Assembly (NCBI GenBank): GCA_002069975.1
Contig: MWCJ01000003.1
Span: 17,657 to 81,656 of the forward strand
From: Bacteroidetes bacterium ADurb.Bin217
GTDB lineage: Bacteria > Bacteroidota > Bacteroidia > Bacteroidales > UBA1715
Length of the DNA stretch: 64,000 nucleotides
Direction of reading: 5' to 3'
Shown here in pieces: positions 1 through 64,000 of this stretch; within the stretch, counting starts at the first letter, position 1; the number at the start of each line of letters is the position of its first letter. Position numbers and translations under genes: made by a program. The notes under the pieces were generated by a model, which was not told the origin of the DNA, did no database searches, and saw nothing but the letters and a program-made list of their open reading frames with translations.

Positions 1-155
1 CATTCAATAACTTACATCATATTCTTACTGTAAGAATTCGCAAGATACAAATAAAATTTGTAACATGAAAATTATTTACATTCACGAGACGAATGTTTCC
101 TTTTTTGGAGATCTCAAATTTAAAATAATCGCTGTATCATTCCGCACACATTTAC

Positions 156-764
156 TTATGGAATATGCATAAATTTATGCGTTTGAATAGATATACGCCA
201 CGTTGGATGTTGTTTTATATATTCTACAATACCCGGAATTGCTTTTTCGTATGAATTCCATTCGGGTTGTAAATATAAAACACATGATTTTGAAACTTTG
301 CGTGCACAGAATTCAGCCCATTCAAAATCAAGTGAGTTATCTATTACCACTTTTAATTCATTGGCATATGCATACGCTTCATCTTTGGGTTTATGATGTT
401 TTTTGGGCGAAACACATATCCATGTCCATGTTCCCGATAATTGATGAGTTCCACTTGTTTCTAAAAAAGTTTGCACTCCTGCTTCGTGCATTCGAGCACA
501 TAAAGCATCTAAATTATGCATAAGTGGTTCGCCACCGGTAATTACCACAGCGTTGGCTTTATGTTGAGCTATATTACTCATTATATCATCTATTGTTTCT
601 AACGGGTGAATATGAGGATTCCACGATTCCTTTACATCGCACCAACCGCAACACACATTACACCCACCAAAACGTATAAAATACGCCGGTTTGCCTGTAT
701 GAAACCCCTCGCCTTGTATACTATAAAACTGTTCTACTATGGGAAATGTGATTTTTTCGTTCAT
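156..764 (-). CDS. queE: 7-carboxy-7-deazaguanine synthase (radical SAM, queuosine pathway)
   Basis: ORF 156..803 trimmed to the internal Met (MNEKITFPIVEQFYSIQGEG). It has a C-x3-C-x2-C cluster in GGCNVCCGWCD and the ITGGEP and LQPEW motifs typical of QueE. Confidence 0.8.
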   Translation of the reverse strand: MNEKITFPIVEQFYSIQGEGFHTGKPAYFIRFGGCNVCCGWCDVKESWNPHIHPLETIDDIMSNIAQHKANAVVITGGEPLMHNLDALCARMHEAGVQTFLETSGTHQLSGTWTWICVSPKKHHKPKDEAYAYANELKVVIDNSLDFEWAEFCARKVSKSCVLYLQPEWNSYEKAIPGIVEYIKQHPTWRISIQTHKFMHIP

Positions 765-817
765 AACATATGTATAAATATCAACATTTGTGCATGCACA
801 CACTCTAATTATTAGAT

Positions 818-825
818 TATTTTTG
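818..825 (+). promoter_or_regulatory. Bacteroidota -7 promoter box (TAnnTTTG)
   Basis: TATTTTTG lies ~85 nt upstream of the 909 start codon and matches the sigma-AB -7 consensus. Confidence 0.35.
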
Positions 826-908
826 CAAAAGTAAACTTTTTTACCTTGGTACGACTATAGTATATACGATTTATGCCTATTGTTCGTATTTACATAAAAT
901 AAGAATTC

Positions 909-2654
909 ATGTCATTACACATTATTTCACATATAGCACGTATACTGAGCTCATTTGTTGTTTGTATACTTATTACATCTTCGGCATTTTCACAATCTAC
1001 CCCACATTCTTTTCTATTACCAATTGATATTCCCCCGTTACTTTCGGCTAATTACGGTGAATTACGCCCTAATCATTTTCATGGCGGATTAGATTTTAAA
1101 ACGCAATCGATAGTAGGTAAAAATTTAATTGCTATTGACAGTGGTTATGTGTCTCGTATTCAAGTAAGACCATCGGGATACGGCTTGGCTCTGTATATTA
1201 CTCATTACAATGGGTACACTAGTGTTTACGGACATTTACTATCGTTAAACCAAAAAATTGACAGTGTTGTAAAGGCTTACCAAAAATTTCATACAAAAAA
1301 TATTGTCGACATTCATTTTCAATCGCACGAATTACCAATACAGCGAGGCGAAATTATAGGATTATCCGGAAACAGTGGCAGTTCGGGAGGTCCGCATTTA
1401 CATTTTGAAATTCGCGACAGCAAAACACAAAACACTCTAAACCCTCTATTATTTTACCCGCAAATAGTTGACAAATCTCGCCCTAAAATTACTGCTATAG
1501 GTGTATATCCGCTTGATTCATCAAGTTTCGTATCACAAGCTCGCTCCAAGAAATTTTACAAAGTACTTACAAATAAATCTGAAGGATTACAAAAAATTTC
1601 GGAACCTATACACGCATGGGGCACAATAGGTTTTTCGGTGCAAGGCAATGATTTTATGCAAGGCACCGGACATGTATATGGGTTTTATACCGTAAAACTA
1701 CTCTGCAACGATACGGTACTGTATGCTCGAAGAATCGACGAAATTTCGTTTGAAAATACCGCCGATATCAACAGTTTTATAGATTACACCGAATACGCCA
1801 AAACTAAACGATATTTCGAAAAAGCTTTTGTAGAACCTAACAATACGTTGCAAGTATATACGCACCTTCACAATTACGGAAAATATTCGGCAAAAACCAT
1901 AGATACCGTAACTTGCGAATTTATAGTGGGAGATTTTAACGAAAATATGGCTGCGGTAACATTTACCGTAATACAACAACCCATACACGATACTATTCTA
2001 TCAAAATTACCTCCCTACCCTCAAAAAAATTCATGCAAATTACCGTTTACTCACACATTACAAGGATTTACATTTACAGGTAACGAACAAACGTTTTTTA
2101 CCGATTTCACATTCACAGCAACAGTAGATACTCTTAATCCTAAAAAACGATATCATTCTCATAGATATTCTATCAAATCGGATCAATTGATATTTAAAAA
2201 AGCTGCAAGTATTCAAATACAATCACATGTTCCCAAAGAACTACAAGAAAAAGCTATTATTGAACTCAGTAATGCCGCCGGAGCCAAAAGTCCAATATTA
2301 GCAACATTCGATGAACAAGGTATAGCTTCGGGATATACCAAACGTCCGGGTACTTTTGGTGTAGTATTAGATACGGTTGCACCGTTTGTGAAACCAAATT
2401 TTGCAAACAATGGCAACTTGCAAGCAAACAAATCGCTCTCGTTTAAAATAAGCGACAATTTTTCGGGTATCAAAGAATACAATGCGTATGTTGATGATGA
2501 ATGGGTAATATTAAATTATGATGCCAAAAGTGCTACCGTGTATTTAAAATTTGCCGATACCAATATGCAATTCAATACAAAACATAGTCTTAGAATAGAA
2601 GTACGCGATATGTGTAACAACACAACTACCAAAGAATATTCATTTTTTAAATAA
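909..2654 (+). CDS. M23 family metallopeptidase with long C-terminal extension
   Basis: Carries the LytM/M23 motifs HFHGGLDF and GNSGSSGGPHLHFEI, plus an N-terminal signal/anchor segment. Confidence 0.85.
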   Translation: MSLHIISHIARILSSFVVCILITSSAFSQSTPHSFLLPIDIPPLLSANYGELRPNHFHGGLDFKTQSIVGKNLIAIDSGYVSRIQVRPSGYGLALYITHYNGYTSVYGHLLSLNQKIDSVVKAYQKFHTKNIVDIHFQSHELPIQRGEIIGLSGNSGSSGGPHLHFEIRDSKTQNTLNPLLFYPQIVDKSRPKITAIGVYPLDSSSFVSQARSKKFYKVLTNKSEGLQKISEPIHAWGTIGFSVQGNDFMQGTGHVYGFYTVKLLCNDTVLYARRIDEISFENTADINSFIDYTEYAKTKRYFEKAFVEPNNTLQVYTHLHNYGKYSAKTIDTVTCEFIVGDFNENMAAVTFTVIQQPIHDTILSKLPPYPQKNSCKLPFTHTLQGFTFTGNEQTFFTDFTFTATVDTLNPKKRYHSHRYSIKSDQLIFKKAASIQIQSHVPKELQEKAIIELSNAAGAKSPILATFDEQGIASGYTKRPGTFGVVLDTVAPFVKPNFANNGNLQANKSLSFKISDNFSGIKEYNAYVDDEWVILNYDAKSATVYLKFADTNMQFNTKHSLRIEVRDMCNNTTTKEYSFFK

Positions 2655-2661
2655 TTATACT

Positions 2662-2832
2662 ATGGAAGACAAAGTATTAGCTACAATGAAGCAAGCAGGA
2701 AAACCGCTTAAAGCAGGTGAAATTGCAGAACTTTCGGGTTTAGACAAAAAAGATGTAGAAAAAGCTATGAAAGCACTACAAAAAAAAGATGCGATATTTT
2801 CGCCAATTCGATGCCAATGGCAAGCTAAATAA
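2662..2832 (+). CDS. small winged-helix DNA-binding protein (56 aa, not in ORF track)
   Basis: ATG at 2662 sits 7 nt after the M23 stop. The translation is MEDKVLATMKQAGKPLKAGEIAELSGLDKKDVEKAMKALQKKDAIFSPIRCQWQAK, and the GEIAELSGLDKKDV segment looks like an HTH. Confidence 0.5.
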   Translation: MEDKVLATMKQAGKPLKAGEIAELSGLDKKDVEKAMKALQKKDAIFSPIRCQWQAK

Positions 2833-3092
2833 CGTCAACTCGACGTAATTTTTGAGTTCAGACCGCTTAGAGGCAGTAAGATTCGATTAATAAACACGCA
2901 ATCATATCGGGATATTATAAGTGTTTATTAAGAAGAAGATTGCTGTCTATAAGCGGTTTTATAATGCTTTTTATAAGAATTCGATTCTCTTCGTTACATA
3001 TTTTCAAAGTAGCCCGCTACATTTTCAAATATGTGCCTTGATAATCAAATCCTTATAAAATCTGAACTTAAATAATTACATCGAGTTGACGT
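2833..3092. mobile_element. MITE-like 260 bp nested-hairpin element with terminal inverted repeats and TAAATAA flanks
   Basis: The arms 2831-2862 and 3061-3093 are inverted repeats matching at ~27 of 32 positions. Inner stems are 2862-2879/2940-2957 (15 of 18), 2887-2897/2921-2931 (11 of 11) and 2996-3003/3027-3034. The heptamer TAAATAA occurs on both flanks (2826-2832 and 3093-3099). Confidence 0.5.
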
Positions 3093-3118
3093 TAAATAAC
3101 AAATATTCTGTGTATCTG

Positions 3119-3152
3119 TAATCATTCTGAAAACAGGTATTCAGAATGATTA
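3119..3152. promoter_or_regulatory. perfect 13 bp inverted repeat (operator-like or hairpin) upstream of 3178 gene
   Basis: TAATCATTCTGAA (3119-3131) and TTCAGAATGATTA (3140-3152) are exact reverse complements separated by an 8 nt spacer. The repeat ends 26 nt before the ATG. Confidence 0.4.
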
Positions 3153-3177
3153 TAGAACACTATTACACTATTGTAAA

Positions 3178-3825
3178 ATGACAGAAAAAAAAGCAATACT
3201 ATTAGGTGCAAGCGGATTAGTAGGAAACGAACTCTTACACCTACTCATTCACGACAACTATTTTACACACATACACATTCTGAGTCGTAAACCTCTTAGC
3301 ATTCAACACTCAAAAGTTACCGTAGAATGTATTGATTTTTTAGATGGCATATCACTCGAAGCAGCTATTACCGAATGCGACACTGTGTTTTGTTGTATAG
3401 GTACCACACAAAAACAAGTACAAGGAAATAAACACAGGTATCGTGATATAGATTATGGAATCCCTATTCGTGTTGCACAAGTTTGTAAACAAAAACACAT
3501 TAATCATTTTTCACTTGTATCGTCAATTGGAGCTAATAGCACGAGTTCAAATTTTTATTTACACCTCAAAGGCGAAACAGAACAAGCACTCCAACAATTC
3601 CCTATACCATCAATAGCTATTTTCAGACCATCGATGCTGTTAGGAAACCGTACCCAATCGAGACCCGCAGAAACCATTTCGAAGTATATAATGCAAGCAA
3701 TATCATGGCTAATACCGGCAACATACAAACCTATTCATGCTCGCAAGGTTGCATACAGCATGCTTTGGTATGCAAAACAAAAATTATTGGGTGTTCAAAT
3801 AGTAGAGAATAAATATATGATATAA
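3178..3825 (+). CDS. NAD(P)H-binding atypical SDR/epimerase-like protein
   Basis: N-terminal Rossmann motif ILLGASGLVGNELL in a ~215 aa protein, as in the HTATIP2/NmrA-like family. Confidence 0.7.
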   Translation: MTEKKAILLGASGLVGNELLHLLIHDNYFTHIHILSRKPLSIQHSKVTVECIDFLDGISLEAAITECDTVFCCIGTTQKQVQGNKHRYRDIDYGIPIRVAQVCKQKHINHFSLVSSIGANSTSSNFYLHLKGETEQALQQFPIPSIAIFRPSMLLGNRTQSRPAETISKYIMQAISWLIPATYKPIHARKVAYSMLWYAKQKLLGVQIVENKYMI

Positions 3826-3883
3826 CGGGGTTCGTTGTCGTCAATCTGTAAGCCGTTAGAAAACTACACTTGTTTTCTTCCAT

Positions 3884-4480
3884 TCAGATAATTTTTTTTA
3901 ACGAATCGTTATCCCAATTTGCCGGATTGTTTATAATATATTCCGATATTTTCAAATATGATTGTTCATCGCGGATAATGTGTTCGTGGTAATTGCGTTG
4001 CCATAATTTGCCCATCGTTTCATTATTAATTTTAAAATAATTTCAAACATTCATTTGCCGCCAACGATTTGTATGACCCCACAATGTCGGATACCGTAGG
4101 GGCAACCCTCACGGTTGACCCATTATTGATTGATTCATTATTGATTCATTATTGGTTGACCAATTATACATATCATTTTGGGCAGGGGTGAACCCTGCCC
4201 CTACGGGAATTTCGTTCAATAAAATAATACCGTGAATATGGTTGGGCATTATTTGAAATACATCCAATTCAAAATTGGGAAATCGTTCGGGCAATTTTGC
4301 CCATTCGTTATATGCTACCATTCCCAATTCATTTAAAACCATTTCACTGTTTTTTATATGGCCAAACCTACAAATCCTGTCTTGACAACAAATGGTAATA
4401 AAATACAATCCTGCCTGCGAATAATCATAGCCTTTCAGGCGTATGCTGCGGCGATGATGTTTTTGCAGATTGTAGGTCAT
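3884..4480 (-). pseudogene. REP-associated tyrosine transposase (RAYT / IS200-like Y1 transposase), frame-disrupted
   Basis: The N-terminal fragment 4109..4480 carries the HUH motif (MPNHIHGIILL). The middle fragment 4032-4121 (RVAPTVSDIVGSYKSLAANECLKLF) is shifted by one base. The C-terminal fragment 3884-4042 (KLWQRNYHEHIIRDEQSYLKISEYIINNPANW) is back in the first frame. In-frame TGA codons occur at 4109-4111 and 4043-4045. Confidence 0.7.
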
Positions 4481-4505
4481 ATTGTCTTTCGTTTTTTCTA
4501 TTATT

Positions 4506-4610
4506 GGGTAGCCGCAAGGCTATCTACTCTCTATCGTATCTTTCAGGGGTAACCGCAAAGGCTACCCTTACGGCGTAGTCGACTCGTTGGGGCAACCCTC
4601 GCGGTTAGCC
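4506..4610. repeat. cluster of three GC-rich REP-like hairpins upstream of the RAYT remnant
   Basis: The three hairpins are GGGTAGCCGCAAGGCTATC (4506-4524), GGGGTAACCGCAAAGGCTACCC (4546-4567) and GGGGCAACCCTCGCGGTTAGCC (4589-4610). The last is a 19 of 22 direct copy of 4099-4120 inside the pseudogene. Confidence 0.45.
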
Positions 4611-4717
4611 TTATCGTACACTACCCTCTACATATACAGCACTCTTTCTTCCTTCACTTTCTGGTATTGAATAATGTATTTTTATGTGCGTTGACTATAC
4701 GATGTAAATTTTTTACT

Positions 4718-5095
4718 TCAATGGTACTTTTCATTTATTATTGATTCCAAAATTCCTCTACCTGCTTTAAATAATTCATCATCGAACCTCAAACCTCTTA
4801 TTGTTTGAATTTTTAATTCTGATTTATTATGTATTGATTCTATTGTATTTTTTAACCAATTTGAATCTTTCAATCGTTTTTCGACTAAAACACAAACTCT
4901 TTTAATATATTCAAAATCATTTTCTGTTAAATATCCTGTATTTGCTTGCTCTAAACTTCTCGGATTTACACCTAAGTCAAGTTCCGATTCAAATTGAGCA
5001 ATTCTGATAACTTTTCTAAGTAAAATCTCATTACCTTCTAATAATTCAAATCTCATTTGATTTATTTCGGATTGTCTGACATTATCATTGTTCAT
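4718..5095 (-). CDS. hypothetical protein (orphan, 125 aa)
   Basis: Clean ORF in a very AT-rich region. I recognise no motif. Confidence 0.45.
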   Translation of the reverse strand: MNNDNVRQSEINQMRFELLEGNEILLRKVIRIAQFESELDLGVNPRSLEQANTGYLTENDFEYIKRVCVLVEKRLKDSNWLKNTIESIHNKSELKIQTIRGLRFDDELFKAGRGILESIINEKYH

Positions 5096-5462
5096 AAAGT
5101 ATAAATATTGAAATACATATAATTTTTTTGGTATAAAATTCTCGTAAAAATCAAAACTAACATTTTTAATTTTATTTACATTTCAGCATTGTAATTAACT
5201 GATATTAATGTCTTTTTTTATCTTTCATTTTACGTTAGCGTTCTAGTTTGAACGCTGTTTGTAGTATAGATAATATAACGCTCAAAGTTTTCGCACCATA
5301 CCTTCGTAGCAGTATTTATCTCCAATGAACTCACTTTGTTCGAGTCGTGGTTCGCGTTCTGTCAACCGATAGAAAACTATACAAGCAAGCGAGAACAAAA
5401 TGCCTTACGAGACTACTGCCATGAGGCTTAGCGTGTGTTACCAGTTCGTGCAATTATTTCTA

Positions 5463-6095
5463 TTAAAAACTCATTCCTAAACCAACATTAAATATAGGTA
5501 ATATCATCCAATTATTTTTGATATTATCACTTGTTTTACTAAGAAAATAATCATTTTTTTCTTGGTCTGTATAAATATCTGAAATATATGGATATTTTAT
5601 ATTTGTTTCATTAACTGTTTCATTAATGATTTGTATTCCAGTTAAAATTGTAATATTCAATATTGAAAAATGTTTAGAATATCCAATACCATTTAATAAA
5701 CATATTTGTTTACTTGATTGATTATATGTGTTGGTAAAAAAATCTTCTGATATTTCTACATTACTTGCTAACACATCTCTATACATTATTCCAATTGAAT
5801 AAAACGGAAAATTTGTTTTGATTTTTGTTTTGATTTGCAATTCACTACTAAATTCAAAACCTTTCAAATTTCCTTGTGTTGTTCCGTAAGCAAAATCATT
5901 AATAGTTTTTCCACCATTTAATTTTATTAAAAATTTGCCAAAATCATATTTTATGTAAATACAATTATCGACAAATAAATTTGTCTCAACTCCAAAATTA
6001 ATATGTTTGACACTATCATTTTGAGAATATAAATGCATTGAAATACATATTAGTATTATTAATGTACTTATCTGTTTTCCTATTCTTTTTAGCAT
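5463..6095 (-). CDS. hypothetical secreted protein, possible small outer-membrane beta-barrel
   Basis: ORF trimmed to Met16. It has a signal peptide (MLKRIGKQISTLIILICISMHLYSQ) and alternating hydrophobic pattern, and ends in GLGMSF (aromatic C-terminus typical of OMPs). Confidence 0.5.
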   Translation of the reverse strand: MLKRIGKQISTLIILICISMHLYSQNDSVKHINFGVETNLFVDNCIYIKYDFGKFLIKLNGGKTINDFAYGTTQGNLKGFEFSSELQIKTKIKTNFPFYSIGIMYRDVLASNVEISEDFFTNTYNQSSKQICLLNGIGYSKHFSILNITILTGIQIINETVNETNIKYPYISDIYTDQEKNDYFLSKTSDNIKNNWMILPIFNVGLGMSF

Positions 6096-6099
6096 ACAA

Positions 6100-6612
6100 T
6101 TAAATGTTTTTTCTTTCTTTCTTATAAAACATATATGCATAACAGATACTCATGATTCCATTTAATGGATATTTTTTATCAATTAAATAAGAAATATGGA
6201 TATCCATATGTTTTTTTCTCATTCCAACTCGACTATTAAAACCATAAAATCCTTCAGCTGTACTTATAAAGTATTCAAATCCTATACTTGTATATATTCC
6301 AAACTTTTTTTTCGATTGATTTCCACATGCATAACCATAACTATATTCATATTTCAACGGAATATAATCAATTCCTAAAATAATGGGATATAATGGTATC
6401 AATGAAATTTCGGAACCAAGTGAAAAACTATTTTCATTATTTAAATTTAGAATTTTTATTGTATTGGCATACGTTACACTTGGTATCGGTATGTTATAAA
6501 TAATAAATGCTGTTATTCCTAAAGAATGATTGCTTTCATTTTGTGAGAATAACATTTTGGAATTAAACATTAATATTAAAAATACTGTTAAAATTGCAAT
6601 TCTATATTTCAT
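6100..6612 (-). CDS. hypothetical secreted protein
   Basis: Signal peptide MKYRIAILTVFLILMFNSKMLFSQ. The stop lies 4 nt before the start of the next ORF, which suggests an operon. Confidence 0.5.
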   Translation of the reverse strand: MKYRIAILTVFLILMFNSKMLFSQNESNHSLGITAFIIYNIPIPSVTYANTIKILNLNNENSFSLGSEISLIPLYPIILGIDYIPLKYEYSYGYACGNQSKKKFGIYTSIGFEYFISTAEGFYGFNSRVGMRKKHMDIHISYLIDKKYPLNGIMSICYAYMFYKKERKNI

Positions 6613-6644
6613 TTTATCATATTGAGCTTTCGGTTTAGCATGAC

Positions 6645-6784
6645 TGGTAATGTTTTGCAGCTACAAGAAGTTGGCGATTTCGAAGCACTAAACTGTCTGC
6701 CACCACCGAACTTGAGCCGAAGCACAAATGTTTATGTAACCACTGAACCGCCAATTTCTTGTAGGTGCTGTTAGCCACAGTTTT
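6645..6784. repeat. imperfect palindromic intergenic element (attC-like or REP-like)
   Basis: GCAGCTACAAGAAGTTGGCG (6657-6676) pairs with CGCCAATTTCTTGTAGGTGC (6749-6768). The element is flanked by GGTAAT (6646-6651) and GTTAGCC (6770-6776) and is visibly G+C-richer than the adjacent ORFs. Confidence 0.5.
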
Positions 6785-7443
6785 TATTTTCGGTTAGTTC
6801 TTGTTTCAATGTTGTTGTCACCAAATTGTTTGTCATTATATAACTGCTCATCATTTTTAAAAAATTTCTTCGATTCCTTCAAATAGTCTTTGTCAAGTTT
6901 TGCATTATCTGTTGTTTCTAAATATGTATAAGCTCTTTGAATAAATCTTCCTGCACCTTCAAATTGTTTACTCATAAAAAGTGTTCCGATTAAAGATACG
7001 TATGTTATAAACTCATATTGAATATGATTTCTTTTCAAATATTCAATTGGTAGTTTTTGATTCATACTTTGAAAGTGCGAAATTATTCCGATGTCTTTTA
7101 GGTATTTTTCTTTTTCAATAACAAACCAGTCATCCACTAATTCGCCATTGAGATTTGATTCGAGTTCGTAATATCCTATTGGCTCTAAATTGTCAAGCCA
7201 TTTTTGGTTTTCAACGTAAAGTCCAATTCTAGTTGTGATAATAGAAACACCATGTCTTCTGTCAATTCGATATTCAAAACCATCAAACTTTGTGATAATT
7301 TCATCTTGAATAAAACCACATAAAAAGTTCTTATCGTCTGAGTTGTCAGAAAATATTTTAGTGAGAGAGTCAAACGCAGTCTTTTTCAAGTCAAGCGTCT
7401 TAACTCTTTCTGTCAATAATATTTCTAGTTCGTGGTCTTTCAT
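6784..7443 (-). CDS. hypothetical protein (orphan, 219 aa)
   Basis: Clean ORF with no recognised motif. It is bracketed exactly by a 16 bp perfect inverted repeat (6769-6784 / 7444-7459). Confidence 0.5.
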   Translation of the reverse strand: MKDHELEILLTERVKTLDLKKTAFDSLTKIFSDNSDDKNFLCGFIQDEIITKFDGFEYRIDRRHGVSIITTRIGLYVENQKWLDNLEPIGYYELESNLNGELVDDWFVIEKEKYLKDIGIISHFQSMNQKLPIEYLKRNHIQYEFITYVSLIGTLFMSKQFEGAGRFIQRAYTYLETTDNAKLDKDYLKESKKFFKNDEQLYNDKQFGDNNIETRTNRK

Positions 7444-7464
7444 AAAACTGTGGCTAACATCCCA

Positions 7465-7484
7465 ATATCACCAATTGGTGATAT
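7465..7484. promoter_or_regulatory. perfect 20 bp palindrome, operator-like
   Basis: ATATCACCAATTGGTGATAT is its own reverse complement and lies 22-41 nt upstream of the ATG at 7443. An extra half-site-like CACCAAA follows at ~7498. Confidence 0.35.
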
Positions 7485-7739
7485 ATATTTTATATTTCAC
7501 CAAATATACCTAAAAATACCTATACACCAAACTAGGCAATACAAATATTTTTGTTGGATTTTCGAAACAAACAACAAAACCTACACAAAGTACATAAAAA
7601 ATCCCCGGCAAATTTTCGGATGTAGTTCAACACCGAATCAAGGTTGGTGAGTACTTCGACATGCTCAGTAACCACCTGTCGAACCGTGCAAGCCGCTCAG
7701 ATTTCTATGTATTATAGCCAGTGGTTATTCTATTTTTAC

Positions 7740-7859
7740 GGGAGTTCTAAAAATCCAATTTTCTGCGTTACGCAAATTTTGTAAAATCCTCATTTACTAG
7801 AGTAAACTGCGGTTTTCCAAAATTTGCAAGCCTTGAAACTTGTATTTTTAGAAGTTCCC
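7740..7859. repeat. 120 bp imperfect palindrome overlapping the 3' end of the Fic gene
   Basis: The 59 nt arms 7740-7798 and 7801-7859 are complementary at ~44 of 59 positions, centred on TTTACT-AG-AGTAAA. They include GCAAATTTTG and TTCTAAAAAT blocks. Confidence 0.5.
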
Positions 7860-8957
7860 TTTAAAAAATACTAATTCATAATTGGCATTTCGACCACCTT
7901 CACTTGTTTGTTTTAAAATACCTTTGTCTATCAAATCTTTTATATCACGTAAAGCTGTATCAGTAGAAGTTTTCGCAATTTTCGCCCATTTCGAAGTTTG
8001 CAATTTCCCTTCAAATCCGTCAAAAAGTTTATTAAGCATTAAGCGTTGTCGAGCGTTGATTACTGTTTGTTCATGCATTTTCCAAAACTCTGCCTTATGC
8101 AATATTCTTTGTGTTGTGTTTTCAGTAGCTAACATTGCGTTTTTTAGACATTGCAAAAACCATTCGAGCCATTCTGTTATGTCACCTTTACTAAATTGAA
8201 CTCTTTGCAATATTTCGTAATAGCGTTTGCGTTCAATTAATATCTGACTTGACATACTATAAAAACGTTCACCGCTATTTTCGGCACGTGCAAGCAACAT
8301 GTCAGTTATAGCACGTGCAATTCGACCATTTCCGTCATCAAATGGATGGATGATGATAAACCAAAAGTGTGCTATAGCAGCTTTTAGAACAGAATCAAGT
8401 GTTTGGTCATTATTAAACCAATTTAAAAACTTTTCCATTTCTTTTTTAACCATTTCAGGCTTAACAGCTTCGTAGTGTACTTTTTCTTTTCCCATTGCAC
8501 CAGAAACTACTTGCATTTTACCTTTACGGTACCTACCAACTTCTATTTCATATGGCCCACTAAATCCTGTTGGGAAAAGTGCTGCATGCCAACCAAACAA
8601 ACGTTTTTCGGTTAAAGGTAATGTGTAGCGCTGAGTAGCATCAAGCATCATTTCAACAACGCCCTCTATATGCCGGCTACTCTTTACAAGTCCTGCTGTA
8701 TTTATACCCAAACGCCGTGCTATGGATGAACGTACTTGTTCGTAATTGAGTAACTCGCCTTCAATTTCGGATGATTTTACTATGTCTAGTGTTAAGGCTG
8801 TAAGTGTAGCTTCTTCTTTAGCAGAGAATCCAAGAGCATTCATTTGTCCAATGATTTTTCCTTGCATTAACCGAACCTCTCCAAAAACCGCATTGATAGC
8901 TTTATCATCCCATGTAAAGTCTGTCCATTTTTTATATTCGTAAATGTATTTTATCAT
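7848..8957 (-). CDS. Fic family protein (class II, N-terminal inhibitory helix, C-terminal wHTH)
   Basis: Active-site motif HPFDDGNGRIARA and inhibitory motif S-x3-E-G in KSSEIEGE. The start is set at ATG 8957 (MIKYIYEYKKW); the TTG extension to 8981 overlaps the predicted promoter box. Confidence 0.85.
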   Translation of the reverse strand: MIKYIYEYKKWTDFTWDDKAINAVFGEVRLMQGKIIGQMNALGFSAKEEATLTALTLDIVKSSEIEGELLNYEQVRSSIARRLGINTAGLVKSSRHIEGVVEMMLDATQRYTLPLTEKRLFGWHAALFPTGFSGPYEIEVGRYRKGKMQVVSGAMGKEKVHYEAVKPEMVKKEMEKFLNWFNNDQTLDSVLKAAIAHFWFIIIHPFDDGNGRIARAITDMLLARAENSGERFYSMSSQILIERKRYYEILQRVQFSKGDITEWLEWFLQCLKNAMLATENTTQRILHKAEFWKMHEQTVINARQRLMLNKLFDGFEGKLQTSKWAKIAKTSTDTALRDIKDLIDKGILKQTSEGGRNANYELVFFKGNF

Positions 8958-8978
8958 TGCTACAAATCTATTTTGCGG

Positions 8979-8986
8979 CAAATATA
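8979..8986 (-). promoter_or_regulatory. Bacteroidota -7 promoter box for Fic gene
   Basis: The minus strand reads TATATTTG, 22-29 nt upstream of ATG 8957. GCAAATAT repeats and the CCGCAAATATGCGG near-palindrome (8998-9011) lie adjacent. Confidence 0.35.
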
Positions 8987-9132
8987 CAAATTATTCTCCG
9001 CAAATATGCGGTGTTTATCCGATTTTTTTACCGCATTATTATGATTTCAACGAGTTGTCTACCATTGGCTATCTGCACCAACCTATCCACGAAGCACAAA
9101 TTTATTTTGTTTTTTTGAGCGTGGGCAAATAA

Positions 9133-9296
9133 GCGAAGCGATTCACGAACACCTATAAAAATAATCAACTCGTGAGTAATCCTAAAACCGTCCTGAAAGG
9201 CGGTTCCGTGAGCAGGAAAGGCGGAAGCTCTTTTGCAAGCCTTTGGTTTACTCACAATCTTTAATTGATATTCAAAGGTGTTCGTGAGGGCTTCGC
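9133..9296. repeat. 164 bp imperfect palindrome between COG2865 gene and Fic gene
   Basis: GCGAAGCGATTCACGAACACC (9133-9153) pairs with GGTGTTCGTGAGGGCTTCGC (9277-9296). The inner arms are CTCGTGAGTAA (9170-9180) and TTACTCACAA (9248-9257). Confidence 0.55.
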
Positions 9297-9439
9297 CGTT
9301 GAGCGTTGGCTCGTGTGGGATTGCAAATGTGCTTACGACTGTGCGTTGCTATCTTATTCTTTATCTTTTTTATCTTAATTAATATGCAAATATCCCCTAT
9401 AATTCAATGCTTTAAGTTTATACAATTCGAATTCTTATC

Positions 9440-11128
9440 TTAAATCTTATCTTTTTCTATCTTATTTGAAAGTACCCAAATCGGATTAGCTGTTGATTTA
9501 CTACTATTTTGAATTATTCCTTCTTTTTTAGACATATCATAAAGTAAATTACGAATCTTAGTTCTTTTTTGGTCTATAGAAAGAACATTTGATAATTTCT
9601 CCAATAACAAATCGTCAATTTCGGCTCTCGTAGCTTGTTTGTATTTGGTTAGAAATTCAACAACTAGTTTTCTATAATAATCCTTGTCAAATGCTTTGTT
9701 TTTAATGTATGACGCTTTATCGTCAGTTACTGCTGCTACAGATGCTGCTACATAAAAATTTGGTTTACGCCCTTCAATTAAATGTTCCTTTTTTAAGGTT
9801 GTAACAGCATGTTCTGTAATTGGTAGTTTCTTTTGAACTCTATCTATTAATACAACTCTTGATAGCGATAAGTCTTTACGTTCAATAAGTAATTTCGAAT
9901 AATTTTCGTCAATTGCATGACCGTATATTTGTAATACTACTTTTTGAGATTCTGAAAGTAAATAATCGGGAAGTGGAAAATATCTGTTGCGTTGAGCAAT
10001 ATACATTGTATGAATTCCATAACCTAAACGGTCTATCATACCCAAATTTACCATAGCATTTGCCAACCATGGATTACGGTATCGCTCGGGTGTTTTTTCG
10101 CCTTCGGAATATTCATCGGGATTACCTTCAAAAAAACTACCTGCATTGCTAAAAATAAGTTTATCTATCTTCTCGGTTACAATTATTCGACTATGAAACG
10201 AATAATCCTGATGAGCAATACAATTATGCATAGCTTCCAAAATTGAACGTGTATCATATTTATTTACAGTAGTAGCCAATAATTCATTGTCGGGAAAAAA
10301 TTTATATTTAACATTTCGAATGTTTTGTAAAACTTTGGTGGTATTCAATAAAAGCGGTGTTCCAAAATGCTCGTAAGCTTTTTCTTCGGTTTCAAGTTTC
10401 CACGTAATTTCGGCAATGGCAGGCAATAAATAGTGAGATGCTTCTTCTTTTCCTAAAAGAATTATAGCTGTATTTGTTATTTTTCCATTTATAGTAATCT
10501 TTGCTTTATCCAAAAATGTAGCTGTATCCCACAAATCAATTTCATCGAAAAATGAAGTTCTTGAACTTTTTTCCTTGAATTTCTCACGAGCAACTTTTAA
10601 TGCATTTTCATCTAAATCAGTAATGCTTGCCGTTTCAATAATTTTGGCACTCCAATCTTCTTGCGAATTGTATATAATGCGAACAAAATTAGCATGATTT
10701 CTTAAATCTGTTTTATTGCTACCAATTCTTATAAAAGGTTTCTTCTGAAAATTTGTAGGTTCGCCTTTAGCCGATGGAATACGAAGTAAAACGATATGTT
10801 TACCTTGATAATCGAACTCAAAAATTTCGAAGTTGATTTTTGGATACAACAAATTTCTCAACCAAAGTTCCAAATCCTGATTGCCTTGCTTAGCATTAGC
10901 GAAAGTAAAATTTGTACCTTTTACAATTAATGTTTCATCTTCTACACCCCATACCAAGTAGCCAAAAGGTTTATTTGCAATGGTTGCCCCATTACTCATA
11001 GCACTTAAATATTCGCCAATCTGCTCATTAGTAATACTCCCTTTATTGAGCTTAAACTCTAACCACTGCTGTTCTCGCGGTTGACTGCAAAGTTCTTGTA
11101 ATAATATGTGTAAATCAGATTCTGTCAT
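9440..11128 (-). CDS. COG2865-type protein: AlbA_2 (Schlafen-like) DNA-binding domain + HATPase_c_4-like domain + C-terminal wHTH
   Basis: The N-terminus has QQWLEFKLNKG...YLSAMSNG...GYLVWGVED, typical of AlbA_2. The ~560 aa architecture matches proteins commonly annotated as putative transcriptional regulator/RecG-like. Confidence 0.75.
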   Translation of the reverse strand: MTESDLHILLQELCSQPREQQWLEFKLNKGSITNEQIGEYLSAMSNGATIANKPFGYLVWGVEDETLIVKGTNFTFANAKQGNQDLELWLRNLLYPKINFEIFEFDYQGKHIVLLRIPSAKGEPTNFQKKPFIRIGSNKTDLRNHANFVRIIYNSQEDWSAKIIETASITDLDENALKVAREKFKEKSSRTSFFDEIDLWDTATFLDKAKITINGKITNTAIILLGKEEASHYLLPAIAEITWKLETEEKAYEHFGTPLLLNTTKVLQNIRNVKYKFFPDNELLATTVNKYDTRSILEAMHNCIAHQDYSFHSRIIVTEKIDKLIFSNAGSFFEGNPDEYSEGEKTPERYRNPWLANAMVNLGMIDRLGYGIHTMYIAQRNRYFPLPDYLLSESQKVVLQIYGHAIDENYSKLLIERKDLSLSRVVLIDRVQKKLPITEHAVTTLKKEHLIEGRKPNFYVAASVAAVTDDKASYIKNKAFDKDYYRKLVVEFLTKYKQATRAEIDDLLLEKLSNVLSIDQKRTKIRNLLYDMSKKEGIIQNSSKSTANPIWVLSNKIEKDKI

Positions 11129-11159
11129 TTTAATTTATAATAAAAATACTTGCAATATA

Positions 11160-13442
11160 TTATTTAATTTTTGCTTTCATAAGTTCTTCTATTGTAATAG
11201 CTTTTGGCTTTTTTATTACATCGAGGACATTTAGCTTTGTTAAATCAATGCTAATATCTTTAAATTCTTTTTCGCAATAATTTTCTAATTCATATACCAA
11301 ATACATTTTTTCGCTTGGGGTAGTTTTGTAATTTAATATATTTATTAACTCCGATTGCGAGCAAAATTTTGCACTATTATGTTTAAGTTTAAAAAATAAT
11401 TTTGATTCGGTTTGTTCTTTTGAATAAAGCAGTAAATATTGAGCACCAATTTCACTAGGGCTTAAGATATATCCGTTACCATAACGAATATTATACAAAC
11501 CTTTTTCTTTTATCCAACTTAAATGTCTATCATCTTTATAATAGCCCACCAACACATATGCTTCATTTGGTATTAATTTTTTGTTACCAATATATTCCGG
11601 AATAGGTTCGTTTAAAATATCGTTATCGTTTTTATTGTTTTTATGAATATCATAAATTTTAACAGCAGTATATTCTCTTTGCGAAGCTCTATCAATAAAG
11701 TTAGCAACAACCTTTTTTATAAAGTTTTTTAAATGCTCTTTATCTTTATCATCCTTATTTGGTTTAATTACAAAAGCTCCCAAACCAGGAATTAATTCAT
11801 GAAAACCTCTAAATGGTTCTTCTTTGCCTTCTCCTGGATATAATACATAAGCTCCGCCTGTTCTTCTGATAGCATCTTTATAGGCATGCATTTTAAGTAA
11901 ATCCTGATTTTTGAATGTTCCTTTTTTGCTTTCTTCTATTTCATCTTCGATTAGCTCATTATTCTCTTCCTCTGTTAGTTCTTCACCTTGTGGTTTAGAA
12001 ATTAACTCATAGAAATTATTTACCTTATATTTAGCATCGAAGTGTATATGAGTTATAAGTTCTTTACGTTCTGCTTCTTTAGAATCTTTTATTTCTTCTG
12101 GCCAAATTGACAAGGTGTAATCTGGTCTTAGAGTTGTTGTAAAACTTCCTCCATCGGGATATTTTCTCCCGCCTACAAATGAACGATTATAGCAAAATTG
12201 TATATTCAAATTTCTTGATGGTGATTTATATACACCTTTCATTGCAATAGCAGTACCTTGTTTTAAATTTAGCGATAATTGCCCTTTTTCATATTGAATT
12301 AATTCGGCAATACTCTTTGGTTCAATTTCAAATATTTCTTTTAACAAGTCTAATAATGTAAAAAATAACCAATACTCATAAAGTATAGCAATATGTTTTT
12401 TCCCAGCATCATACACATTGTCGCCACCATGCCAAATTAATTTAGCTGCTAAATCAAATTTTAGCCAAGCATTTAAAACTTCTCTGTAGCCGCTTTTTCT
12501 TTGAAGTATAGGGCTATTTAACTTTAATGATGTTGGTCTTGATATTTGTTTAAAAAAAGATTGATTTAATATCGACGAAATTTTAGTTGAAAGCAATCCT
12601 GATTCAAATTTAGCAGTTGAATACTTCTCGAATCGCAATTCGCAATTCTCACAGAAAAACAGAAATTCTTCTAATGCATGTTTTATAAAACGATTTTCTG
12701 CGGTGTCAATAGATTCGCATTTTCGTGTGCTGTCTATTTTTGTTGGAATAGAAGTTAACCCATATGATGTATTCAAGAAATGTTCTGTACTTATTTTCAT
12801 TCGGTTACTTTTTGTAACCAATTGTTTTATGTTCTTTTGATTGAATCTTCGTATGCTTCGTATGTCTTTTTCTTCATACTCTTCATGCCATTTTGTAGTA
12901 GGACTTGAAATAATTTTTTGTATTGCTTCTTCAAATTCTAAAGAATCAATTAATGATTTTACAAACGAAAACCTCTGATATAATGTTTCTGGATTTTTAT
13001 TAAAATCGGTTTCAAAATGTTGATTGATTGGGGAATCAATCTGCATTATTAAATCAGTGCATCGTTCGGTAATGCTCTCAAGCATATAGCGATAGTCTGA
13101 CCTATATTCACTTTTAACAGAACGAACTTCAATAGGTAATAAGATAGGCGAGCCATCTATTTCTAAAGAATGTGTACCTACGTATATATTGGGAATTATA
13201 CTCCCTTTATGTTTGCCGAATTTAGAATGTGTTATTATTAAATTCTTATTACTTTCTTCTTTAGGTTTAAAAAATACTGCTTCCTCCGAAAACTGATATT
13301 CATAAGAGCATCCTTCTAAAAGTTGATATTTTGCTTCACCAAATTGTATAACATCTTCATCAGAAATTTCAAAAAGCGTATTTACATCACCTTTAATTTC
13401 TAATACCAATCCTTGTTTAATATGATTAAGCTTAATTTTCAT
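11160..13442 (-). CDS. McrC-like PD-(D/E)xK nuclease subunit (DUF2357-type, 760 aa)
   Basis: Nuclease core LRPDYTL (about 12111-12133) and HFDAKYK (12024-12044). The start codon lies 2 nt after the McrB-like stop, giving the usual McrB-McrC gene order. Confidence 0.75.
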   Translation of the reverse strand: MKIKLNHIKQGLVLEIKGDVNTLFEISDEDVIQFGEAKYQLLEGCSYEYQFSEEAVFFKPKEESNKNLIITHSKFGKHKGSIIPNIYVGTHSLEIDGSPILLPIEVRSVKSEYRSDYRYMLESITERCTDLIMQIDSPINQHFETDFNKNPETLYQRFSFVKSLIDSLEFEEAIQKIISSPTTKWHEEYEEKDIRSIRRFNQKNIKQLVTKSNRMKISTEHFLNTSYGLTSIPTKIDSTRKCESIDTAENRFIKHALEEFLFFCENCELRFEKYSTAKFESGLLSTKISSILNQSFFKQISRPTSLKLNSPILQRKSGYREVLNAWLKFDLAAKLIWHGGDNVYDAGKKHIAILYEYWLFFTLLDLLKEIFEIEPKSIAELIQYEKGQLSLNLKQGTAIAMKGVYKSPSRNLNIQFCYNRSFVGGRKYPDGGSFTTTLRPDYTLSIWPEEIKDSKEAERKELITHIHFDAKYKVNNFYELISKPQGEELTEEENNELIEDEIEESKKGTFKNQDLLKMHAYKDAIRRTGGAYVLYPGEGKEEPFRGFHELIPGLGAFVIKPNKDDKDKEHLKNFIKKVVANFIDRASQREYTAVKIYDIHKNNKNDNDILNEPIPEYIGNKKLIPNEAYVLVGYYKDDRHLSWIKEKGLYNIRYGNGYILSPSEIGAQYLLLYSKEQTESKLFFKLKHNSAKFCSQSELINILNYKTTPSEKMYLVYELENYCEKEFKDISIDLTKLNVLDVIKKPKAITIEELMKAKIK

Positions 13443-13444
13443 TT

Positions 13445-15397
13445 TTATGCTTCAGCGTAACTTGCAAAACCATTTTCAACGGCATTTTTATACATTCTAC
13501 AAATTTTCTCGAATGAAAGCTTGTATTTAATATTAGAATCTGAATGTATCTCAGATTCTGTTAAGTTATTGCTAACAAATGTATCTAAGTAGTTTTCTTT
13601 AATCTGTGAATTATCGATTAAACAAAAACCACCTAATATGGGAAGAACTTTTGTAAGCTTGTTTCTTGAACCGTGCAATTTTGGTAATAATTTCTGCATT
13701 ATGGCAATATCAAGTAAGTTGTCGCCAGATTCGCCAAGTTCTTTTAGCATATGCATCAACCTTCCTATTTCACTTGCTGTTCTATATCCAAATTCAGCAC
13801 CCGATTTTTTTAATTCCGTAAAGAATTGTTTTAAATCTGCTTCATATTTTTTCAAATTCTTATTGGTTTGTTGTAATGCCATAGCCACAAAACTTTCAGC
13901 CATATTTGCCCCTTGCGTTTTTAGCAAATCCATGTCTAGTTTTATATCACTCGCAATAAATTCTTCTAAATCTTTTTCAGTTAATCTAAATTCTATGGTG
14001 TTAGCTCTATCTAAAACCTTAGGACTAAACATGTAGGTGGTTTCATCTATATTTACAGTTCCTATTATGAATAGATTTTTAGGTAGATTTATTGATTGTG
14101 GAATCTCATTTATTTCATTTTTAATTTTATGCAACGGTATCACATCGCCCGATTCCATAGTACTTAAAAAATCAGCAAAATATCGTTCAACATGACTTAA
14201 ATTCATCTCATCTAATATCAAAAAGTACGGTTTTGTAGGTTCCACTGTATTCTCAAAATTTTGCTTAGCTCTTATCATCAAATCTAAAACGCCACTTTCG
14301 GGGCTTACGTATTCTTCTTTATTTAATGCATTTGGATACCCTAGAAGTGGCTCACGGTTTGTCCAATCGGCACCAACTGGAACTATGCAATATTGTGATT
14401 TATCCGCTGAAATCCATTGCGCAAACGCTTGAGCCAGTTTTGTTTTACCGGAACCAGAAAGACCACTACATATTACAAATGGTTTTGTGCATAATGAGGC
14501 TACAAAGCGTTGAATAAGTTGTGGGGAGAAGATTAAGCCTGCTGCTTGAGTTGATTGATGTAAAGATTTAAAATTGAATTCTTTCTGTTTCTCTTGTAAA
14601 TTATCAATAAGTTCAAGTTTTATATTTTCATAATATGGTAAATAATTAGCAGATAATTTAAAATAAACTTCATTAATTATTGAAAACAATTCATTTGAAC
14701 AAGGAGTTAAATACGCTCCTTGCCTTAAATCAAGTTTTTTATTATAAAAAACTTCAGATGAATTAGTAATATTTAAAAGTTTAGATTTATATTTTTCATT
14801 TAGTATTTCTTGTCTTTCGATTTGTGGACTTAGCTGAATATAGTTTTCTAGTTCTACCAAATATGCTGGTCCATTCCATTCTGTACCTTCAATACCTATT
14901 GTTTCAATTGCCTTTTCTCTTACAATCGAGATACCTGATATATATTTATTATCAATTAGATGTATAATTAAATCACCTTTTTGAATTGACCGCATATTTT
15001 TATATATATCAGAACCACCTTTAGATTTTTGAGGAGACCATAATGCTTTACCTAAAGACCTATCACCTTCATTTCTATCAGGCCTACCAGAAACGATTGT
15101 TTTTTCAATCCAAATCTTTTGGTCATATGTTTTATTTTCCATTTTCTCAATAATAATTTTATATCCTTTTTTTAGTAAAAAGTCTTTTGCTTCAATAGCA
15201 TTAAAAGCTTTACTATCTAACATTTCATTATTTGCATATTTATTTGCAATACTAATTATATATTTTGGAGGTAATTTTTTATTTTTATATAATAAGTAAT
15301 ACTCCTTTGATAATCTATCTTTAGGTATTTCGAATTGTAAGACCTCTTTAATTGCATCTTCAATATTTTCAGTATTTATATTTTGGGGAATTGCCAT
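13445..15397 (-). CDS. McrB-like AAA+ GTPase with N-terminal DNA-reader-like domains
   Basis: Walker A GLSGSGKTKLA (~14436-14465), Walker B/McrB signature FLILDEMNLSHVERYFADFL, and GTVNIDETT...LDRANTIEF. About 290 aa of extra N-terminal sequence precedes these motifs. Confidence 0.85.
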   Translation of the reverse strand: MAIPQNINTENIEDAIKEVLQFEIPKDRLSKEYYLLYKNKKLPPKYIISIANKYANNEMLDSKAFNAIEAKDFLLKKGYKIIIEKMENKTYDQKIWIEKTIVSGRPDRNEGDRSLGKALWSPQKSKGGSDIYKNMRSIQKGDLIIHLIDNKYISGISIVREKAIETIGIEGTEWNGPAYLVELENYIQLSPQIERQEILNEKYKSKLLNITNSSEVFYNKKLDLRQGAYLTPCSNELFSIINEVYFKLSANYLPYYENIKLELIDNLQEKQKEFNFKSLHQSTQAAGLIFSPQLIQRFVASLCTKPFVICSGLSGSGKTKLAQAFAQWISADKSQYCIVPVGADWTNREPLLGYPNALNKEEYVSPESGVLDLMIRAKQNFENTVEPTKPYFLILDEMNLSHVERYFADFLSTMESGDVIPLHKIKNEINEIPQSINLPKNLFIIGTVNIDETTYMFSPKVLDRANTIEFRLTEKDLEEFIASDIKLDMDLLKTQGANMAESFVAMALQQTNKNLKKYEADLKQFFTELKKSGAEFGYRTASEIGRLMHMLKELGESGDNLLDIAIMQKLLPKLHGSRNKLTKVLPILGGFCLIDNSQIKENYLDTFVSNNLTESEIHSDSNIKYKLSFEKICRMYKNAVENGFASYAEA

Positions 15398-15400
15398 TTT

Positions 15401-15601
15401 TTACTTTTGATTTTTACTTGATACAATTAATTCTATCACATCAACATCTAAAATTTTAGCAATTTCATGCAGCACTTCAAGTCTTGGTTGTTGGCGGTTT
15501 TGCACATAACTATTTACCATATTATAGCTTTTGCCAAGTTGCTCTGCCAACCATGTTTGTTTAATGCCTTTTTTGTCTAGTACTTCTTTAATCTTGTTCA
15601 T
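15401..15601 (-). CDS. XRE-family helix-turn-helix regulator (controller-like, 66 aa)
   Basis: HTH_3 pattern KGIKQTWLAEQLGKSYNMVNSYVQNRQQP. The stop lies 3 nt upstream of the McrB-like start. Confidence 0.85.
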   Translation of the reverse strand: MNKIKEVLDKKGIKQTWLAEQLGKSYNMVNSYVQNRQQPRLEVLHEIAKILDVDVIELIVSSKNQK

Positions 15602-15621
15602 CGATTTACGAATTGAAGCTT

Positions 15622-15629
15622 CAAAAATA
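15622..15629 (-). promoter_or_regulatory. Bacteroidota -7 promoter box for HTH-McrBC operon
   Basis: The minus strand reads TATTTTTG, 21-28 nt upstream of ATG 15601. Confidence 0.35.
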
Positions 15630-15660
15630 GGTTTTTTATCTCATTTTTCAATATAAAATA

Positions 15661-15674
15661 TACAATTAATTGTA
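15661..15674. promoter_or_regulatory. perfect 14 bp palindrome, candidate operator (C-box-like)
   Basis: TACAATTAATTGTA is self-complementary and lies just upstream of the -7 box, in the position of a -33 element. Confidence 0.35.
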
Positions 15675-15692
15675 GCGTGTGTATTGGCAAAA

Positions 15693-15880
15693 TTACTCAC
15701 AATTATTTTTATTATTAAAATGTGTTCGTGAGCTCCCTGCGGTCGGTTGCACTCTTTGGCAAAGCATTGGTATGAGCGTTTGCTTGTGGGGCTTTGCCAA
15801 TGTGTGCAATGTGGGTGGGGTTTCTTTCTTTGCGGGGGGAAAGAAAAAAACAAAATAAATTTGGCTCCGCCGAGCTCCAC
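15693..15880. repeat. GC-rich structured intergenic element related to the 9248-9332 repeat
   Basis: TTACTCACAAT (15693-15703) and GTGTTCGTGAG (15722-15732) are exact copies of 9248-9258 and 9278-9288 with matching spacing. Internal stems are 15749-15765/15791-15807 (15 of 17), 15728-15742/15867-15880 and 15821-15828/15839-15846. Confidence 0.5.
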
Positions 15881-16322
15881 TTTGTTCCGGTTCCATCAAA
15901 TTTGCAATGTCCTGTCAAAAAGCTAAATCCTTTCTATCGTTATTAATTATCACTATCGTATCTGTCTGCTCGTCTGTCTTTACACTTGTTGCCAACTATT
16001 ATATACATCAATTTTCATCATACATAGTACAAATCCATAGTTTATCACAAAAATTAATACAATATTTTAATTTTCAAATGTACATAAAAATACTATCACG
16101 CCAAAAAGTTTAGAAAAAAATGATACTAGCGAAATACATATATTTGAATTCAAATAAATGTATACGTACATACCTTTTTCGGCTTATGATAAAAGCTAAG
16201 ACAGAGTATACCCCCTCCTACCTAAAGCCGGTTTTGCTAAGGCAATGATACTGGTTTTAAAAATTGGTTTTTGCCAAGACATACATTATACATAAAGCCA
16301 TCTGTAATCTCAAAAAAAACAT

Positions 16323-16330
16323 TATTTTTG
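16323..16330 (+). promoter_or_regulatory. Bacteroidota -7 promoter box for ychF
   Basis: TATTTTTG lies ~55 nt upstream of ATG 16385. Confidence 0.35.
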
Positions 16331-16384
16331 CAAAAAAAATATGAACCGAGCAATAGCGAGCTCATTGACCGAAGGAAAATAATT

Positions 16385-17482
16385 ATGGGATTAAAATGTG
16401 GAATAGTAGGCTTACCTAATGTAGGAAAATCAACTTTGTTTAATTGTTTAACAAATGCGAAAGCTCAAGCAGCAAATTTTCCGTTTTGTACAATTGAACC
16501 AAATATTGGAATGATAACCGTACCCGATAGTAGACTCAACGAATTGGAAACTATTGTAAAACCCGAACGAGTTGTTCCTACTACTGTAGAAATAGTAGAC
16601 ATAGCGGGTTTAGTAAAAGGTGCAAGTCGTGGCGAAGGATTGGGTAATAAATTTTTGGCAAACATACGCGAAACCGATGCTATTATTCATGTATTGCGTT
16701 GTTTCGAAAACGAAAATATAACCCATGTAGACGGCTCAATAAACCCGGTACGCGACAAAGAAACTATAGACACCGAATTGCAACTGAAAGATTTAGAAAC
16801 TATAGAAGGTAGAATTCAGAAAGTAAAAAAACAAGCTCAAACCGGTGGCGACAAAGAAGCTAAATACGTGTACGATATTTTGGAACGGGTAAAAAAACAT
16901 GTAGAAGCCGGTAAGTCGGTACGAAGTTTAGGATTAGACGATAATGAAATACAAGCAATATACGATTTGCATTTAATTACCCTAAAACCGGTAATGTATG
17001 TGTGCAACGTAGACGAATCGGGAATCAAAGGAAATGCTCATGTAGAGGCATTGAAACAATCGGTTGCTCAAGAACAAGCAGAGGTTTTGGTTCTTGCTAC
17101 AGCTATAGAAGCCGAAATTGCCGAACTCGAAGATCCCGAAGAACGTCAATTATTTTTACAAGATATTGGGCTTGAAGAACCCGGTTTAAACAAACTTATA
17201 CGCACTGCTTATAGCTTACTGAATTTAGAAACATATTTCACCGCAGGTGTTAAAGAAGTAAGAGCATGGACGTATCACAAAGGGTTTAAAGCTCCACAGG
17301 CTGCGGGCGTAATTCACTCCGATTTTGAACGTGGATTTATAAAAGCAGAAGTTATAAAATTTGCCGATTTTATTAAATATGGCTCGGAACAAGCGGTAAA
17401 AGAAGCGGGTAAAATGGCAATGGAAGGAAAAGAATATATAGTGCAAGACGGTGATATAATGCACTTTAAATTTAATGTATAA
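16385..17482 (+). CDS. ychF: redox-regulated ribosome-binding ATPase YchF
   Basis: The start is reset to [20 protein letters not shown] (P-loop). The TGS-like C-terminus is [11 protein letters not shown], and the resulting 365 aa is the canonical length. Confidence 0.95.
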
Positions 17483-17485
17483 AGT

Positions 17486-18100
17486 ATGGAAATGACAGAT
17501 TCCATAATATCAATACTCGACTTTACGGGTACTTTTGCCTTTGCGGTAAGCGGGGCATTGGCTGCTGCCGAAAAAAAGTTTGATTTGTTTGGTGCTGTTT
17601 TTCTTGGATTTGTTACTGCTATAGGTGGTGGTACCATGCGCGACATGATGTTGGGCAATACTCCGGTAGCTTGGTTGCATGATATTCGTATTTTTTACAC
17701 TATTGTTATAGCTGTAGTATTTACATTTTTGTTTCGTCCCACTATTATACGTTTTACCAAAGCATTGTTTTTGTTCGATACTATAGGCATAAGCGTATTT
17801 ACTATTATAGGATTACAAAAAGGTTTAGGAGTAGATATTCACGCACCTATTGCTGTAATGATGGGAATAACAACTGCGGTAATGGGAGGAATTATTCGCG
17901 ATGTTTTATGCAACGATATTCCGCTTATTTTTCATAAAGAAATATATGCAACTGCATGTTTGCTTGGCGGGATTATTTATTTGGGATTATTATACCTTAA
18001 TGTTTCTGAATCTATTATTATAGTAACTGCAGCTACATCTATTTTTATAGTTCGCACACTCAGCGTTCGGTATAAATGGTCGCTTCCTAAATTTAAATAG
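17486..18100 (+). CDS. trimeric intracellular cation channel family protein (UPF0126/YadS-like)
   Basis: Two repeats with GGGTMRD / GGIIRDV motifs and seven predicted hydrophobic helices. Confidence 0.8.
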   Translation: MEMTDSIISILDFTGTFAFAVSGALAAAEKKFDLFGAVFLGFVTAIGGGTMRDMMLGNTPVAWLHDIRIFYTIVIAVVFTFLFRPTIIRFTKALFLFDTIGISVFTIIGLQKGLGVDIHAPIAVMMGITTAVMGGIIRDVLCNDIPLIFHKEIYATACLLGGIIYLGLLYLNVSESIIIVTAATSIFIVRTLSVRYKWSLPKFK

Positions 18101-18115
18101 CGTACATTTTTAGTT

Positions 18116-18658
18116 TCATTCGGGACTAATAGAAAACATGCTAAAATTTACTTTTCCGTATTGTTTGGTTTTTAAGTAATACTGATGTGCAGCATACGAA
18201 ACTGTTGCCGGATGTTCAATAATAACTAATGTTTCGGAATCTACCGCTTGCGAAGAAAAAATATAATCGGGAATAGTTTCAATCCATGGCAAATCATAGG
18301 GAGGGTCGGCAAAAATTACCGAAAAACTTCGATAGGCAATCTTCAAAAAATCGCGTACATCGTTAGTAACTACACGAATTCCATCTAATGACAGTTCACT
18401 TACTGTTTTTTTTATAAATCCGGCATGTTTTGCTTCTCGTTCTACACACACTATATCGGTACAACCACGCGATGCAAATTCAAGGCTTATACTACCTATT
18501 CCGGCAAATAAATCAAGGAACGAACAATCATCAAAATCGTACATATTTGATAGAATGTTGAACAAACTTTCTTTGGCAAAATCGGTGGTTGGACGAAGTT
18601 TGAAATATGAAGGAGCTACAATGTGCTTACCTTTGCATGTACCACTTATTATTCGCAT
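18116..18658 (-). CDS. rsmD: 16S rRNA (guanine966-N2)-methyltransferase
   Basis: MRIISGTCKGK start, FAGIGSISLEF SAM-binding loop and the ADPPY catalytic motif. Confidence 0.85.
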   Translation of the reverse strand: MRIISGTCKGKHIVAPSYFKLRPTTDFAKESLFNILSNMYDFDDCSFLDLFAGIGSISLEFASRGCTDIVCVEREAKHAGFIKKTVSELSLDGIRVVTNDVRDFLKIAYRSFSVIFADPPYDLPWIETIPDYIFSSQAVDSETLVIIEHPATVSYAAHQYYLKTKQYGKVNFSMFSISPE

Positions 18659-19503
18659 AACGACACATTACACACATTACAAAACAATGGATACAACGAT
18701 TGATTAAACGGATATTGCATAAACCCCTTGTGTGATTGAGGCGGCTCAACAATAGACACATTCTTAATAAACATACATGCTGATTCAAAATAGTGCGAAG
18801 CTTTACTTATAATACCCGACAATAGTAATTGTTGTTCCATAGGATGCAATCGTAATTGTTCGAACACATGCAGCACATAATACATATAGTCATTATTGTT
18901 GGAATACTCGAATGTATTATACAAAATTATTTTTTGCCCCTCTACTACAGCTATATCAAAAAACGTTTGTTCTAACGATACAAATACATTTTTTTGAACC
19001 ATTAATTTATTTTGAATACAAGATGATTCTAAAAATGGTGCTGCTTGCGGAAGAATCTGAATATGAGTACCAAATGAGGCATAACATTCATCTATAATAG
19101 TTTGGGGCACGGCATATAACAAATAGCCTTCGGTGTGTTTTAACTTGTACTGTAAAATAGCCTCGCTTGGAAGTCGCACATGGTTGGCTTCGTACAACAA
19201 CGCTACGGTATGTTCCGAAAAAAGAGACGATGGTATAATCGTAATTTTAGGAGTAACATAGATTATTGTAATTTTTTGAAAAGTTTGTTGCAACAAATCA
19301 TGTTTGAAAAAAGATTGAAGAGCACCAACATACTTCTGAATTTCTAACGACTCCTCTATTTTTGTATGAAATACAGCCAAAAGATCATCGGTATCAACAG
19401 ATTGTATTACAAAAGAAAATCCATCGGGCCTAAGCGAGATGGATATTTTTTGAACATATGATTGTTTTGAATAATCTACTACTGTATGAAATATATCTTG
19501 CAT
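18649..19503 (-). CDS. DUF3822-like protein
   Basis: Conserved partner upstream of rsmD in Bacteroidota, overlapping rsmD by 10 nt. The family assignment is from memory. Confidence 0.55.
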   Translation of the reverse strand: MQDIFHTVVDYSKQSYVQKISISLRPDGFSFVIQSVDTDDLLAVFHTKIEESLEIQKYVGALQSFFKHDLLQQTFQKITIIYVTPKITIIPSSLFSEHTVALLYEANHVRLPSEAILQYKLKHTEGYLLYAVPQTIIDECYASFGTHIQILPQAAPFLESSCIQNKLMVQKNVFVSLEQTFFDIAVVEGQKIILYNTFEYSNNNDYMYYVLHVFEQLRLHPMEQQLLLSGIISKASHYFESACMFIKNVSIVEPPQSHKGFMQYPFNQSLYPLFCNVCNVSLCE

Positions 19504-19508
19504 AGAAT

Positions 19509-20129
19509 TTATTCCCAGTTACCCTCGGTTGATGCTTCATCAATTTTTCCTACACGTACCCCCTCAAATCCACTTCGAACACGAGAATTTTCTTTTGCAT
19601 TAATAATTAACTGTTTATCTAACCCTTTGAGTAATACATCCCAGGTTACACCTACTTCAAATGTTGGCATTTTAATACCACCCGCCATTACAGAACCTGA
19701 TTTTATAGTAAATTCTTGGTCGGTTTCAGGCACATAGCGTAATTCTTTTAATTCCTTTTCATCGGCAATAATACCATCGGCAATTAATTTTTCAATAGCC
19801 GGACGTTTTACTTTTTTAATAAAAGCTCTTCCTTCTGCCACAGCAGCAGAGTCTTCCATATCGCCTTCTTTGTAATCAAACACTAATGAATCTTTCAGAG
19901 CAAATTCAATTAAACTTTCCCAAGAATTTGAATAAGTGTCATGTTTTGATTCATATACATTTTGCAAATCACGAATTTTAATAAGTTTTTCTACAACTAA
20001 TTCTTGTTTACGTGCTTTTTCGTTTTCAAATTCAATATTTGTATTTACACTATTATATACTAAAAACGACAGCAATACTATAACTCCTAACAATCCTATT
20101 TCAATTGCAATTTTTACTTTTTTATTCAT
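19509..20129 (-). CDS. hypothetical membrane-anchored protein
   Basis: A single N-terminal TM helix (IAIEIGLLGVIVLLSFLVY) followed by a soluble domain. Confidence 0.5.
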   Translation of the reverse strand: MNKKVKIAIEIGLLGVIVLLSFLVYNSVNTNIEFENEKARKQELVVEKLIKIRDLQNVYESKHDTYSNSWESLIEFALKDSLVFDYKEGDMEDSAAVAEGRAFIKKVKRPAIEKLIADGIIADEKELKELRYVPETDQEFTIKSGSVMAGGIKMPTFEVGVTWDVLLKGLDKQLIINAKENSRVRSGFEGVRVGKIDEASTEGNWE

Positions 20130-20221
20130 TGTATTTAAATATTAAATTACCTTTGTTGAAAGTACAAATATAGAATAATATTTTTTTTCTGTCTATTAAT
20201 TAAATCCTATTTTTTTTGTAA

Positions 20222-21667
20222 ATGTTACAAGATTTTATAAAAACCAAAATAAAAGAAAACCTTCCGCATGTTCCAACCAACGACCAACACAATGTAATAC
20301 ATGCAATTGCCGATTTTTTAAAATCATCAGACGAAGTATTTATTCTTACCGGATATGCAGGAACAGGAAAAACAACCATAATACAAGCCATAGTAAAAAC
20401 TTTAGATGAATGTTCTATTCCAACCGTATTACTTGCTCCAACAGGACGAGCAGCTAAAGTATTACACAATTACACGCAAAAATCGGCATATACAATTCAC
20501 AAAAAAATATACAGACAAACAATAGCCGGAGGCATTCAAAAATTTTCGCTACAATATAATGCAACCCCCAATGCTATATATATAGTAGACGAAGCATCTA
20601 TGCTGTCGAATCAATCGGGCGAACAATCTATGTTTGGAAGTGGCTTATTGTTCGACGATCTTACAGAATTTGTTTTTTCTAATAAAAGGTGCAAACTTAT
20701 ATTGGTGGGCGATACGGCACAGTTGCCACCAATAGGATTACCATACAGTCCGGCATTAGACTCAACATACGTTGAGCAATCATATCTTAAAACATGCAAA
20801 TCGGGTGTACTGTCCGATGTTGTTCGTCAATCGCAAGAATCGGGTATATTATATAATGCAACCCTTATTCGACAACTTATAGATACGGGAACAATTACGT
20901 TTCCAAAATTTACAATTCAACATACTGATTTTGTAAGCATTACCGGAAGTGAATTACTCGAATGTTTAGAGTCGTCGTATGCAAAAAAAGGTCAGGAGAA
21001 TACTATAATAATAACTCGCAGCAATAAATTGGCAAACAGATACAACCAAGGTATACGACAAACTATATTATGGCGAGATTCCGAAATATCGGTAGGTGAT
21101 TATATTATGATAGTAAAAAACAATTACTTCTGGACACAAGATATACCCGAAATAGATTTTTTGGCAAATGGCGATATTGTTAAAATTGTAGCAGTTACAA
21201 AATATGAAACGATGTACAATCTTAATTTTGCACATGTAATTATAGAATGTCCCGACTATAATAATATACGCATAAAAACCAAAGTTGTACTCAACACATT
21301 ATATTCCGAATCGCCTTCGTTTACCCGCAGCGAACAGCAAAATTTTTACGAAGAAGTAATGCTTGATTATGCTGATTTTACAAGCAAAAAGAAAAAATAT
21401 GATGAATTACGAAAAAATGAATACTTTCAAGCTTTACAAATAAAATTTGCATATGCTGTTACCTGTCATAAAGCCCAAGGCGGACAATGGAATGATGTAT
21501 ACATTGACCATGGGTACTTTATAGATTCTATGCTCGATATAGATTTTTTGCGTTGGCTCTATACAGCAATTACACGAGCTACCGAAACTTTATATTTAGT
21601 AAACTTCAAAGACGATTTTTTTGCAAAATCTGAGACAAAAAAAACTATCAAGAAAAAAAAATTTTGA
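20222..21667 (+). CDS. RecD-like SF1 DNA helicase (AAA_30 + UvrD_C_2)
   Basis: Walker A GYAGTGKTT, Walker B IYIVDEASM, and motif VI-like AVTCHKAQGGQW. Confidence 0.8.
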   Translation: MLQDFIKTKIKENLPHVPTNDQHNVIHAIADFLKSSDEVFILTGYAGTGKTTIIQAIVKTLDECSIPTVLLAPTGRAAKVLHNYTQKSAYTIHKKIYRQTIAGGIQKFSLQYNATPNAIYIVDEASMLSNQSGEQSMFGSGLLFDDLTEFVFSNKRCKLILVGDTAQLPPIGLPYSPALDSTYVEQSYLKTCKSGVLSDVVRQSQESGILYNATLIRQLIDTGTITFPKFTIQHTDFVSITGSELLECLESSYAKKGQENTIIITRSNKLANRYNQGIRQTILWRDSEISVGDYIMIVKNNYFWTQDIPEIDFLANGDIVKIVAVTKYETMYNLNFAHVIIECPDYNNIRIKTKVVLNTLYSESPSFTRSEQQNFYEEVMLDYADFTSKKKKYDELRKNEYFQALQIKFAYAVTCHKAQGGQWNDVYIDHGYFIDSMLDIDFLRWLYTAITRATETLYLVNFKDDFFAKSETKKTIKKKKF

Positions 21668-21675
21668 TGGTTTTG

Positions 21676-21809
21676 AGTAACTGTTTAATATCTGAGCTTG
21701 AGTTACATAAAAATCGAATGGAATAACATTTCTATGTGGAGCGATTTTTAAGAAATATGAAGTTCAAAGAAACAAAAAGTAATCATAAATTGAAATTTAA
21801 ACAGTTACT
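21676..21809. repeat. 134 bp nested inverted-repeat element downstream of helicase gene
   Basis: AGTAACTGTTTAA (21676-21688) pairs with TTAAACAGTTACT (21797-21809), and the inner stem is TAAAAATCG/CGATTTTTA (21707-21715 / 21741-21749). The element contains 21752-21778, which recurs inverted at 23531-23559. Confidence 0.45.
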
Positions 21810-21910
21810 TACTTGTAATTCATATTTTTTTTGTATGTTTGATTGCGTGTATATTCACAAAAAGGATTTAGAATACATCGTACTTTTTTAGGGAATCTTA
21901 TTTTATTACA

Positions 21911-22300
21911 ATGAAAGTAATTGACATTAACCATACGGATAAAACTCCAGAAGTTATATTCGATACCGAACTTCGCGAATTTCGCATCAACGGGTATTCA
22001 CGCCCCGAAAACATTAGGGAATTTTATGTTCCTATACTCAATACATTGCAAAAAGAGTTTTCATCTATTGTAAGTTCAGGAGATACTAATCTATACAGCT
22101 TTCATTTTCAACTCGAATACTATAATTCTTCATCGGCAAAATTTATATCTGATATTATAAAAGTAATAAAACAATATGCCGATACCGGTTTGCATGTTTC
22201 AATTTTATGGTATTTCGACAAAGACGACGATGAAATGCAAGAAGCCGGCGAGGATTTTTCGTCTATTTCGAATATTCCTTTTAAATATATTGCAGTATAA
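21911..22300 (+). CDS. SiaC-family (DUF1987) regulatory protein
   Basis: N-terminus TPEVIFDTELREFRINGYSRPENIREFYVPIL in a ~129 aa protein. This pattern is typical of DUF1987. Confidence 0.6.
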   Translation: MKVIDINHTDKTPEVIFDTELREFRINGYSRPENIREFYVPILNTLQKEFSSIVSSGDTNLYSFHFQLEYYNSSSAKFISDIIKVIKQYADTGLHVSILWYFDKDDDEMQEAGEDFSSISNIPFKYIAV

Positions 22301-22315
22301 ATTCCAAAGTTTATA

Positions 22316-22323
22316 TATTTTTG
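22316..22323 (+). promoter_or_regulatory. Bacteroidota -7 promoter box
   Basis: TATTTTTG lies 23 nt upstream of ATG 22346. Confidence 0.35.
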
Positions 22324-22345
22324 CGGCTCAATTTATATTTATACT

Positions 22346-23509
22346 ATGCCCAAAATAGTTCGCATTCTCAATAGATTTAATGTAGGCGGCCCTACATACA
22401 ATGTTGCGTATCTCACAAAATACATTTCGCCAAACTATACCACGGTATTGGTTGGAGGTCAAAAAAACGATAACGAGGCAAGTTCCGAATACATATTACA
22501 ACAACTCAATATATCGTATACCATAATCCCCGAAATGAGACGAAGTATTGGAATTTGGAGCGACATTCAAGCATTGCGAAGAATAATACGCATACTAAAA
22601 ACAGAAAAACCCGATATAGTACATACACATGCCGCCAAAGCAGGCACATTGGGTAGAATAGCAGCTTGGTATTGTGGTGTTCCCTATATTTACCATACCT
22701 TTCACGGTCACGTTTTTCACTCATACTTTAATCCCATAATTACTAAATTTTTTATAGTAATTGAAAAACTCTTGGCATCGCGATGCACTGCAATTGTGGC
22801 AATAAGTGAATTACAAAAGCATGAATTAGGGACCGTATTTTCTATTTGTTCTCCGCAAAAAATTGAAATAATTCCATTAGGATTTGATTTAGAAAAATTT
22901 ACCCAAAATCTCGATGAAAAACGAAAACAGTTCCGACAAACATACTCTATAGCCGACAACGAAATAGCAATAGGTATAGTGGGCAGATTGGTACCAATAA
23001 AAAATCACCCTCTTTTTATCGAAGCATTTTCGCACTGTTTGGCAAAAACAACAAAGTCTATTCGTGCATTTATAATTGGAGATGGAGAAATACGAGCACA
23101 ATTAGAAGAACTCTGGAACTCATTGGAACCTGATATTCATACTTCTAAACTCACTTTCACATCGTGGATTCAAGAAGTAGATGTAGCATATGCCGGTTTA
23201 GATATAGTATGCCTCACATCGCATAACGAAGGTACTCCCGTAAGTTTAATTGAGGCTCAAGCAGCAGGAAAACCTATAGTTTCAACAAATGTTGGTGGAA
23301 TTCAAAACATAGTAGAAGAAAACAAAACAGCATTACTTACCACAAAATCAGTAACCGATTTTACAGAAAAACTACTTCAAATTATTGAAAATGATGAACT
23401 CAGAGAAACTATGTCGGCATATTCTCAAACATTTTCGACAGAAAAATTCAGCTATAAACGATTATGTTTAGATATGGAGGGTATGTACGAAAAATATATG
23501 AGAAACTGA
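22346..23509 (+). CDS. glycosyltransferase family 4
   Basis: GT-B C-terminal E-x7-E region (HNEGTPVSLIEAQAAGKPIVSTNVGG). Confidence 0.85.
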   Translation: MPKIVRILNRFNVGGPTYNVAYLTKYISPNYTTVLVGGQKNDNEASSEYILQQLNISYTIIPEMRRSIGIWSDIQALRRIIRILKTEKPDIVHTHAAKAGTLGRIAAWYCGVPYIYHTFHGHVFHSYFNPIITKFFIVIEKLLASRCTAIVAISELQKHELGTVFSICSPQKIEIIPLGFDLEKFTQNLDEKRKQFRQTYSIADNEIAIGIVGRLVPIKNHPLFIEAFSHCLAKTTKSIRAFIIGDGEIRAQLEELWNSLEPDIHTSKLTFTSWIQEVDVAYAGLDIVCLTSHNEGTPVSLIEAQAAGKPIVSTNVGGIQNIVEENKTALLTTKSVTDFTEKLLQIIENDELRETMSAYSQTFSTEKFSYKRLCLDMEGMYEKYMRN

Positions 23510-23684
23510 TAAATTTCATTATGTAATAAATTTTTGTTCTTTTGAACTTCATATTTCATAAAAACCTCCAAAAATTTTAATTAAAAAACAAAATCCAAAC
23601 AGTTTCTAAAAAAAATTAACCCGAAAAAAACATAGAAAATCACATAAAAATCATATTTTACACAAGCTCTAACAAAAAAAATAT

Positions 23685-23692
23685 TATTTTTG
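23685..23692 (+). promoter_or_regulatory. Bacteroidota -7 promoter box
   Basis: TATTTTTG lies 22 nt upstream of ATG 23714. Confidence 0.35.
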
Positions 23693-23713
23693 ATAAAAAT
23701 TTAACATTTTCAG

Positions 23714-24472
23714 ATGGGGCGATTTTTAATTTTTCTTTCAATTATTATTTCACTTTTGGGTACTTCGTGTAAAACATTAAGCCCGACAGTAATGTTCGAA
23801 ACCGACAAAAATTTTGAATACAAAACATTTTCGAGTACTCCCAAAATCACTATCCTTCAACCATACGATCAAATCCAAATTTTAATGTCTACCAATAATG
23901 GGAATACATTACTTGAAAGTGCATTAGGTCAAGACCGAAACTTAATTACATCAACAAGCCAGTCGGGGATTAGCTATTTGATAAGACAAGACAGTACCGT
24001 AAAAATTCCAACCTTAGGATTAGTAAAATTAGGAGGTATTTCAAAAGATTCGGCAGAAGTATATTTAGAAAAAGAATTAAGTAAATATTATCAAGACCCG
24101 TATATTAAAATTACAATTACCAACCGTAACGTAATTTTATTTTTTGAAGAAGGCACACAAGGAACCGAAGTAGGAATCCCCGAAGAAGGCATAACCTTGC
24201 TCGAAGCCATAGCTCAAGTGGGAGGTTTAACACCAAACAGTAAAGCATACAAAATTAAATTGATTCGTGGCGACAACAAAAACCCCGAAGTATACAATTT
24301 CAATATCAGCAGTTTAGAAGAATTTAAAAAAGCAAATTTTATATTACAAGCCAACGATATAATTTATGTAGACTCTCGTCCTCGATACGTAACAAAAGTC
24401 ATTTCAGAGATTCAACCATATTTAGTATTGATGTCTACCAGCGTATTAGTATATAGCATATTTACCCGATAA
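23714..24472 (+). CDS. polysaccharide export protein (Wza-like, Poly_export + SLBB)
   Basis: Lipoprotein-type signal (LLGTSCK), VKIPTLGLVKLGGIS and GITLLEAIAQVGGLT motifs. Confidence 0.8.
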   Translation: MGRFLIFLSIIISLLGTSCKTLSPTVMFETDKNFEYKTFSSTPKITILQPYDQIQILMSTNNGNTLLESALGQDRNLITSTSQSGISYLIRQDSTVKIPTLGLVKLGGISKDSAEVYLEKELSKYYQDPYIKITITNRNVILFFEEGTQGTEVGIPEEGITLLEAIAQVGGLTPNSKAYKIKLIRGDNKNPEVYNFNISSLEEFKKANFILQANDIIYVDSRPRYVTKVISEIQPYLVLMSTSVLVYSIFTR

Positions 24473-24474
24473 GC

Positions 24475-26889
24475 ATGGCAAAACAAAGGAAAATACCAAT
24501 GTTTAACGACAGTTTTGATGTAAGTAAACTAATACATATACTTCGTCAAAATTTCATTTTTTATATCATTTTCGGACTCATTGCCGGTATAAGTGCATTT
24601 ACATATTTACGATATACCCCTCCTATTTTCGATGCATATACCGTAATACAGATAAACGAAGAACAAAACGAAGATTTACTCAAAATAGATAATATTTATG
24701 GTCAAACTTCTATTACTAACCTTATAGAATTAATACGTTCGCGTGAATTTTTAAAACGCACATTACATAAGTTGAATTTATATACCAGTTATTATTTAGA
24801 AGGCAAATTTTTAACATCGGAATTATACAACAAAACACCATTTTTTGTTGAATATCAAGATGTTCAATCTGCTATTTTTAATAAAAATATATATTTAGAT
24901 TACAATAAGAAAACAGACAAGATAACAATAGAATATAGTTTAGATGGTGAAAAATCTATAAAACACGAGATTAAACGAAATGAATGGACTCAAATTCAAG
25001 GATTAAAATTGTATGTAAACATAATAAATGTAGAACAAATACTCGAAAACAAAGGCAATAAATTTTATTTCAGAATATTAGACGACAAAGGAGCTTTTGC
25101 CGAACACATTACAGGTTTAGATGTTTCTATCTTAAATTTCGACGCCAAAACTATACGCATATATTATACAAGCAACAATGCTCAAAAAACTTCAGATTTA
25201 GTAAATACTATAAGCGAAGATTTTTTGACATATAATATTGAGAAAAAGCAAGAACGTGCCGAAAAAGTACTCGCATTTATTGAAGAGCAAATGAGTGTGG
25301 TATACAACAAACTCGATGAATCTGAAAAACAACTTGACCAATTTAAAAAATCAAATAATATAACAGGGAGCATATTCGACGACAAAGCTGCAATACAAAA
25401 TGCATTGATGGACAATTCGCAACAAATAAAACAATACGACACCCAATTGCAATCGCTTCAGAAGGTTAATAAACAAATAGCTGCCGGTAAAGACTTTAAT
25501 GCAGTAGAGCTTATATCTATACTTTCCGGTTCATCGAGCGAAAGTATGGTTTTAAACTTTTTAAACGGTATACAACAATTACAAAAACAAAAAGAACAAT
25601 TACTAATAACCGTTACTCCCGATAATCATAAAGTTAAAGTAATTGACCAACAAATATTAGAACAAAAAAAATTATTACTCGATTTTATTAAAATATCCAA
25701 CGACCGCATAAAAACTGAATTAGATGCAGCCAAAGCAAAAACTAAAGTCGAAAAAGCAATAGAAATAGATGAAATAGAATTAGCAAAACTCAAACGCATT
25801 CATTCTATAAACCAAAACTATTACGACCAACTGGTAACCAAACGTGCCGAGTTTATGATTTCAAAAGCAGGACACGTAACCAACAATTTAATACTACAAA
25901 AATCCGATGTACCTCAATTCCCAATTTCGCCAATTCCCTCATTCATAATATTTATAGCCGTAGTATTATCGTTTATGGCTATGGTAATGCTTACGCTTAT
26001 TCGCTATATGCTATACAATGATATTACTTCGTTAAACGACATTAGTAGATTTACCGATGTACCTGTTGCCGGATTAATACCTGTTTCGAAACAGACCAAT
26101 AAAATCAACCGATTTGTAGTTGAAAACAAAGCAAATTCGGTGATAACCGAAGCATTTAGAACACTTCGTTCCAATTTGGAATTTATGCATCAAGTTAGCA
26201 ACGAGAAAAAAATTATTGCAATTACTTCTACCATTTCGGGCGAAGGAAAAACATTTATTGCCATAAATTTAGGTGGAGTTCTTTCTATGGGTGGCAAACG
26301 AGTAATTTTGATTGACTTAGATTTACGAAAACCCAAAGTACACTTAACATTCAAATCGAACAACGAACATGGATTAAGTACTATACTTATTGGAAAAGAC
26401 CATTATAAAGATTGTATTATTGAAACTGAATTCGAAAATTTTAACATTATAACTTCCGGCCCGCCTCCACCCAATCCGGCTGAATTGGCAAATTCAGAAA
26501 GTTTTGACAGATTATTGGAAACACTCAAAGAGGACTATGATATAATAATAATAGACACTCCTCCTATAGGTATTGTATCCGATGCTATTTTTAGCTTTAA
26601 ACGTGCCGATTTGCCTATCTATGTTACACGTGCCAATTATTCGAAACGAAATTTTATAAATAATATAAATTATATTGCCGAACAAAAAAGTATTAAAAAT
26701 ATATCAATAGTATTAAATGCAGTAGAAATTATGACTAGCAAATACGGCTATGGATATAAAGGATATGGGTATTCGCAATATGGATACGGGTATGGATACG
26801 GATATGGGTTTGGTTATGGGTACTATTCATATGGTCCGGAAAAAGAAAAAAAGAAAAAGAGCATTTTAAAGGTTTTTGAGAAAGAATGA
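24475..26889 (+). CDS. Wzc-like polysaccharide co-polymerase / BY-kinase
   Basis: Wzz/GumC-like N-terminal half with coiled coil. The kinase domain has Walker A TSTISGEGKTFIA, Walker A' VILIDLDLRKP and IIIDTPP. The C-terminus is a Tyr cluster. Confidence 0.85.
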   Translation: MAKQRKIPMFNDSFDVSKLIHILRQNFIFYIIFGLIAGISAFTYLRYTPPIFDAYTVIQINEEQNEDLLKIDNIYGQTSITNLIELIRSREFLKRTLHKLNLYTSYYLEGKFLTSELYNKTPFFVEYQDVQSAIFNKNIYLDYNKKTDKITIEYSLDGEKSIKHEIKRNEWTQIQGLKLYVNIINVEQILENKGNKFYFRILDDKGAFAEHITGLDVSILNFDAKTIRIYYTSNNAQKTSDLVNTISEDFLTYNIEKKQERAEKVLAFIEEQMSVVYNKLDESEKQLDQFKKSNNITGSIFDDKAAIQNALMDNSQQIKQYDTQLQSLQKVNKQIAAGKDFNAVELISILSGSSSESMVLNFLNGIQQLQKQKEQLLITVTPDNHKVKVIDQQILEQKKLLLDFIKISNDRIKTELDAAKAKTKVEKAIEIDEIELAKLKRIHSINQNYYDQLVTKRAEFMISKAGHVTNNLILQKSDVPQFPISPIPSFIIFIAVVLSFMAMVMLTLIRYMLYNDITSLNDISRFTDVPVAGLIPVSKQTNKINRFVVENKANSVITEAFRTLRSNLEFMHQVSNEKKIIAITSTISGEGKTFIAINLGGVLSMGGKRVILIDLDLRKPKVHLTFKSNNEHGLSTILIGKDHYKDCIIETEFENFNIITSGPPPPNPAELANSESFDRLLETLKEDYDIIIIDTPPIGIVSDAIFSFKRADLPIYVTRANYSKRNFINNINYIAEQKSIKNISIVLNAVEIMTSKYGYGYKGYGYSQYGYGYGYGYGFGYGYYSYGPEKEKKKKSILKVFEKE

Positions 26890-27950
26890 GTTATTTTACA
26901 ATTGTAGCATTATTTGTAGCTGTATTAAGCTTAAGTTTGACAGGATATTGGTTGCTTTTACAAAAAAAAATATTCCAATTTTTAAAGAAAAAAAATACAG
27001 GAGCCGAACGATGGGCTTCGCAGTCGAAACCAATTTTTGGTGGTGTAATTTTTTACTTAAGTTTTTTATTTGGAATTGTTATTTCACTGTTTTTAGTCGA
27101 TTTTAGCCTTATATCGTCCAAATATGTTGGGGTTCTTATTGTTTGTGTAAGTATATCATTTTTTATGGGACTTATTGATGATTTGAACAATCAAGGTCCA
27201 TTATATAAATTTCTGATTCAAATAGCTTGTGGTATAATACTTATAGCTGCAGGCATGCACATACAAACATCCGATAATATTTTCATAAATTACGGTATTA
27301 CCATACTTTGGGTAACCGGTATAATGAATTCCATAAATATGTTAGACAATATGGACGGTATTACCGGTTCTGTATCGGCTATAATACTACTTACCATTAT
27401 AGGGATTATAGGATTTTCGCCTACCCCTAACCTATTCGATTTAATTATTCTAATTTGTATTTTTGCCAGTATTTTAGGATATATGTTCTGGAATTGGAAT
27501 CCATCTAAAATGTATATGGGCGACAATGGCAGTCAATTTTTGGGGATTATTTTAGCAATATTCAGTATTCAATATATTTGGAACTCTACCGGAAATGTTG
27601 AAGGTATAAATTATAGAGAATTTTTACTCATCGGTCTTTCTTTTTTACTTCCGTTAACCGATACAATTGTAGTATTTATAAACAGATTAGCAGCAGGCAA
27701 ATCACCGTTTGTAGGCGATAGAAATCACACTACACACAATTTTGTATATTTAGGACTTACCGAACGACAAACTGCAATAGTATTTATAGTAATATCGTTG
27801 CTTACAAATGCAGCAGTATTCTATATTATATCGTTTACAGATGTTGTAATTCATAAAAACTATTATCTTATTTTAGCATCTATTGGTGTTAGTATTTCTA
27901 TTTGTTTATATATATTGTCGAGAATTGTAAAACAAAAAAACAGACAATAA
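26886..27950 (+). CDS. MraY/WecA-family polyprenyl-phosphate sugar-1-phosphate transferase
   Basis: NMLDNMDG motif, MGDNGSQFLG, and about 10 TM helices. Its start overlaps the wzc stop (ATGA). Confidence 0.85.
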   Translation: MSYFTIVALFVAVLSLSLTGYWLLLQKKIFQFLKKKNTGAERWASQSKPIFGGVIFYLSFLFGIVISLFLVDFSLISSKYVGVLIVCVSISFFMGLIDDLNNQGPLYKFLIQIACGIILIAAGMHIQTSDNIFINYGITILWVTGIMNSINMLDNMDGITGSVSAIILLTIIGIIGFSPTPNLFDLIILICIFASILGYMFWNWNPSKMYMGDNGSQFLGIILAIFSIQYIWNSTGNVEGINYREFLLIGLSFLLPLTDTIVVFINRLAAGKSPFVGDRNHTTHNFVYLGLTERQTAIVFIVISLLTNAAVFYIISFTDVVIHKNYYLILASIGVSISICLYILSRIVKQKNRQ

Positions 27951-27953
27951 AAA

Positions 27954-28883
27954 ATGAATACACACTATAAAAAAATCGGATACATTTTACTCGGTATCGG
28001 TATTTCTGCTATTGCTATATTACTTGCATTTTCGGATAATCCGGAACAATCGGTTCAAAAAAATAAATCTGAAACTACGTTTGTAGCAGTTGATTTATAT
28101 ATTCCCGATTCTCTTTCGCTGTTTGGCGAAGCAGTACCATTACAGTACTACGATGTGGTAGAAAGTCTTGAACGAGAACTATTAGTTAATGTATATTTTC
28201 AATCGCAAACTGTTCAATTTTTAAAATATGTCCATCGGTATTTTCCTATAATTGACAGTATTCTGAAAGCTAATAATTTACACACCGACTTTAAATATTT
28301 GGCTTTAGCAGAAAGTGGCTTAAAAGTAAATATTTCGCCCAAAGGAGCAGCAGGCTTTTGGCAATTTTTGGAAACCACTGCAAAAGAATATAATATGACA
28401 GTAACCGAACAAATAGACCAACGCTACGACCTCATAAAATCAACCGAAGCTGCTTGTAAATATTTACAAAGAGGATATTCAAAATTTAATTCGTGGACTA
28501 TGGTTGCCGCATCGTATAATTTAGGTATGGGCGGATTAAAAAAACAAGCTGATTTTCAAAAAATAACATCGTTCTACGATTTATACACAAATTCAGAAAC
28601 TGCCCGATATATATTTCGCATTGCTGCATTAAAATTAATCATTGAAAATCCCGAAAAATATGGATATCATGAAATTAAACCATACCCATCGATTCCATAT
28701 AGTATTGTAACTGTTGATACTACAATTACCAATTTACAAGAATTTGCTGCGGCTCAAGGTTCTAATTACAAACTACTTAAAACCATGAATCCTTGGTTAC
28801 GCGACAAATATTTACCAAATGAGCAACGAATACCTTACCATATCATAATAATAAAAAATTCAGATAGAATACTACAAAAATAA
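27954..28883 (+). CDS. lytic transglycosylase domain protein
   Basis: SLT catalytic region LALAESGL ... GAAGFWQF ... AASYNLG. Confidence 0.7.
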   Translation: MNTHYKKIGYILLGIGISAIAILLAFSDNPEQSVQKNKSETTFVAVDLYIPDSLSLFGEAVPLQYYDVVESLERELLVNVYFQSQTVQFLKYVHRYFPIIDSILKANNLHTDFKYLALAESGLKVNISPKGAAGFWQFLETTAKEYNMTVTEQIDQRYDLIKSTEAACKYLQRGYSKFNSWTMVAASYNLGMGGLKKQADFQKITSFYDLYTNSETARYIFRIAALKLIIENPEKYGYHEIKPYPSIPYSIVTVDTTITNLQEFAAAQGSNYKLLKTMNPWLRDKYLPNEQRIPYHIIIIKNSDRILQK

Positions 28884-28888
28884 AACAT

Positions 28889-31747
28889 ATGTGCTCTCAA
28901 CCTTCATCACAAACATCATTATATCAAGATTCGCTTATTGTTGAAGGAGCTCGGGTGCATAATTTAAAAAACATTTCGGTAGAAATTCCTCGCAATGCAT
29001 TATGTGTAATTACCGGTTTGAGCGGAAGTGGTAAATCATCGCTTGCATTTGATACTATTTACGCCGAAGGACAACGGAGATATATTGAAACTTTTTCTGC
29101 ATATGCACGACAATTTTTAGGAAATTTAGAACGTCCCGATGTTGATAAAATCACCGGATTGAGTCCCGTAATATCTATTGAACAAAAAACTGTAAATAGA
29201 AATCCACGTTCTACTGTAGGAACTATTACCGAAATTTATGATTTTTTCCGTCTTCTATACGCTCGAATAGGCGAAGCTTACTCGTATGAAACGGGTGAAA
29301 AAATGGTAAAATATACAACAAGTAAAATAATTGAATTAATAGAACACGATTTTGCTAATAAGAAAATACTCTTGTTGGCACCCGTAATTAAAGGGCGTAA
29401 AGGTCATTATCAAGAATTATTTGAACAATATCGTCGCAAAGGATACTTATATGCTCGTATTAATGGCGTGGTTAAAGAATTAACCTTCGGCATGAAGCTA
29501 GACAGATATAAAACACATACAATAGAAATTGTAATTGATAAACTCAAAATATCCGAAAACGATACAGATAGAATAAAACAATCTATTGAAACAGCCATGA
29601 AAATTGGGAAACATGTAATAATGATTCTCGATACCGATACAAACGTTGGTAAATATTACAGTAAAAAATTAATGTGTCCAACAACAGGTCTTTCGTACAA
29701 CGAACCCGCTCCTCACACATTTTCGTTTAATTCGCCTCATGGAGCTTGTCCTACCTGCAATGGTTTAGGCGAAATAGACGAAATAGATATAGATAAAATA
29801 ATACCACATCCAGAATTAAGCATTCATAACGGAGCAATAAAACCATTAGGAACGTACAAACGCAATCTTATTTTTTGCAAACTTGAAGCTATTTTACACA
29901 AATACGGCTATAGTTTACAAACAGCATTTAAAGAATTACCAAATGATGTACGAAATATCTTATTATATGGTTCTAACGAAATGTTTTCGTTTAAAACTGC
30001 CCCATTAGGAGTTACAACAAATTATTTTCTGAATTTCGAAGGATTACTTGCCTTGATAGAAAAACAAACAGAATTTACCGAAGGGAAAACAGACGACGGA
30101 AACGAAACTACACTATTTAGAAAAACTACCTGCCCCGATTGTAAAGGGTTGCGACTCAAAAAAGAATCGTTACATTTTAAAATTCAAGAAAAAAATATTG
30201 CCGAAATTTCTTTATTTTCGTTACAAGACCTGCATAATTGGATAGAAATTGTTCCACAACATTTATCGAAACAACAATCGCACATTGCCCACGAAGTATT
30301 AAAAGAAATACGTACCAGATTAGGTTTTTTGTTAGATGTAGGTCTCCATTATCTTTCTCTTAATCGCAGCTCGCGAACTCTTTCGGGAGGCGAAAGCCAA
30401 CGAATTAGACTTGCGACACAAATTGGGTCAAAATTGGTAAATGTTTTATATATACTCGACGAACCCAGTATTGGACTTCATCAACGCGACAATTTACAAC
30501 TAATTCAAGCACTTAAAGACTTACGCGATACCGGCAATTCAATAATCGTAGTAGAGCACGACAAAGACATGATACTTGCCGCCGATTATGTGCTTGATAT
30601 TGGACCCGGTGCCGGCAGAAACGGTGGTGTAGTTGTAGCAAGCGGCACACCCGATGAATTTATGCAACAACAAAGTATTACAGCCCAATATATAGCAGGA
30701 ACAAAACAAATTTCGATTCCAACAAAACGCCGTAAAGGAAACGGAAAAACATTACAATTACTCGGAGCCTCGGGCAATAATTTACAACAGGTAGACATAA
30801 CTATTCCATTGGGCACATTTACCTGTATTACCGGTGTATCGGGAAGTGGTAAATCGAGCCTTATAAACCATACTTTACACCCAATATTACAAAAGCATTT
30901 TTACAATTCAAAACAAGAACCTCTGCCCTATACATCTATTATAGGATTGGAACATGTAAACAAAGTTATAGAAGTTAACCAATCACCACTTGGTAGAACT
31001 CCACGATCAAATCCTGTAACGTATACCAATATATTTAGCGATATACGAAAATTATTTGAACAACTACCCGATTCAAAAATACGTGGATATAAAGCAGGCC
31101 GTTTTTCGTTCAACGTAAAAGGTGGCCGATGCGAAACATGTAAAGGAGCAGGTGTAAAAACCATAGAAATGAACTTTTTGCCCGATGTATATATAGAATG
31201 TGACGATTGCGGTGGAAAACGATATAATAGAGAAACATTAGAGGTTCGATTCAAAGGTAAATCAATAAGTGATGTATTGAATTTAACCATAAATATGGCT
31301 GTAGATTTTTTTGAACATGTACCTCAAATTTATTCAAAACTCAAAACATTACAAGATGTAGGGTTAGGCTATTTAACACTAGGTCAAGCATCTACAACAT
31401 TATCGGGAGGCGAAGCTCAACGGGTGAAATTAGCAGCGGAATTAGCTAAAAAAGATACCGGAAACACAGTATATATTTTAGATGAACCTACAACAGGACT
31501 TCACTTTCAAGATATTGACATACTTTTAGGAGTATTGCAAAAATTGGTACAAAGAGGTAATACCGTTTTGGTAATTGAACACAATTTAGATGTAATAAAA
31601 GTTGCCGATTACATTATTGATGTAGGTCCCGAAGGTGGCAAAAACGGTGGCACCATAGTAGCCCAAGGTACACCCGAACATATTGCAACTATTGAAACAA
31701 GTTATACCGGAATGTTTTTAAAAAAAGAAATACATAGTTCGAAATAG
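28889..31747 (+). CDS. uvrA: excinuclease ABC subunit A
   Basis: Two ABC modules ([24 protein letters not shown]; [16 protein letters not shown]) and zinc fingers CPTCNG / CETCKG...CDDCGG. Confidence 0.97.
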
Positions 31748-31835
31748 CATTAATTTGAATTTTCTTTTTTTACCATTGTGTGTAAAATCTCACAAACTTT
31801 ATAGAACGAACGTTACTCACATTGAACATTTTTTT

Positions 31836-31843
31836 TATATTTG
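31836..31843 (+). promoter_or_regulatory. Bacteroidota -7 promoter box
   Basis: TATATTTG lies 28 nt upstream of ATG 31871. Confidence 0.35.
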
Positions 31844-31870
31844 CAATATATACAATAACATAAAACATAC

Positions 31871-32365
31871 ATGGTAATTCAAAATAATTCATTTACAGGT
31901 AAATCAAAAATTAAACGAATGATATCGTTTGTGTTTGTTATTATTTGTAGTTCAATATTTTTATTTTGGGATGTTGCATTATACGAATTTGGAGTTACCT
32001 ATTCATTATCGTGGATTCAGACATTACTATTTACAACTTTAGTATTTGGTGTTTATGGTATTATTGTATGGCTTCGATTTCGAAAAAAATACTATTTTGT
32101 ATATGTAACCGACGATGACAATGAAAATCTTGTATTCCGATTTTATCATATCCGCACATTTGGCAAAAAATTCAATACGTACAAGATTCCTTTTATAAAA
32201 TTTCATTCATTCGAAATAAATCAAACAAATGGTAATACAGATTTGTATTTATTCCAAAAAGTAAATAATTCTGTGGCAAAATATCCCCCTATTAGTCTCA
32301 ATGCTTATTCGCAAGAAGAATTACATGATTTACGAGAATTATTAACTAATTACTTACCTAAATAA
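31871..32365 (+). CDS. hypothetical membrane protein (two TM helices + small soluble domain)
   Basis: Two hydrophobic helices followed by a ~90 aa beta-rich domain. No catalytic motif is recognised. Confidence 0.5.
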   Translation: MVIQNNSFTGKSKIKRMISFVFVIICSSIFLFWDVALYEFGVTYSLSWIQTLLFTTLVFGVYGIIVWLRFRKKYYFVYVTDDDNENLVFRFYHIRTFGKKFNTYKIPFIKFHSFEINQTNGNTDLYLFQKVNNSVAKYPPISLNAYSQEELHDLRELLTNYLPK

Positions 32366-32374
32366 TAATTAAAC

Positions 32375-32875
32375 ATGAAAAAAACAGTATTTTTTATAGC
32401 AATGTTACTTACAATAGCTACAGCGGCTTCGGCACAACGAGCTAATCAAAAGTGGTATAGACATGCAATAGGTGTGAGAGGCGAAAATTCGGTTTATAAC
32501 ATTTTTCCGCTTGTAGGTGTTACCTACGATAGATTTTTATCGAATCAAACAGCTGCTGAACTAATATTAGTTACAGATTTAGTTAGCGGAACAGAAATAT
32601 CCGGATTCTACAAATATGTAAAATCTATTCCCGATGTTCCTGCATCTGTACGATGGTATGCCGGTATTGGTGCTCATTTTGGGCAATGGCATGCAAAAGA
32701 TATAGATATAGTTGCGGGTATCGACGGTATTTTAGGTATTGGATATACGTTCGACCAAATTCCAATTAATGCAACATTAGATTGGCATCCAATAATTAAT
32801 GCAGTAACCAGCAATACCCAATATATTTTCGTTTCTACCAAATTTGGTTTATCGGCTCGCTATATTATTGAATAA
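32375..32875 (+). CDS. hypothetical outer-membrane beta-barrel-like protein
   Basis: Signal peptide ending ASAQ and an alternating aromatic/Gly pattern. Confidence 0.5.
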   Translation: MKKTVFFIAMLLTIATAASAQRANQKWYRHAIGVRGENSVYNIFPLVGVTYDRFLSNQTAAELILVTDLVSGTEISGFYKYVKSIPDVPASVRWYAGIGAHFGQWHAKDIDIVAGIDGILGIGYTFDQIPINATLDWHPIINAVTSNTQYIFVSTKFGLSARYIIE

Positions 32876-32893
32876 TTAGAAAATTCTACTTGT

Positions 32894-33877
32894 ATGAAGA
32901 AATTATTGTATTATGTATTCGCTCTTGTAGTAATAACATCAGCTTGTACCCCCAAAGATACCGACACAAAAGATTCTGATTGCGGCAAACAAAATCATCT
33001 CATTCCTTCAACAGTTTCGTTGGTATACGAACAAACTATGGTGGTGCCCCAAGAATATGCGTTTTTCTTCAAAACAATTGATTTTCAAAAACTAACCTCT
33101 GATATAATCGAAAAATCTAAAAAAGGATCCATTGTTCCATTATTTCCTTTTTCTGATATACCTTTAACGAAACAAGATATTGAAGAAAAACTTTCAACAG
33201 TTTCTATCCAAGAATGTAAATATGCTTTATTTGATGAAGAATGGTTTATGGATACCGCTACATTTGTAATGCAAAAAAATGTTCGTTCCTATACTATTGT
33301 GAGAGAATATATGCGTAAAACCCCATTGGGTACCGAGGAATTATCAAAATCTCTTATAGCTAAAATCCCCTGTACCGATAGTGTTTCAAAGAAATTTTCA
33401 GAACTAACTTTACTAGCAAAAAATGTTGCATACGAAATTCCATTAGTTAACGAATTTAATCCGGAATATTTGGAAAACATTCATGTAAAACATGTTATGA
33501 ATATTCTTATAGCAAAGGCTTTGTCGGGAACTACCAACGCTTATAGTTTTATGCTACGCGACACATTGCAATCACTTTCGGCTGAAGATATTAAACTTAG
33601 ATTAGGAGAACAAACCGAGAGCTATGTAAATATTGACGAAACTACAGGTGATGAAGATACCGTAGAAATTGAGAAAAAAATCGATCCAAGTGAATATACA
33701 GGATTAGCATTCATCGAAGATTGGTATGTAAATCCTAAAACTATGCATATTTACAAAGATGTAAAAGGTGTAGCGTTGGTTCGAGAATACATGAAACAAC
33801 TCGATGGAAACGAACCGGAAAAGGTAAAAACTATTCCTTTGCTTATGTTTTTCTCTAATCATAAAGACGGCAAATAA
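32894..33877 (+). CDS. hypothetical lipoprotein
   Basis: Lipobox VVITSAC. Confidence 0.5.
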   Translation: MKKLLYYVFALVVITSACTPKDTDTKDSDCGKQNHLIPSTVSLVYEQTMVVPQEYAFFFKTIDFQKLTSDIIEKSKKGSIVPLFPFSDIPLTKQDIEEKLSTVSIQECKYALFDEEWFMDTATFVMQKNVRSYTIVREYMRKTPLGTEELSKSLIAKIPCTDSVSKKFSELTLLAKNVAYEIPLVNEFNPEYLENIHVKHVMNILIAKALSGTTNAYSFMLRDTLQSLSAEDIKLRLGEQTESYVNIDETTGDEDTVEIEKKIDPSEYTGLAFIEDWYVNPKTMHIYKDVKGVALVREYMKQLDGNEPEKVKTIPLLMFFSNHKDGK

Positions 33878-33884
33878 GTCGTAT

Positions 33885-34994
33885 ATGTATTCAGAACAAA
33901 CGTTGTATTATATTGCTACCAGCATGTTGCCGGGTATAGGTCCTATACTGGCACGGCAACTTATAGCGTATGTAGGAAGTGCAGAACAAATATTTAAAGA
34001 ATCTCCAAAAAATCTTGCTAAAATCCCCAAAATTGGCGAAACACTAGCTCGTGATATTAAAAAAAATAATGTAATGCAACAAGCTGAACAAGAATTTGCA
34101 TTTGTTCAAAAAAACAACATAAAAATTGCATTACACACGCATGATGACTACCCACGGAGATTAAAGCATTGCGACGATGCTCCGCTTTTGTTTTATTACA
34201 AAGGCAACAACAACTTTAATCATCAAAAAATTATAAGTATTGTAGGAACTCGAAGTGCAACAGAATACGGTAAACGATGTTGCAAACAATTGCTTTCGGA
34301 TATTAGCAAACATAATCCTCTTATAATAAGCGGACTTGCATTAGGTATAGATATTTGTGCTCATAAAGAAGCATTAAAAAACGGATTAGAAACTATTGCT
34401 ATTTTAGGTACGCCACTTACTACCGTAACACCAACATCGCACATAAAATACGCACGAGAAATTATTGACCACAATGGTACTGTCATTTCCGAATGCCATA
34501 GTCAGACTGTATACGACAACGCACTATATGTAAAACGAAATAGAATAATAGCCGGCATGAGCGATATTACTATAGTTGTAGAAAGCAAAACACGTGGCGG
34601 AGCTCTTATTACCGCTGAATATGCAAATCAATACAATAGAGATGTTGCCGCATTTCCGGGTAATATAAACAATACATATTCACAAGGTTGTAATATGTTG
34701 ATTAAACAAAACAAAGCTCATTTAATTGAATCGGCACAGGATATCGAAAAAATTTTGAACTGGGATTTAGATATACAACAAACAAAATCTACAATTCAAA
34801 AACAATTATTTGTTGAATTAAATAGTGAAGAACAATTAATTTACTCTATATTGCAAGAATACAAGGAGTTAAGCATAGATCAAATTGCAACACAAAGCAA
34901 TATTCCCATGAGCAAAACATCATCGGTACTGTTGCAATTAGAATTTAAAGGTTTGATACAAACGTTTCCGGGTAAACGATTTAGTATTGCTTAG
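33885..34994 (+). CDS. dprA: DNA-processing protein DprA
   Basis: Rossmann-like core IVGTRSATEYG ... SGLALGID ... GGALITAEYA and a C-terminal wHTH. Confidence 0.9.
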   Translation: MYSEQTLYYIATSMLPGIGPILARQLIAYVGSAEQIFKESPKNLAKIPKIGETLARDIKKNNVMQQAEQEFAFVQKNNIKIALHTHDDYPRRLKHCDDAPLLFYYKGNNNFNHQKIISIVGTRSATEYGKRCCKQLLSDISKHNPLIISGLALGIDICAHKEALKNGLETIAILGTPLTTVTPTSHIKYAREIIDHNGTVISECHSQTVYDNALYVKRNRIIAGMSDITIVVESKTRGGALITAEYANQYNRDVAAFPGNINNTYSQGCNMLIKQNKAHLIESAQDIEKILNWDLDIQQTKSTIQKQLFVELNSEEQLIYSILQEYKELSIDQIATQSNIPMSKTSSVLLQLEFKGLIQTFPGKRFSIA

Positions 34995-35523
34995 CAATTC
35001 GTTTATGTACTACTAATGTATAATTAAGAATAGCAAGTTTTGGAATACACACCTGATCGCCTATAAGACCATGAGCTAAATGAGGAGGAATAAGTAAGCG
35101 TGCACTATCGCCAGCACACATTAAACGCAATGCCTCTTCAACCCCCGACTCTACGCCACCCTGCCCTACTTTAATACGTTTTACACCCGATGAATCAGAC
35201 GAATAACATACAGTACCGTTTAATAGTGAAACGGTATACCCGTACTCTACAATATCATCTTTTCGAATTGTATCGGCAGCACCACTTCTTCGAATAGAAT
35301 ACCATAGCCCGGTGCCTGTTTTTTGCATATTCCAATTATTTTTTTTCGCAAAAAGAGCTATTGTGTCTTGCAAAGCTTTTACTACTTGCCTATTAACTTC
35401 AATAGATTTTTGCTGTATACGAGCAATTTCTTCGGGACTCATCTCTTTTTTTTTGTTCGACGAACAAGCTGATATACTGAATATAAGAATTAGAATAGAA
35501 TATAATAGAATTATATGTTTCAT
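34981..35523 (-). CDS. FKBP-type peptidyl-prolyl cis-trans isomerase (lipoprotein)
   Basis: Lipobox FSISAC and FKBP core GVEEALRLMCAGDSARLLIPPHLAHG. Confidence 0.8.
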   Translation of the reverse strand: MKHIILLYSILILIFSISACSSNKKKEMSPEEIARIQQKSIEVNRQVVKALQDTIALFAKKNNWNMQKTGTGLWYSIRRSGAADTIRKDDIVEYGYTVSLLNGTVCYSSDSSGVKRIKVGQGGVESGVEEALRLMCAGDSARLLIPPHLAHGLIGDQVCIPKLAILNYTLVVHKRIAKQY

Positions 35524-35525
35524 GG

Positions 35526-36197
35526 TTAGTTAGTAACTGTTATTTTAATTTGCTTACTTGTTGATTTCGTTGCCTTATCGCGAAGCAAACAATTAAGAAT
35601 ATACGTTCCTTGTTCAGAAAAAGCACAAGAATACGGAACTATAGTAACACTATCGGTAAATGTTTGCAACTGAGAATTTGGAAAGCGAAATACAACCTTT
35701 GAATTATGCGAAACAATTAACGAATCGAGCGGCCGATTTGCCTGTTTACATGCAAATAAAAAATTGATTGTTTGATTTGTCGATATTGTAGTATCGCTAT
35801 ACACACCACTTTCATCAAATAGAATACTTGGAGACGCAAGTTGACGTACAAAAAATTGTTTCGATACAGAAGAATATAGTTCTTCGGTATTGTATGCTAT
35901 AATCTGAATAGTTTGTAAATCTTTATATCCAAACAAAGTTGTTGAATACATATATTCAAATTCACGAACTTGAGGAAGTATGGTATCAAAAACAATAGAA
36001 TTATTATGTTTTATTTGGAAGCTATGCAAAGGCTCATCAATAGATGTAACGTTACATAGTAATGTAACAATACTGTCTTCATATACTGAATCTATAATTG
36101 AAGCTGAAGTTAGATTAATAATTGGAGAATCGCTAATGTTAGAATTACATGCGAACAGTGAACATAGAATCAAAACCAAAAATAAAAACTTCTTCAT
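35526..36197 (-). CDS. hypothetical lipoprotein
   Basis: Lipobox SLFAC and two similar beta-rich halves. Confidence 0.45.
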   Translation of the reverse strand: MKKFLFLVLILCSLFACNSNISDSPIINLTSASIIDSVYEDSIVTLLCNVTSIDEPLHSFQIKHNNSIVFDTILPQVREFEYMYSTTLFGYKDLQTIQIIAYNTEELYSSVSKQFFVRQLASPSILFDESGVYSDTTISTNQTINFLFACKQANRPLDSLIVSHNSKVVFRFPNSQLQTFTDSVTIVPYSCAFSEQGTYILNCLLRDKATKSTSKQIKITVTN

Positions 36198-36238
36198 ACT
36201 TCATGTATAATTTAGAACCTCAACGATAGAGCAAATAT

Positions 36239-36271
36239 AAAAAAAAAAGAGGTTGCAAAACTACAACCTCT
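36239..36271 (-). terminator. rho-independent terminator
   Basis: Stem AGAGGTTG/CAACCTCT (36248-36255 / 36264-36271) followed by a T-run on the minus strand (A-run 36239-36248). Confidence 0.7.
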
Positions 36272-36296
36272 TTCAATATTACTTTGAATATATTAC

Positions 36297-36932
36297 TTAT
36301 TCAGCAACAATTTCGTCTGCAACTTTAACTTCGATTGACATATAATCTTCGTCACCGTAGTATACACCATCATTATCAGCATCTACAACTGCATTAATTT
36401 TAATTAATCCATATTTTCCTGCAGCTGTTTTGAAAGCTACAACATCACCATCTTTAAGATTGTAAATACGAGTTGCACCATTACTGTTACCATTGGTAGC
36501 TAATGTACCATCAGTATAAGCCGCTTCAATTGCAGCACCTGTAACAACATCAGCATAAACTACTGAAGTAGAAGCAAATGTAGTAACATTTAAAGTTGCA
36601 GTTGGATACAATGCAGCTAAATCATACGCTGTAGTTAAATAATCACTTGGAGAAGCTAAAGAAGCTTTTGCAGTTCCTCCATAGAAATAACCAAAATCAA
36701 TATCAGCAGAATTTGTTTCAAAATCTGTAACAGCTACGGTAGTTCCTGTTGAATATTTGAAGAATGTTAAAGAAGTACTATCTGCAGTAGGAGCAAATAA
36801 TAATTTTGCAGAATATACTTTTACAGTATCTGTGTTTACTGTAATATCATCACCTTCGTCTTCACCACATGATGTAAAAAAACCTAAAGAAACAATCATT
36901 CCTAATAAGAAAATCCAATTTACTTTTTTCAT
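36297..36932 (-). CDS. hypothetical lipoprotein with DxDxDG-like calcium-binding motif
   Basis: Lipobox FFTSCG and a VVDADNDGVYYGDEDY segment. The composition is Thr/Ala/Gly-rich and unlike the neighbouring genes. Confidence 0.5.
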   Translation of the reverse strand: MKKVNWIFLLGMIVSLGFFTSCGEDEGDDITVNTDTVKVYSAKLLFAPTADSTSLTFFKYSTGTTVAVTDFETNSADIDFGYFYGGTAKASLASPSDYLTTAYDLAALYPTATLNVTTFASTSVVYADVVTGAAIEAAYTDGTLATNGNSNGATRIYNLKDGDVVAFKTAAGKYGLIKINAVVDADNDGVYYGDEDYMSIEVKVADEIVAE

Positions 36933-37041
36933 AATTTCTAAAATTTTTAATGTTAATATAATATTTGTTTGTTCGTTTATATGTTAAATATTTGACAAAT
37001 GTAATTATATTTTTAATATAACAAAATATAATTTACATTTT

Positions 37042-37410
37042 TTATGGTATTTCAAAGGGCAACGAATAATTCAACAAACTACCTCCCGGACTTGTGGTAA
37101 CAGTTTTAGACAATACAACAACAGAGTCTTTTTGATGCATCCAAAGTCTAAATTCTACTTGCTCTTGCGCATCGCCATGAATTACCGACGACACATATGC
37201 TTTGTTGTCTACCATAAACACCGGCGCTATCATTCTACACTCATTTTGTACAAATGCACCAACCACATCACCCTGTTTTGCGGGAAAAGCATTAAGAGTA
37301 ACCTCAGCCGAAAAAATTGTAGACTGCATATAATTAACACGTTGCCACCCATGGTCTGCCATTACAACATAACTTGCTATAAGTAATAGTGCAATAATAA
37401 TTTTTTTCAT
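37042..37410 (-). CDS. hypothetical secreted protein
   Basis: Signal peptide MKKIIIALLLIASYVVMA. Confidence 0.45.
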   Translation of the reverse strand: MKKIIIALLLIASYVVMADHGWQRVNYMQSTIFSAEVTLNAFPAKQGDVVGAFVQNECRMIAPVFMVDNKAYVSSVIHGDAQEQVEFRLWMHQKDSVVVLSKTVTTSPGGSLLNYSLPFEIP

Positions 37411-37454
37411 ACTTTTACCATTATTTAATTATGGATTAAAAATACTCAATAAAA

Positions 37455-38234
37455 TTGAAATTCACAGTAAAAATAGCGGTTTTTTCTCTTTTTATATCTG
37501 CATGTAGCGATAAACAAGATAGAATAAATACAAATATACACCACTCTCAAATTACAATAACATATCTGCCTCCTGTACAAAAAAAAAATAAACTATTACC
37601 ATTCGAAGTACTATTAGTAAACCATGGCTTTGTAAACATGCAACACATTGATTCTTCTATACAATGCGACCTTAGATATAGCACAACTCATAATTTTGTA
37701 GGTATAGACATGTATGGAGATTTTAATGCATGTTACGTTCCTCGCGATATCGCATTGCGATTACATAGAGTTCAAAAACAATTACAGGCAATTGATTCAT
37801 TATATTCTCTTGTAATTTTAGATGCTGTTCGCCCACTTCACATTCAACAAATTATGTGGGATTCATGTTCATATAGCGGACGTCAAAAGAAGAATTTTTT
37901 AGCTCCCCCATCGCAAACATCATTACATAATTACGGAGCTGCAGTAGATGTAACCTTAGCATATAATGGTAGCGAAGTTGATATGGGAACCGCATTTGAT
38001 TATGCAGGTGAAGCTGCATACACCTATATAGAACAAGAATTATTAACGTACAATAAAATAACTCGCGAGCAACTCTATAATCGTACATTATTACGTTCGG
38101 TAATGAAACAACAAGGGTTTATAGAAAATAAATACGAGTGGTGGCATTTTGGAGCATGTTATCGTTCGCAAGTAGCAAAAAAATATCCACTTGTACTTTC
38201 TTTTGATTCAATTGTTCCCAATCATCAATTTTGA
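37455..38234 (+). CDS. M15 family D-alanyl-D-alanine dipeptidase (VanX/DdpX-like)
   Basis: Zinc ligand motifs SLHNYGAAVDV and EWWHF. The start codon is TTG, followed by a lipoprotein signal. Confidence 0.75.
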   Translation: MKFTVKIAVFSLFISACSDKQDRINTNIHHSQITITYLPPVQKKNKLLPFEVLLVNHGFVNMQHIDSSIQCDLRYSTTHNFVGIDMYGDFNACYVPRDIALRLHRVQKQLQAIDSLYSLVILDAVRPLHIQQIMWDSCSYSGRQKKNFLAPPSQTSLHNYGAAVDVTLAYNGSEVDMGTAFDYAGEAAYTYIEQELLTYNKITREQLYNRTLLRSVMKQQGFIENKYEWWHFGACYRSQVAKKYPLVLSFDSIVPNHQF

Positions 38235-38364
38235 ATTTTGAGTTATATATAAATTGAAAGAATTTTCCCAACTTGTAGTTACTTTTTTTTCACCACACAC
38301 CTGTTTCGCATTGGCAAATTACTCAGATATATATTTGTAATTCTATCAATAATGAATAATTAAT

Positions 38365-38452
38365 TCCCTAAAATACCCCTAACCCTCTAACCTCTTATAC
38401 CCCTAACCCCTTATACCCCTATACCCTTACACCCCTATACCCTATACCCTTC
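38365..38452. repeat. G-free degenerate octamer tandem repeat (ATACCCCT-like, ~10 units)
   Basis: The sequence is CCCTAAAATACCCCTAACCCTCTAACCTCTTATACCCCTAACCCCTTATACCCCTATACCCTTACACCCCTATACCCTATACCCTTC. It contains no G on the plus strand. Confidence 0.8.
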
Positions 38453-38471
38453 AAAAATGTGAACAGAGAAT

Positions 38472-38502
38472 AAAAAAAGGCTGTCGTTTATAGCGACAGC
38501 CT
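38472..38502 (-). terminator. rho-independent terminator of hppA
   Basis: Stem GGCTGTCG/CGACAGCC (38479-38502) followed by a T-run on the minus strand (A-run 38472-38478). Confidence 0.75.
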
Positions 38503-38533
38503 TCCTGTATAATTTAAATGTGTATATTTTTAT

Positions 38534-40825
38534 CTAGAAAATACTAAATGCTACTGTAACACCAGACATAACCACAGAAACCATAGTCATTAATTTAATA
38601 AGAATATTAAGTGAAGGCCCCGAAGTATCCTTAAACGGATCACCAACAGTATCACCGGTTACCGCAGCTTTATGAGTATCAGAACCTTTACCACCATAAT
38701 TACCTTTTTCAACGAATTTTTTAGCATTATCCCAAGCACCACCTGAATTATTTAACATAATTGCTAAAGTAAAACCAGTAGTTAAACCACCAACTAATAA
38801 ACCTACAACTCCTGCAACACCTAATAAAATACCAACAACAAGCGGAACAATAATAGCTAACAACGAAGGCAATAGCATTTCGCGTTGAGCACCTTTAGTT
38901 GAAATAGCTACACAACTTGCATAGTCAGGTGTTCCTGTTCCTTCCATAATACCTGGTATTTCTCTAAATTGACGACGAACCTCATCAACCATTGAACCGG
39001 CAGCACGACCAACAGCTTTCATAGTCATAGCCGAAAATACAAAAGCCATCATACCACCAATAAATATCCCACTTAATAAAATAGGATTAAACAATGATAA
39101 ATCATAAAAATATGAAAAATCTCGTAACGTTGCTGAAGATATTTCTACGACTCTTACTGTTGAGTCACTTACTAAATCACCGGCAGTTTTAACAAACTGC
39201 ACTCCATTTTGAGAAAAAGATTCACCGGCAGCTAAGCCTTTATTTATCCAAATTTTAATTTCCTCAATATAAGCTGCCAATAAAGCTAATGCCGTTAAAC
39301 CAGCTGAACCAATAGCAAAACCTTTACCGGTAGCAGCTGTAGTATTTCCTAACATATCAAGAGCATCAGTACGTTCACGCACTTCTTTTGGTAAATGAGC
39401 CATTTCAGCATTTCCACCTGCATTATCGGCAATAGGACCAAATGCATCGGTTGCCAATGTTATACCTAAAGTAGATAGCATACCTACTGCAGCGAAACCT
39501 ATACCGTATACACCCATTGCAAAATTTTCAAACCCACCTGCAAAACCATATGCTCCAATAATACCAAGGACTATAGTAACTACAGGTATCCAAGTAGAAT
39601 ACATACCTACTGCTATACCGTCTATAATTGTAGTTGCAGGACCTTGTTGTGCATTTCGAGCAATACCTTTAGTTGGACCATATCCATCAGATGTAAAATA
39701 CTCTGTACCTTGACCAATAATTACCCCTGCCAATAACCCTGACACTACTGAGCCAAAGATTCCCCATGTAATCCAACCTGCCGAAGCCATAAACGCTATT
39801 GCAATAAGAATTAACACAGAACTTCCACCGGTACCTATCAATAAAGAATTCAACAAACTTTTTGCAGTTGCAGTTTCTTTGGTGCGAACCATAAAAATAC
39901 CAATGATAGACAAAATAATACCAATTGCAGCTACAACCATAGGAGCAACCACAAAATTTACTTGATCTACAGGATTTACAGATAATGCAGCACCTAATGC
40001 CGCAGTTGCTAAAATTGAACCGGCATATGACTCGTATAAGTCAGCCCCCATTCCGGCAACATCACCAACATTATCACCAACATTATCAGCAATTGTTGCA
40101 GGATTTCGCGGATCGTCTTCAGGGATTCCCGCTTCAACTTTACCAACTAAATCAGCACCTACATCGGCAGCTTTTGTATATATACCACCACCAACACGAG
40201 CAAACAATGCTTGTGTTGAAGCACCCATTCCAAATGTCAACATAGTAGCTGTAATTTCTATTAGCTTATGAGACTCTTCCATTCCTGGATGCACAAGTTG
40301 AATACCTAATAAATTATATCCATTAATTAAATGTTCCGGAGTATATATTACTTCTGTTAATAAAAAATACCATGCAGCTATATCCAACAATGCAAAACCA
40401 ACAACTACTAACCCCATAACAGCTCCAGACCTAAATGCTACTTGTAATCCTTTATTTAGTGACTGTGAAGCTCCAAATGCAGTTCGTGCTGATGCATTGG
40501 TTGCTGTTTTCATTCCCAAAAATCCACAAAGTCCCGAAAAAATACCTCCCGTTAAAAATGCTACGGGAACAAATGGATTTTGAACTCCCATAATAGCTAA
40601 AACGATAAATAAAATAAACAAAATAATAAACACAATACCCACGACTTTATACTGACGCTTTAAATACGCCATTGCACCTTCGCGAACATATTGCGCAATT
40701 TCTTTCATTTTATCTGTTCCTTCTGAATGTTTCATCATACTTTTGTAGAAAAACCAGGCAAATGTCAATGCTATTATTGAACATACGGGAACCAACCAAA
40801 TCATAGAATTAATTGCAACTAACAT
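38534..40825 (-). CDS. hppA: membrane-bound proton/sodium-translocating pyrophosphatase
   Basis: [30 protein letters not shown] and [17 protein letters not shown] motifs, with ~16 TM helices. Confidence 0.95.
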
Positions 40826-41115
40826 ACTTTACATTTTTAAAATTATACATGTTTTTAATTTTCAAATCAAAAATAATAGTTTTTATAATACCACTGACTG
40901 TTATTTTGTAATTATTTTATGTTATACATCATGTATTTTTACGTATTGTCACACTCCTCGCCTGTAATAATATCAGATTATCATCAAAAAAACCTATAAT
41001 AATTACATTTTTAAAAATTATTTCCAATTTTAATTACAGTTTTTATTGTTATTACAATTATTTCTTAAAAACATATACATACTTATAATATATTTACATA
41101 ATCCATGTTTCTACC

Positions 41116-41123
41116 TATATTTG
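41116..41123 (+). promoter_or_regulatory. Bacteroidota -7 promoter box
   Basis: TATATTTG lies ~77 nt upstream of the GTG start at 41200. Confidence 0.3.
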
Positions 41124-41199
41124 CAAAAAAAAATTTTCAAATAAGGAAACGAAATAAAAATAAAACGTATCTTTGAGAAAAAATTAAAAAAAACTATTT

Positions 41200-43509
41200 G
41201 TGAAACATATACTTCTTTTCATTTTATTATTTACTGCAAGTATTAGCTATGCTCAAAAATACACTATAAGCGGCTATGTAAAAGATGCTTCAACCGGTGA
41301 AGTTTTAATAGGAGCATCAATATTTATTGTGGGAACCAATAATGGCACATTTACAAATTATTATGGTTTTTATTCAATTTCGCTCGAAAAAGGTAATTAT
41401 CAAGTAGAATACTCTTATTTAGGGTATACAACTACAACAAACTTTGTAAATTTAACAGCAAATAAAACTCAGAATATTGAATTGAGTGAAAGCGTTGAAA
41501 AATTACAAACAGTAGTAGTAAGTGCAGAAGCTCGCGACAAAAATGTTTCGTCTACCGAAATGGGGACACAAGCTTTGCAGATGGCAGAAATTAAAAATAT
41601 TCCTGTACTATTTGGCGAAAATGATGTATTGAAAACAATTCAATTAATGCCCGGTGTTAAAAGTGCCGGCGAGGGCAATAGTGGTTTCTTTGTGCGTGGT
41701 GGTGGTGCCGACCAAAATTTAGTATTACTTGACGAAGCTCCGGTGTATAACGCTTCTCACATGCTTGGTTTCTTCTCTGTTTTCAATGGCGATGCTATAC
41801 GTGATGTGAAACTATACAAAGGCAACATGCCTGCCGAATATGGTGGACGACTTTCATCGGTGCTGGACATTAAAATGAAAGAAGGTAATATGAAATCGTA
41901 TCATGCTACGGGGGGTATTGGATTAATTTCATCGCGATTAGCAATAGAAGGTCCAATTATAAAAGATACGAGTTCATTTATAATTGCGGCACGAAGAACA
42001 TATGCCGATATGTTTTTAGTTTTTGCAAAAGATACTAATTTAAAGAAAACAAAATTATTTTTCTACGACCTAAATCTTAAAACAAATTACACGTTTAATG
42101 AAAACAATCGACTGTTTGTTTCGGGTTATTTTGGGCGTGATATATTTAAATTTCAAGAAATGTTTGGTACAGACTGGGGCAATGCAACCGGAACAGTTCG
42201 ATGGGTACACTTATTTTCACCAAAAATATTTTTAAATTCTACATTTGTTTATAGCAGTTTTGACAATGTTATTTCGGTAAATTCAGGTGTAGCAAACATT
42301 GATTTGAAAATGGGTATAAACGATATATCTATAAAAGAAGATTTTCAATGGTACGCAAATACTAAAAACACTGTAAAATTTGGGTTCGAATCTATTTATC
42401 ATACATTTAACCCGGGAGAACTTACTACCGATATGGAAGGTGTTGAAATTTCTATTGACAGAAAATATGCCTTAGAAACAGGCTTATATATAAGTAACGA
42501 ACAATCGTTAAACGATTTTATAAAATTAAAATACGGAATTCGTTTTTCAACATTTAATATAATGGGACCGGGAACTACCTATACATATAATGACGACCAT
42601 GAAATAACTGACAGTGCGGAATATAAAGGAAAAACATTTATAAAATCATACCCAGCTTTAGAACCTCGTTTTGCAGGCACATTTCGAATAAATGCTTCAA
42701 GTTCTATAAAAGCAGCTTATACTCGAAATAATCAATATGTACATTTAATTCAAAGTTCTACAGTAAGTTTACCTATGGATTACTGGATACCAAGTACCGA
42801 GCTTACACCACCCCAAATTTGTAGTCAATATTCATTAGGATATTTTAGAAATTTCAAAGAAAACATTTACGAATCGTCTATTGAATTATATTATAAAGAT
42901 TTAGATAGTCAAATTGATTATGAAAATGGAACAAATGTTTTTTTGAATCCAAATGTCGAAAGTTATTTAGTATTTGGCGAAGGCCGTTCGTACGGGGCTG
43001 AATTTTTAATTAAAAAAAGTGCCGGAACGCTTACCGGATGGATTGGCTATACACTTTCAAAAACAGAAAAAAAATTCAAAGAATTAAACAATGCCAACTG
43101 GTTCCCTACCCGTTACGATAGAACTCACGATGTATCGGTAGTAGCTATGTACGACGTTAATAAGCGGTTACAAATATCGGCAACATGGGTATTTTCTACA
43201 GGCGACGCTATCACATTCCCAAGTGGAAGCTACGAAATCGAAGAATTTACCGTAAATTATTATACCGAACGCAATGGATACCGAATGCCAAACTATCACA
43301 GAGCCGATTTAGGTGTAACCTATAAAGTAAACAAAAGCGAACGATATAGCTCTAACTTGAACCTTTCTATTTATAATGTATATAACAGAAAAAATCCATA
43401 CATGATTTATTTTGAACCAAAAGATGAAAAAAATCCAAAAGAACTTCAAGCTGTAAAAGTAACATTGTTCCCTGCATTACCATCAATTACCTGGAATTTC
43501 TCTTTTTAA
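41200..43509 (+). CDS. TonB-dependent receptor with N-terminal carboxypeptidase-regulatory-like domain
   Basis: YTISGYVKDASTGEVLIGASI (CarbopepD_reg-like), a plug region, and a barrel ending WNFSF. Confidence 0.85.
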   Translation: MKHILLFILLFTASISYAQKYTISGYVKDASTGEVLIGASIFIVGTNNGTFTNYYGFYSISLEKGNYQVEYSYLGYTTTTNFVNLTANKTQNIELSESVEKLQTVVVSAEARDKNVSSTEMGTQALQMAEIKNIPVLFGENDVLKTIQLMPGVKSAGEGNSGFFVRGGGADQNLVLLDEAPVYNASHMLGFFSVFNGDAIRDVKLYKGNMPAEYGGRLSSVLDIKMKEGNMKSYHATGGIGLISSRLAIEGPIIKDTSSFIIAARRTYADMFLVFAKDTNLKKTKLFFYDLNLKTNYTFNENNRLFVSGYFGRDIFKFQEMFGTDWGNATGTVRWVHLFSPKIFLNSTFVYSSFDNVISVNSGVANIDLKMGINDISIKEDFQWYANTKNTVKFGFESIYHTFNPGELTTDMEGVEISIDRKYALETGLYISNEQSLNDFIKLKYGIRFSTFNIMGPGTTYTYNDDHEITDSAEYKGKTFIKSYPALEPRFAGTFRINASSSIKAAYTRNNQYVHLIQSSTVSLPMDYWIPSTELTPPQICSQYSLGYFRNFKENIYESSIELYYKDLDSQIDYENGTNVFLNPNVESYLVFGEGRSYGAEFLIKKSAGTLTGWIGYTLSKTEKKFKELNNANWFPTRYDRTHDVSVVAMYDVNKRLQISATWVFSTGDAITFPSGSYEIEEFTVNYYTERNGYRMPNYHRADLGVTYKVNKSERYSSNLNLSIYNVYNRKNPYMIYFEPKDEKNPKELQAVKVTLFPALPSITWNFSF

Positions 43510-43517
43510 CTATACCC

Positions 43518-44342
43518 ATGAAACACTCAAAAATATATACTATAAGCATACTAATTCTTGCATTATTACCTTTTTTACTAACAAATTGCGAAGAAGTAAT
43601 GAAAGATTTTGAACTCAAAAAAACACAAGCTCAAATAGTAATTGATGCTCAATGTTCATCGTTTACCAATACTGCAATTGTAAAAATTACCAAAACAGGA
43701 GATTATATGAATCCCGGTGAATATCCAAAGGTTTCTGATGCTATAGTTACACTTTCATTTAATGATACAACAATAGTATTACCCGAAGAATTCCCCGGAG
43801 AATATTATAAATATCACAATTTTCCGGAAAATACCTTATATACAATTTCTGTTACTATAGATTCTAAGGTTTATACAGCACAATCGTTTATGCCTAAAAA
43901 AGTAGAACTAACCAATCTCTCATATCGAGTTTCTGAGTATTCTTCGTATATGCAAACATACCCCGGAGAATTATTTTATGTTTCAAAAATGGAATTCTTG
44001 GATCCTCAAAACGAGACTAATTATTATAGAATTAAAATTACAAAAAACGACACATTATTTAAATCGGCAAACGATATATTACTTACCGACGATATATATT
44101 TTAATTCCGACACCATTGAATATGAACCATTTTATTTTTTTAAAACAAACGACCGTGTAACGTTTGAATTTATGTCGATTGATAAAGCTAATTATTTATA
44201 TTACACAACCTTAGTTCAAGCTATGACATCAACAGGCAATTTTTCGGTACCCGACAATCCAACATCAAATTTTACAGGTAAAGTTTTAGGCAGGTTTATA
44301 GCATACTCGTCGGATACCTTAAGCATTAGAATAAGTGAATAA
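43518..44342 (+). CDS. DUF4249-like lipoprotein
   Basis: Lipobox LLTNC. This is the usual partner downstream of CarbopepD_reg TonB receptors. The family name is from memory. Confidence 0.55.
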   Translation: MKHSKIYTISILILALLPFLLTNCEEVMKDFELKKTQAQIVIDAQCSSFTNTAIVKITKTGDYMNPGEYPKVSDAIVTLSFNDTTIVLPEEFPGEYYKYHNFPENTLYTISVTIDSKVYTAQSFMPKKVELTNLSYRVSEYSSYMQTYPGELFYVSKMEFLDPQNETNYYRIKITKNDTLFKSANDILLTDDIYFNSDTIEYEPFYFFKTNDRVTFEFMSIDKANYLYYTTLVQAMTSTGNFSVPDNPTSNFTGKVLGRFIAYSSDTLSIRISE

Positions 44343-45612
44343 TATGACATTAGCATTTCGCACACTTATTTTCATTGTATTATTTTGCTTTTCAAGTATT
44401 GTTTATTCTCAAGAAATGCAGGAAACTGTATACGATACAAAGGTTAAAACCATACAATTTTACAATAGTACTAATCCTTTAGAATCGCCAATAATCACAC
44501 TACAATCGGCACAAACTCTTACATTAGAATTTGATATTCTTACCCAAGAAATCCCCGATTTACACTATAGAATTATAGCATGCGACAAAAATTGGAACAA
44601 GGCACAACTGTTACAACAAGAATATTTACAAACAATTGGATTATTAGAATTTGAAACAATTCAGCATTCTATAAACACTACCACTCAATATATACATTTT
44701 GCTACCGAATTTCCCAATTCTAATATTTCTTTCCTCATTTCCGGAAATTATTTAGTTCAAGTATTTGATGACTATACAGAAAAAATTCTGTTTCAACGAA
44801 GATGTATGGTTGTAGAAAATCTTATTACAATAGAAGCAAATCAACGACGACCAAAACTTGTCGAGATTATGGATTCACATCAGGCAATAGATATTTCATT
44901 GCTATGGGAACAATTCCCAATTTCAAATCCATTGCAAGATATTCATGTATTGGTTCAACAAAACAATAGATGGGATAACTCACGTTGGCTTGATAAACCG
45001 AGCCACGTATACATGCAGTCTATGAAGTACACAACCGAACCGCACAATTGTTGGCATGGAAATGCAGAGTTTACACAATTTAATTTTAAGAACATGGTGT
45101 ATGCCGGAGAATACATTCAGAGAATAGACCGAACAACCAACTCATATACAGTATTATTAGAACCTAACCAAATTCAAACCTATAAACCATACATATATAG
45201 AGGCGATTTAAACGGCAATTTTCTACCATCTCACGATATTTCGCCCAACGACGCCGCAACTGTTGCAGATTATGCAACGGTTCTCATAAGCTTAGCATAC
45301 AGAAAACAATGGTACGACACGCTTGATATTTATGTAGTAGGCGGCTTCAACAATTGGCTTTTAACAACAGAAAACCGAATGATGTATAACGACACATTAG
45401 GTCAGTATACGGCTTCGTTATTTTTAAAACAAGGATATTATGACTATGCACTCGCTTTTGTTTCGAACGATAAAAAGCATATATTTACACACGAAATAGA
45501 AGGAAGTTATTATCAAACAGAAAACAAGTACGAAATATTTGTATTTCATTACGATATTTCAAAAGGATACGATAGAATAATTGCGTATCAAACAATTCAA
45601 ACAAAAAAATAA
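44335..45612 (+). CDS. type IX secretion system plug protein-like (DUF5103)
   Basis: VKTIQFYNSTNPLESPIITLQSAQTLTLEFDIL ... YRIIACDKNWN matches the pattern I recall for the T9SS plug N-terminal domain. Confidence 0.55.
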   Translation: MNNMTLAFRTLIFIVLFCFSSIVYSQEMQETVYDTKVKTIQFYNSTNPLESPIITLQSAQTLTLEFDILTQEIPDLHYRIIACDKNWNKAQLLQQEYLQTIGLLEFETIQHSINTTTQYIHFATEFPNSNISFLISGNYLVQVFDDYTEKILFQRRCMVVENLITIEANQRRPKLVEIMDSHQAIDISLLWEQFPISNPLQDIHVLVQQNNRWDNSRWLDKPSHVYMQSMKYTTEPHNCWHGNAEFTQFNFKNMVYAGEYIQRIDRTTNSYTVLLEPNQIQTYKPYIYRGDLNGNFLPSHDISPNDAATVADYATVLISLAYRKQWYDTLDIYVVGGFNNWLLTTENRMMYNDTLGQYTASLFLKQGYYDYALAFVSNDKKHIFTHEIEGSYYQTENKYEIFVFHYDISKGYDRIIAYQTIQTKK

Positions 45613-45616
45613 AACT

Positions 45617-46204
45617 ATGATTATTCAGCAAGCAACGTTTGTTAAAAGCAGTACAACTATAGAACAATGCCCAAAAAAAGTTATTCCGGAATTTGCATTT
45701 ATCGGACGTTCTAATGTTGGTAAATCTTCTCTAATTAATATGCTAACCAACAACCGCAAACTCGCTAAAATATCGGGCACTCCGGGTAAAACACAAACAA
45801 TAAATCACTTTATCATTAACAATGCTTGGTATTTAGTAGACTTACCGGGATATGGATTTGCAAAAGTTAGCAAACAAAATCGTAGTGAGTTTGCAAAAAT
45901 TATTCAAGATTATGTTCTCAAACGAAAAGAATTGGTGTGTCTATTTGTTCTTATAGACAGTCGCCACGAACCACAAGCAGTTGATTTAGAATTTTTACGC
46001 TTACTAGGTGAACACGGTATCCCGTTTTGTATCATTTTTACGAAAACAGATAAACTAAAACCGGGAGCATTAGACAGAAACATTCAACACTATAGCAATA
46101 CATTAATACAAGAATGGGAAGTGCTCCCTACTCTATTTCATTCTTCATCAACAACTAAAACTGGGAGAGAAGAAATTTTACAATACATCGAAAATTTATT
46201 ATAA
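45617..46204 (+). CDS. engB: ribosome biogenesis GTP-binding protein YsxC/EngB
   Basis: The start is reset to MIIQQATF. G1 is GRSNVGKSSLIN, G3 is DLPGYG, and G4 is TKTDK. Confidence 0.9.
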   Translation: MIIQQATFVKSSTTIEQCPKKVIPEFAFIGRSNVGKSSLINMLTNNRKLAKISGTPGKTQTINHFIINNAWYLVDLPGYGFAKVSKQNRSEFAKIIQDYVLKRKELVCLFVLIDSRHEPQAVDLEFLRLLGEHGIPFCIIFTKTDKLKPGALDRNIQHYSNTLIQEWEVLPTLFHSSSTTKTGREEILQYIENLL

Positions 46205-46246
46205 CACATTACAATTTATTACTATTTTATGTAATTTTGTTCTATA

Positions 46247-47695
46247 TTGATAATAGAACATATGTTTTTTAGTAATCTGTGTAAGATACTTATACGAATA
46301 GTTGGCATTTTAGGGGTAGGATTAAGTGTAAGTTTACTATTAGCTATTCATTATAATGAACCCATAATTCCATTTATTGAAACTATTATAGTGTGTATTT
46401 GTTTAGCTGCATTATTTACAATTATAATACATCGCTCTAAAACACAAGAAGTTACCAAACGAGAATCCTTTTTTATAGTTACATTTTCTTGGTTTTTTAT
46501 TGCAACAATTGGGGCTTTACCATATATTTTCACTCATTCTTTTTCAATTATTGATGCACTTTTCGAATCTACATCTGGATTTAGTACTACCGGAGCATCA
46601 ATACTTTCTGATATTGAAGCATTACCAAAATCAATATTATTTTGGCGAAGTTTAACTCACTGGATTGGAGGTATTGGAATTATCGTAATAGTTATAATTA
46701 TAATGCCATCGTTAAAAATTGGAGGCAACAATTTATTTTCTGTAGAATCTTCGGTAGGTGAAAAAATTCTTCCAAAAATTAGTTCAGTTGGAAAACGATT
46801 GCTTTTAATTTACTTAGTCCTTACTGCATTAGAAATACTATTTCTACTACTTGGCAACATGAACCTTTTTGAAAGCGTGTGTCATTCATTTGGAACTGTT
46901 GCAACAGGAGGATTTTCACCAAAAAACACGAGCATATTCAATTATTCACCATACATTCAATATGTTATAGCAATTTTCATGTTATTGGCAGGTATTAATT
47001 TTATTTTATACTATTATTTAGTTAACAAACGATTCGATAAGATAAAGCATAACGATGAATTATGGTTTTATATAAAATTTGTAGGATTCGCAACGGTATT
47101 AGTTACTGCTATTTTATTTGTAAATACTGAACGATCATTTGAACAATCATTTAGAGATTCTTTTTTCCAAGTGGTTTCAATAGTTACATGTACCGGATTT
47201 GGTTCAAGCGATTATCTTTTATGGCCTCAAGCAGGTTGGGTTATTATGTTTTTATTACTATTTACAGGAGGCTGCACAGGTTCAACAGCCGGAGGAATAA
47301 AAATGGCAAGACATGCTTTGGTATTCAAAAATTTACGAAATATTATTACAAAAAGTATTCATCCAAAATCCATTACTCCTGTGCGTTTTAACAATGTAGT
47401 AATGAACGAAAAACAAAATTTAGCTGTTTTAACATTTATAACATGGTATTTTATTGCTTTTACCATAGGCACCGTTGCTCTTATTTTTCTAAAAGTAGAT
47501 GGTAAAACTGCGGCAAGCTCCATAGCAACAGCAATGGGTGGCGTAGGACCTGGTATAGGTACTGTAGGTCCGGCATCAAATTATGGGCATTTATCTGCTG
47601 CGGTAAAAATTATAATTTCACTTTTTATGATAATCGGTCGTTTGGAACTATATGCTTTTTTGGTTCTTTTAACACCGGCATTTTGGCGTAAATAA
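46247..47695 (+). CDS. trkH: TrkH-family potassium transporter
   Basis: Repeated M1-P-M2 units with SGFSTTGAS, TGGFS, CTGFGS and MGGVGPG selectivity-filter glycines. Confidence 0.85.
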   Translation: MIIEHMFFSNLCKILIRIVGILGVGLSVSLLLAIHYNEPIIPFIETIIVCICLAALFTIIIHRSKTQEVTKRESFFIVTFSWFFIATIGALPYIFTHSFSIIDALFESTSGFSTTGASILSDIEALPKSILFWRSLTHWIGGIGIIVIVIIIMPSLKIGGNNLFSVESSVGEKILPKISSVGKRLLLIYLVLTALEILFLLLGNMNLFESVCHSFGTVATGGFSPKNTSIFNYSPYIQYVIAIFMLLAGINFILYYYLVNKRFDKIKHNDELWFYIKFVGFATVLVTAILFVNTERSFEQSFRDSFFQVVSIVTCTGFGSSDYLLWPQAGWVIMFLLLFTGGCTGSTAGGIKMARHALVFKNLRNIITKSIHPKSITPVRFNNVVMNEKQNLAVLTFITWYFIAFTIGTVALIFLKVDGKTAASSIATAMGGVGPGIGTVGPASNYGHLSAAVKIIISLFMIIGRLELYAFLVLLTPAFWRK

Positions 47696-47827
47696 TTGTA
47701 CCGAAAAACTGTCATTGAATTTCAACTCTATAACTAACCTATTAAGCAATTGTAAAACAGAATTACCAAGGATATGCTTCGAGTATTAATCTTGGATTTT
47801 AACCTTTCAAATACAAATCCGAAATTA

Positions 47828-48538
47828 TTATAAACATTGTAAATACGCTTCTATAGTTTTTTCTAACCCCATATACAAAGCATCGCAAACTAAAGCATGA
47901 CCAATAGAAACTTCGTGTAAAACAGGCAATGAATGTTTAAAAAAAGCCAAATTATCTAAATTTAAATCATGTCCTGCATTCACCTCTAAACCTAATTCAT
48001 GAGCATATGCCGAACTTCTCACATAGGGCTCTACGGCTTTATCTCTATTCGTAAAATATTGTGCAGCATAGGGTTCGGTATATAACTCTATTCTATTGCA
48101 TCCTATTTTCGCAGCATATTCTATAAACAGTTCTTCGGGATTCACAAAAATAGAAACTCGAATACCATGTGATTGCAATTGCTGTGTTATTTCAGTTAAC
48201 ATCGACTGATGAGTCTGAGTATTCCAACCCGAATTTGAAGTAAGAGCATCGGGGGCATCGGGAACCAAAGTAACCTGACTAGGTTTTGCTTTACACACTA
48301 CATCTAAAAAACGAGCATCAGGATATCCTTCAATATTCAGTTCGGTTGATAAAATCTGTTTTAATTCAAACACATCTTGATATCGAGCATGTCTCTGATC
48401 GGGACGAGGATGAATTGTAATACCATGAGCCCCAAAGCGTTCACAATCTTTTGCTATTGATAAAATATTAGGATTATTAGCACCTCGAGAATTACGTATT
48501 AATGCAATTTTATTAATATTTACACTTAAAACTGTCAT
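47828..48538 (-). CDS. pdxJ: pyridoxine 5'-phosphate synthase
   Basis: LSVNINKIALIRNSRG, ITIHPRPDQRH and EVNAGHDLN motifs. Confidence 0.95.
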   Translation of the reverse strand: MTVLSVNINKIALIRNSRGANNPNILSIAKDCERFGAHGITIHPRPDQRHARYQDVFELKQILSTELNIEGYPDARFLDVVCKAKPSQVTLVPDAPDALTSNSGWNTQTHQSMLTEITQQLQSHGIRVSIFVNPEELFIEYAAKIGCNRIELYTEPYAAQYFTNRDKAVEPYVRSSAYAHELGLEVNAGHDLNLDNLAFFKHSLPVLHEVSIGHALVCDALYMGLEKTIEAYLQCL

Positions 48539-48599
48539 ATTACTTGTTTTTATAGTTTTAGAGTGTAAATTTACAATTTAAAATTAATTTTCATACTTT

Positions 48600-49268
48600 A
48601 TGATTGCACTTTCGCTCATATCGGAATCGCACCTAGCATTACAAGATACTATATCAGAAAAATCTGCTCGCAATATTCTACAGCAAAATCGATTGTTCCA
48701 TATGCCTGTGGTTGACCACAATAATGAATTTTTAGGAATGTTGTGTGAAGAAGATATACCAACAAAACCATCTGATACTTTGTTATTACATGATATTCAA
48801 AATAAATTTTTGCAAATTAAAGTTTTTGCACATCAACACATTTACGAAATTATTGAAAAAACATTCAGTCAAGAACTTAGTTGTATTGCTGTGGTAGACG
48901 ATAACAATAATTACATAGGATTAATTACATGCAATTCACTCATTAAATACTTTGCAAACATTGCCTCACTAAATCAACCTGGAGCAATATTAATACTTGA
49001 AATGCACACAAAGGATTATACATTGCAAAAAATCACACAAATAATTGAAGAAAATAGTGGCAAAATATTGAGTTTATATTCTACAATAATACCTGATTCC
49101 ACAAAAATAGAGCTTACGTTAAAACTAAACACTCACGATATTGGTGAAATAATTGCCGAACTTAATAGATTTGACTATACTATAAAAACATATTTTGAAG
49201 GAGTTAGTAAGTTACACGAATTGTATAAAACCCGTATCGATAATCTTACCCATTATTTAAACATGTAA
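48600..49268 (+). CDS. CBS domain-containing protein
   Basis: Two CBS-like repeats (FHMPVVDHNNEFLGML, IAVVDDNNNYIGLIT), in the conserved position between pdxJ and nadK. Confidence 0.65.
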   Translation: MIALSLISESHLALQDTISEKSARNILQQNRLFHMPVVDHNNEFLGMLCEEDIPTKPSDTLLLHDIQNKFLQIKVFAHQHIYEIIEKTFSQELSCIAVVDDNNNYIGLITCNSLIKYFANIASLNQPGAILILEMHTKDYTLQKITQIIEENSGKILSLYSTIIPDSTKIELTLKLNTHDIGEIIAELNRFDYTIKTYFEGVSKLHELYKTRIDNLTHYLNM

Positions 49269-49269
49269 T

Positions 49270-50136
49270 ATGAATTCAATTGCTCTGTTTGGTTCTACAA
49301 TATCAGAAGATGTATATCCAGCAATTTATAATATCATTCAAAAATTGCAACAAGCAAACTATACGTTGCAAATATACGCCCCTTTTTACAAAAAATTATC
49401 CGAGCACTATACATTCCCCACAATTACAACATTTACTAATGCAACTGAAATACAAGCTACCTATATTCTAAGTTTAGGAGGCGACGGAACATTTTTAAAA
49501 TGTGCACACACATGCTACACATCGGGAATTCCAATGCTTGGAATAAATTTAGGTAAATTAGGTTTTTTAGCCGAAGTAATGCCGCGTCAAATAGAAGAAT
49601 GTATTAACGATTTGCAAAATAAAAAATACAGTATTTGCAATCGAAGTATACTTGAATTTACCAATACCAACAACTATATTCAAGGAATTGGGTTAAACGA
49701 AATTACCCTTCAACGAAGCAATCATTTAAAATTATTAAAAATATCAATTACTATAAATAACGATTTCTTATGCTCATATTGGGCTGATGGAGTAATTGTG
49801 AGTACACCTACCGGAAGTACCGGATATTCATTAAGTTTAGGAGGACCTATAATAACTCCCGACAGTAAAACATTTGTAATAACACCAATTGCTCCTCACA
49901 CATTAAATGTACGCCCTATTATTGTGCCTGATTCAAGTATTATAACAATTAAAGCTCATGGTGAATTTACCGATTTTTTGATTTCAAACGACTTTACCAG
50001 TTCTATAAGTAAAGAAAGCCCCGAAATAACTATAAAAAAATCAAAATATACTATACAAACAATTCAATTTGAGCATATTAGTTTTTTCGACACACTTCGT
50101 TCAAAACTACAACTTGGTATAGATGTAAGAAAATAG
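49270..50136 (+). CDS. nadK: NAD kinase
   Basis: GGDGT motif (SLGGDGTFL), NEITL, and STPTGSTGYSLSLGGPI. Confidence 0.9.
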   Translation: MNSIALFGSTISEDVYPAIYNIIQKLQQANYTLQIYAPFYKKLSEHYTFPTITTFTNATEIQATYILSLGGDGTFLKCAHTCYTSGIPMLGINLGKLGFLAEVMPRQIEECINDLQNKKYSICNRSILEFTNTNNYIQGIGLNEITLQRSNHLKLLKISITINNDFLCSYWADGVIVSTPTGSTGYSLSLGGPIITPDSKTFVITPIAPHTLNVRPIIVPDSSIITIKAHGEFTDFLISNDFTSSISKESPEITIKKSKYTIQTIQFEHISFFDTLRSKLQLGIDVRK

Positions 50137-50226
50137 GAGTAAAAATCTACAAAATATAATAAAAAGACTATTTTTGTGGAAAATTTGGTTTTACAAAAAA
50201 ATTATAATAATTTTACGTAATTCAAT

Positions 50227-51180
50227 ATGCGATATATGCAAAGAAAGATAACACACATTTGTATACTTATATTTTTTACTTGTTTAAGTTATAGTGCATT
50301 TTCACAAAAAGACTGGATGCGATATCGCTATGATTTAATTGGAGGCATAGGTCCTTCATTCTTTCTGGGTGAATTAGGAGGAAATAATGGAGTTGGTAAA
50401 AACTCTATTTTAGACCTCGACTTTCCTACTACCCGTTTTGGTTTTAATGTAGGATTTCGTTATTTTTTAAAAGAACGCATTGCTACCCAAGCTACCTTTA
50501 CATTTGGTATGATTAACGGAAACGACAAACAAACACAAGAATATTTCAGAAACGACCGCGACTTATCATTCCGAAGTCCTATATACGAATTCAATGTTCG
50601 ATTGGAATACAAAATAAGAAAAGAACGTGCTGGACATATTTATGACTTAAAAGGTGTACGTGGTGAACGCCCTGTTAAATTGGTTACCTATGCGTTTGCC
50701 GGAATTGGCGTGTTTGGGTTTAATCCAAAAGCAAAAATAGATGGGCAATGGGTTGCATTACAACCAATAGGCACCGAAGGTCAAAACTTTTTACCAACAC
50801 GAAAACCATACAAACGAGTTCAATTATGCATTCCTGTTGGATTGCAAGTAAAATATTTAGCAAACCGCTATTGGAGTTATTCATTCGAACTTGGTCCACG
50901 ATTTACGTTTACCGACTATATTGACGATGTAAGCAAAACATATGTAAACCCAGATTTAGTAGCTGCAAACGACAAAACGGTACCCGACCATATTGCTCGC
51001 AGATTGGCCGACCCAAAATTTGGACAACCAAATCGTATAGCATCAGATGGCGTAAGCTATTCGTACTATAACGAACAACGTGGCGACCCATACGATAAAG
51101 ATTTTTATATGTTTGCCATGATTTCGGTTCATTACAAACTTAAAGCAACTCGTAAAGGTTGGCCTACTTTCAAAAAATAA
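50227..51180 (+). CDS. outer-membrane beta-barrel protein (DUF6089-like)
   Basis: Signal peptide ending SAFSQ and beta-strand periodicity. Family assignment is uncertain. Confidence 0.45.
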   Translation: MRYMQRKITHICILIFFTCLSYSAFSQKDWMRYRYDLIGGIGPSFFLGELGGNNGVGKNSILDLDFPTTRFGFNVGFRYFLKERIATQATFTFGMINGNDKQTQEYFRNDRDLSFRSPIYEFNVRLEYKIRKERAGHIYDLKGVRGERPVKLVTYAFAGIGVFGFNPKAKIDGQWVALQPIGTEGQNFLPTRKPYKRVQLCIPVGLQVKYLANRYWSYSFELGPRFTFTDYIDDVSKTYVNPDLVAANDKTVPDHIARRLADPKFGQPNRIASDGVSYSYYNEQRGDPYDKDFYMFAMISVHYKLKATRKGWPTFKK

Positions 51181-51276
51181 TGTTTCAATCACACTTTTTT
51201 TATTATTATATCGTTCAGGTATAATTCATTATTGAAGCAAAATAGTATTTTTGCATCAACAATTTTATAAATTCAT

Positions 51277-52014
51277 ATGATTGAATCTAACCGATTAATT
51301 ATTAGTATACTACTACTTATTAGCTTACACGTAAGCTCTTCGGTTTTTTCGCAAACATATAGAAGTAGAGATATTGGTATTTTTGTGGGAACCTCGCAAT
51401 ATAACGGCGATATAAATATGACACAAGCCTATTACTCACCTCATTGGACAGCAGCTTTGTATGTTCGAAAAACATTTAACTACAGATATTCGTGGAGACT
51501 TTCTGCAACATATGGAGAGCTAAAAGGATTTGATTCCGATTTTGATTCTAAATATCAAGAACACAGAGAACATGAATTTACAAAAACACATATTTACGAA
51601 TTGGCATCACTTGTCGAATTTAACTTCTTTGAAATTACTCCCGACGAAAAAGATAATAACTTCTCGCCAATGATAATTGCTGGTGCCGGCATTTTTTATT
51701 CCGACAATCTACCATTTAAAGAAATGCTTTGCTTTCCATTAGGATTGGGTTTAAAATATAAACTTGCTCCTAATTTAGAACTTATGGCAGAATGGACATT
51801 TCGAAAAACATTCACCGATAATTTAGACCAATTAAATTCAGATGCAATGGGCCACAAACGCTATAAACAAACATCGTTTATAAAAACAAAAGATTGGTAT
51901 TCATTGCTGGGAGTAACCCTATTAATAAATTTTAGGAGCGATATAGCTCCTTGTCATATATATGAGAAAAAAGGATATGAAGTTTTTACAAAAAAAAGAA
52001 ATAGAAAAAGATAA
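51277..52014 (+). CDS. outer-membrane beta-barrel protein (DUF6089-like)
   Basis: Signal peptide ending VFSQ, in the conserved position upstream of uppS. A -7 box TATTTTTG lies at 51246-51253. Confidence 0.5.
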   Translation: MIESNRLIISILLLISLHVSSSVFSQTYRSRDIGIFVGTSQYNGDINMTQAYYSPHWTAALYVRKTFNYRYSWRLSATYGELKGFDSDFDSKYQEHREHEFTKTHIYELASLVEFNFFEITPDEKDNNFSPMIIAGAGIFYSDNLPFKEMLCFPLGLGLKYKLAPNLELMAEWTFRKTFTDNLDQLNSDAMGHKRYKQTSFIKTKDWYSLLGVTLLINFRSDIAPCHIYEKKGYEVFTKKRNRKR

Positions 52015-52723
52015 ACTCCCCAAACACATTGCTATTATTATGGATGGCAATGGTCGTTGGGCAAAAAAACGAGGAAATATTCGATTGTTTGGTCATCAAA
52101 AAGGAGTCTCTACTGTTAATGAAATAGTTACAGCGTCGGCAGAACTAGGAATTGAATACCTTACATTATATGCATTTTCAACCGAAAATTGGAATCGCCC
52201 CCAAGACGAAGTTTCCGGGCTTATGAGCTTGCTCGTTAGTGCATTGGAAAAAAACCTTGAAAAACTACTAAAGAACAATGTTAAACTACTAACTATAGGC
52301 GACTTACAAAGTTTACCCCACGAAATTGTAAAAAAAATTCACGCTGCGCAAGAATTATCAAAACATAACACAGGATTAACCCTAATATTAGCTTTAAGCT
52401 ATAGTTCGCGATGGGAAATTACACAAGCTGTTAAAAACATTGCACAATTATGCATTGATGGAAAAATTTCTATAGAAGATATCGATTATAACACAATAAA
52501 TTCGCATCTTTGCACCAATAATATTCCCGACCCTGAATTAGTTATTCGTACAAGTGGAGAATATAGAATCAGCAACTTTTTATTGTTGCAAAGTGCATAT
52601 GCCGAATATTATTTTACAAAAACATTATGGCCTGATTTCTCTAAACAAGAATATTTGCAAGCTATATATGATTTTCAGCATCGCGAACGACGATTTGGAA
52701 AAACGGGAGAACAAATAAAATAA
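51977..52723 (+). CDS. uppS: isoprenyl transferase (undecaprenyl diphosphate synthase)
   Basis: HIAIIMDGNGRWA, TLYAFSTENWNRP and IRTSGEYRISNFLL motifs. The start is ambiguous (51962 or 51977). Confidence 0.9.
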   Translation: MKFLQKKEIEKDKLPKHIAIIMDGNGRWAKKRGNIRLFGHQKGVSTVNEIVTASAELGIEYLTLYAFSTENWNRPQDEVSGLMSLLVSALEKNLEKLLKNNVKLLTIGDLQSLPHEIVKKIHAAQELSKHNTGLTLILALSYSSRWEITQAVKNIAQLCIDGKISIEDIDYNTINSHLCTNNIPDPELVIRTSGEYRISNFLLLQSAYAEYYFTKTLWPDFSKQEYLQAIYDFQHRERRFGKTGEQIK

Positions 52724-52732
52724 AACGATACC

Positions 52733-55204
52733 ATGATTAAAAAAATAATTTTTCTTTGTGCCTTAATTGCGAGTCTTTGCAGTAATTACGTTGCTCTATC
52801 GCAAGAACAAATTACCTTTTCGAATCCTCAAAAATACATAATTGGCGATATTCAAGTTGAAGGAGTTACCTATTTACAACACCCTCCTATTATTAGAATT
52901 ACTGGATTATCTGTTGGTCAAAAAATAACTATTCCGGGGCCTGATATTACGAGTGCTGTTGAAAAATTATGGAAACAAGGTTTATTTAGTGATATTAAAA
53001 TATATGCTTCTCGAATTCAAGAAGATACTATATTTCTTACAATTTTTCTTACAGAACGTGCACGATTAAATACAATAACTTTTGAAGGAATTAAAAAAAG
53101 ACAACAAACAGATTTATTGGAACTTATTGATTTTAAAACTCACGAACAAATTACCGAAAACAAAAAAAATATAATTCAGAAAAAACTACAAGATTTCTAT
53201 TTTGAAAAAGGCTATTTTAATGCAGTTATTACCATTAAAGAAATTCCTGATACTACGAGATTTAATCAATCAGATATACTAATTTCAATTCAAAAAAACA
53301 AACGAGTTAAAATACAAGACATTGTTTTTGAGGGAAATACAGCATATAAAAATACTAAATTGCACCGTACTATGAAAAACACAAAACGAAATCGTTGGTT
53401 TGTGTTGAAACGATCAAAGTATATTCCTAAAGATTTTGTTGTAGATAAAGAAAGTATACTGGAGCTCTATAAAAAAGATGGATATAGAGATGTTATGATT
53501 TATAAAGATTCAATCATTACGATTGATTCTATAAGTAAAAAAATTGTGATTGGAATAGACGAAGGTAAAAAGTATTATTTTAGGAATATAACATGGCTTG
53601 GTAATTCTGTATATCAAACAGAGTTATTAGAAAAAGTACTAAATATTAAAAAAGGTGATGTTTATATTGAAGCTTTGTTACAGGACAAAATATTTGGATT
53701 AGACGGTGTAAGTTCCTTATATCTTGACAATGGATATTTATTTTTCAATGCAGAGCCTGTTGAAATCAATATAGATAACGACTCGGTAGATATAGAAATA
53801 CGTATTTATGAAGGTCAACAAGCAACAATAAACAACATAGTTGTAAAAGGAAACAACAAAACAAACGACCAAGTAATTTACAGAGAAATACGAACAAAAC
53901 CCGGTGATTTATTCAGTCGTTCTGATATTATTAGAACCCAACGAGAACTTGCTATGTTAGGTTATTTTGATCCTGAAAAAATGGAGATTAATCCTAAACC
54001 TAATCCACAAAACGGAACAGTAGATATAGAATACGGATTAGAAGAAAAATCAACAGATCAAATCGAATTATCGGGTGGTTGGAGTGGTCAATACGTTATT
54101 GGTTCGGTACGATTAGTATTAAACAATTTTTCTATTAAAAATATGCTAAACGGGTCTGAATGGAAACCCATACCTTCGGGCGACGGACAAAGTTTAACAT
54201 TAAATGCCTCATTTAATCCTCGCTATTACCAATATTACAGTTTCTCGTTTAGCGAACCATGGTTAGGCGGTAAAAAACCAAATGGTTTAAGTTTTTCTGT
54301 ATATCACTCTGTACGTGGCAACGGATACGAACGTAGTAATGATAATTTTGGAAATTGGAAAACAGTAGGTGTTTCTTTAGGTTTGCAAAGAGACTTACAA
54401 AAACCAGATGATTATTTTACATTATATCATGAAATTGGAGCAAAACGATATAATTTAAATAATTATAGTTCCGGATTACCCGAAGTATTACCCGATACTA
54501 TTATAACAAAAAGTATAACATTTGCAACAAGTTTAAGTCGAAATTCTATAGATCAACCTTTGTATCCAAGAAGAGGATCTTCGTTCTCGCTCCGTTTAGA
54601 ACTCACACCTCCTCACTCGGCGTTTATGGAAAATGCTAACAATACTGATTTAACTCCCGAACAACGATATAACTGGATAGAATATCATAAATGGACTTTT
54701 AAATCAAAAATTTACACCCAAATTTACGATAAATTAGTGTTAGAAACTCGAGCAGATTTTGGATTTTTAGGGTTCTATAATGAAAATTTCAAATCACCTT
54801 TTGAACGCTTCGACGTTGGTGGCGATGGATTAAGTGGTGGTTTTTATATGTATGGCATAGACATAATTCCTCTAAGAGGATATACATCGGGAGCTATAAC
54901 CCCATTTGGTGATAATGGAGCTAACTTATACAATAAATTTTCTCTCGAATTACGATATCCATTAACATTGAAACCTGAAGCTACAATTTACGGTCTGGTA
55001 TTTGCTGAGGGGGCGAACGCTTGGATGAATTTTAACAATTATAATCCTTTTGAATTGAAACGAAGTGCCGGTTTTGGAGTTAGATTATTTATTCCTATGA
55101 TGGGTTTAATTGGGTTTGATTACGGATACGGCTTCGACAATGTAGATGGGAAAAATAATATAGGAAAATGGCAACCAAGTTTTGTTCTCGGACAACAATT
55201 TTAG
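52733..55204 (+). CDS. bamA: outer membrane protein assembly factor BamA
   Basis: Five POTRA-like repeats followed by an Omp85 barrel ending VLGQQF. Confidence 0.9.
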   Translation: MIKKIIFLCALIASLCSNYVALSQEQITFSNPQKYIIGDIQVEGVTYLQHPPIIRITGLSVGQKITIPGPDITSAVEKLWKQGLFSDIKIYASRIQEDTIFLTIFLTERARLNTITFEGIKKRQQTDLLELIDFKTHEQITENKKNIIQKKLQDFYFEKGYFNAVITIKEIPDTTRFNQSDILISIQKNKRVKIQDIVFEGNTAYKNTKLHRTMKNTKRNRWFVLKRSKYIPKDFVVDKESILELYKKDGYRDVMIYKDSIITIDSISKKIVIGIDEGKKYYFRNITWLGNSVYQTELLEKVLNIKKGDVYIEALLQDKIFGLDGVSSLYLDNGYLFFNAEPVEINIDNDSVDIEIRIYEGQQATINNIVVKGNNKTNDQVIYREIRTKPGDLFSRSDIIRTQRELAMLGYFDPEKMEINPKPNPQNGTVDIEYGLEEKSTDQIELSGGWSGQYVIGSVRLVLNNFSIKNMLNGSEWKPIPSGDGQSLTLNASFNPRYYQYYSFSFSEPWLGGKKPNGLSFSVYHSVRGNGYERSNDNFGNWKTVGVSLGLQRDLQKPDDYFTLYHEIGAKRYNLNNYSSGLPEVLPDTIITKSITFATSLSRNSIDQPLYPRRGSSFSLRLELTPPHSAFMENANNTDLTPEQRYNWIEYHKWTFKSKIYTQIYDKLVLETRADFGFLGFYNENFKSPFERFDVGGDGLSGGFYMYGIDIIPLRGYTSGAITPFGDNGANLYNKFSLELRYPLTLKPEATIYGLVFAEGANAWMNFNNYNPFELKRSAGFGVRLFIPMMGLIGFDYGYGFDNVDGKNNIGKWQPSFVLGQQF

Positions 55205-55228
55205 TTAACCTTTTAAAATTTTAAAAAT

Positions 55229-55744
55229 ATGAAAAAAGTATTAATTATCCTTACAGCTTTATGCATCTCAAGTATAAGCTTTGCTCAAAAAACTGCATAT
55301 GTCGATACAGAATATATTCTTAACAAAATTCCGGCATACAAAGAAGCTCAAAAACAAATTGATGATCTTACTAAGCAATGGCAAAAAGAAATTGAAGAAA
55401 AACATCTCAGTTTAGACGCGTATTACAAACAATATCAAGTAGATAAAGTGCTTTTATCGAACGACATGAAACAAAAACGAGAACAAGAAATTCTTGATAA
55501 AGAAAAAGAATTAAAAGAATTACAGAAAAAAAGATTTGGACCTGAAGGTGACAGATTTAAAAAAGAACAAGAACTAATAAAACCAATACAAGACGAAATT
55601 TATAACGCAATTAAAGAAATTGCAACTGCTCAAAATTACGGTTTTATTTTCGATGCAGCATCAAGCTCATTATCTATACTTTACACAGATATCAAATATG
55701 ATATTAGTGATGAAATACTAAAAAAATTGGGATATATAAAATAA
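55229..55744 (+). CDS. OmpH/Skp family periplasmic chaperone
   Basis: Signal peptide, coiled-coil core, and position after bamA. Confidence 0.8.
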   Translation: MKKVLIILTALCISSISFAQKTAYVDTEYILNKIPAYKEAQKQIDDLTKQWQKEIEEKHLSLDAYYKQYQVDKVLLSNDMKQKREQEILDKEKELKELQKKRFGPEGDRFKKEQELIKPIQDEIYNAIKEIATAQNYGFIFDAASSSLSILYTDIKYDISDEILKKLGYIK

Positions 55745-55782
55745 TCATTATTTTTGTAAAAAATAACTTTAAATAATAAAAC

Positions 55783-56298
55783 ATGAAACATTTAGCAAAA
55801 TTAGTAATTGTAAGTATTTTAATTCTTGGAGCATCGGTAGCACAAGCTCAAAAATTCGGTCATATAAATTTTGAAGAACTTATAGAATCGATGCCAGAAA
55901 AACAAAAAGCATTAGATAGTCTTCAAAAAGAATATAACGAAGTAAAAAATCTTATCGAAGAAATGTCTGTTGAATTCAACAAAAAACTAATGAATGCTCA
56001 AAATAGTTATGAAACTATGAGTAAAACAAGTCAAGAAATGCTCGAAAGAGAATTACAAGAAAGTCAAGCTCGAATTCAACAATTTCAAACAACAGCAGAA
56101 GAGCGTTTAATGAAACGTAGAGAAGAATTACTTAACCCTATTATTGACAAAGCTGAAGTTGCTGTTAAAAAAGTTGCTGAACGCGAAGGGTTTATGTACA
56201 TATATGATGTGAGTAAAGGAAGTCAGGTATTATATTACTCATCAAAAAGTATAGATGTAATGCCTCTAGTGAAAAAAGAATTAGGAATTCTTAAATAA
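55783..56298 (+). CDS. OmpH/Skp family periplasmic chaperone
   Basis: Signal peptide and coiled-coil core. This is the second tandem copy. Confidence 0.8.
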   Translation: MKHLAKLVIVSILILGASVAQAQKFGHINFEELIESMPEKQKALDSLQKEYNEVKNLIEEMSVEFNKKLMNAQNSYETMSKTSQEMLERELQESQARIQQFQTTAEERLMKRREELLNPIIDKAEVAVKKVAEREGFMYIYDVSKGSQVLYYSSKSIDVMPLVKKELGILK

Positions 56299-56319
56299 TA
56301 TTCAAGAAAAATTACAAAC

Positions 56320-56349
56320 AAGGTTGTCGGATTCGACAACCTTTTTTTT
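56320..56349 (+). terminator. rho-independent terminator
   Basis: Stem AAGGTTGTCG/CGACAACCTT followed by a T-run (56342-56349). Confidence 0.8.
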
Positions 56350-57183
56350 ATGAATTCAATAGAACGAAATCAACATATAGGTGTCTTCGATTCAGGGTTT
56401 GGTGGTTTGACCATTTTACAGGAAATCAAACACGTATTGCCTGAATATTCATATATATATTTAGGCGATAATGCTCGTGCACCCTATGGAACAAGGTCGT
56501 TCGAAACAGTATATAAATATACGCTTGAAGCAGTAAAAAAACTATTTGAACTTGATTGTTCTCTTATAATACTTGCATGCAATACAGCTTCGGCAAAAGC
56601 TTTGAGAACAATTCAACAGCAAGATTTACCAAAGCTTGCTCCAAATAAACGCATATTAGGAGTCATTCGTCCTTGTAGCGAACAGGCCGGGTTATTTACT
56701 CAAAATAATAATTTAGGAATTTTTGCTACAAGCGGTACAGTAAGTTCTCATTCATATGAAATAGAAATTCAAAAATTTTTTCCAAATATTACAGTAACCC
56801 CTCATGCCTGCCCAATGTGGGTACCAATAGTGGAAAATGGAGAAGCATTATCTGAAGGTGCTGATTATTTTGTACAGAAAGAAATACACGCATTATTAGA
56901 AAAAAACAACAATATAGATTCAATACTTTTGGCATGTACTCATTATCCTATATTACTTCCAAAAATCAAAAAATATCTACCTTCACACATTTCTGTTATA
57001 AATCAAGGAAGTATTGTAGCTCAAAGTCTTAAAAAATATTTGCTACAGCATCCTGAAATCGAAAGTCACTGTATTCATTCAGGTAAAATACAATATTACA
57101 CAACTGAAAAAGCAGAAATATTTAACACTATAGCAGAGTGTTTTACACACTCACCAATTATTGCTAAAACAATATCATTATAA
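56350..57183 (+). CDS. murI: glutamate racemase
   Basis: GVFDSGFGGLT, LACNTAS and LACTHYP catalytic Cys motifs. Confidence 0.9.
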   Translation: MNSIERNQHIGVFDSGFGGLTILQEIKHVLPEYSYIYLGDNARAPYGTRSFETVYKYTLEAVKKLFELDCSLIILACNTASAKALRTIQQQDLPKLAPNKRILGVIRPCSEQAGLFTQNNNLGIFATSGTVSSHSYEIEIQKFFPNITVTPHACPMWVPIVENGEALSEGADYFVQKEIHALLEKNNNIDSILLACTHYPILLPKIKKYLPSHISVINQGSIVAQSLKKYLLQHPEIESHCIHSGKIQYYTTEKAEIFNTIAECFTHSPIIAKTISL

Positions 57184-58125
57184 GCCTTCTTCAACAAACA
57201 GTTTTACATTTCCATACACTTTCTGCATTAATGTAGCAAGTGCTTCATTACTTATCCATGCAACATGTGGTGTAATAATAATCTTATGCGATATTTCATT
57301 ATTTTGTAATAAAGGCGAATTTATATCTAATGGTTCCTGCTGCATCACATCTAAACAAGCACCCGCTAAATATTGTTTTTGTAAAGCTTCAGACAAATCA
57401 TTTTCGTTTATTATACCACCTCTCCCTACATTTATGATATATGCATGTTGTTTCATCTGTTTAAATTCAGCTAAGCCAATAAGACCTTTTGTAGTATCGT
57501 TTAAAGGTGCATGAATACTTACAATATCGGAAATTTGTAAAAGTTCTTGTAAACTCTTTTGGGTATATGGTTGCGTATTATTCTTACCTGATGTAGAATA
57601 ATATACAACAGTACATCCAAAAACTTGAGCTATTTCAGCTACTCGTTTACCAATTGTCCCCATTCCTATAATACCCCACGTTTTACCTTGTAATTGCCAA
57701 TACCCCGGTCCTATATGAGTAAATAAAGACTGCTGTGAGTATACTGTACTCTGCACGTATGAATTATAATATCCAATATTATGCAATAAACTTAATAGCA
57801 TAGCAAATGTATGTTGAGCAACACTTTCGGTAGAATACCCTGCAACATTTTTAACAATAATTCCTTTACTTGCAGCATATTCCAAGTCAACATTATTCAT
57901 TCCCGTAGCCGTCAAACAAACTAATTGTAATTGTTTACAATTATCTATAATATATGCATCAATCAATACTTTATTTGTTATAATAATTGTAGCATCGGCA
58001 ATATGATGTATTCTCTCATGTATATGTGTAGTTTTATAAACAGTAAGTTGTCCAAAATCTTTAAAAGGATCAAAAACAGAAACATCGCCAACTGTATCGG
58101 CATCCAACACTACAATTTTATTCAT
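57178..58125 (-). CDS. D-isomer specific 2-hydroxyacid dehydrogenase (glycerate dehydrogenase-like)
   Basis: NAD-binding GIIGMGTIGKRVA, and the catalytic region NVGRGGII ... TPHVAW. Confidence 0.85.
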   Translation of the reverse strand: MNKIVVLDADTVGDVSVFDPFKDFGQLTVYKTTHIHERIHHIADATIIITNKVLIDAYIIDNCKQLQLVCLTATGMNNVDLEYAASKGIIVKNVAGYSTESVAQHTFAMLLSLLHNIGYYNSYVQSTVYSQQSLFTHIGPGYWQLQGKTWGIIGMGTIGKRVAEIAQVFGCTVVYYSTSGKNNTQPYTQKSLQELLQISDIVSIHAPLNDTTKGLIGLAEFKQMKQHAYIINVGRGGIINENDLSEALQKQYLAGACLDVMQQEPLDINSPLLQNNEISHKIIITPHVAWISNEALATLMQKVYGNVKLFVEEGL

Positions 58126-58136
58126 GATAAATGGTA

Positions 58137-59999
58137 TTAATTATTTTTTTCTTGTAATTCTAACCAACGCAACTCCTTAGCTTCAAGTTGTTGTATAATA
58201 AGTCCAATTTTTTTAGATTTTTCGAGTAAATCAGAAGAACTAAGTGTTCCTGATTGTAAAAGTTGTTCAATCGACAGTTTTTCTTTTTCTAACATTTCAA
58301 TATCCTGTTCTATCGAAATCAATTCATTTTTTTCTTTAAACGACAAACCTTTCCGTTCTTTTGAAACCGGTTCTACAGATTTAGTAACAGTAACTTTATC
58401 AGCAATTTGTATAGATTGTTCAGCTATTTTTTCTTGAATTTTAAATTGGGTATAATTCCCCGAAAAATCTTCGATTACACCTTTTCCTCTGAATACGAAC
58501 AAATGGTCTACAACTTTATCTGTAAAAAATCTATCGTGAGATACTATTATAACACAACCCGAGAATTGAGCTAAATAGTCTTCGAGAATTTGCAAAGTAA
58601 ATAAATCTAAATCATTAGTAGGTTCATCAAGTATAAGGACATTTGGCTTCTTCATTAATATTGTCATCAAGTACAACCGTTTTTTCTCGCCTCCACTTAA
58701 ACGCGACACATACATATAATGCATATTACGGGGAAATAACCACGATTCAAGAAATTGAGCCGGGCTAATAGATGTTCCATTTCCTATTTCAATACTTTCT
58801 GAAATATTTTGAATAACTTCAATAACCTTACAATCTTCGGTAAGCAACAAACCATCTTGCTTATAATAGCCAACCACTACAGTATCACCATAATCAATAT
58901 ATCCTGTATCGGGTTGTAATTGCTCTGAAATTATTTGCAAAAAAGTAGTTTTTCCACATCCATTAGGACCAATAATAGCAAGTTTTTCATTACGCTGAAA
59001 TAAATACGAAAAATTAGAGAGTATTACAGTAGTATTAAATGCCTTTGAAATATCATGCAATTCAATAACTTTATTTCCTAACCTACTTCCTTTGATAGCA
59101 ATATCAATTTGCTGATTGGAAACTACCTGAGTTGCCTTTTGTTGAATATTTGTAAATGCGTCGATTCTATATTTTGCTTTTGTTCCACGAGCCCGAGGTT
59201 GTTTACGAATCCATTCGAGTTCGGTACGCATAAGATTTTTTGCTTTAGTAATTTCGGTAGAGAGCAATACTTGTCGTTCATGTTTTTTTTCGAGATAATA
59301 CGAGTAATTACCGGCATACTTAAACGCTTGCAAACTGTCAATCTCAAGTATTGTATTACATACTCTGTCTAAAAAATATCTGTCGTGAGTAACCATAAGC
59401 AATGTACATTGCAAACTATCGAGTGTATCCTCTAACCACTCAATTACATCTAAATCAAGATGATTTGTAGGTTCATCGAGTATTAATAAATCGGGATTAT
59501 TCAATAATACTTTAGCTAAAGCAACTCTCTTTTTTTGTCCTCCCGATAATATATGTACTGGTCTTGAAGTATCGGTAAATCCAAGTTTAGAAAGCATATA
59601 ATTTACCGTATGTTCGTAATTCCAAACATTATGAACATCGAGTTGGTGTGATAATTTTTCGATAGTATCAGTATCGTTTTGCGATGATGCCAGTGAATAT
59701 TGCTCTAATAACGAAACTACTGTTGAATTCGATTTAAAAACCTCATCATAGATAGAATTTGAACCCAATAATTCAGGATTTTGCTCCAAATATCCAATTA
59801 CACAATCCGGTTGAATAAATATTTCTCCATCTTGCGGAGTATCTTTACCTAATAAAAGAGAAAGTAATGTAGTTTTACCGGCACCATTTTTTGCAACCAA
59901 AGCAACCTTTTCGCCTTTATTAATATCAAAATTAAGATTTTGAAACAAAACTACATCACCAAAATATTTTGTTAATCGTTCTACGTGTATTATTGCCAT
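58137..59999 (-). CDS. ABC-F family ATPase
   Basis: Two ABC domains (NGAGKTTLL/LSGGQKKR and NGCGKTTFL/LSGGEKKR) and a C-terminal coiled coil. The start is reset to MAIIHVERL because the longer ORF runs through a terminator hairpin. Confidence 0.9.
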   Translation of the reverse strand: MAIIHVERLTKYFGDVVLFQNLNFDINKGEKVALVAKNGAGKTTLLSLLLGKDTPQDGEIFIQPDCVIGYLEQNPELLGSNSIYDEVFKSNSTVVSLLEQYSLASSQNDTDTIEKLSHQLDVHNVWNYEHTVNYMLSKLGFTDTSRPVHILSGGQKKRVALAKVLLNNPDLLILDEPTNHLDLDVIEWLEDTLDSLQCTLLMVTHDRYFLDRVCNTILEIDSLQAFKYAGNYSYYLEKKHERQVLLSTEITKAKNLMRTELEWIRKQPRARGTKAKYRIDAFTNIQQKATQVVSNQQIDIAIKGSRLGNKVIELHDISKAFNTTVILSNFSYLFQRNEKLAIIGPNGCGKTTFLQIISEQLQPDTGYIDYGDTVVVGYYKQDGLLLTEDCKVIEVIQNISESIEIGNGTSISPAQFLESWLFPRNMHYMYVSRLSGGEKKRLYLMTILMKKPNVLILDEPTNDLDLFTLQILEDYLAQFSGCVIIVSHDRFFTDKVVDHLFVFRGKGVIEDFSGNYTQFKIQEKIAEQSIQIADKVTVTKSVEPVSKERKGLSFKEKNELISIEQDIEMLEKEKLSIEQLLQSGTLSSSDLLEKSKKIGLIIQQLEAKELRWLELQEKNN

Positions 60000-60002
60000 A
60001 TC

Positions 60003-60033
60003 AAAAAAAAGGCTGTCAGTATATGACAGCCTT
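60003..60033 (-). terminator. rho-independent terminator
   Basis: Stem AAGGCTGTCA/TGACAGCCTT (60009-60033) followed by a T-run on the minus strand (A-run 60003-60010). Confidence 0.75.
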
Positions 60034-60061
60034 ATATATTTTACATTTACAAAATGATATT

Positions 60062-60523
60062 TTATTCTGTTGCATTGAATCCAATAAGCACTGCTACACA
60101 ACCACGAGCAAATGTATCGGTCATTTTATCGTCGTTAGGAGAAACTTCAATAGAAATAATTAATTGTTGACTTGACTCCATTTTGAAATCCCAAACACGA
60201 GCAAAATTTTTGTCGGCATTCGTAAACAACACATTTCTATCAGCATCCATTATAGTAAATTTGATACGTGGTAAACTTGCATCACCACAAATAGCAATAC
60301 GATAATTTTGATTTGAATAAAATGTTTTATACAATTCTGCCGATTCACCTTCCGATAATTCGGTTGCATTGTAAATTCCATCGTGAACATATGGATTTAA
60401 TGCCGGACGACATTCACTCTTAGCAAATGTTCTACATTGTCCGTAACCAGCTGTGCTAAACAATATGAATGCTGCTACTATACTTATTATTGTCCAAACT
60501 TTTTTCATAATACAATACTTCAT
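60062..60523 (-). CDS. hypothetical secreted protein
   Basis: Signal peptide and conserved Cys pairs. No motif is recognised. Confidence 0.45.
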   Translation of the reverse strand: MKYCIMKKVWTIISIVAAFILFSTAGYGQCRTFAKSECRPALNPYVHDGIYNATELSEGESAELYKTFYSNQNYRIAICGDASLPRIKFTIMDADRNVLFTNADKNFARVWDFKMESSQQLIISIEVSPNDDKMTDTFARGCVAVLIGFNATE

Positions 60524-60527
60524 TAAA

Positions 60528-61427
60528 TTATTGAATAATTGAGTTTCTTAATTTAGCTACAGCAGATTTTAGTTCATCATACTGTTTTTGGGTAATTTTT
60601 ATTTTTTGTTGAGATTTTAATTCAGTTTGTTTTGTTTCTAAATTAGTAACAACTTCTACTTTATCTGATTTTTGAATTTCGATAGATTCAAACGCTTTGA
60701 TAATAGGCTGAACCGCTTCTAACATATCAGAAATATCTTTGTTTGACTTATACGTTTCTAATAACTGTTTAAGTTCTCCTAAAGACATTTTTTGTTCAAC
60801 AATTCGTTCTATCAAATCCTTTTTCTCAATTTTATCAACCAAACTGGTAGCTAAATATAATCCTTCAATCCATCCACCTGCAAGAATCAATGCAGCAGTT
60901 TCAGGACGATTATCATCTTTTAATGAAGAATTTGAATTCATAAATGTTTCTGAAATAATACGAATAACAGAGTCTCTGTTATCATGATTAGCCTCTAAAC
61001 GATCGATAATAGATTGATCTATTGCAGCTAACAAATCTAAACCTATTGCTAGTTTTTTAGAAATATTCATATACTGCATTATTGTTTGATCTTGTTCAAA
61101 GATACTTGCATAACTTAAATCGGCACCATATACACCTAAATTTAGTGCTTTTTGTTTATCGGTATTATACTTCGAAGCATTTGATGTTGGATTTAACAAT
61201 GACTCATTATATGTAGCACCTGCTTTTTTTAACAAAAGTGATGTTTCTACCGGCGAAGGCAATGAAATCATTACTTTCTTCACATCTTGCACTACTTTGG
61301 CTTTCATTTCTTTATCTTTGTCAGTTGAATCACTTTTTGATTCGGAATTACAACTTACAAAAGCCGTTATTACGCCAAATAAAGCTATATAACGTACAAC
61401 TTTGAACAAATTTTCTCGCATAGACAT
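60528..61427 (-). CDS. hypothetical lipoprotein
   Basis: Lipobox AFVSCNS followed by a helical body. Confidence 0.45.
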   Translation of the reverse strand: MSMRENLFKVVRYIALFGVITAFVSCNSESKSDSTDKDKEMKAKVVQDVKKVMISLPSPVETSLLLKKAGATYNESLLNPTSNASKYNTDKQKALNLGVYGADLSYASIFEQDQTIMQYMNISKKLAIGLDLLAAIDQSIIDRLEANHDNRDSVIRIISETFMNSNSSLKDDNRPETAALILAGGWIEGLYLATSLVDKIEKKDLIERIVEQKMSLGELKQLLETYKSNKDISDMLEAVQPIIKAFESIEIQKSDKVEVVTNLETKQTELKSQQKIKITQKQYDELKSAVAKLRNSIIQ

Positions 61428-61587
61428 TAATTTTATTTATTGATGCAAATTTATGTTTGAGTAAAAATAATATATTTTTTTTAATTTCAAAAAATATTTT
61501 TTCATAATTCAAAAATAACATAAATTGTTTAAATAACACTGCTATTCGCAATTTTTTATTATCTATTTTTGAAAAAAATATTTTTCT

Positions 61588-62100
61588 ATGAATTCTTTAG
61601 ATAGTACAAAAAATCAAATCACCCAACTTTTACAATCAAAAGTTATTGAAAATCAATTGACTGCAATTTCTCACATTCGGCAAGCGGGCGACAAATTCCT
61701 CCTTGAACAAATGTTGGAATTACTTATTCTTACCTCAAATAAAGATGTAGAACGTGAGATTTTACGTTGTTTATGCGATATTAAAGACAACTCTATGCTC
61801 CCAATCATAATTGAAAGTTGCAAAAATCCTCGTTTCGAATCAAAAAAACAATCAATCTTACATTGTTTATGGCAAACCAACTTTGATATGCATGCATATA
61901 TCGATTATTTTATTTCACTTATACTTACCGAATCATTCGAAATTGGAATCGAAGCTCTTACTCTCATTGAAGTAGCTACTGAAAATTTGAACAACGATGA
62001 AAAAAAATCTTATATTGAATTGCTTAATCGAGAACTGAATGGTACTGATGCTCCGCAAATAAAATCCTTGCTGATACAAGCAATCGAAATTTTATCATAG
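61588..62100 (+). CDS. hypothetical helical-repeat protein
   Basis: Clean ORF with a HEAT-like helical repeat appearance only. Confidence 0.4.
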   Translation: MNSLDSTKNQITQLLQSKVIENQLTAISHIRQAGDKFLLEQMLELLILTSNKDVEREILRCLCDIKDNSMLPIIIESCKNPRFESKKQSILHCLWQTNFDMHAYIDYFISLILTESFEIGIEALTLIEVATENLNNDEKKSYIELLNRELNGTDAPQIKSLLIQAIEILS

Positions 62101-62104
62101 CATA

Positions 62105-62794
62105 CTATATATAAGTACGCTCTCCAAAAATTGTAGAGCCTATTCTTACAATAGTACTACCTTGTTCAATAGCCAACACATAATCTTGCGACATTCCCAT
62201 TGAAATATGTGTAAAATATGGAACATTTACAAAATATGCTTGTTTAAGTTCAATAAAAATAGACTTCAGATTCGCAAATTCTTGTGAAATTTGACGAGAA
62301 TCATCAACATACGAAGCCATTCCCATAACCCCATGTATTTGAATGTTTTGTAAATTTTTGAATTCATTATCAGCAAGTATTGCATGTGCTTCATTAAGAG
62401 AAAGACCAAATTTTGTTTCTTCTTGAGCTATAAAAAATTGCAATAAGCAAGGTATAATCCGATTACATTTTTGTGCTTCTTTATTAATGGCTTGCAATAA
62501 TTTTAAACTATCTACCCCATGAATCATGTGCACAAAAGGTGCTATATATTTAATTTTATTAGTTTGTAAATGCCCTATAAAATGCCAACGAATATCTTTG
62601 GGCATAAATTCATATTTCGCAACTAATTCCTGAACTTTATTTTCACCAAAGTCGCGAATTCCAATAGCATAGGCTTGCATTACATCGTGTACCGGTTTGG
62701 TTTTGGACACAGCAACCAACAATACATGCGAAGGAATAAATTTCTGTACTTCTCTAATATTATGTTGAATAGAATGTTCCATAGCGTCCGACAT
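62105..62794 (-). CDS. yggS: YggS-family pyridoxal phosphate homeostasis protein
   Basis: PLP lysine in LVAVSKTKP, HFIGHLQTNK, and IRIGSTIFGER. Confidence 0.9.
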   Translation of the reverse strand: MSDAMEHSIQHNIREVQKFIPSHVLLVAVSKTKPVHDVMQAYAIGIRDFGENKVQELVAKYEFMPKDIRWHFIGHLQTNKIKYIAPFVHMIHGVDSLKLLQAINKEAQKCNRIIPCLLQFFIAQEETKFGLSLNEAHAILADNEFKNLQNIQIHGVMGMASYVDDSRQISQEFANLKSIFIELKQAYFVNVPYFTHISMGMSQDYVLAIEQGSTIVRIGSTIFGERTYI

Positions 62795-62796
62795 AT

Positions 62797-62824
62797 AAAA
62801 AAAGCCTTGTTAAAACAAGGCTTT
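62797..62824 (-). terminator. rho-independent terminator
   Basis: Stem AAAGCCTTGT/ACAAGGCTTT (62801-62824) followed by a T-run on the minus strand. Confidence 0.75.
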
Positions 62825-62832
62825 ACTATTTA

Positions 62833-64000
62833 TTATTCTAATGAATGAAGTAACAATCCACTTCGTAATTTAGGTTCAAACCATGTAGTTTTTGGTGGCA
62901 TTATACAATCGTTATCGGCTATAGCCATTAATTGTTCCATTGATACAGGGAATAACGCAAAAGCAGCTTTCATTTCTCCACTATCTACACGTTTTTGTAA
63001 CTCTCCCAATCCTCGTATACCACCTACAAAATCAATTCGAGTACTACGACGCAAATCTTCTATATTGAGAATTGGACTTAAAATTTGCTCTGTTAAAATA
63101 GTAACATCTAATACTCCAATAGGATCGGCATCGTTAAAGGTTCCTGTTTTTGCGGTCAATGAATACCAATTACCTTCTACATATAATGCAAAATTATGTA
63201 ATACTGTTGGTTTGTATATTTGAGTTCCTTTATGTTCAACATCAAAAGATGTTTGTAATTTTGCAATAAACTCATCAACGCTTAATCCATTTAAATCTGT
63301 TACAACTCTATTATAATCAATAATTGTTAACTGATTAGCAGGGAAATTTACCGACAAAAAGAAATTATACTCTTCGTTACCGGTATGATTTGGATTATTT
63401 TTTCTTCGTTCGGCACCTACCAAAGCAGCAGCAGCTGTTCTGTGATGTCCGTCGGCAACGTATAAATAATCAATTTCATGTTTAAACAAGTATTCTATCC
63501 GTTTAATTTTAGCATCATTTTCAATAATCCATACATGATGCCCTACTCCATCTTGTGACACAAAATTATAAATTGGGTCGAGTAATATTGCATCATGAAT
63601 AATCATATCAATTTCTACATGATTTTTAAAAGCAAAAAATACAGGTTCTGCATTAAAATTCGTATAGCGAACATGATTCATTCTGTCTTCTTCTTTATCG
63701 GGACGAGTTAATTCATGTTTTTTTATTATATTATTTTCATAATCTTCAACACTTGCACCTCCAACTATACCATATTGCGTTTTTCCGTTCATAGTTTGTG
63801 CATATATATAATAGCAAGGTTTTGCATCTTGCAACAAAACTCCTGACACAATTAGGTGCTGCAAGTTTTCTTTTGCTTTGTCATATACAGGTTGCGAATG
63901 CACATCAATATGAGCCGGCAAATCAATTTCCGGTTTAATTACATGATAAAATGACAAATCATTTGTTCCCGCCTCTTGTTTTGCTTCATCAGAATTAAGA
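62833..64000 (-). CDS. DUF1015 domain protein (5' end outside window)
   Basis: The frame stays open from 63957 to the window edge (..LNSDEAKQEAGTNDLSFYHVIKPE). The conserved SF-x-H-x-I-x-PE block normally lies ~60 aa into DUF1015 proteins, and ADGHHR is present. Confidence 0.75.
   Translation of the reverse strand, partial: LNSDEAKQEAGTNDLSFYHVIKPEIDLPAHIDVHSQPVYDKAKENLQHLIVSGVLLQDAKPCYYIYAQTMNGKTQYGIVGGASVEDYENNIIKKHELTRPDKEEDRMNHVRYTNFNAEPVFFAFKNHVEIDMIIHDAILLDPIYNFVSQDGVGHHVWIIENDAKIKRIEYLFKHEIDYLYVADGHHRTAAAALVGAERRKNNPNHTGNEEYNFFLSVNFPANQLTIIDYNRVVTDLNGLSVDEFIAKLQTSFDVEHKGTQIYKPTVLHNFALYVEGNWYSLTAKTGTFNDADPIGVLDVTILTEQILSPILNIEDLRRSTRIDFVGGIRGLGELQKRVDSGEMKAAFALFPVSMEQLMAIADNDCIMPPKTTWFEPKLRSGLLLHSLE

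Follow-up and report, generated by a model that had tools for sequence, protein, structure and literature searches.

The degenerate direct repeats that enclose a 6.4-kb putative restriction module in the 64-kb window (the whole stretch of DNA analyzed here) are, in our judgment, probably members of a dispersed family. Three diverged copies of an intergenic Bacteroidota mini-element, designated A, B, and C, lie at the borders of this module, with B and C forming the direct repeat and A lying inverted beside B (Table 1). That the element is also dispersed within the genome of this organism is extrapolated from its behavior in other genomes.

Repeats at the borders of the McrBC-like module

As the earlier note had described, two 11-mers, TTACTCACAAT (9248–9258 and 15693–15703) and GTGTTCGTGAG (9278–9288 and 15722–15732), can be read directly from the sequence at both ends of the module, where they are separated by 19 nt in the left copy and 18 nt in the right copy. 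Neither 11-mer has any further occurrence on the + strand of the window. The related second block that accompanies them was likewise confirmed (9300–9331 versus 15773–15804, 81% identity over 32 nt), as were the ~29 extra nt of the right copy, in which GTGAG and GAGCG are 41 nt apart compared with 12 nt in the left copy. B and C both lie on the + strand and, also as claimed, enclose exactly the HTH, McrB-like, McrC-like, and COG2865-like genes, all four of which are on the − strand. The similarity of copies B and C is far above chance. When the window was searched with an nhmmer profile built from unrelated genomes, only copies A, B, and C were significant; a possible half copy at 31813–31837, where relatives have ychF, was rejected (E = 0.7). 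A second, rarer repeated block (AGCGTTGGC ... CAAATGTG) adjoins both B and C, and blocks of this extension type (AGCGTTGGC, TGTGCGGTGG) lie near ~9% of family copies versus 1–3% of random 170-nt stretches from the same loci.

Table 1. Repeats and genes at the module locus; nhmmer E values are for the profile built from unrelated genomes
Feature	Position	Strand	Composition or evidence
DUF4172-Fic gene (SoFic-like), left neighbor	7848–8957	−	Pfam; PADLOC SoFic, E = 3e-46
20-nt inverted repeat, left arm	9097–9116	−	AAAAAAACAAAATAAATTTG, perfect; points towards Fic
Copy A, inverted	9125–9182	−	TTACTCACGAG, 16 nt, GTGTTCGTGAA, then tcgcttcgcttattt; nhmmer E = 9.9e-11
Imperfect palindrome, copies A and B	9133–9297	.	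68 nt between cores; self-alignment
Copy B	9245–9299	+	TTACTCACAAT, 19 nt, GTGTTCGTGAG, then ggcttcgccgtt; nhmmer E = 2.9e-10
Copy B extension	9300–9350	+	GAGCGTTGGCTC hairpin, then TTGCAAATGTGC and TGTGCGTTGC; 81% to 15773–15804
COG2865-like protein, 562 aa	9440–11128	−	Schlafen AlbA_2 and HATPase_c_4 (Pfam)
McrC-like protein, 760 aa	11160–13442	−	DUF2357 and PD-(D/E)XK nuclease domains (Pfam; PDDEXK_7)
McrB-like AAA+ protein, 650 aa	13445–15397	−	PADLOC PDC-M26A, E = 8.5e-53
Xre-type HTH gene, 66 aa, first of module	15401–15601	−	Pfam HTH_3 and HTH_26
Copy C	15690–15750	+	TTACTCACAAT, 18 nt, GTGTTCGTGAG, then ctccctgcggtcggtt; nhmmer E = 4.6e-13
Copy C extension	15773–15815	+	GAGCGTTTGCTTGTGGGGCTTTGCCAATGTGTGC and the bases after it
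20-nt inverted repeat, right arm	15844–15863	+	Same 20-mer; points towards the 520-nt spacer and ychF
ychF, right neighbor	16385–17482	+	

Copy A and a perfect 20-nt inverted repeat, which sits outside the mini-element copies, were both absent from the earlier note. The palindrome formed by copies A and B corresponds to a hairpin of ~165 nt with a DNA folding energy of −38.1 kcal/mol (z = −4.7), and none of 200 shuffled sequences was as stable. The region of copy A (9071–9216) is 90% identical over 147 nt to a locus in another Bacteroidales species (L058) that has a different gene context. In both species, copy A is 15–25 nt upstream of a promoter-like TTTG-N21-TAAATTTG sequence, which faces Fic in the window. 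The 20-mer of the inverted repeat may be a Bacteroidota promoter (TTTG, 21 nt, TAAATTTG), as it resembles the published Bacteroidetes −33/−7 consensus.

With an AAA+ McrB-like protein encoded beside a McrC-like PD-(D/E)XK nuclease, the enclosed genes are predicted to specify a McrBC-type (type IV) restriction system; the McrB-like protein matches E. coli McrB (PDB 6hz4) weakly (E = 8e-4). No recombinase, integrase, excisionase, or transposase was found by Pfam among the ORFs between B and C, and Pfam and PADLOC detected no recombinase in or beside the module. The Pfam results for the window ORFs that were scanned, one set of which comprised the top 25 of 77 families, also contained no integrase. 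The only nearby Y1 transposase is a REP-associated tyrosine transposase (RAYT)-like pseudogene 4.6 kb away, which is frameshifted and flanked by different, GTAG-type hairpins. A 59-aa ORF called by JGI at 15679–15858 was considered as a coding reading of copy C and rejected, since the differing spacer length (19 versus 18 nt) puts copy B in another frame and family spacers range from 16 to 24 nt.

A family of short intergenic elements

The family unit of ~55 nt consists of TTACTCAC, 16–24 AT-rich nt ending in AAAG, AAAGGTGTTCGTGAR, and ~15 variable, often palindromic nt, and is bounded by TT(A). The second block reads GTGTTCGTGAR, and the pair of blocks can also be written TTACTCAC...AAAGGTGTTCGTGAG. 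A scan of species-representative genomes revealed at least 119 loci with the element, nearly all in Bacteroidota, versus ~10 expected by chance according to our own estimate. The two invariant blocks, of 8 and 12–14 nt, are identical across several orders of the phylum. Several metagenome-assembled genomes (MAGs) carry many copies on different contigs, with copies dispersed over at least six contigs of JAPLDU01, from a lake, and five of JAVHRE01. Among viral contigs, there was only one match.

The element occurs in ordinary intergenic DNA irrespective of the neighboring genes. It is almost always intergenic, the 149 nearest ORFs matched 189 mostly housekeeping Pfam families, and a homologue of the HTH gene is absent at 118 of the 119 loci. 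Copies are found singly, as inverted pairs, and as head-to-tail tandems that share a common junction, ...ctaagTTACTCAC, and across genomes their strand is biased relative to the flanking genes (40 versus 17). A long G+T-rich non-coding stretch around the element at one locus (L030) was examined as a tandem array and found not to be one. No transposase recurs among the element's neighbors. Genes for Y1 transposases (RAYT-like or IS200-like) do lie near it in the window and at five other loci (L007, L056, L067, L069, and L071), representing a weak enrichment of ~1 per 160 kb of element loci versus 1 per 550 kb of control loci.

Comparisons of filled and empty sites reveal that the ~55-nt unit was inserted as a discrete segment. 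In one lake MAG, two kinds of repeat arm each exist both with and without a unit of 54–55 nt, the filled form being ...gga|TTACTCAC...ctaag|ttaacgattt and the empty form ...gga|ttaacgattt. At L007, the unit and ~45 nt separate a REP hairpin from the start codon of an IS200-like tnpA gene, whereas the same two features adjoin each other directly at L190. Since tnpA and its hairpin occur at L190 without the element, the copy at L007 represents inserted DNA rather than the left end of the insertion sequence. The ends of the unit, CTCAC... and ...CTAAG, are not inverted repeats of each other.

Consensus folding supports only the pairing of CTCAC with GTGAG, a pairing that the search pattern had fixed beforehand. 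The short 3′ hairpin is scarcely more stable than shuffled sequences (−2.0 versus −1.6 kcal/mol), and on the forward strand single units show no folding advantage over shuffles. Searches with the Rfam 15 covariance models, covering the window and 100 kb of element loci, gave no match at the gathering score and only chance-level matches in E-value mode, and a tRNA scan found nothing. We found neither an Rfam entry for the element nor, among the titles and abstracts listed for Bacteroidetes repeat families, a description of it; its motif sequence matched primers by coincidence only. Possible resemblances to DnaA boxes, ECF or sigma-54 promoters, the tRNA T-arm, and the Mpi invertase repeat (ARACGTWCGT) were considered and seemed unconvincing.

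The element shares features with several known kinds of repeat. Like the REP/BIME and REPIN-RAYT sequences of Enterobacteria and Pseudomonas, it is a short, multi-copy extragenic repeat that occurs as singlets, tandems, and inverted doublets that form long hairpins (here, A and B), is found in mosaics with other short motifs, and has Y1 genes in its vicinity. However, REPs are GC-rich palindromes with perfect stems that carry a GTAG or CGTC tag, and each is confined to one species or genus, whereas this element has just 5 bp of CTCAC/GTGAG pairing around an AT-rich loop, mixed arrangements in place of a fixed doublet architecture, and two blocks that are the same across orders. It lacks the stable GC-rich palindrome, the flanking cognate RAYT gene, and the regular inverted doublets that characterize REP/REPIN-RAYT systems. 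Similar to MITEs and other short repeats (Correia/NEMIS of Neisseria, ERIC, RUP, and BOX), the element is non-coding, presumably non-autonomous, and intergenic, has flanks that also exist without it (in one lake MAG and at L007 versus L190), has a short A/T target repeat (here TT or TTA), and is sometimes nested in composite repeats or beside promoters. Unlike MITEs, which are typically 100–400 bp, it is ~55 bp, it is without terminal inverted repeats, as CTCAC/GTGAG is internal at the 3′ side, and a parent insertion sequence was not found for it.

The ends of IS200/IS605 elements and PATEs are also comparable, as the copy at L007 is 2 nt from the IS200-like tnpA start codon. In addition, the 5′ TTAC of the element and the AAAG before its second block appear to resemble the cleavage site and guide tetranucleotides of IS608. 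However, the empty sites (gga|ttaacg) lack TTAC and there is no conserved stable subterminal hairpin. As for integron attC and integrase att sites, the likeness is that direct repeats of one family with imperfect internal symmetry bracket a gene cassette. In contrast to such sites, copies B and C do not match as a pair, the sequence as read lacks the RYYYAAC and GTTRRRY ends, most members of the element family flank core genes, and no IntI or other integrase was found among the genes scanned. The suggestion in the earlier note that the repeats are successive attC-like sites of one family is broadly right, in that they belong to one dispersed family, but these are not integron attC sites.

The module and ychF in other genomes

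Homologues of the McrC-like protein with 76–82% identity adjoin other McrB-like proteins, with MrcB_N, EVE, or AAA_5 partners, and no copy of the element was found near those with 76–81% identity at L226–L232. The HTH family is very large and leads differing defense modules. The element was not found in 18 loci, representing two kinds of module, with HTH homologues that are ~90% identical, and a palindromic operator-like site of their own accompanies HTH homologues elsewhere. In a Fermentimonas MAG (L035), a 78% identical HTH gene has the same element upstream, in the same position and orientation, followed by a type I HsdM gene; part of the HTH upstream region (TTTTATATTGAAAAATGAGATA) is also kept. 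This arrangement suggests that the element and HTH-led cassettes may be linked. An 83% identical Fic homologue adjoins another copy of the element, in a different order, in a Flavobacteriales MAG (L008).

Exact-protein look-ups revealed the module in all five conspecific contigs. In relatives with 96%, 95%, and 84% YchF identity, ychF is in other neighborhoods with a different gene order, and among the matches listed in a metagenome scan with YchF, all with identities of 75% or less, none had the element. Neither the conspecific contigs nor the YchF relatives contained an empty site in which the Fic side joins ychF directly.

How the repeats came to flank the module

If B and C are copies of a dispersed element, how did they come to bracket four genes so exactly? 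One answer, a form of the att-site insertion that the earlier note listed among its possibilities, is that they are attL and attR of a mobile island of 6.4 kb that was moved by an integrase. The direct orientation of the repeats and the exact enclosure of the genes are what such an island would leave. However, the segment between the repeats encodes no integrase, excisionase, or transposase, and the element is present at at least 119 unrelated loci. B and C are only 65% identical over 68 nt, and most foreign copies resemble B (104 of 120) or C (97 of 120) more closely than these two resemble one another, with the identity of the pair limited to the blocks that are invariant throughout the family. 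As their similarity is below that to most foreign copies, B and C did not originate as a duplication of a single site during insertion of the module. The note had also named modules that occur without the repeats as evidence against its proposal, and the homologous McrBC-like and HTH-led modules described above are of this kind. The att-island explanation is thus largely refuted, and we give it almost no weight.

Repeats that were already present may nonetheless have received the module or recombined with each other as it was acquired. In one such scenario, which we consider unlikely, the elements are crossover sites: a module segment with one copy beside the HTH gene would have crossed over with a copy in the chromosome, by homologous recombination across the conserved blocks or by the action of a site-specific enzyme, to leave B and C as hybrids, and family members would serve as portable landing pads for defense cassettes. 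The divergence of B and C is compatible with recombination between two different family members, and their direct orientation, the rarer extended architecture that both possess, and the exact bracketing of the genes fit as well, as do the rearrangement of the locus relative to close relatives, the Fermentimonas locus with its different cargo, and the second Fic gene beside a copy. Against this, there is no recombinase in or beside the module, the lone nearby Y1 gene is a frameshifted pseudogene with hairpins of another type, blocks of 8 and 12–14 nt are short for RecA-dependent recombination, the 18 HTH-led loci and three McrBC-like contexts lack the element, and most family copies are flanked by housekeeping genes. 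Less probable still is that the elements are cis-regulatory DNA, such as operators, insulators, or terminators, perhaps bound by the Xre-type HTH protein or a host factor, that controls the module and its neighbors. Copy C is 92 nt upstream of the HTH start, in an arrangement that is conserved together with TTTTATATTGAAAAATGAGATA in the Fermentimonas MAG, and both the placement of copy A before the promoter-like sequence and the strand bias would be consistent with regulation. However, the filled and empty sites and the tandems show that the unit behaves as inserted DNA, it has neighbors of every kind and almost never an HTH homologue, HTH homologues elsewhere have an operator-like site of their own without the element, and the unit matches no known RNA family and lacks clear support for a conserved secondary structure.

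We therefore favor the reading in which A, B, and C are diverged members of the dispersed family. The element may be non-autonomous, MITE- or REP-like, and moved in trans by a transposase, with copies accumulating in the non-coding borders of an accessory region (~3.8–16.3 kb) that contains the decayed RAYT-like gene, low-GC orphan genes, Fic, and the McrBC-like module. On this view, the repeats would enclose the module because they accumulate at borders of this kind and not because they are its att sites. Several observations run counter to dispersal as the explanation. All three copies in the window are at the borders of this one module, which is more clustered than random scatter, and the extended architecture of B and C is near just ~9% of family copies. 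In addition, the HTH gene and element occur together with different cargo in the Fermentimonas MAG, a transposase tied to the element was not found, and single units fold weakly. A more speculative scheme, which we regard as improbable, is that the 55-nt unit is an undescribed, phylum-wide mobile mini-element whose blocks are kept invariant by a partner protein, possibly a domesticated Y1/HUH transposase, and whose copies are landing pads for HTH-led defense cassettes and Fic-like accessory genes, making it a Bacteroidota counterpart of BIME- or attC-type borders.

Direct repeats around a defense island invite an att-site reading. Since the repeats here are copies of a dispersed family, they say little about how the module arrived. 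Such repeats can also break metagenome assemblies and mislead programs that call island boundaries. The identity of the blocks of a ~55-bp element across several orders implies a conserved partner protein, and element copies may promote rearrangements around ychF in this lineage. Finally, if copies truly mark the borders of cassettes, they would aid in finding accessory regions in uncultured Bacteroidota.

Repeat copies at the module borders

The module between the Fic gene and ychF comprises the four genes that an earlier note had described, all on the minus strand. The direct repeat that the note placed around them is also there: reading of the sequence located both 11-mers as claimed (TTACTCACAAT at 9248–9258 and 15693–15703; GTGTTCGTGAG at 9278–9288 and 15722–15732), separated by 19 nt in the left copy (B) and 18 nt in the right copy (C). 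Neither 11-mer has any further occurrence on the plus strand of the whole window. A related second block follows (9300–9331 and 15773–15804; 81% identity over 32 nt), and the right copy carries 29 additional nt between its two parts. A 59-amino-acid ORF called over copy C (15679–15858, plus strand; JGI gene call) is probably spurious, with its frame lost in B and in other copies.

A third copy (A), absent from the earlier note, lies on the minus strand beside B, and together A and B form an imperfect palindrome of about 165 nt (DNA folding z = −4.7). In addition, AAAAAAACAAAATAAATTTG forms a perfect 20-nt inverted repeat that encloses the module and all three copies. Each arm contains TAAATTTG and is preceded, 21–23 nt before, by TTTG; we presume by inference that the arms resemble the −33/−7 promoter of Bacteroidota, facing outward to Fic and ychF. 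In the full set of loci retrieved, the 20-mer was confined to this species, apart from a near copy at a site in another Bacteroidales species (L058). At that site, copy A plus the promoter-like 20-mer has a counterpart with 90% identity over 147 nt, flanked by an ImmA/IrrE-like gene on one side and an orphan gene on the other. There was no sign of inversion between the arms, whose orientation was identical in five of five independent contigs.

Features in and around the module (window positions)
Feature	Coordinates	Strand	Remarks
RAYT-like (Y1/IS200-like) pseudogene	~3830-4480	-	two frameshifts
GTAG-type REP-like hairpins	4096-4125, 4505-4620		e.g. GTAGGGGCAACCCTCACGGTTGACCC, GGGTAGCCGCAAGGCTATC
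Four orphan genes	~4.7-7.5 kb		125, 225, 170, 219 aa; GC 22-31%
DUF4172-Fic	7848-8957	-	left flank of module; SoFic-like
20-mer, left arm	9097-9116		AAAAAAACAAAATAAATTTG
Copy A	9125-9182	-	TTACTCACGAG, 16 nt, GTGTTCGTGAA
Copy B	9245-9299	+	
COG2865-like protein	9440-11128	-	Schlafen AlbA_2 + HATPase_c_4 domains
McrC-like protein	11160-13442	-	DUF2357 + PD-(D/E)XK domains
McrB-like AAA+ protein, 650 aa	13445-15397	-	PADLOC PDC-M26A; weak match to E. coli McrB (PDB)
Xre-type HTH gene, 66 aa	15401-15601	-	
Copy C	15690-15750	+	
20-mer, right arm	15844-15863		inverted
ychF	16385-17482	+	right flank of module
ychF-glyT pair	16385-18100		glyT, glycine-transporter family
UvrA-like gene next to 164-aa gene	31748-31870		

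A dispersed element family of Bacteroidota

A, B and C belong to a family of dispersed intergenic elements. When species-representative genomes were scanned with the pattern TTACTCAC-N16-24-AKGTGTTCGTGAR, at least 119 stretches matched, against a chance expectation of about 10 (our own estimate, assuming uniform base composition). Nearly all matches listed are from Bacteroidota (Bacteroidales, Flavobacteriales, Chitinophagaceae, Sphingobacteriia and Saprospiraceae), together with Ignavibacteria, and we suspect that the few in MAGs labelled as other phyla are mis-binned. Several MAGs each have at least five contigs with copies, and viral contigs gave a single match.

In a motif-anchored profile, TTACTCAC is conserved and the preceding base weakly so, the AT-rich spacer has the consensus ..TTATTTTTAAAG, and the 3′ part reads GTGTTCGTGAR followed by about 15 nt ending in TT; the two blocks are fixed by the search pattern, and their family-wide invariance is not measurable from this set. 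The motif totals 37–41 nt in 95% of copies. A profile from 120 distinct foreign copies recovered A, B and C with E values between 1e-10 and 5e-13 and detected no further copy in the 64-kb window; applied to 1.1 Mb of sequence from ychF loci of more distant Bacteroidales, it also found none. The element has no Rfam match, and folding gave no convincing conserved secondary structure.

Copies are almost always intergenic. The 149 ORFs closest to copies represent 189 Pfam families (among them DnaB, desaturases, ABC transporters and peptidases), with no recurrent partner. Relative to the motif as written, the two flanking genes are both in the opposite orientation in 40 cases and both in the same orientation in 17, and convergent contexts outnumber divergent ones (19 versus 9). 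Single copies are the most frequent arrangement; head-to-tail tandems with the common junction ...ctaagTTACTCAC occur in three loci (L010, L044 and L124), and inverted pairs are represented by A and B of the window and by copies in a Fermentimonas MAG (L035).

Insertion of the element as a discrete unit

One lake MAG contains an approximately 300-nt composite repeat (loci L027, L031, L034, L051, L093, L094, L107 and L124) with ends like TTAGTCTGTCCATAA and TTAGTGTTTGTCTTTAA, and the 55-nt unit is inserted in either of its arms at ...ga/TTAACGATT. Filled and empty arms coexist in this genome: type 1 arms read ...aagaacaagga/TTACTCAC...GTGTTCGTGAGatcgcttcactaag/ttaacgattt... when filled and ...aagaacaagga/ttaacgattt... 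when empty, and type 2 arms ...cgaatatcga/TTACTCAC...GTGTTCGTGAAatcgcttcgctaag/ttaacgatt... and ...cgaatatcga/ttaacgatt..., respectively. The inserted piece is 54–55 nt, with TTA (or TT, or TA) repeated at both sides. In a second case (L007), a copy lies 2 nt from the start of an IS200-like tnpA. The REP hairpin of this locus (AGCTCCGTAGGAGCG.CCTGT) recurs at L190, where it directly abuts the ATG of a 67% identical tnpA with no element between, so that about 105 nt, bounded by TTAC...TTAC, are inserted in L007. Together, these comparisons indicate that the element is, or once was, mobile.

What moved it? The short repeat at the target would point to a DDE transposase, and nearby Y1 genes, together with TTAC/AAAG sequences that we take to resemble those of IS608, to an HUH enzyme. 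In another Bacteroidota genome, at L190 (7600–7880), at least five REP-like hairpin units (AGCTCCGTAGGAGCGCCCTGTTTGTAGA) lie directly upstream of an IS200-like tnpA and similar hairpins lie downstream, giving the appearance of a classic REP/RAYT locus.

Accessory surroundings and origin of the copies

The region around the module looks accessory. The RAYT-like (REP-associated tyrosine transposase) pseudogene, once reconstructed, matches REP_Tyr_transpos (1.5e-16) and Y1_Tnp (2e-5); its N-terminal part (HUH motif, HIH) and C-terminal WQRNYHEHIIR are in one frame and the middle (VAPTVSDIVGSYKSL) in another. The GTAG-type hairpins inside and just upstream of it show no sequence relationship to the TTACTCAC element. 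In four other loci a RAYT homologue is found no more than 8 kb from the element, an approximately three-fold excess over control loci, which is weak evidence. The orphan genes between the pseudogene and Fic match no family of Pfam, NCBIfam or PADLOC, and this block (4700–7500) is probably foreign DNA.

An exact-protein look-up placed YchF and Fic on eight contigs; among the six listed, from at least five samples, all five that reach into the module carry it. The ychF-glyT pair has three neighbourhoods, at 100%, 95–96% and 84% YchF identity (L206–L212, L213–L215). In the nearest other species (96% and 95%), the pair lies between a UvrA-like gene and a 164-amino-acid gene, which adjoin each other in the window; the species at 84% has a third arrangement. 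Since ychF is placed differently in relatives, the Fic-ychF junction may never have been present in those available. A 30-nt near-perfect palindrome (ATACATATATTTGAATTCAAATAAATGTAT, 16134–16163) is located within the 780 nt of non-coding DNA that precede ychF.

The earlier note listed att sites among possible origins of the repeat, a reading that finds no support because B and C are unmatched, no recombinase gene lies between them, and homologues of the module and its HTH gene occur elsewhere without the element. B and C are 65% identical over 68 nt, and the median identity of each to foreign copies is 70%; 104 of 120 foreign copies are closer to B than C is, and 97 of 120 are closer to C than B is. 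Their identity is limited to the invariant blocks of the family, and they are not a matched pair. McrC-like homologues (76–81% identity) have other McrB-like readers as neighbours in three further genomic contexts, all lacking the HTH gene, the COG2865 gene and the element. The HTH family is very large and highly conserved (7956 matches at E ≤ 1e-10, many 85–97% identical), and its members head differing defence modules, for example with two Dcm methylases plus an McrBC-like pair or with a type I HsdM (L217–L225, L233–L241, L035); the element was absent from each of 18 such loci that were examined, representing two kinds of module. Related genomes with the module but not the repeats were what the earlier note itself had named as evidence against its reading, and these results supply such evidence. 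A palindromic site such as TATCTCAataagTGAGATA lies upstream of HTH homologues.

Could family members have recombined with each other as the cassette was acquired? The three copies of the 64-kb window all lie at the module borders, and B and C have in common the extension blocks AGCGTTGGC, CAAATGTG and a TGTGCGGTGG-like sequence, of which AGCGTTGGC and TGTGCGGTGG each occur near about 9% of family copies, versus 1–3% of random stretches drawn from these loci. In the Fermentimonas MAG, an HTH gene 78% identical to that of the module, followed by a type I HsdM, has the element about 126 nt upstream, directed away from it like copy C, with partial homology in the upstream DNA. A Fic gene (83% identity) in a Flavobacteriales MAG (L008) adjoins another copy, and copy A has its counterpart in L058. 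Given these links to the module, we retain such recombination as an unlikely alternative. Separately, at L030 (950–2450, minus strand), the element lies within a non-coding, G+T-rich tract of more than 1.3 kb, and the short motifs TGTGCGGTGG, AGCGTTGGC and GTGTAGCG recur there as in the extensions of B and C.

On the best reading, A, B and C are all old copies of one dispersed mini-element, MITE- or REP-like in kind, and lie in non-coding DNA at the borders of an accessory region. The sole part of real interest is the element family itself, which is unusually small and conserved and, as far as we have checked, appears to be undescribed.
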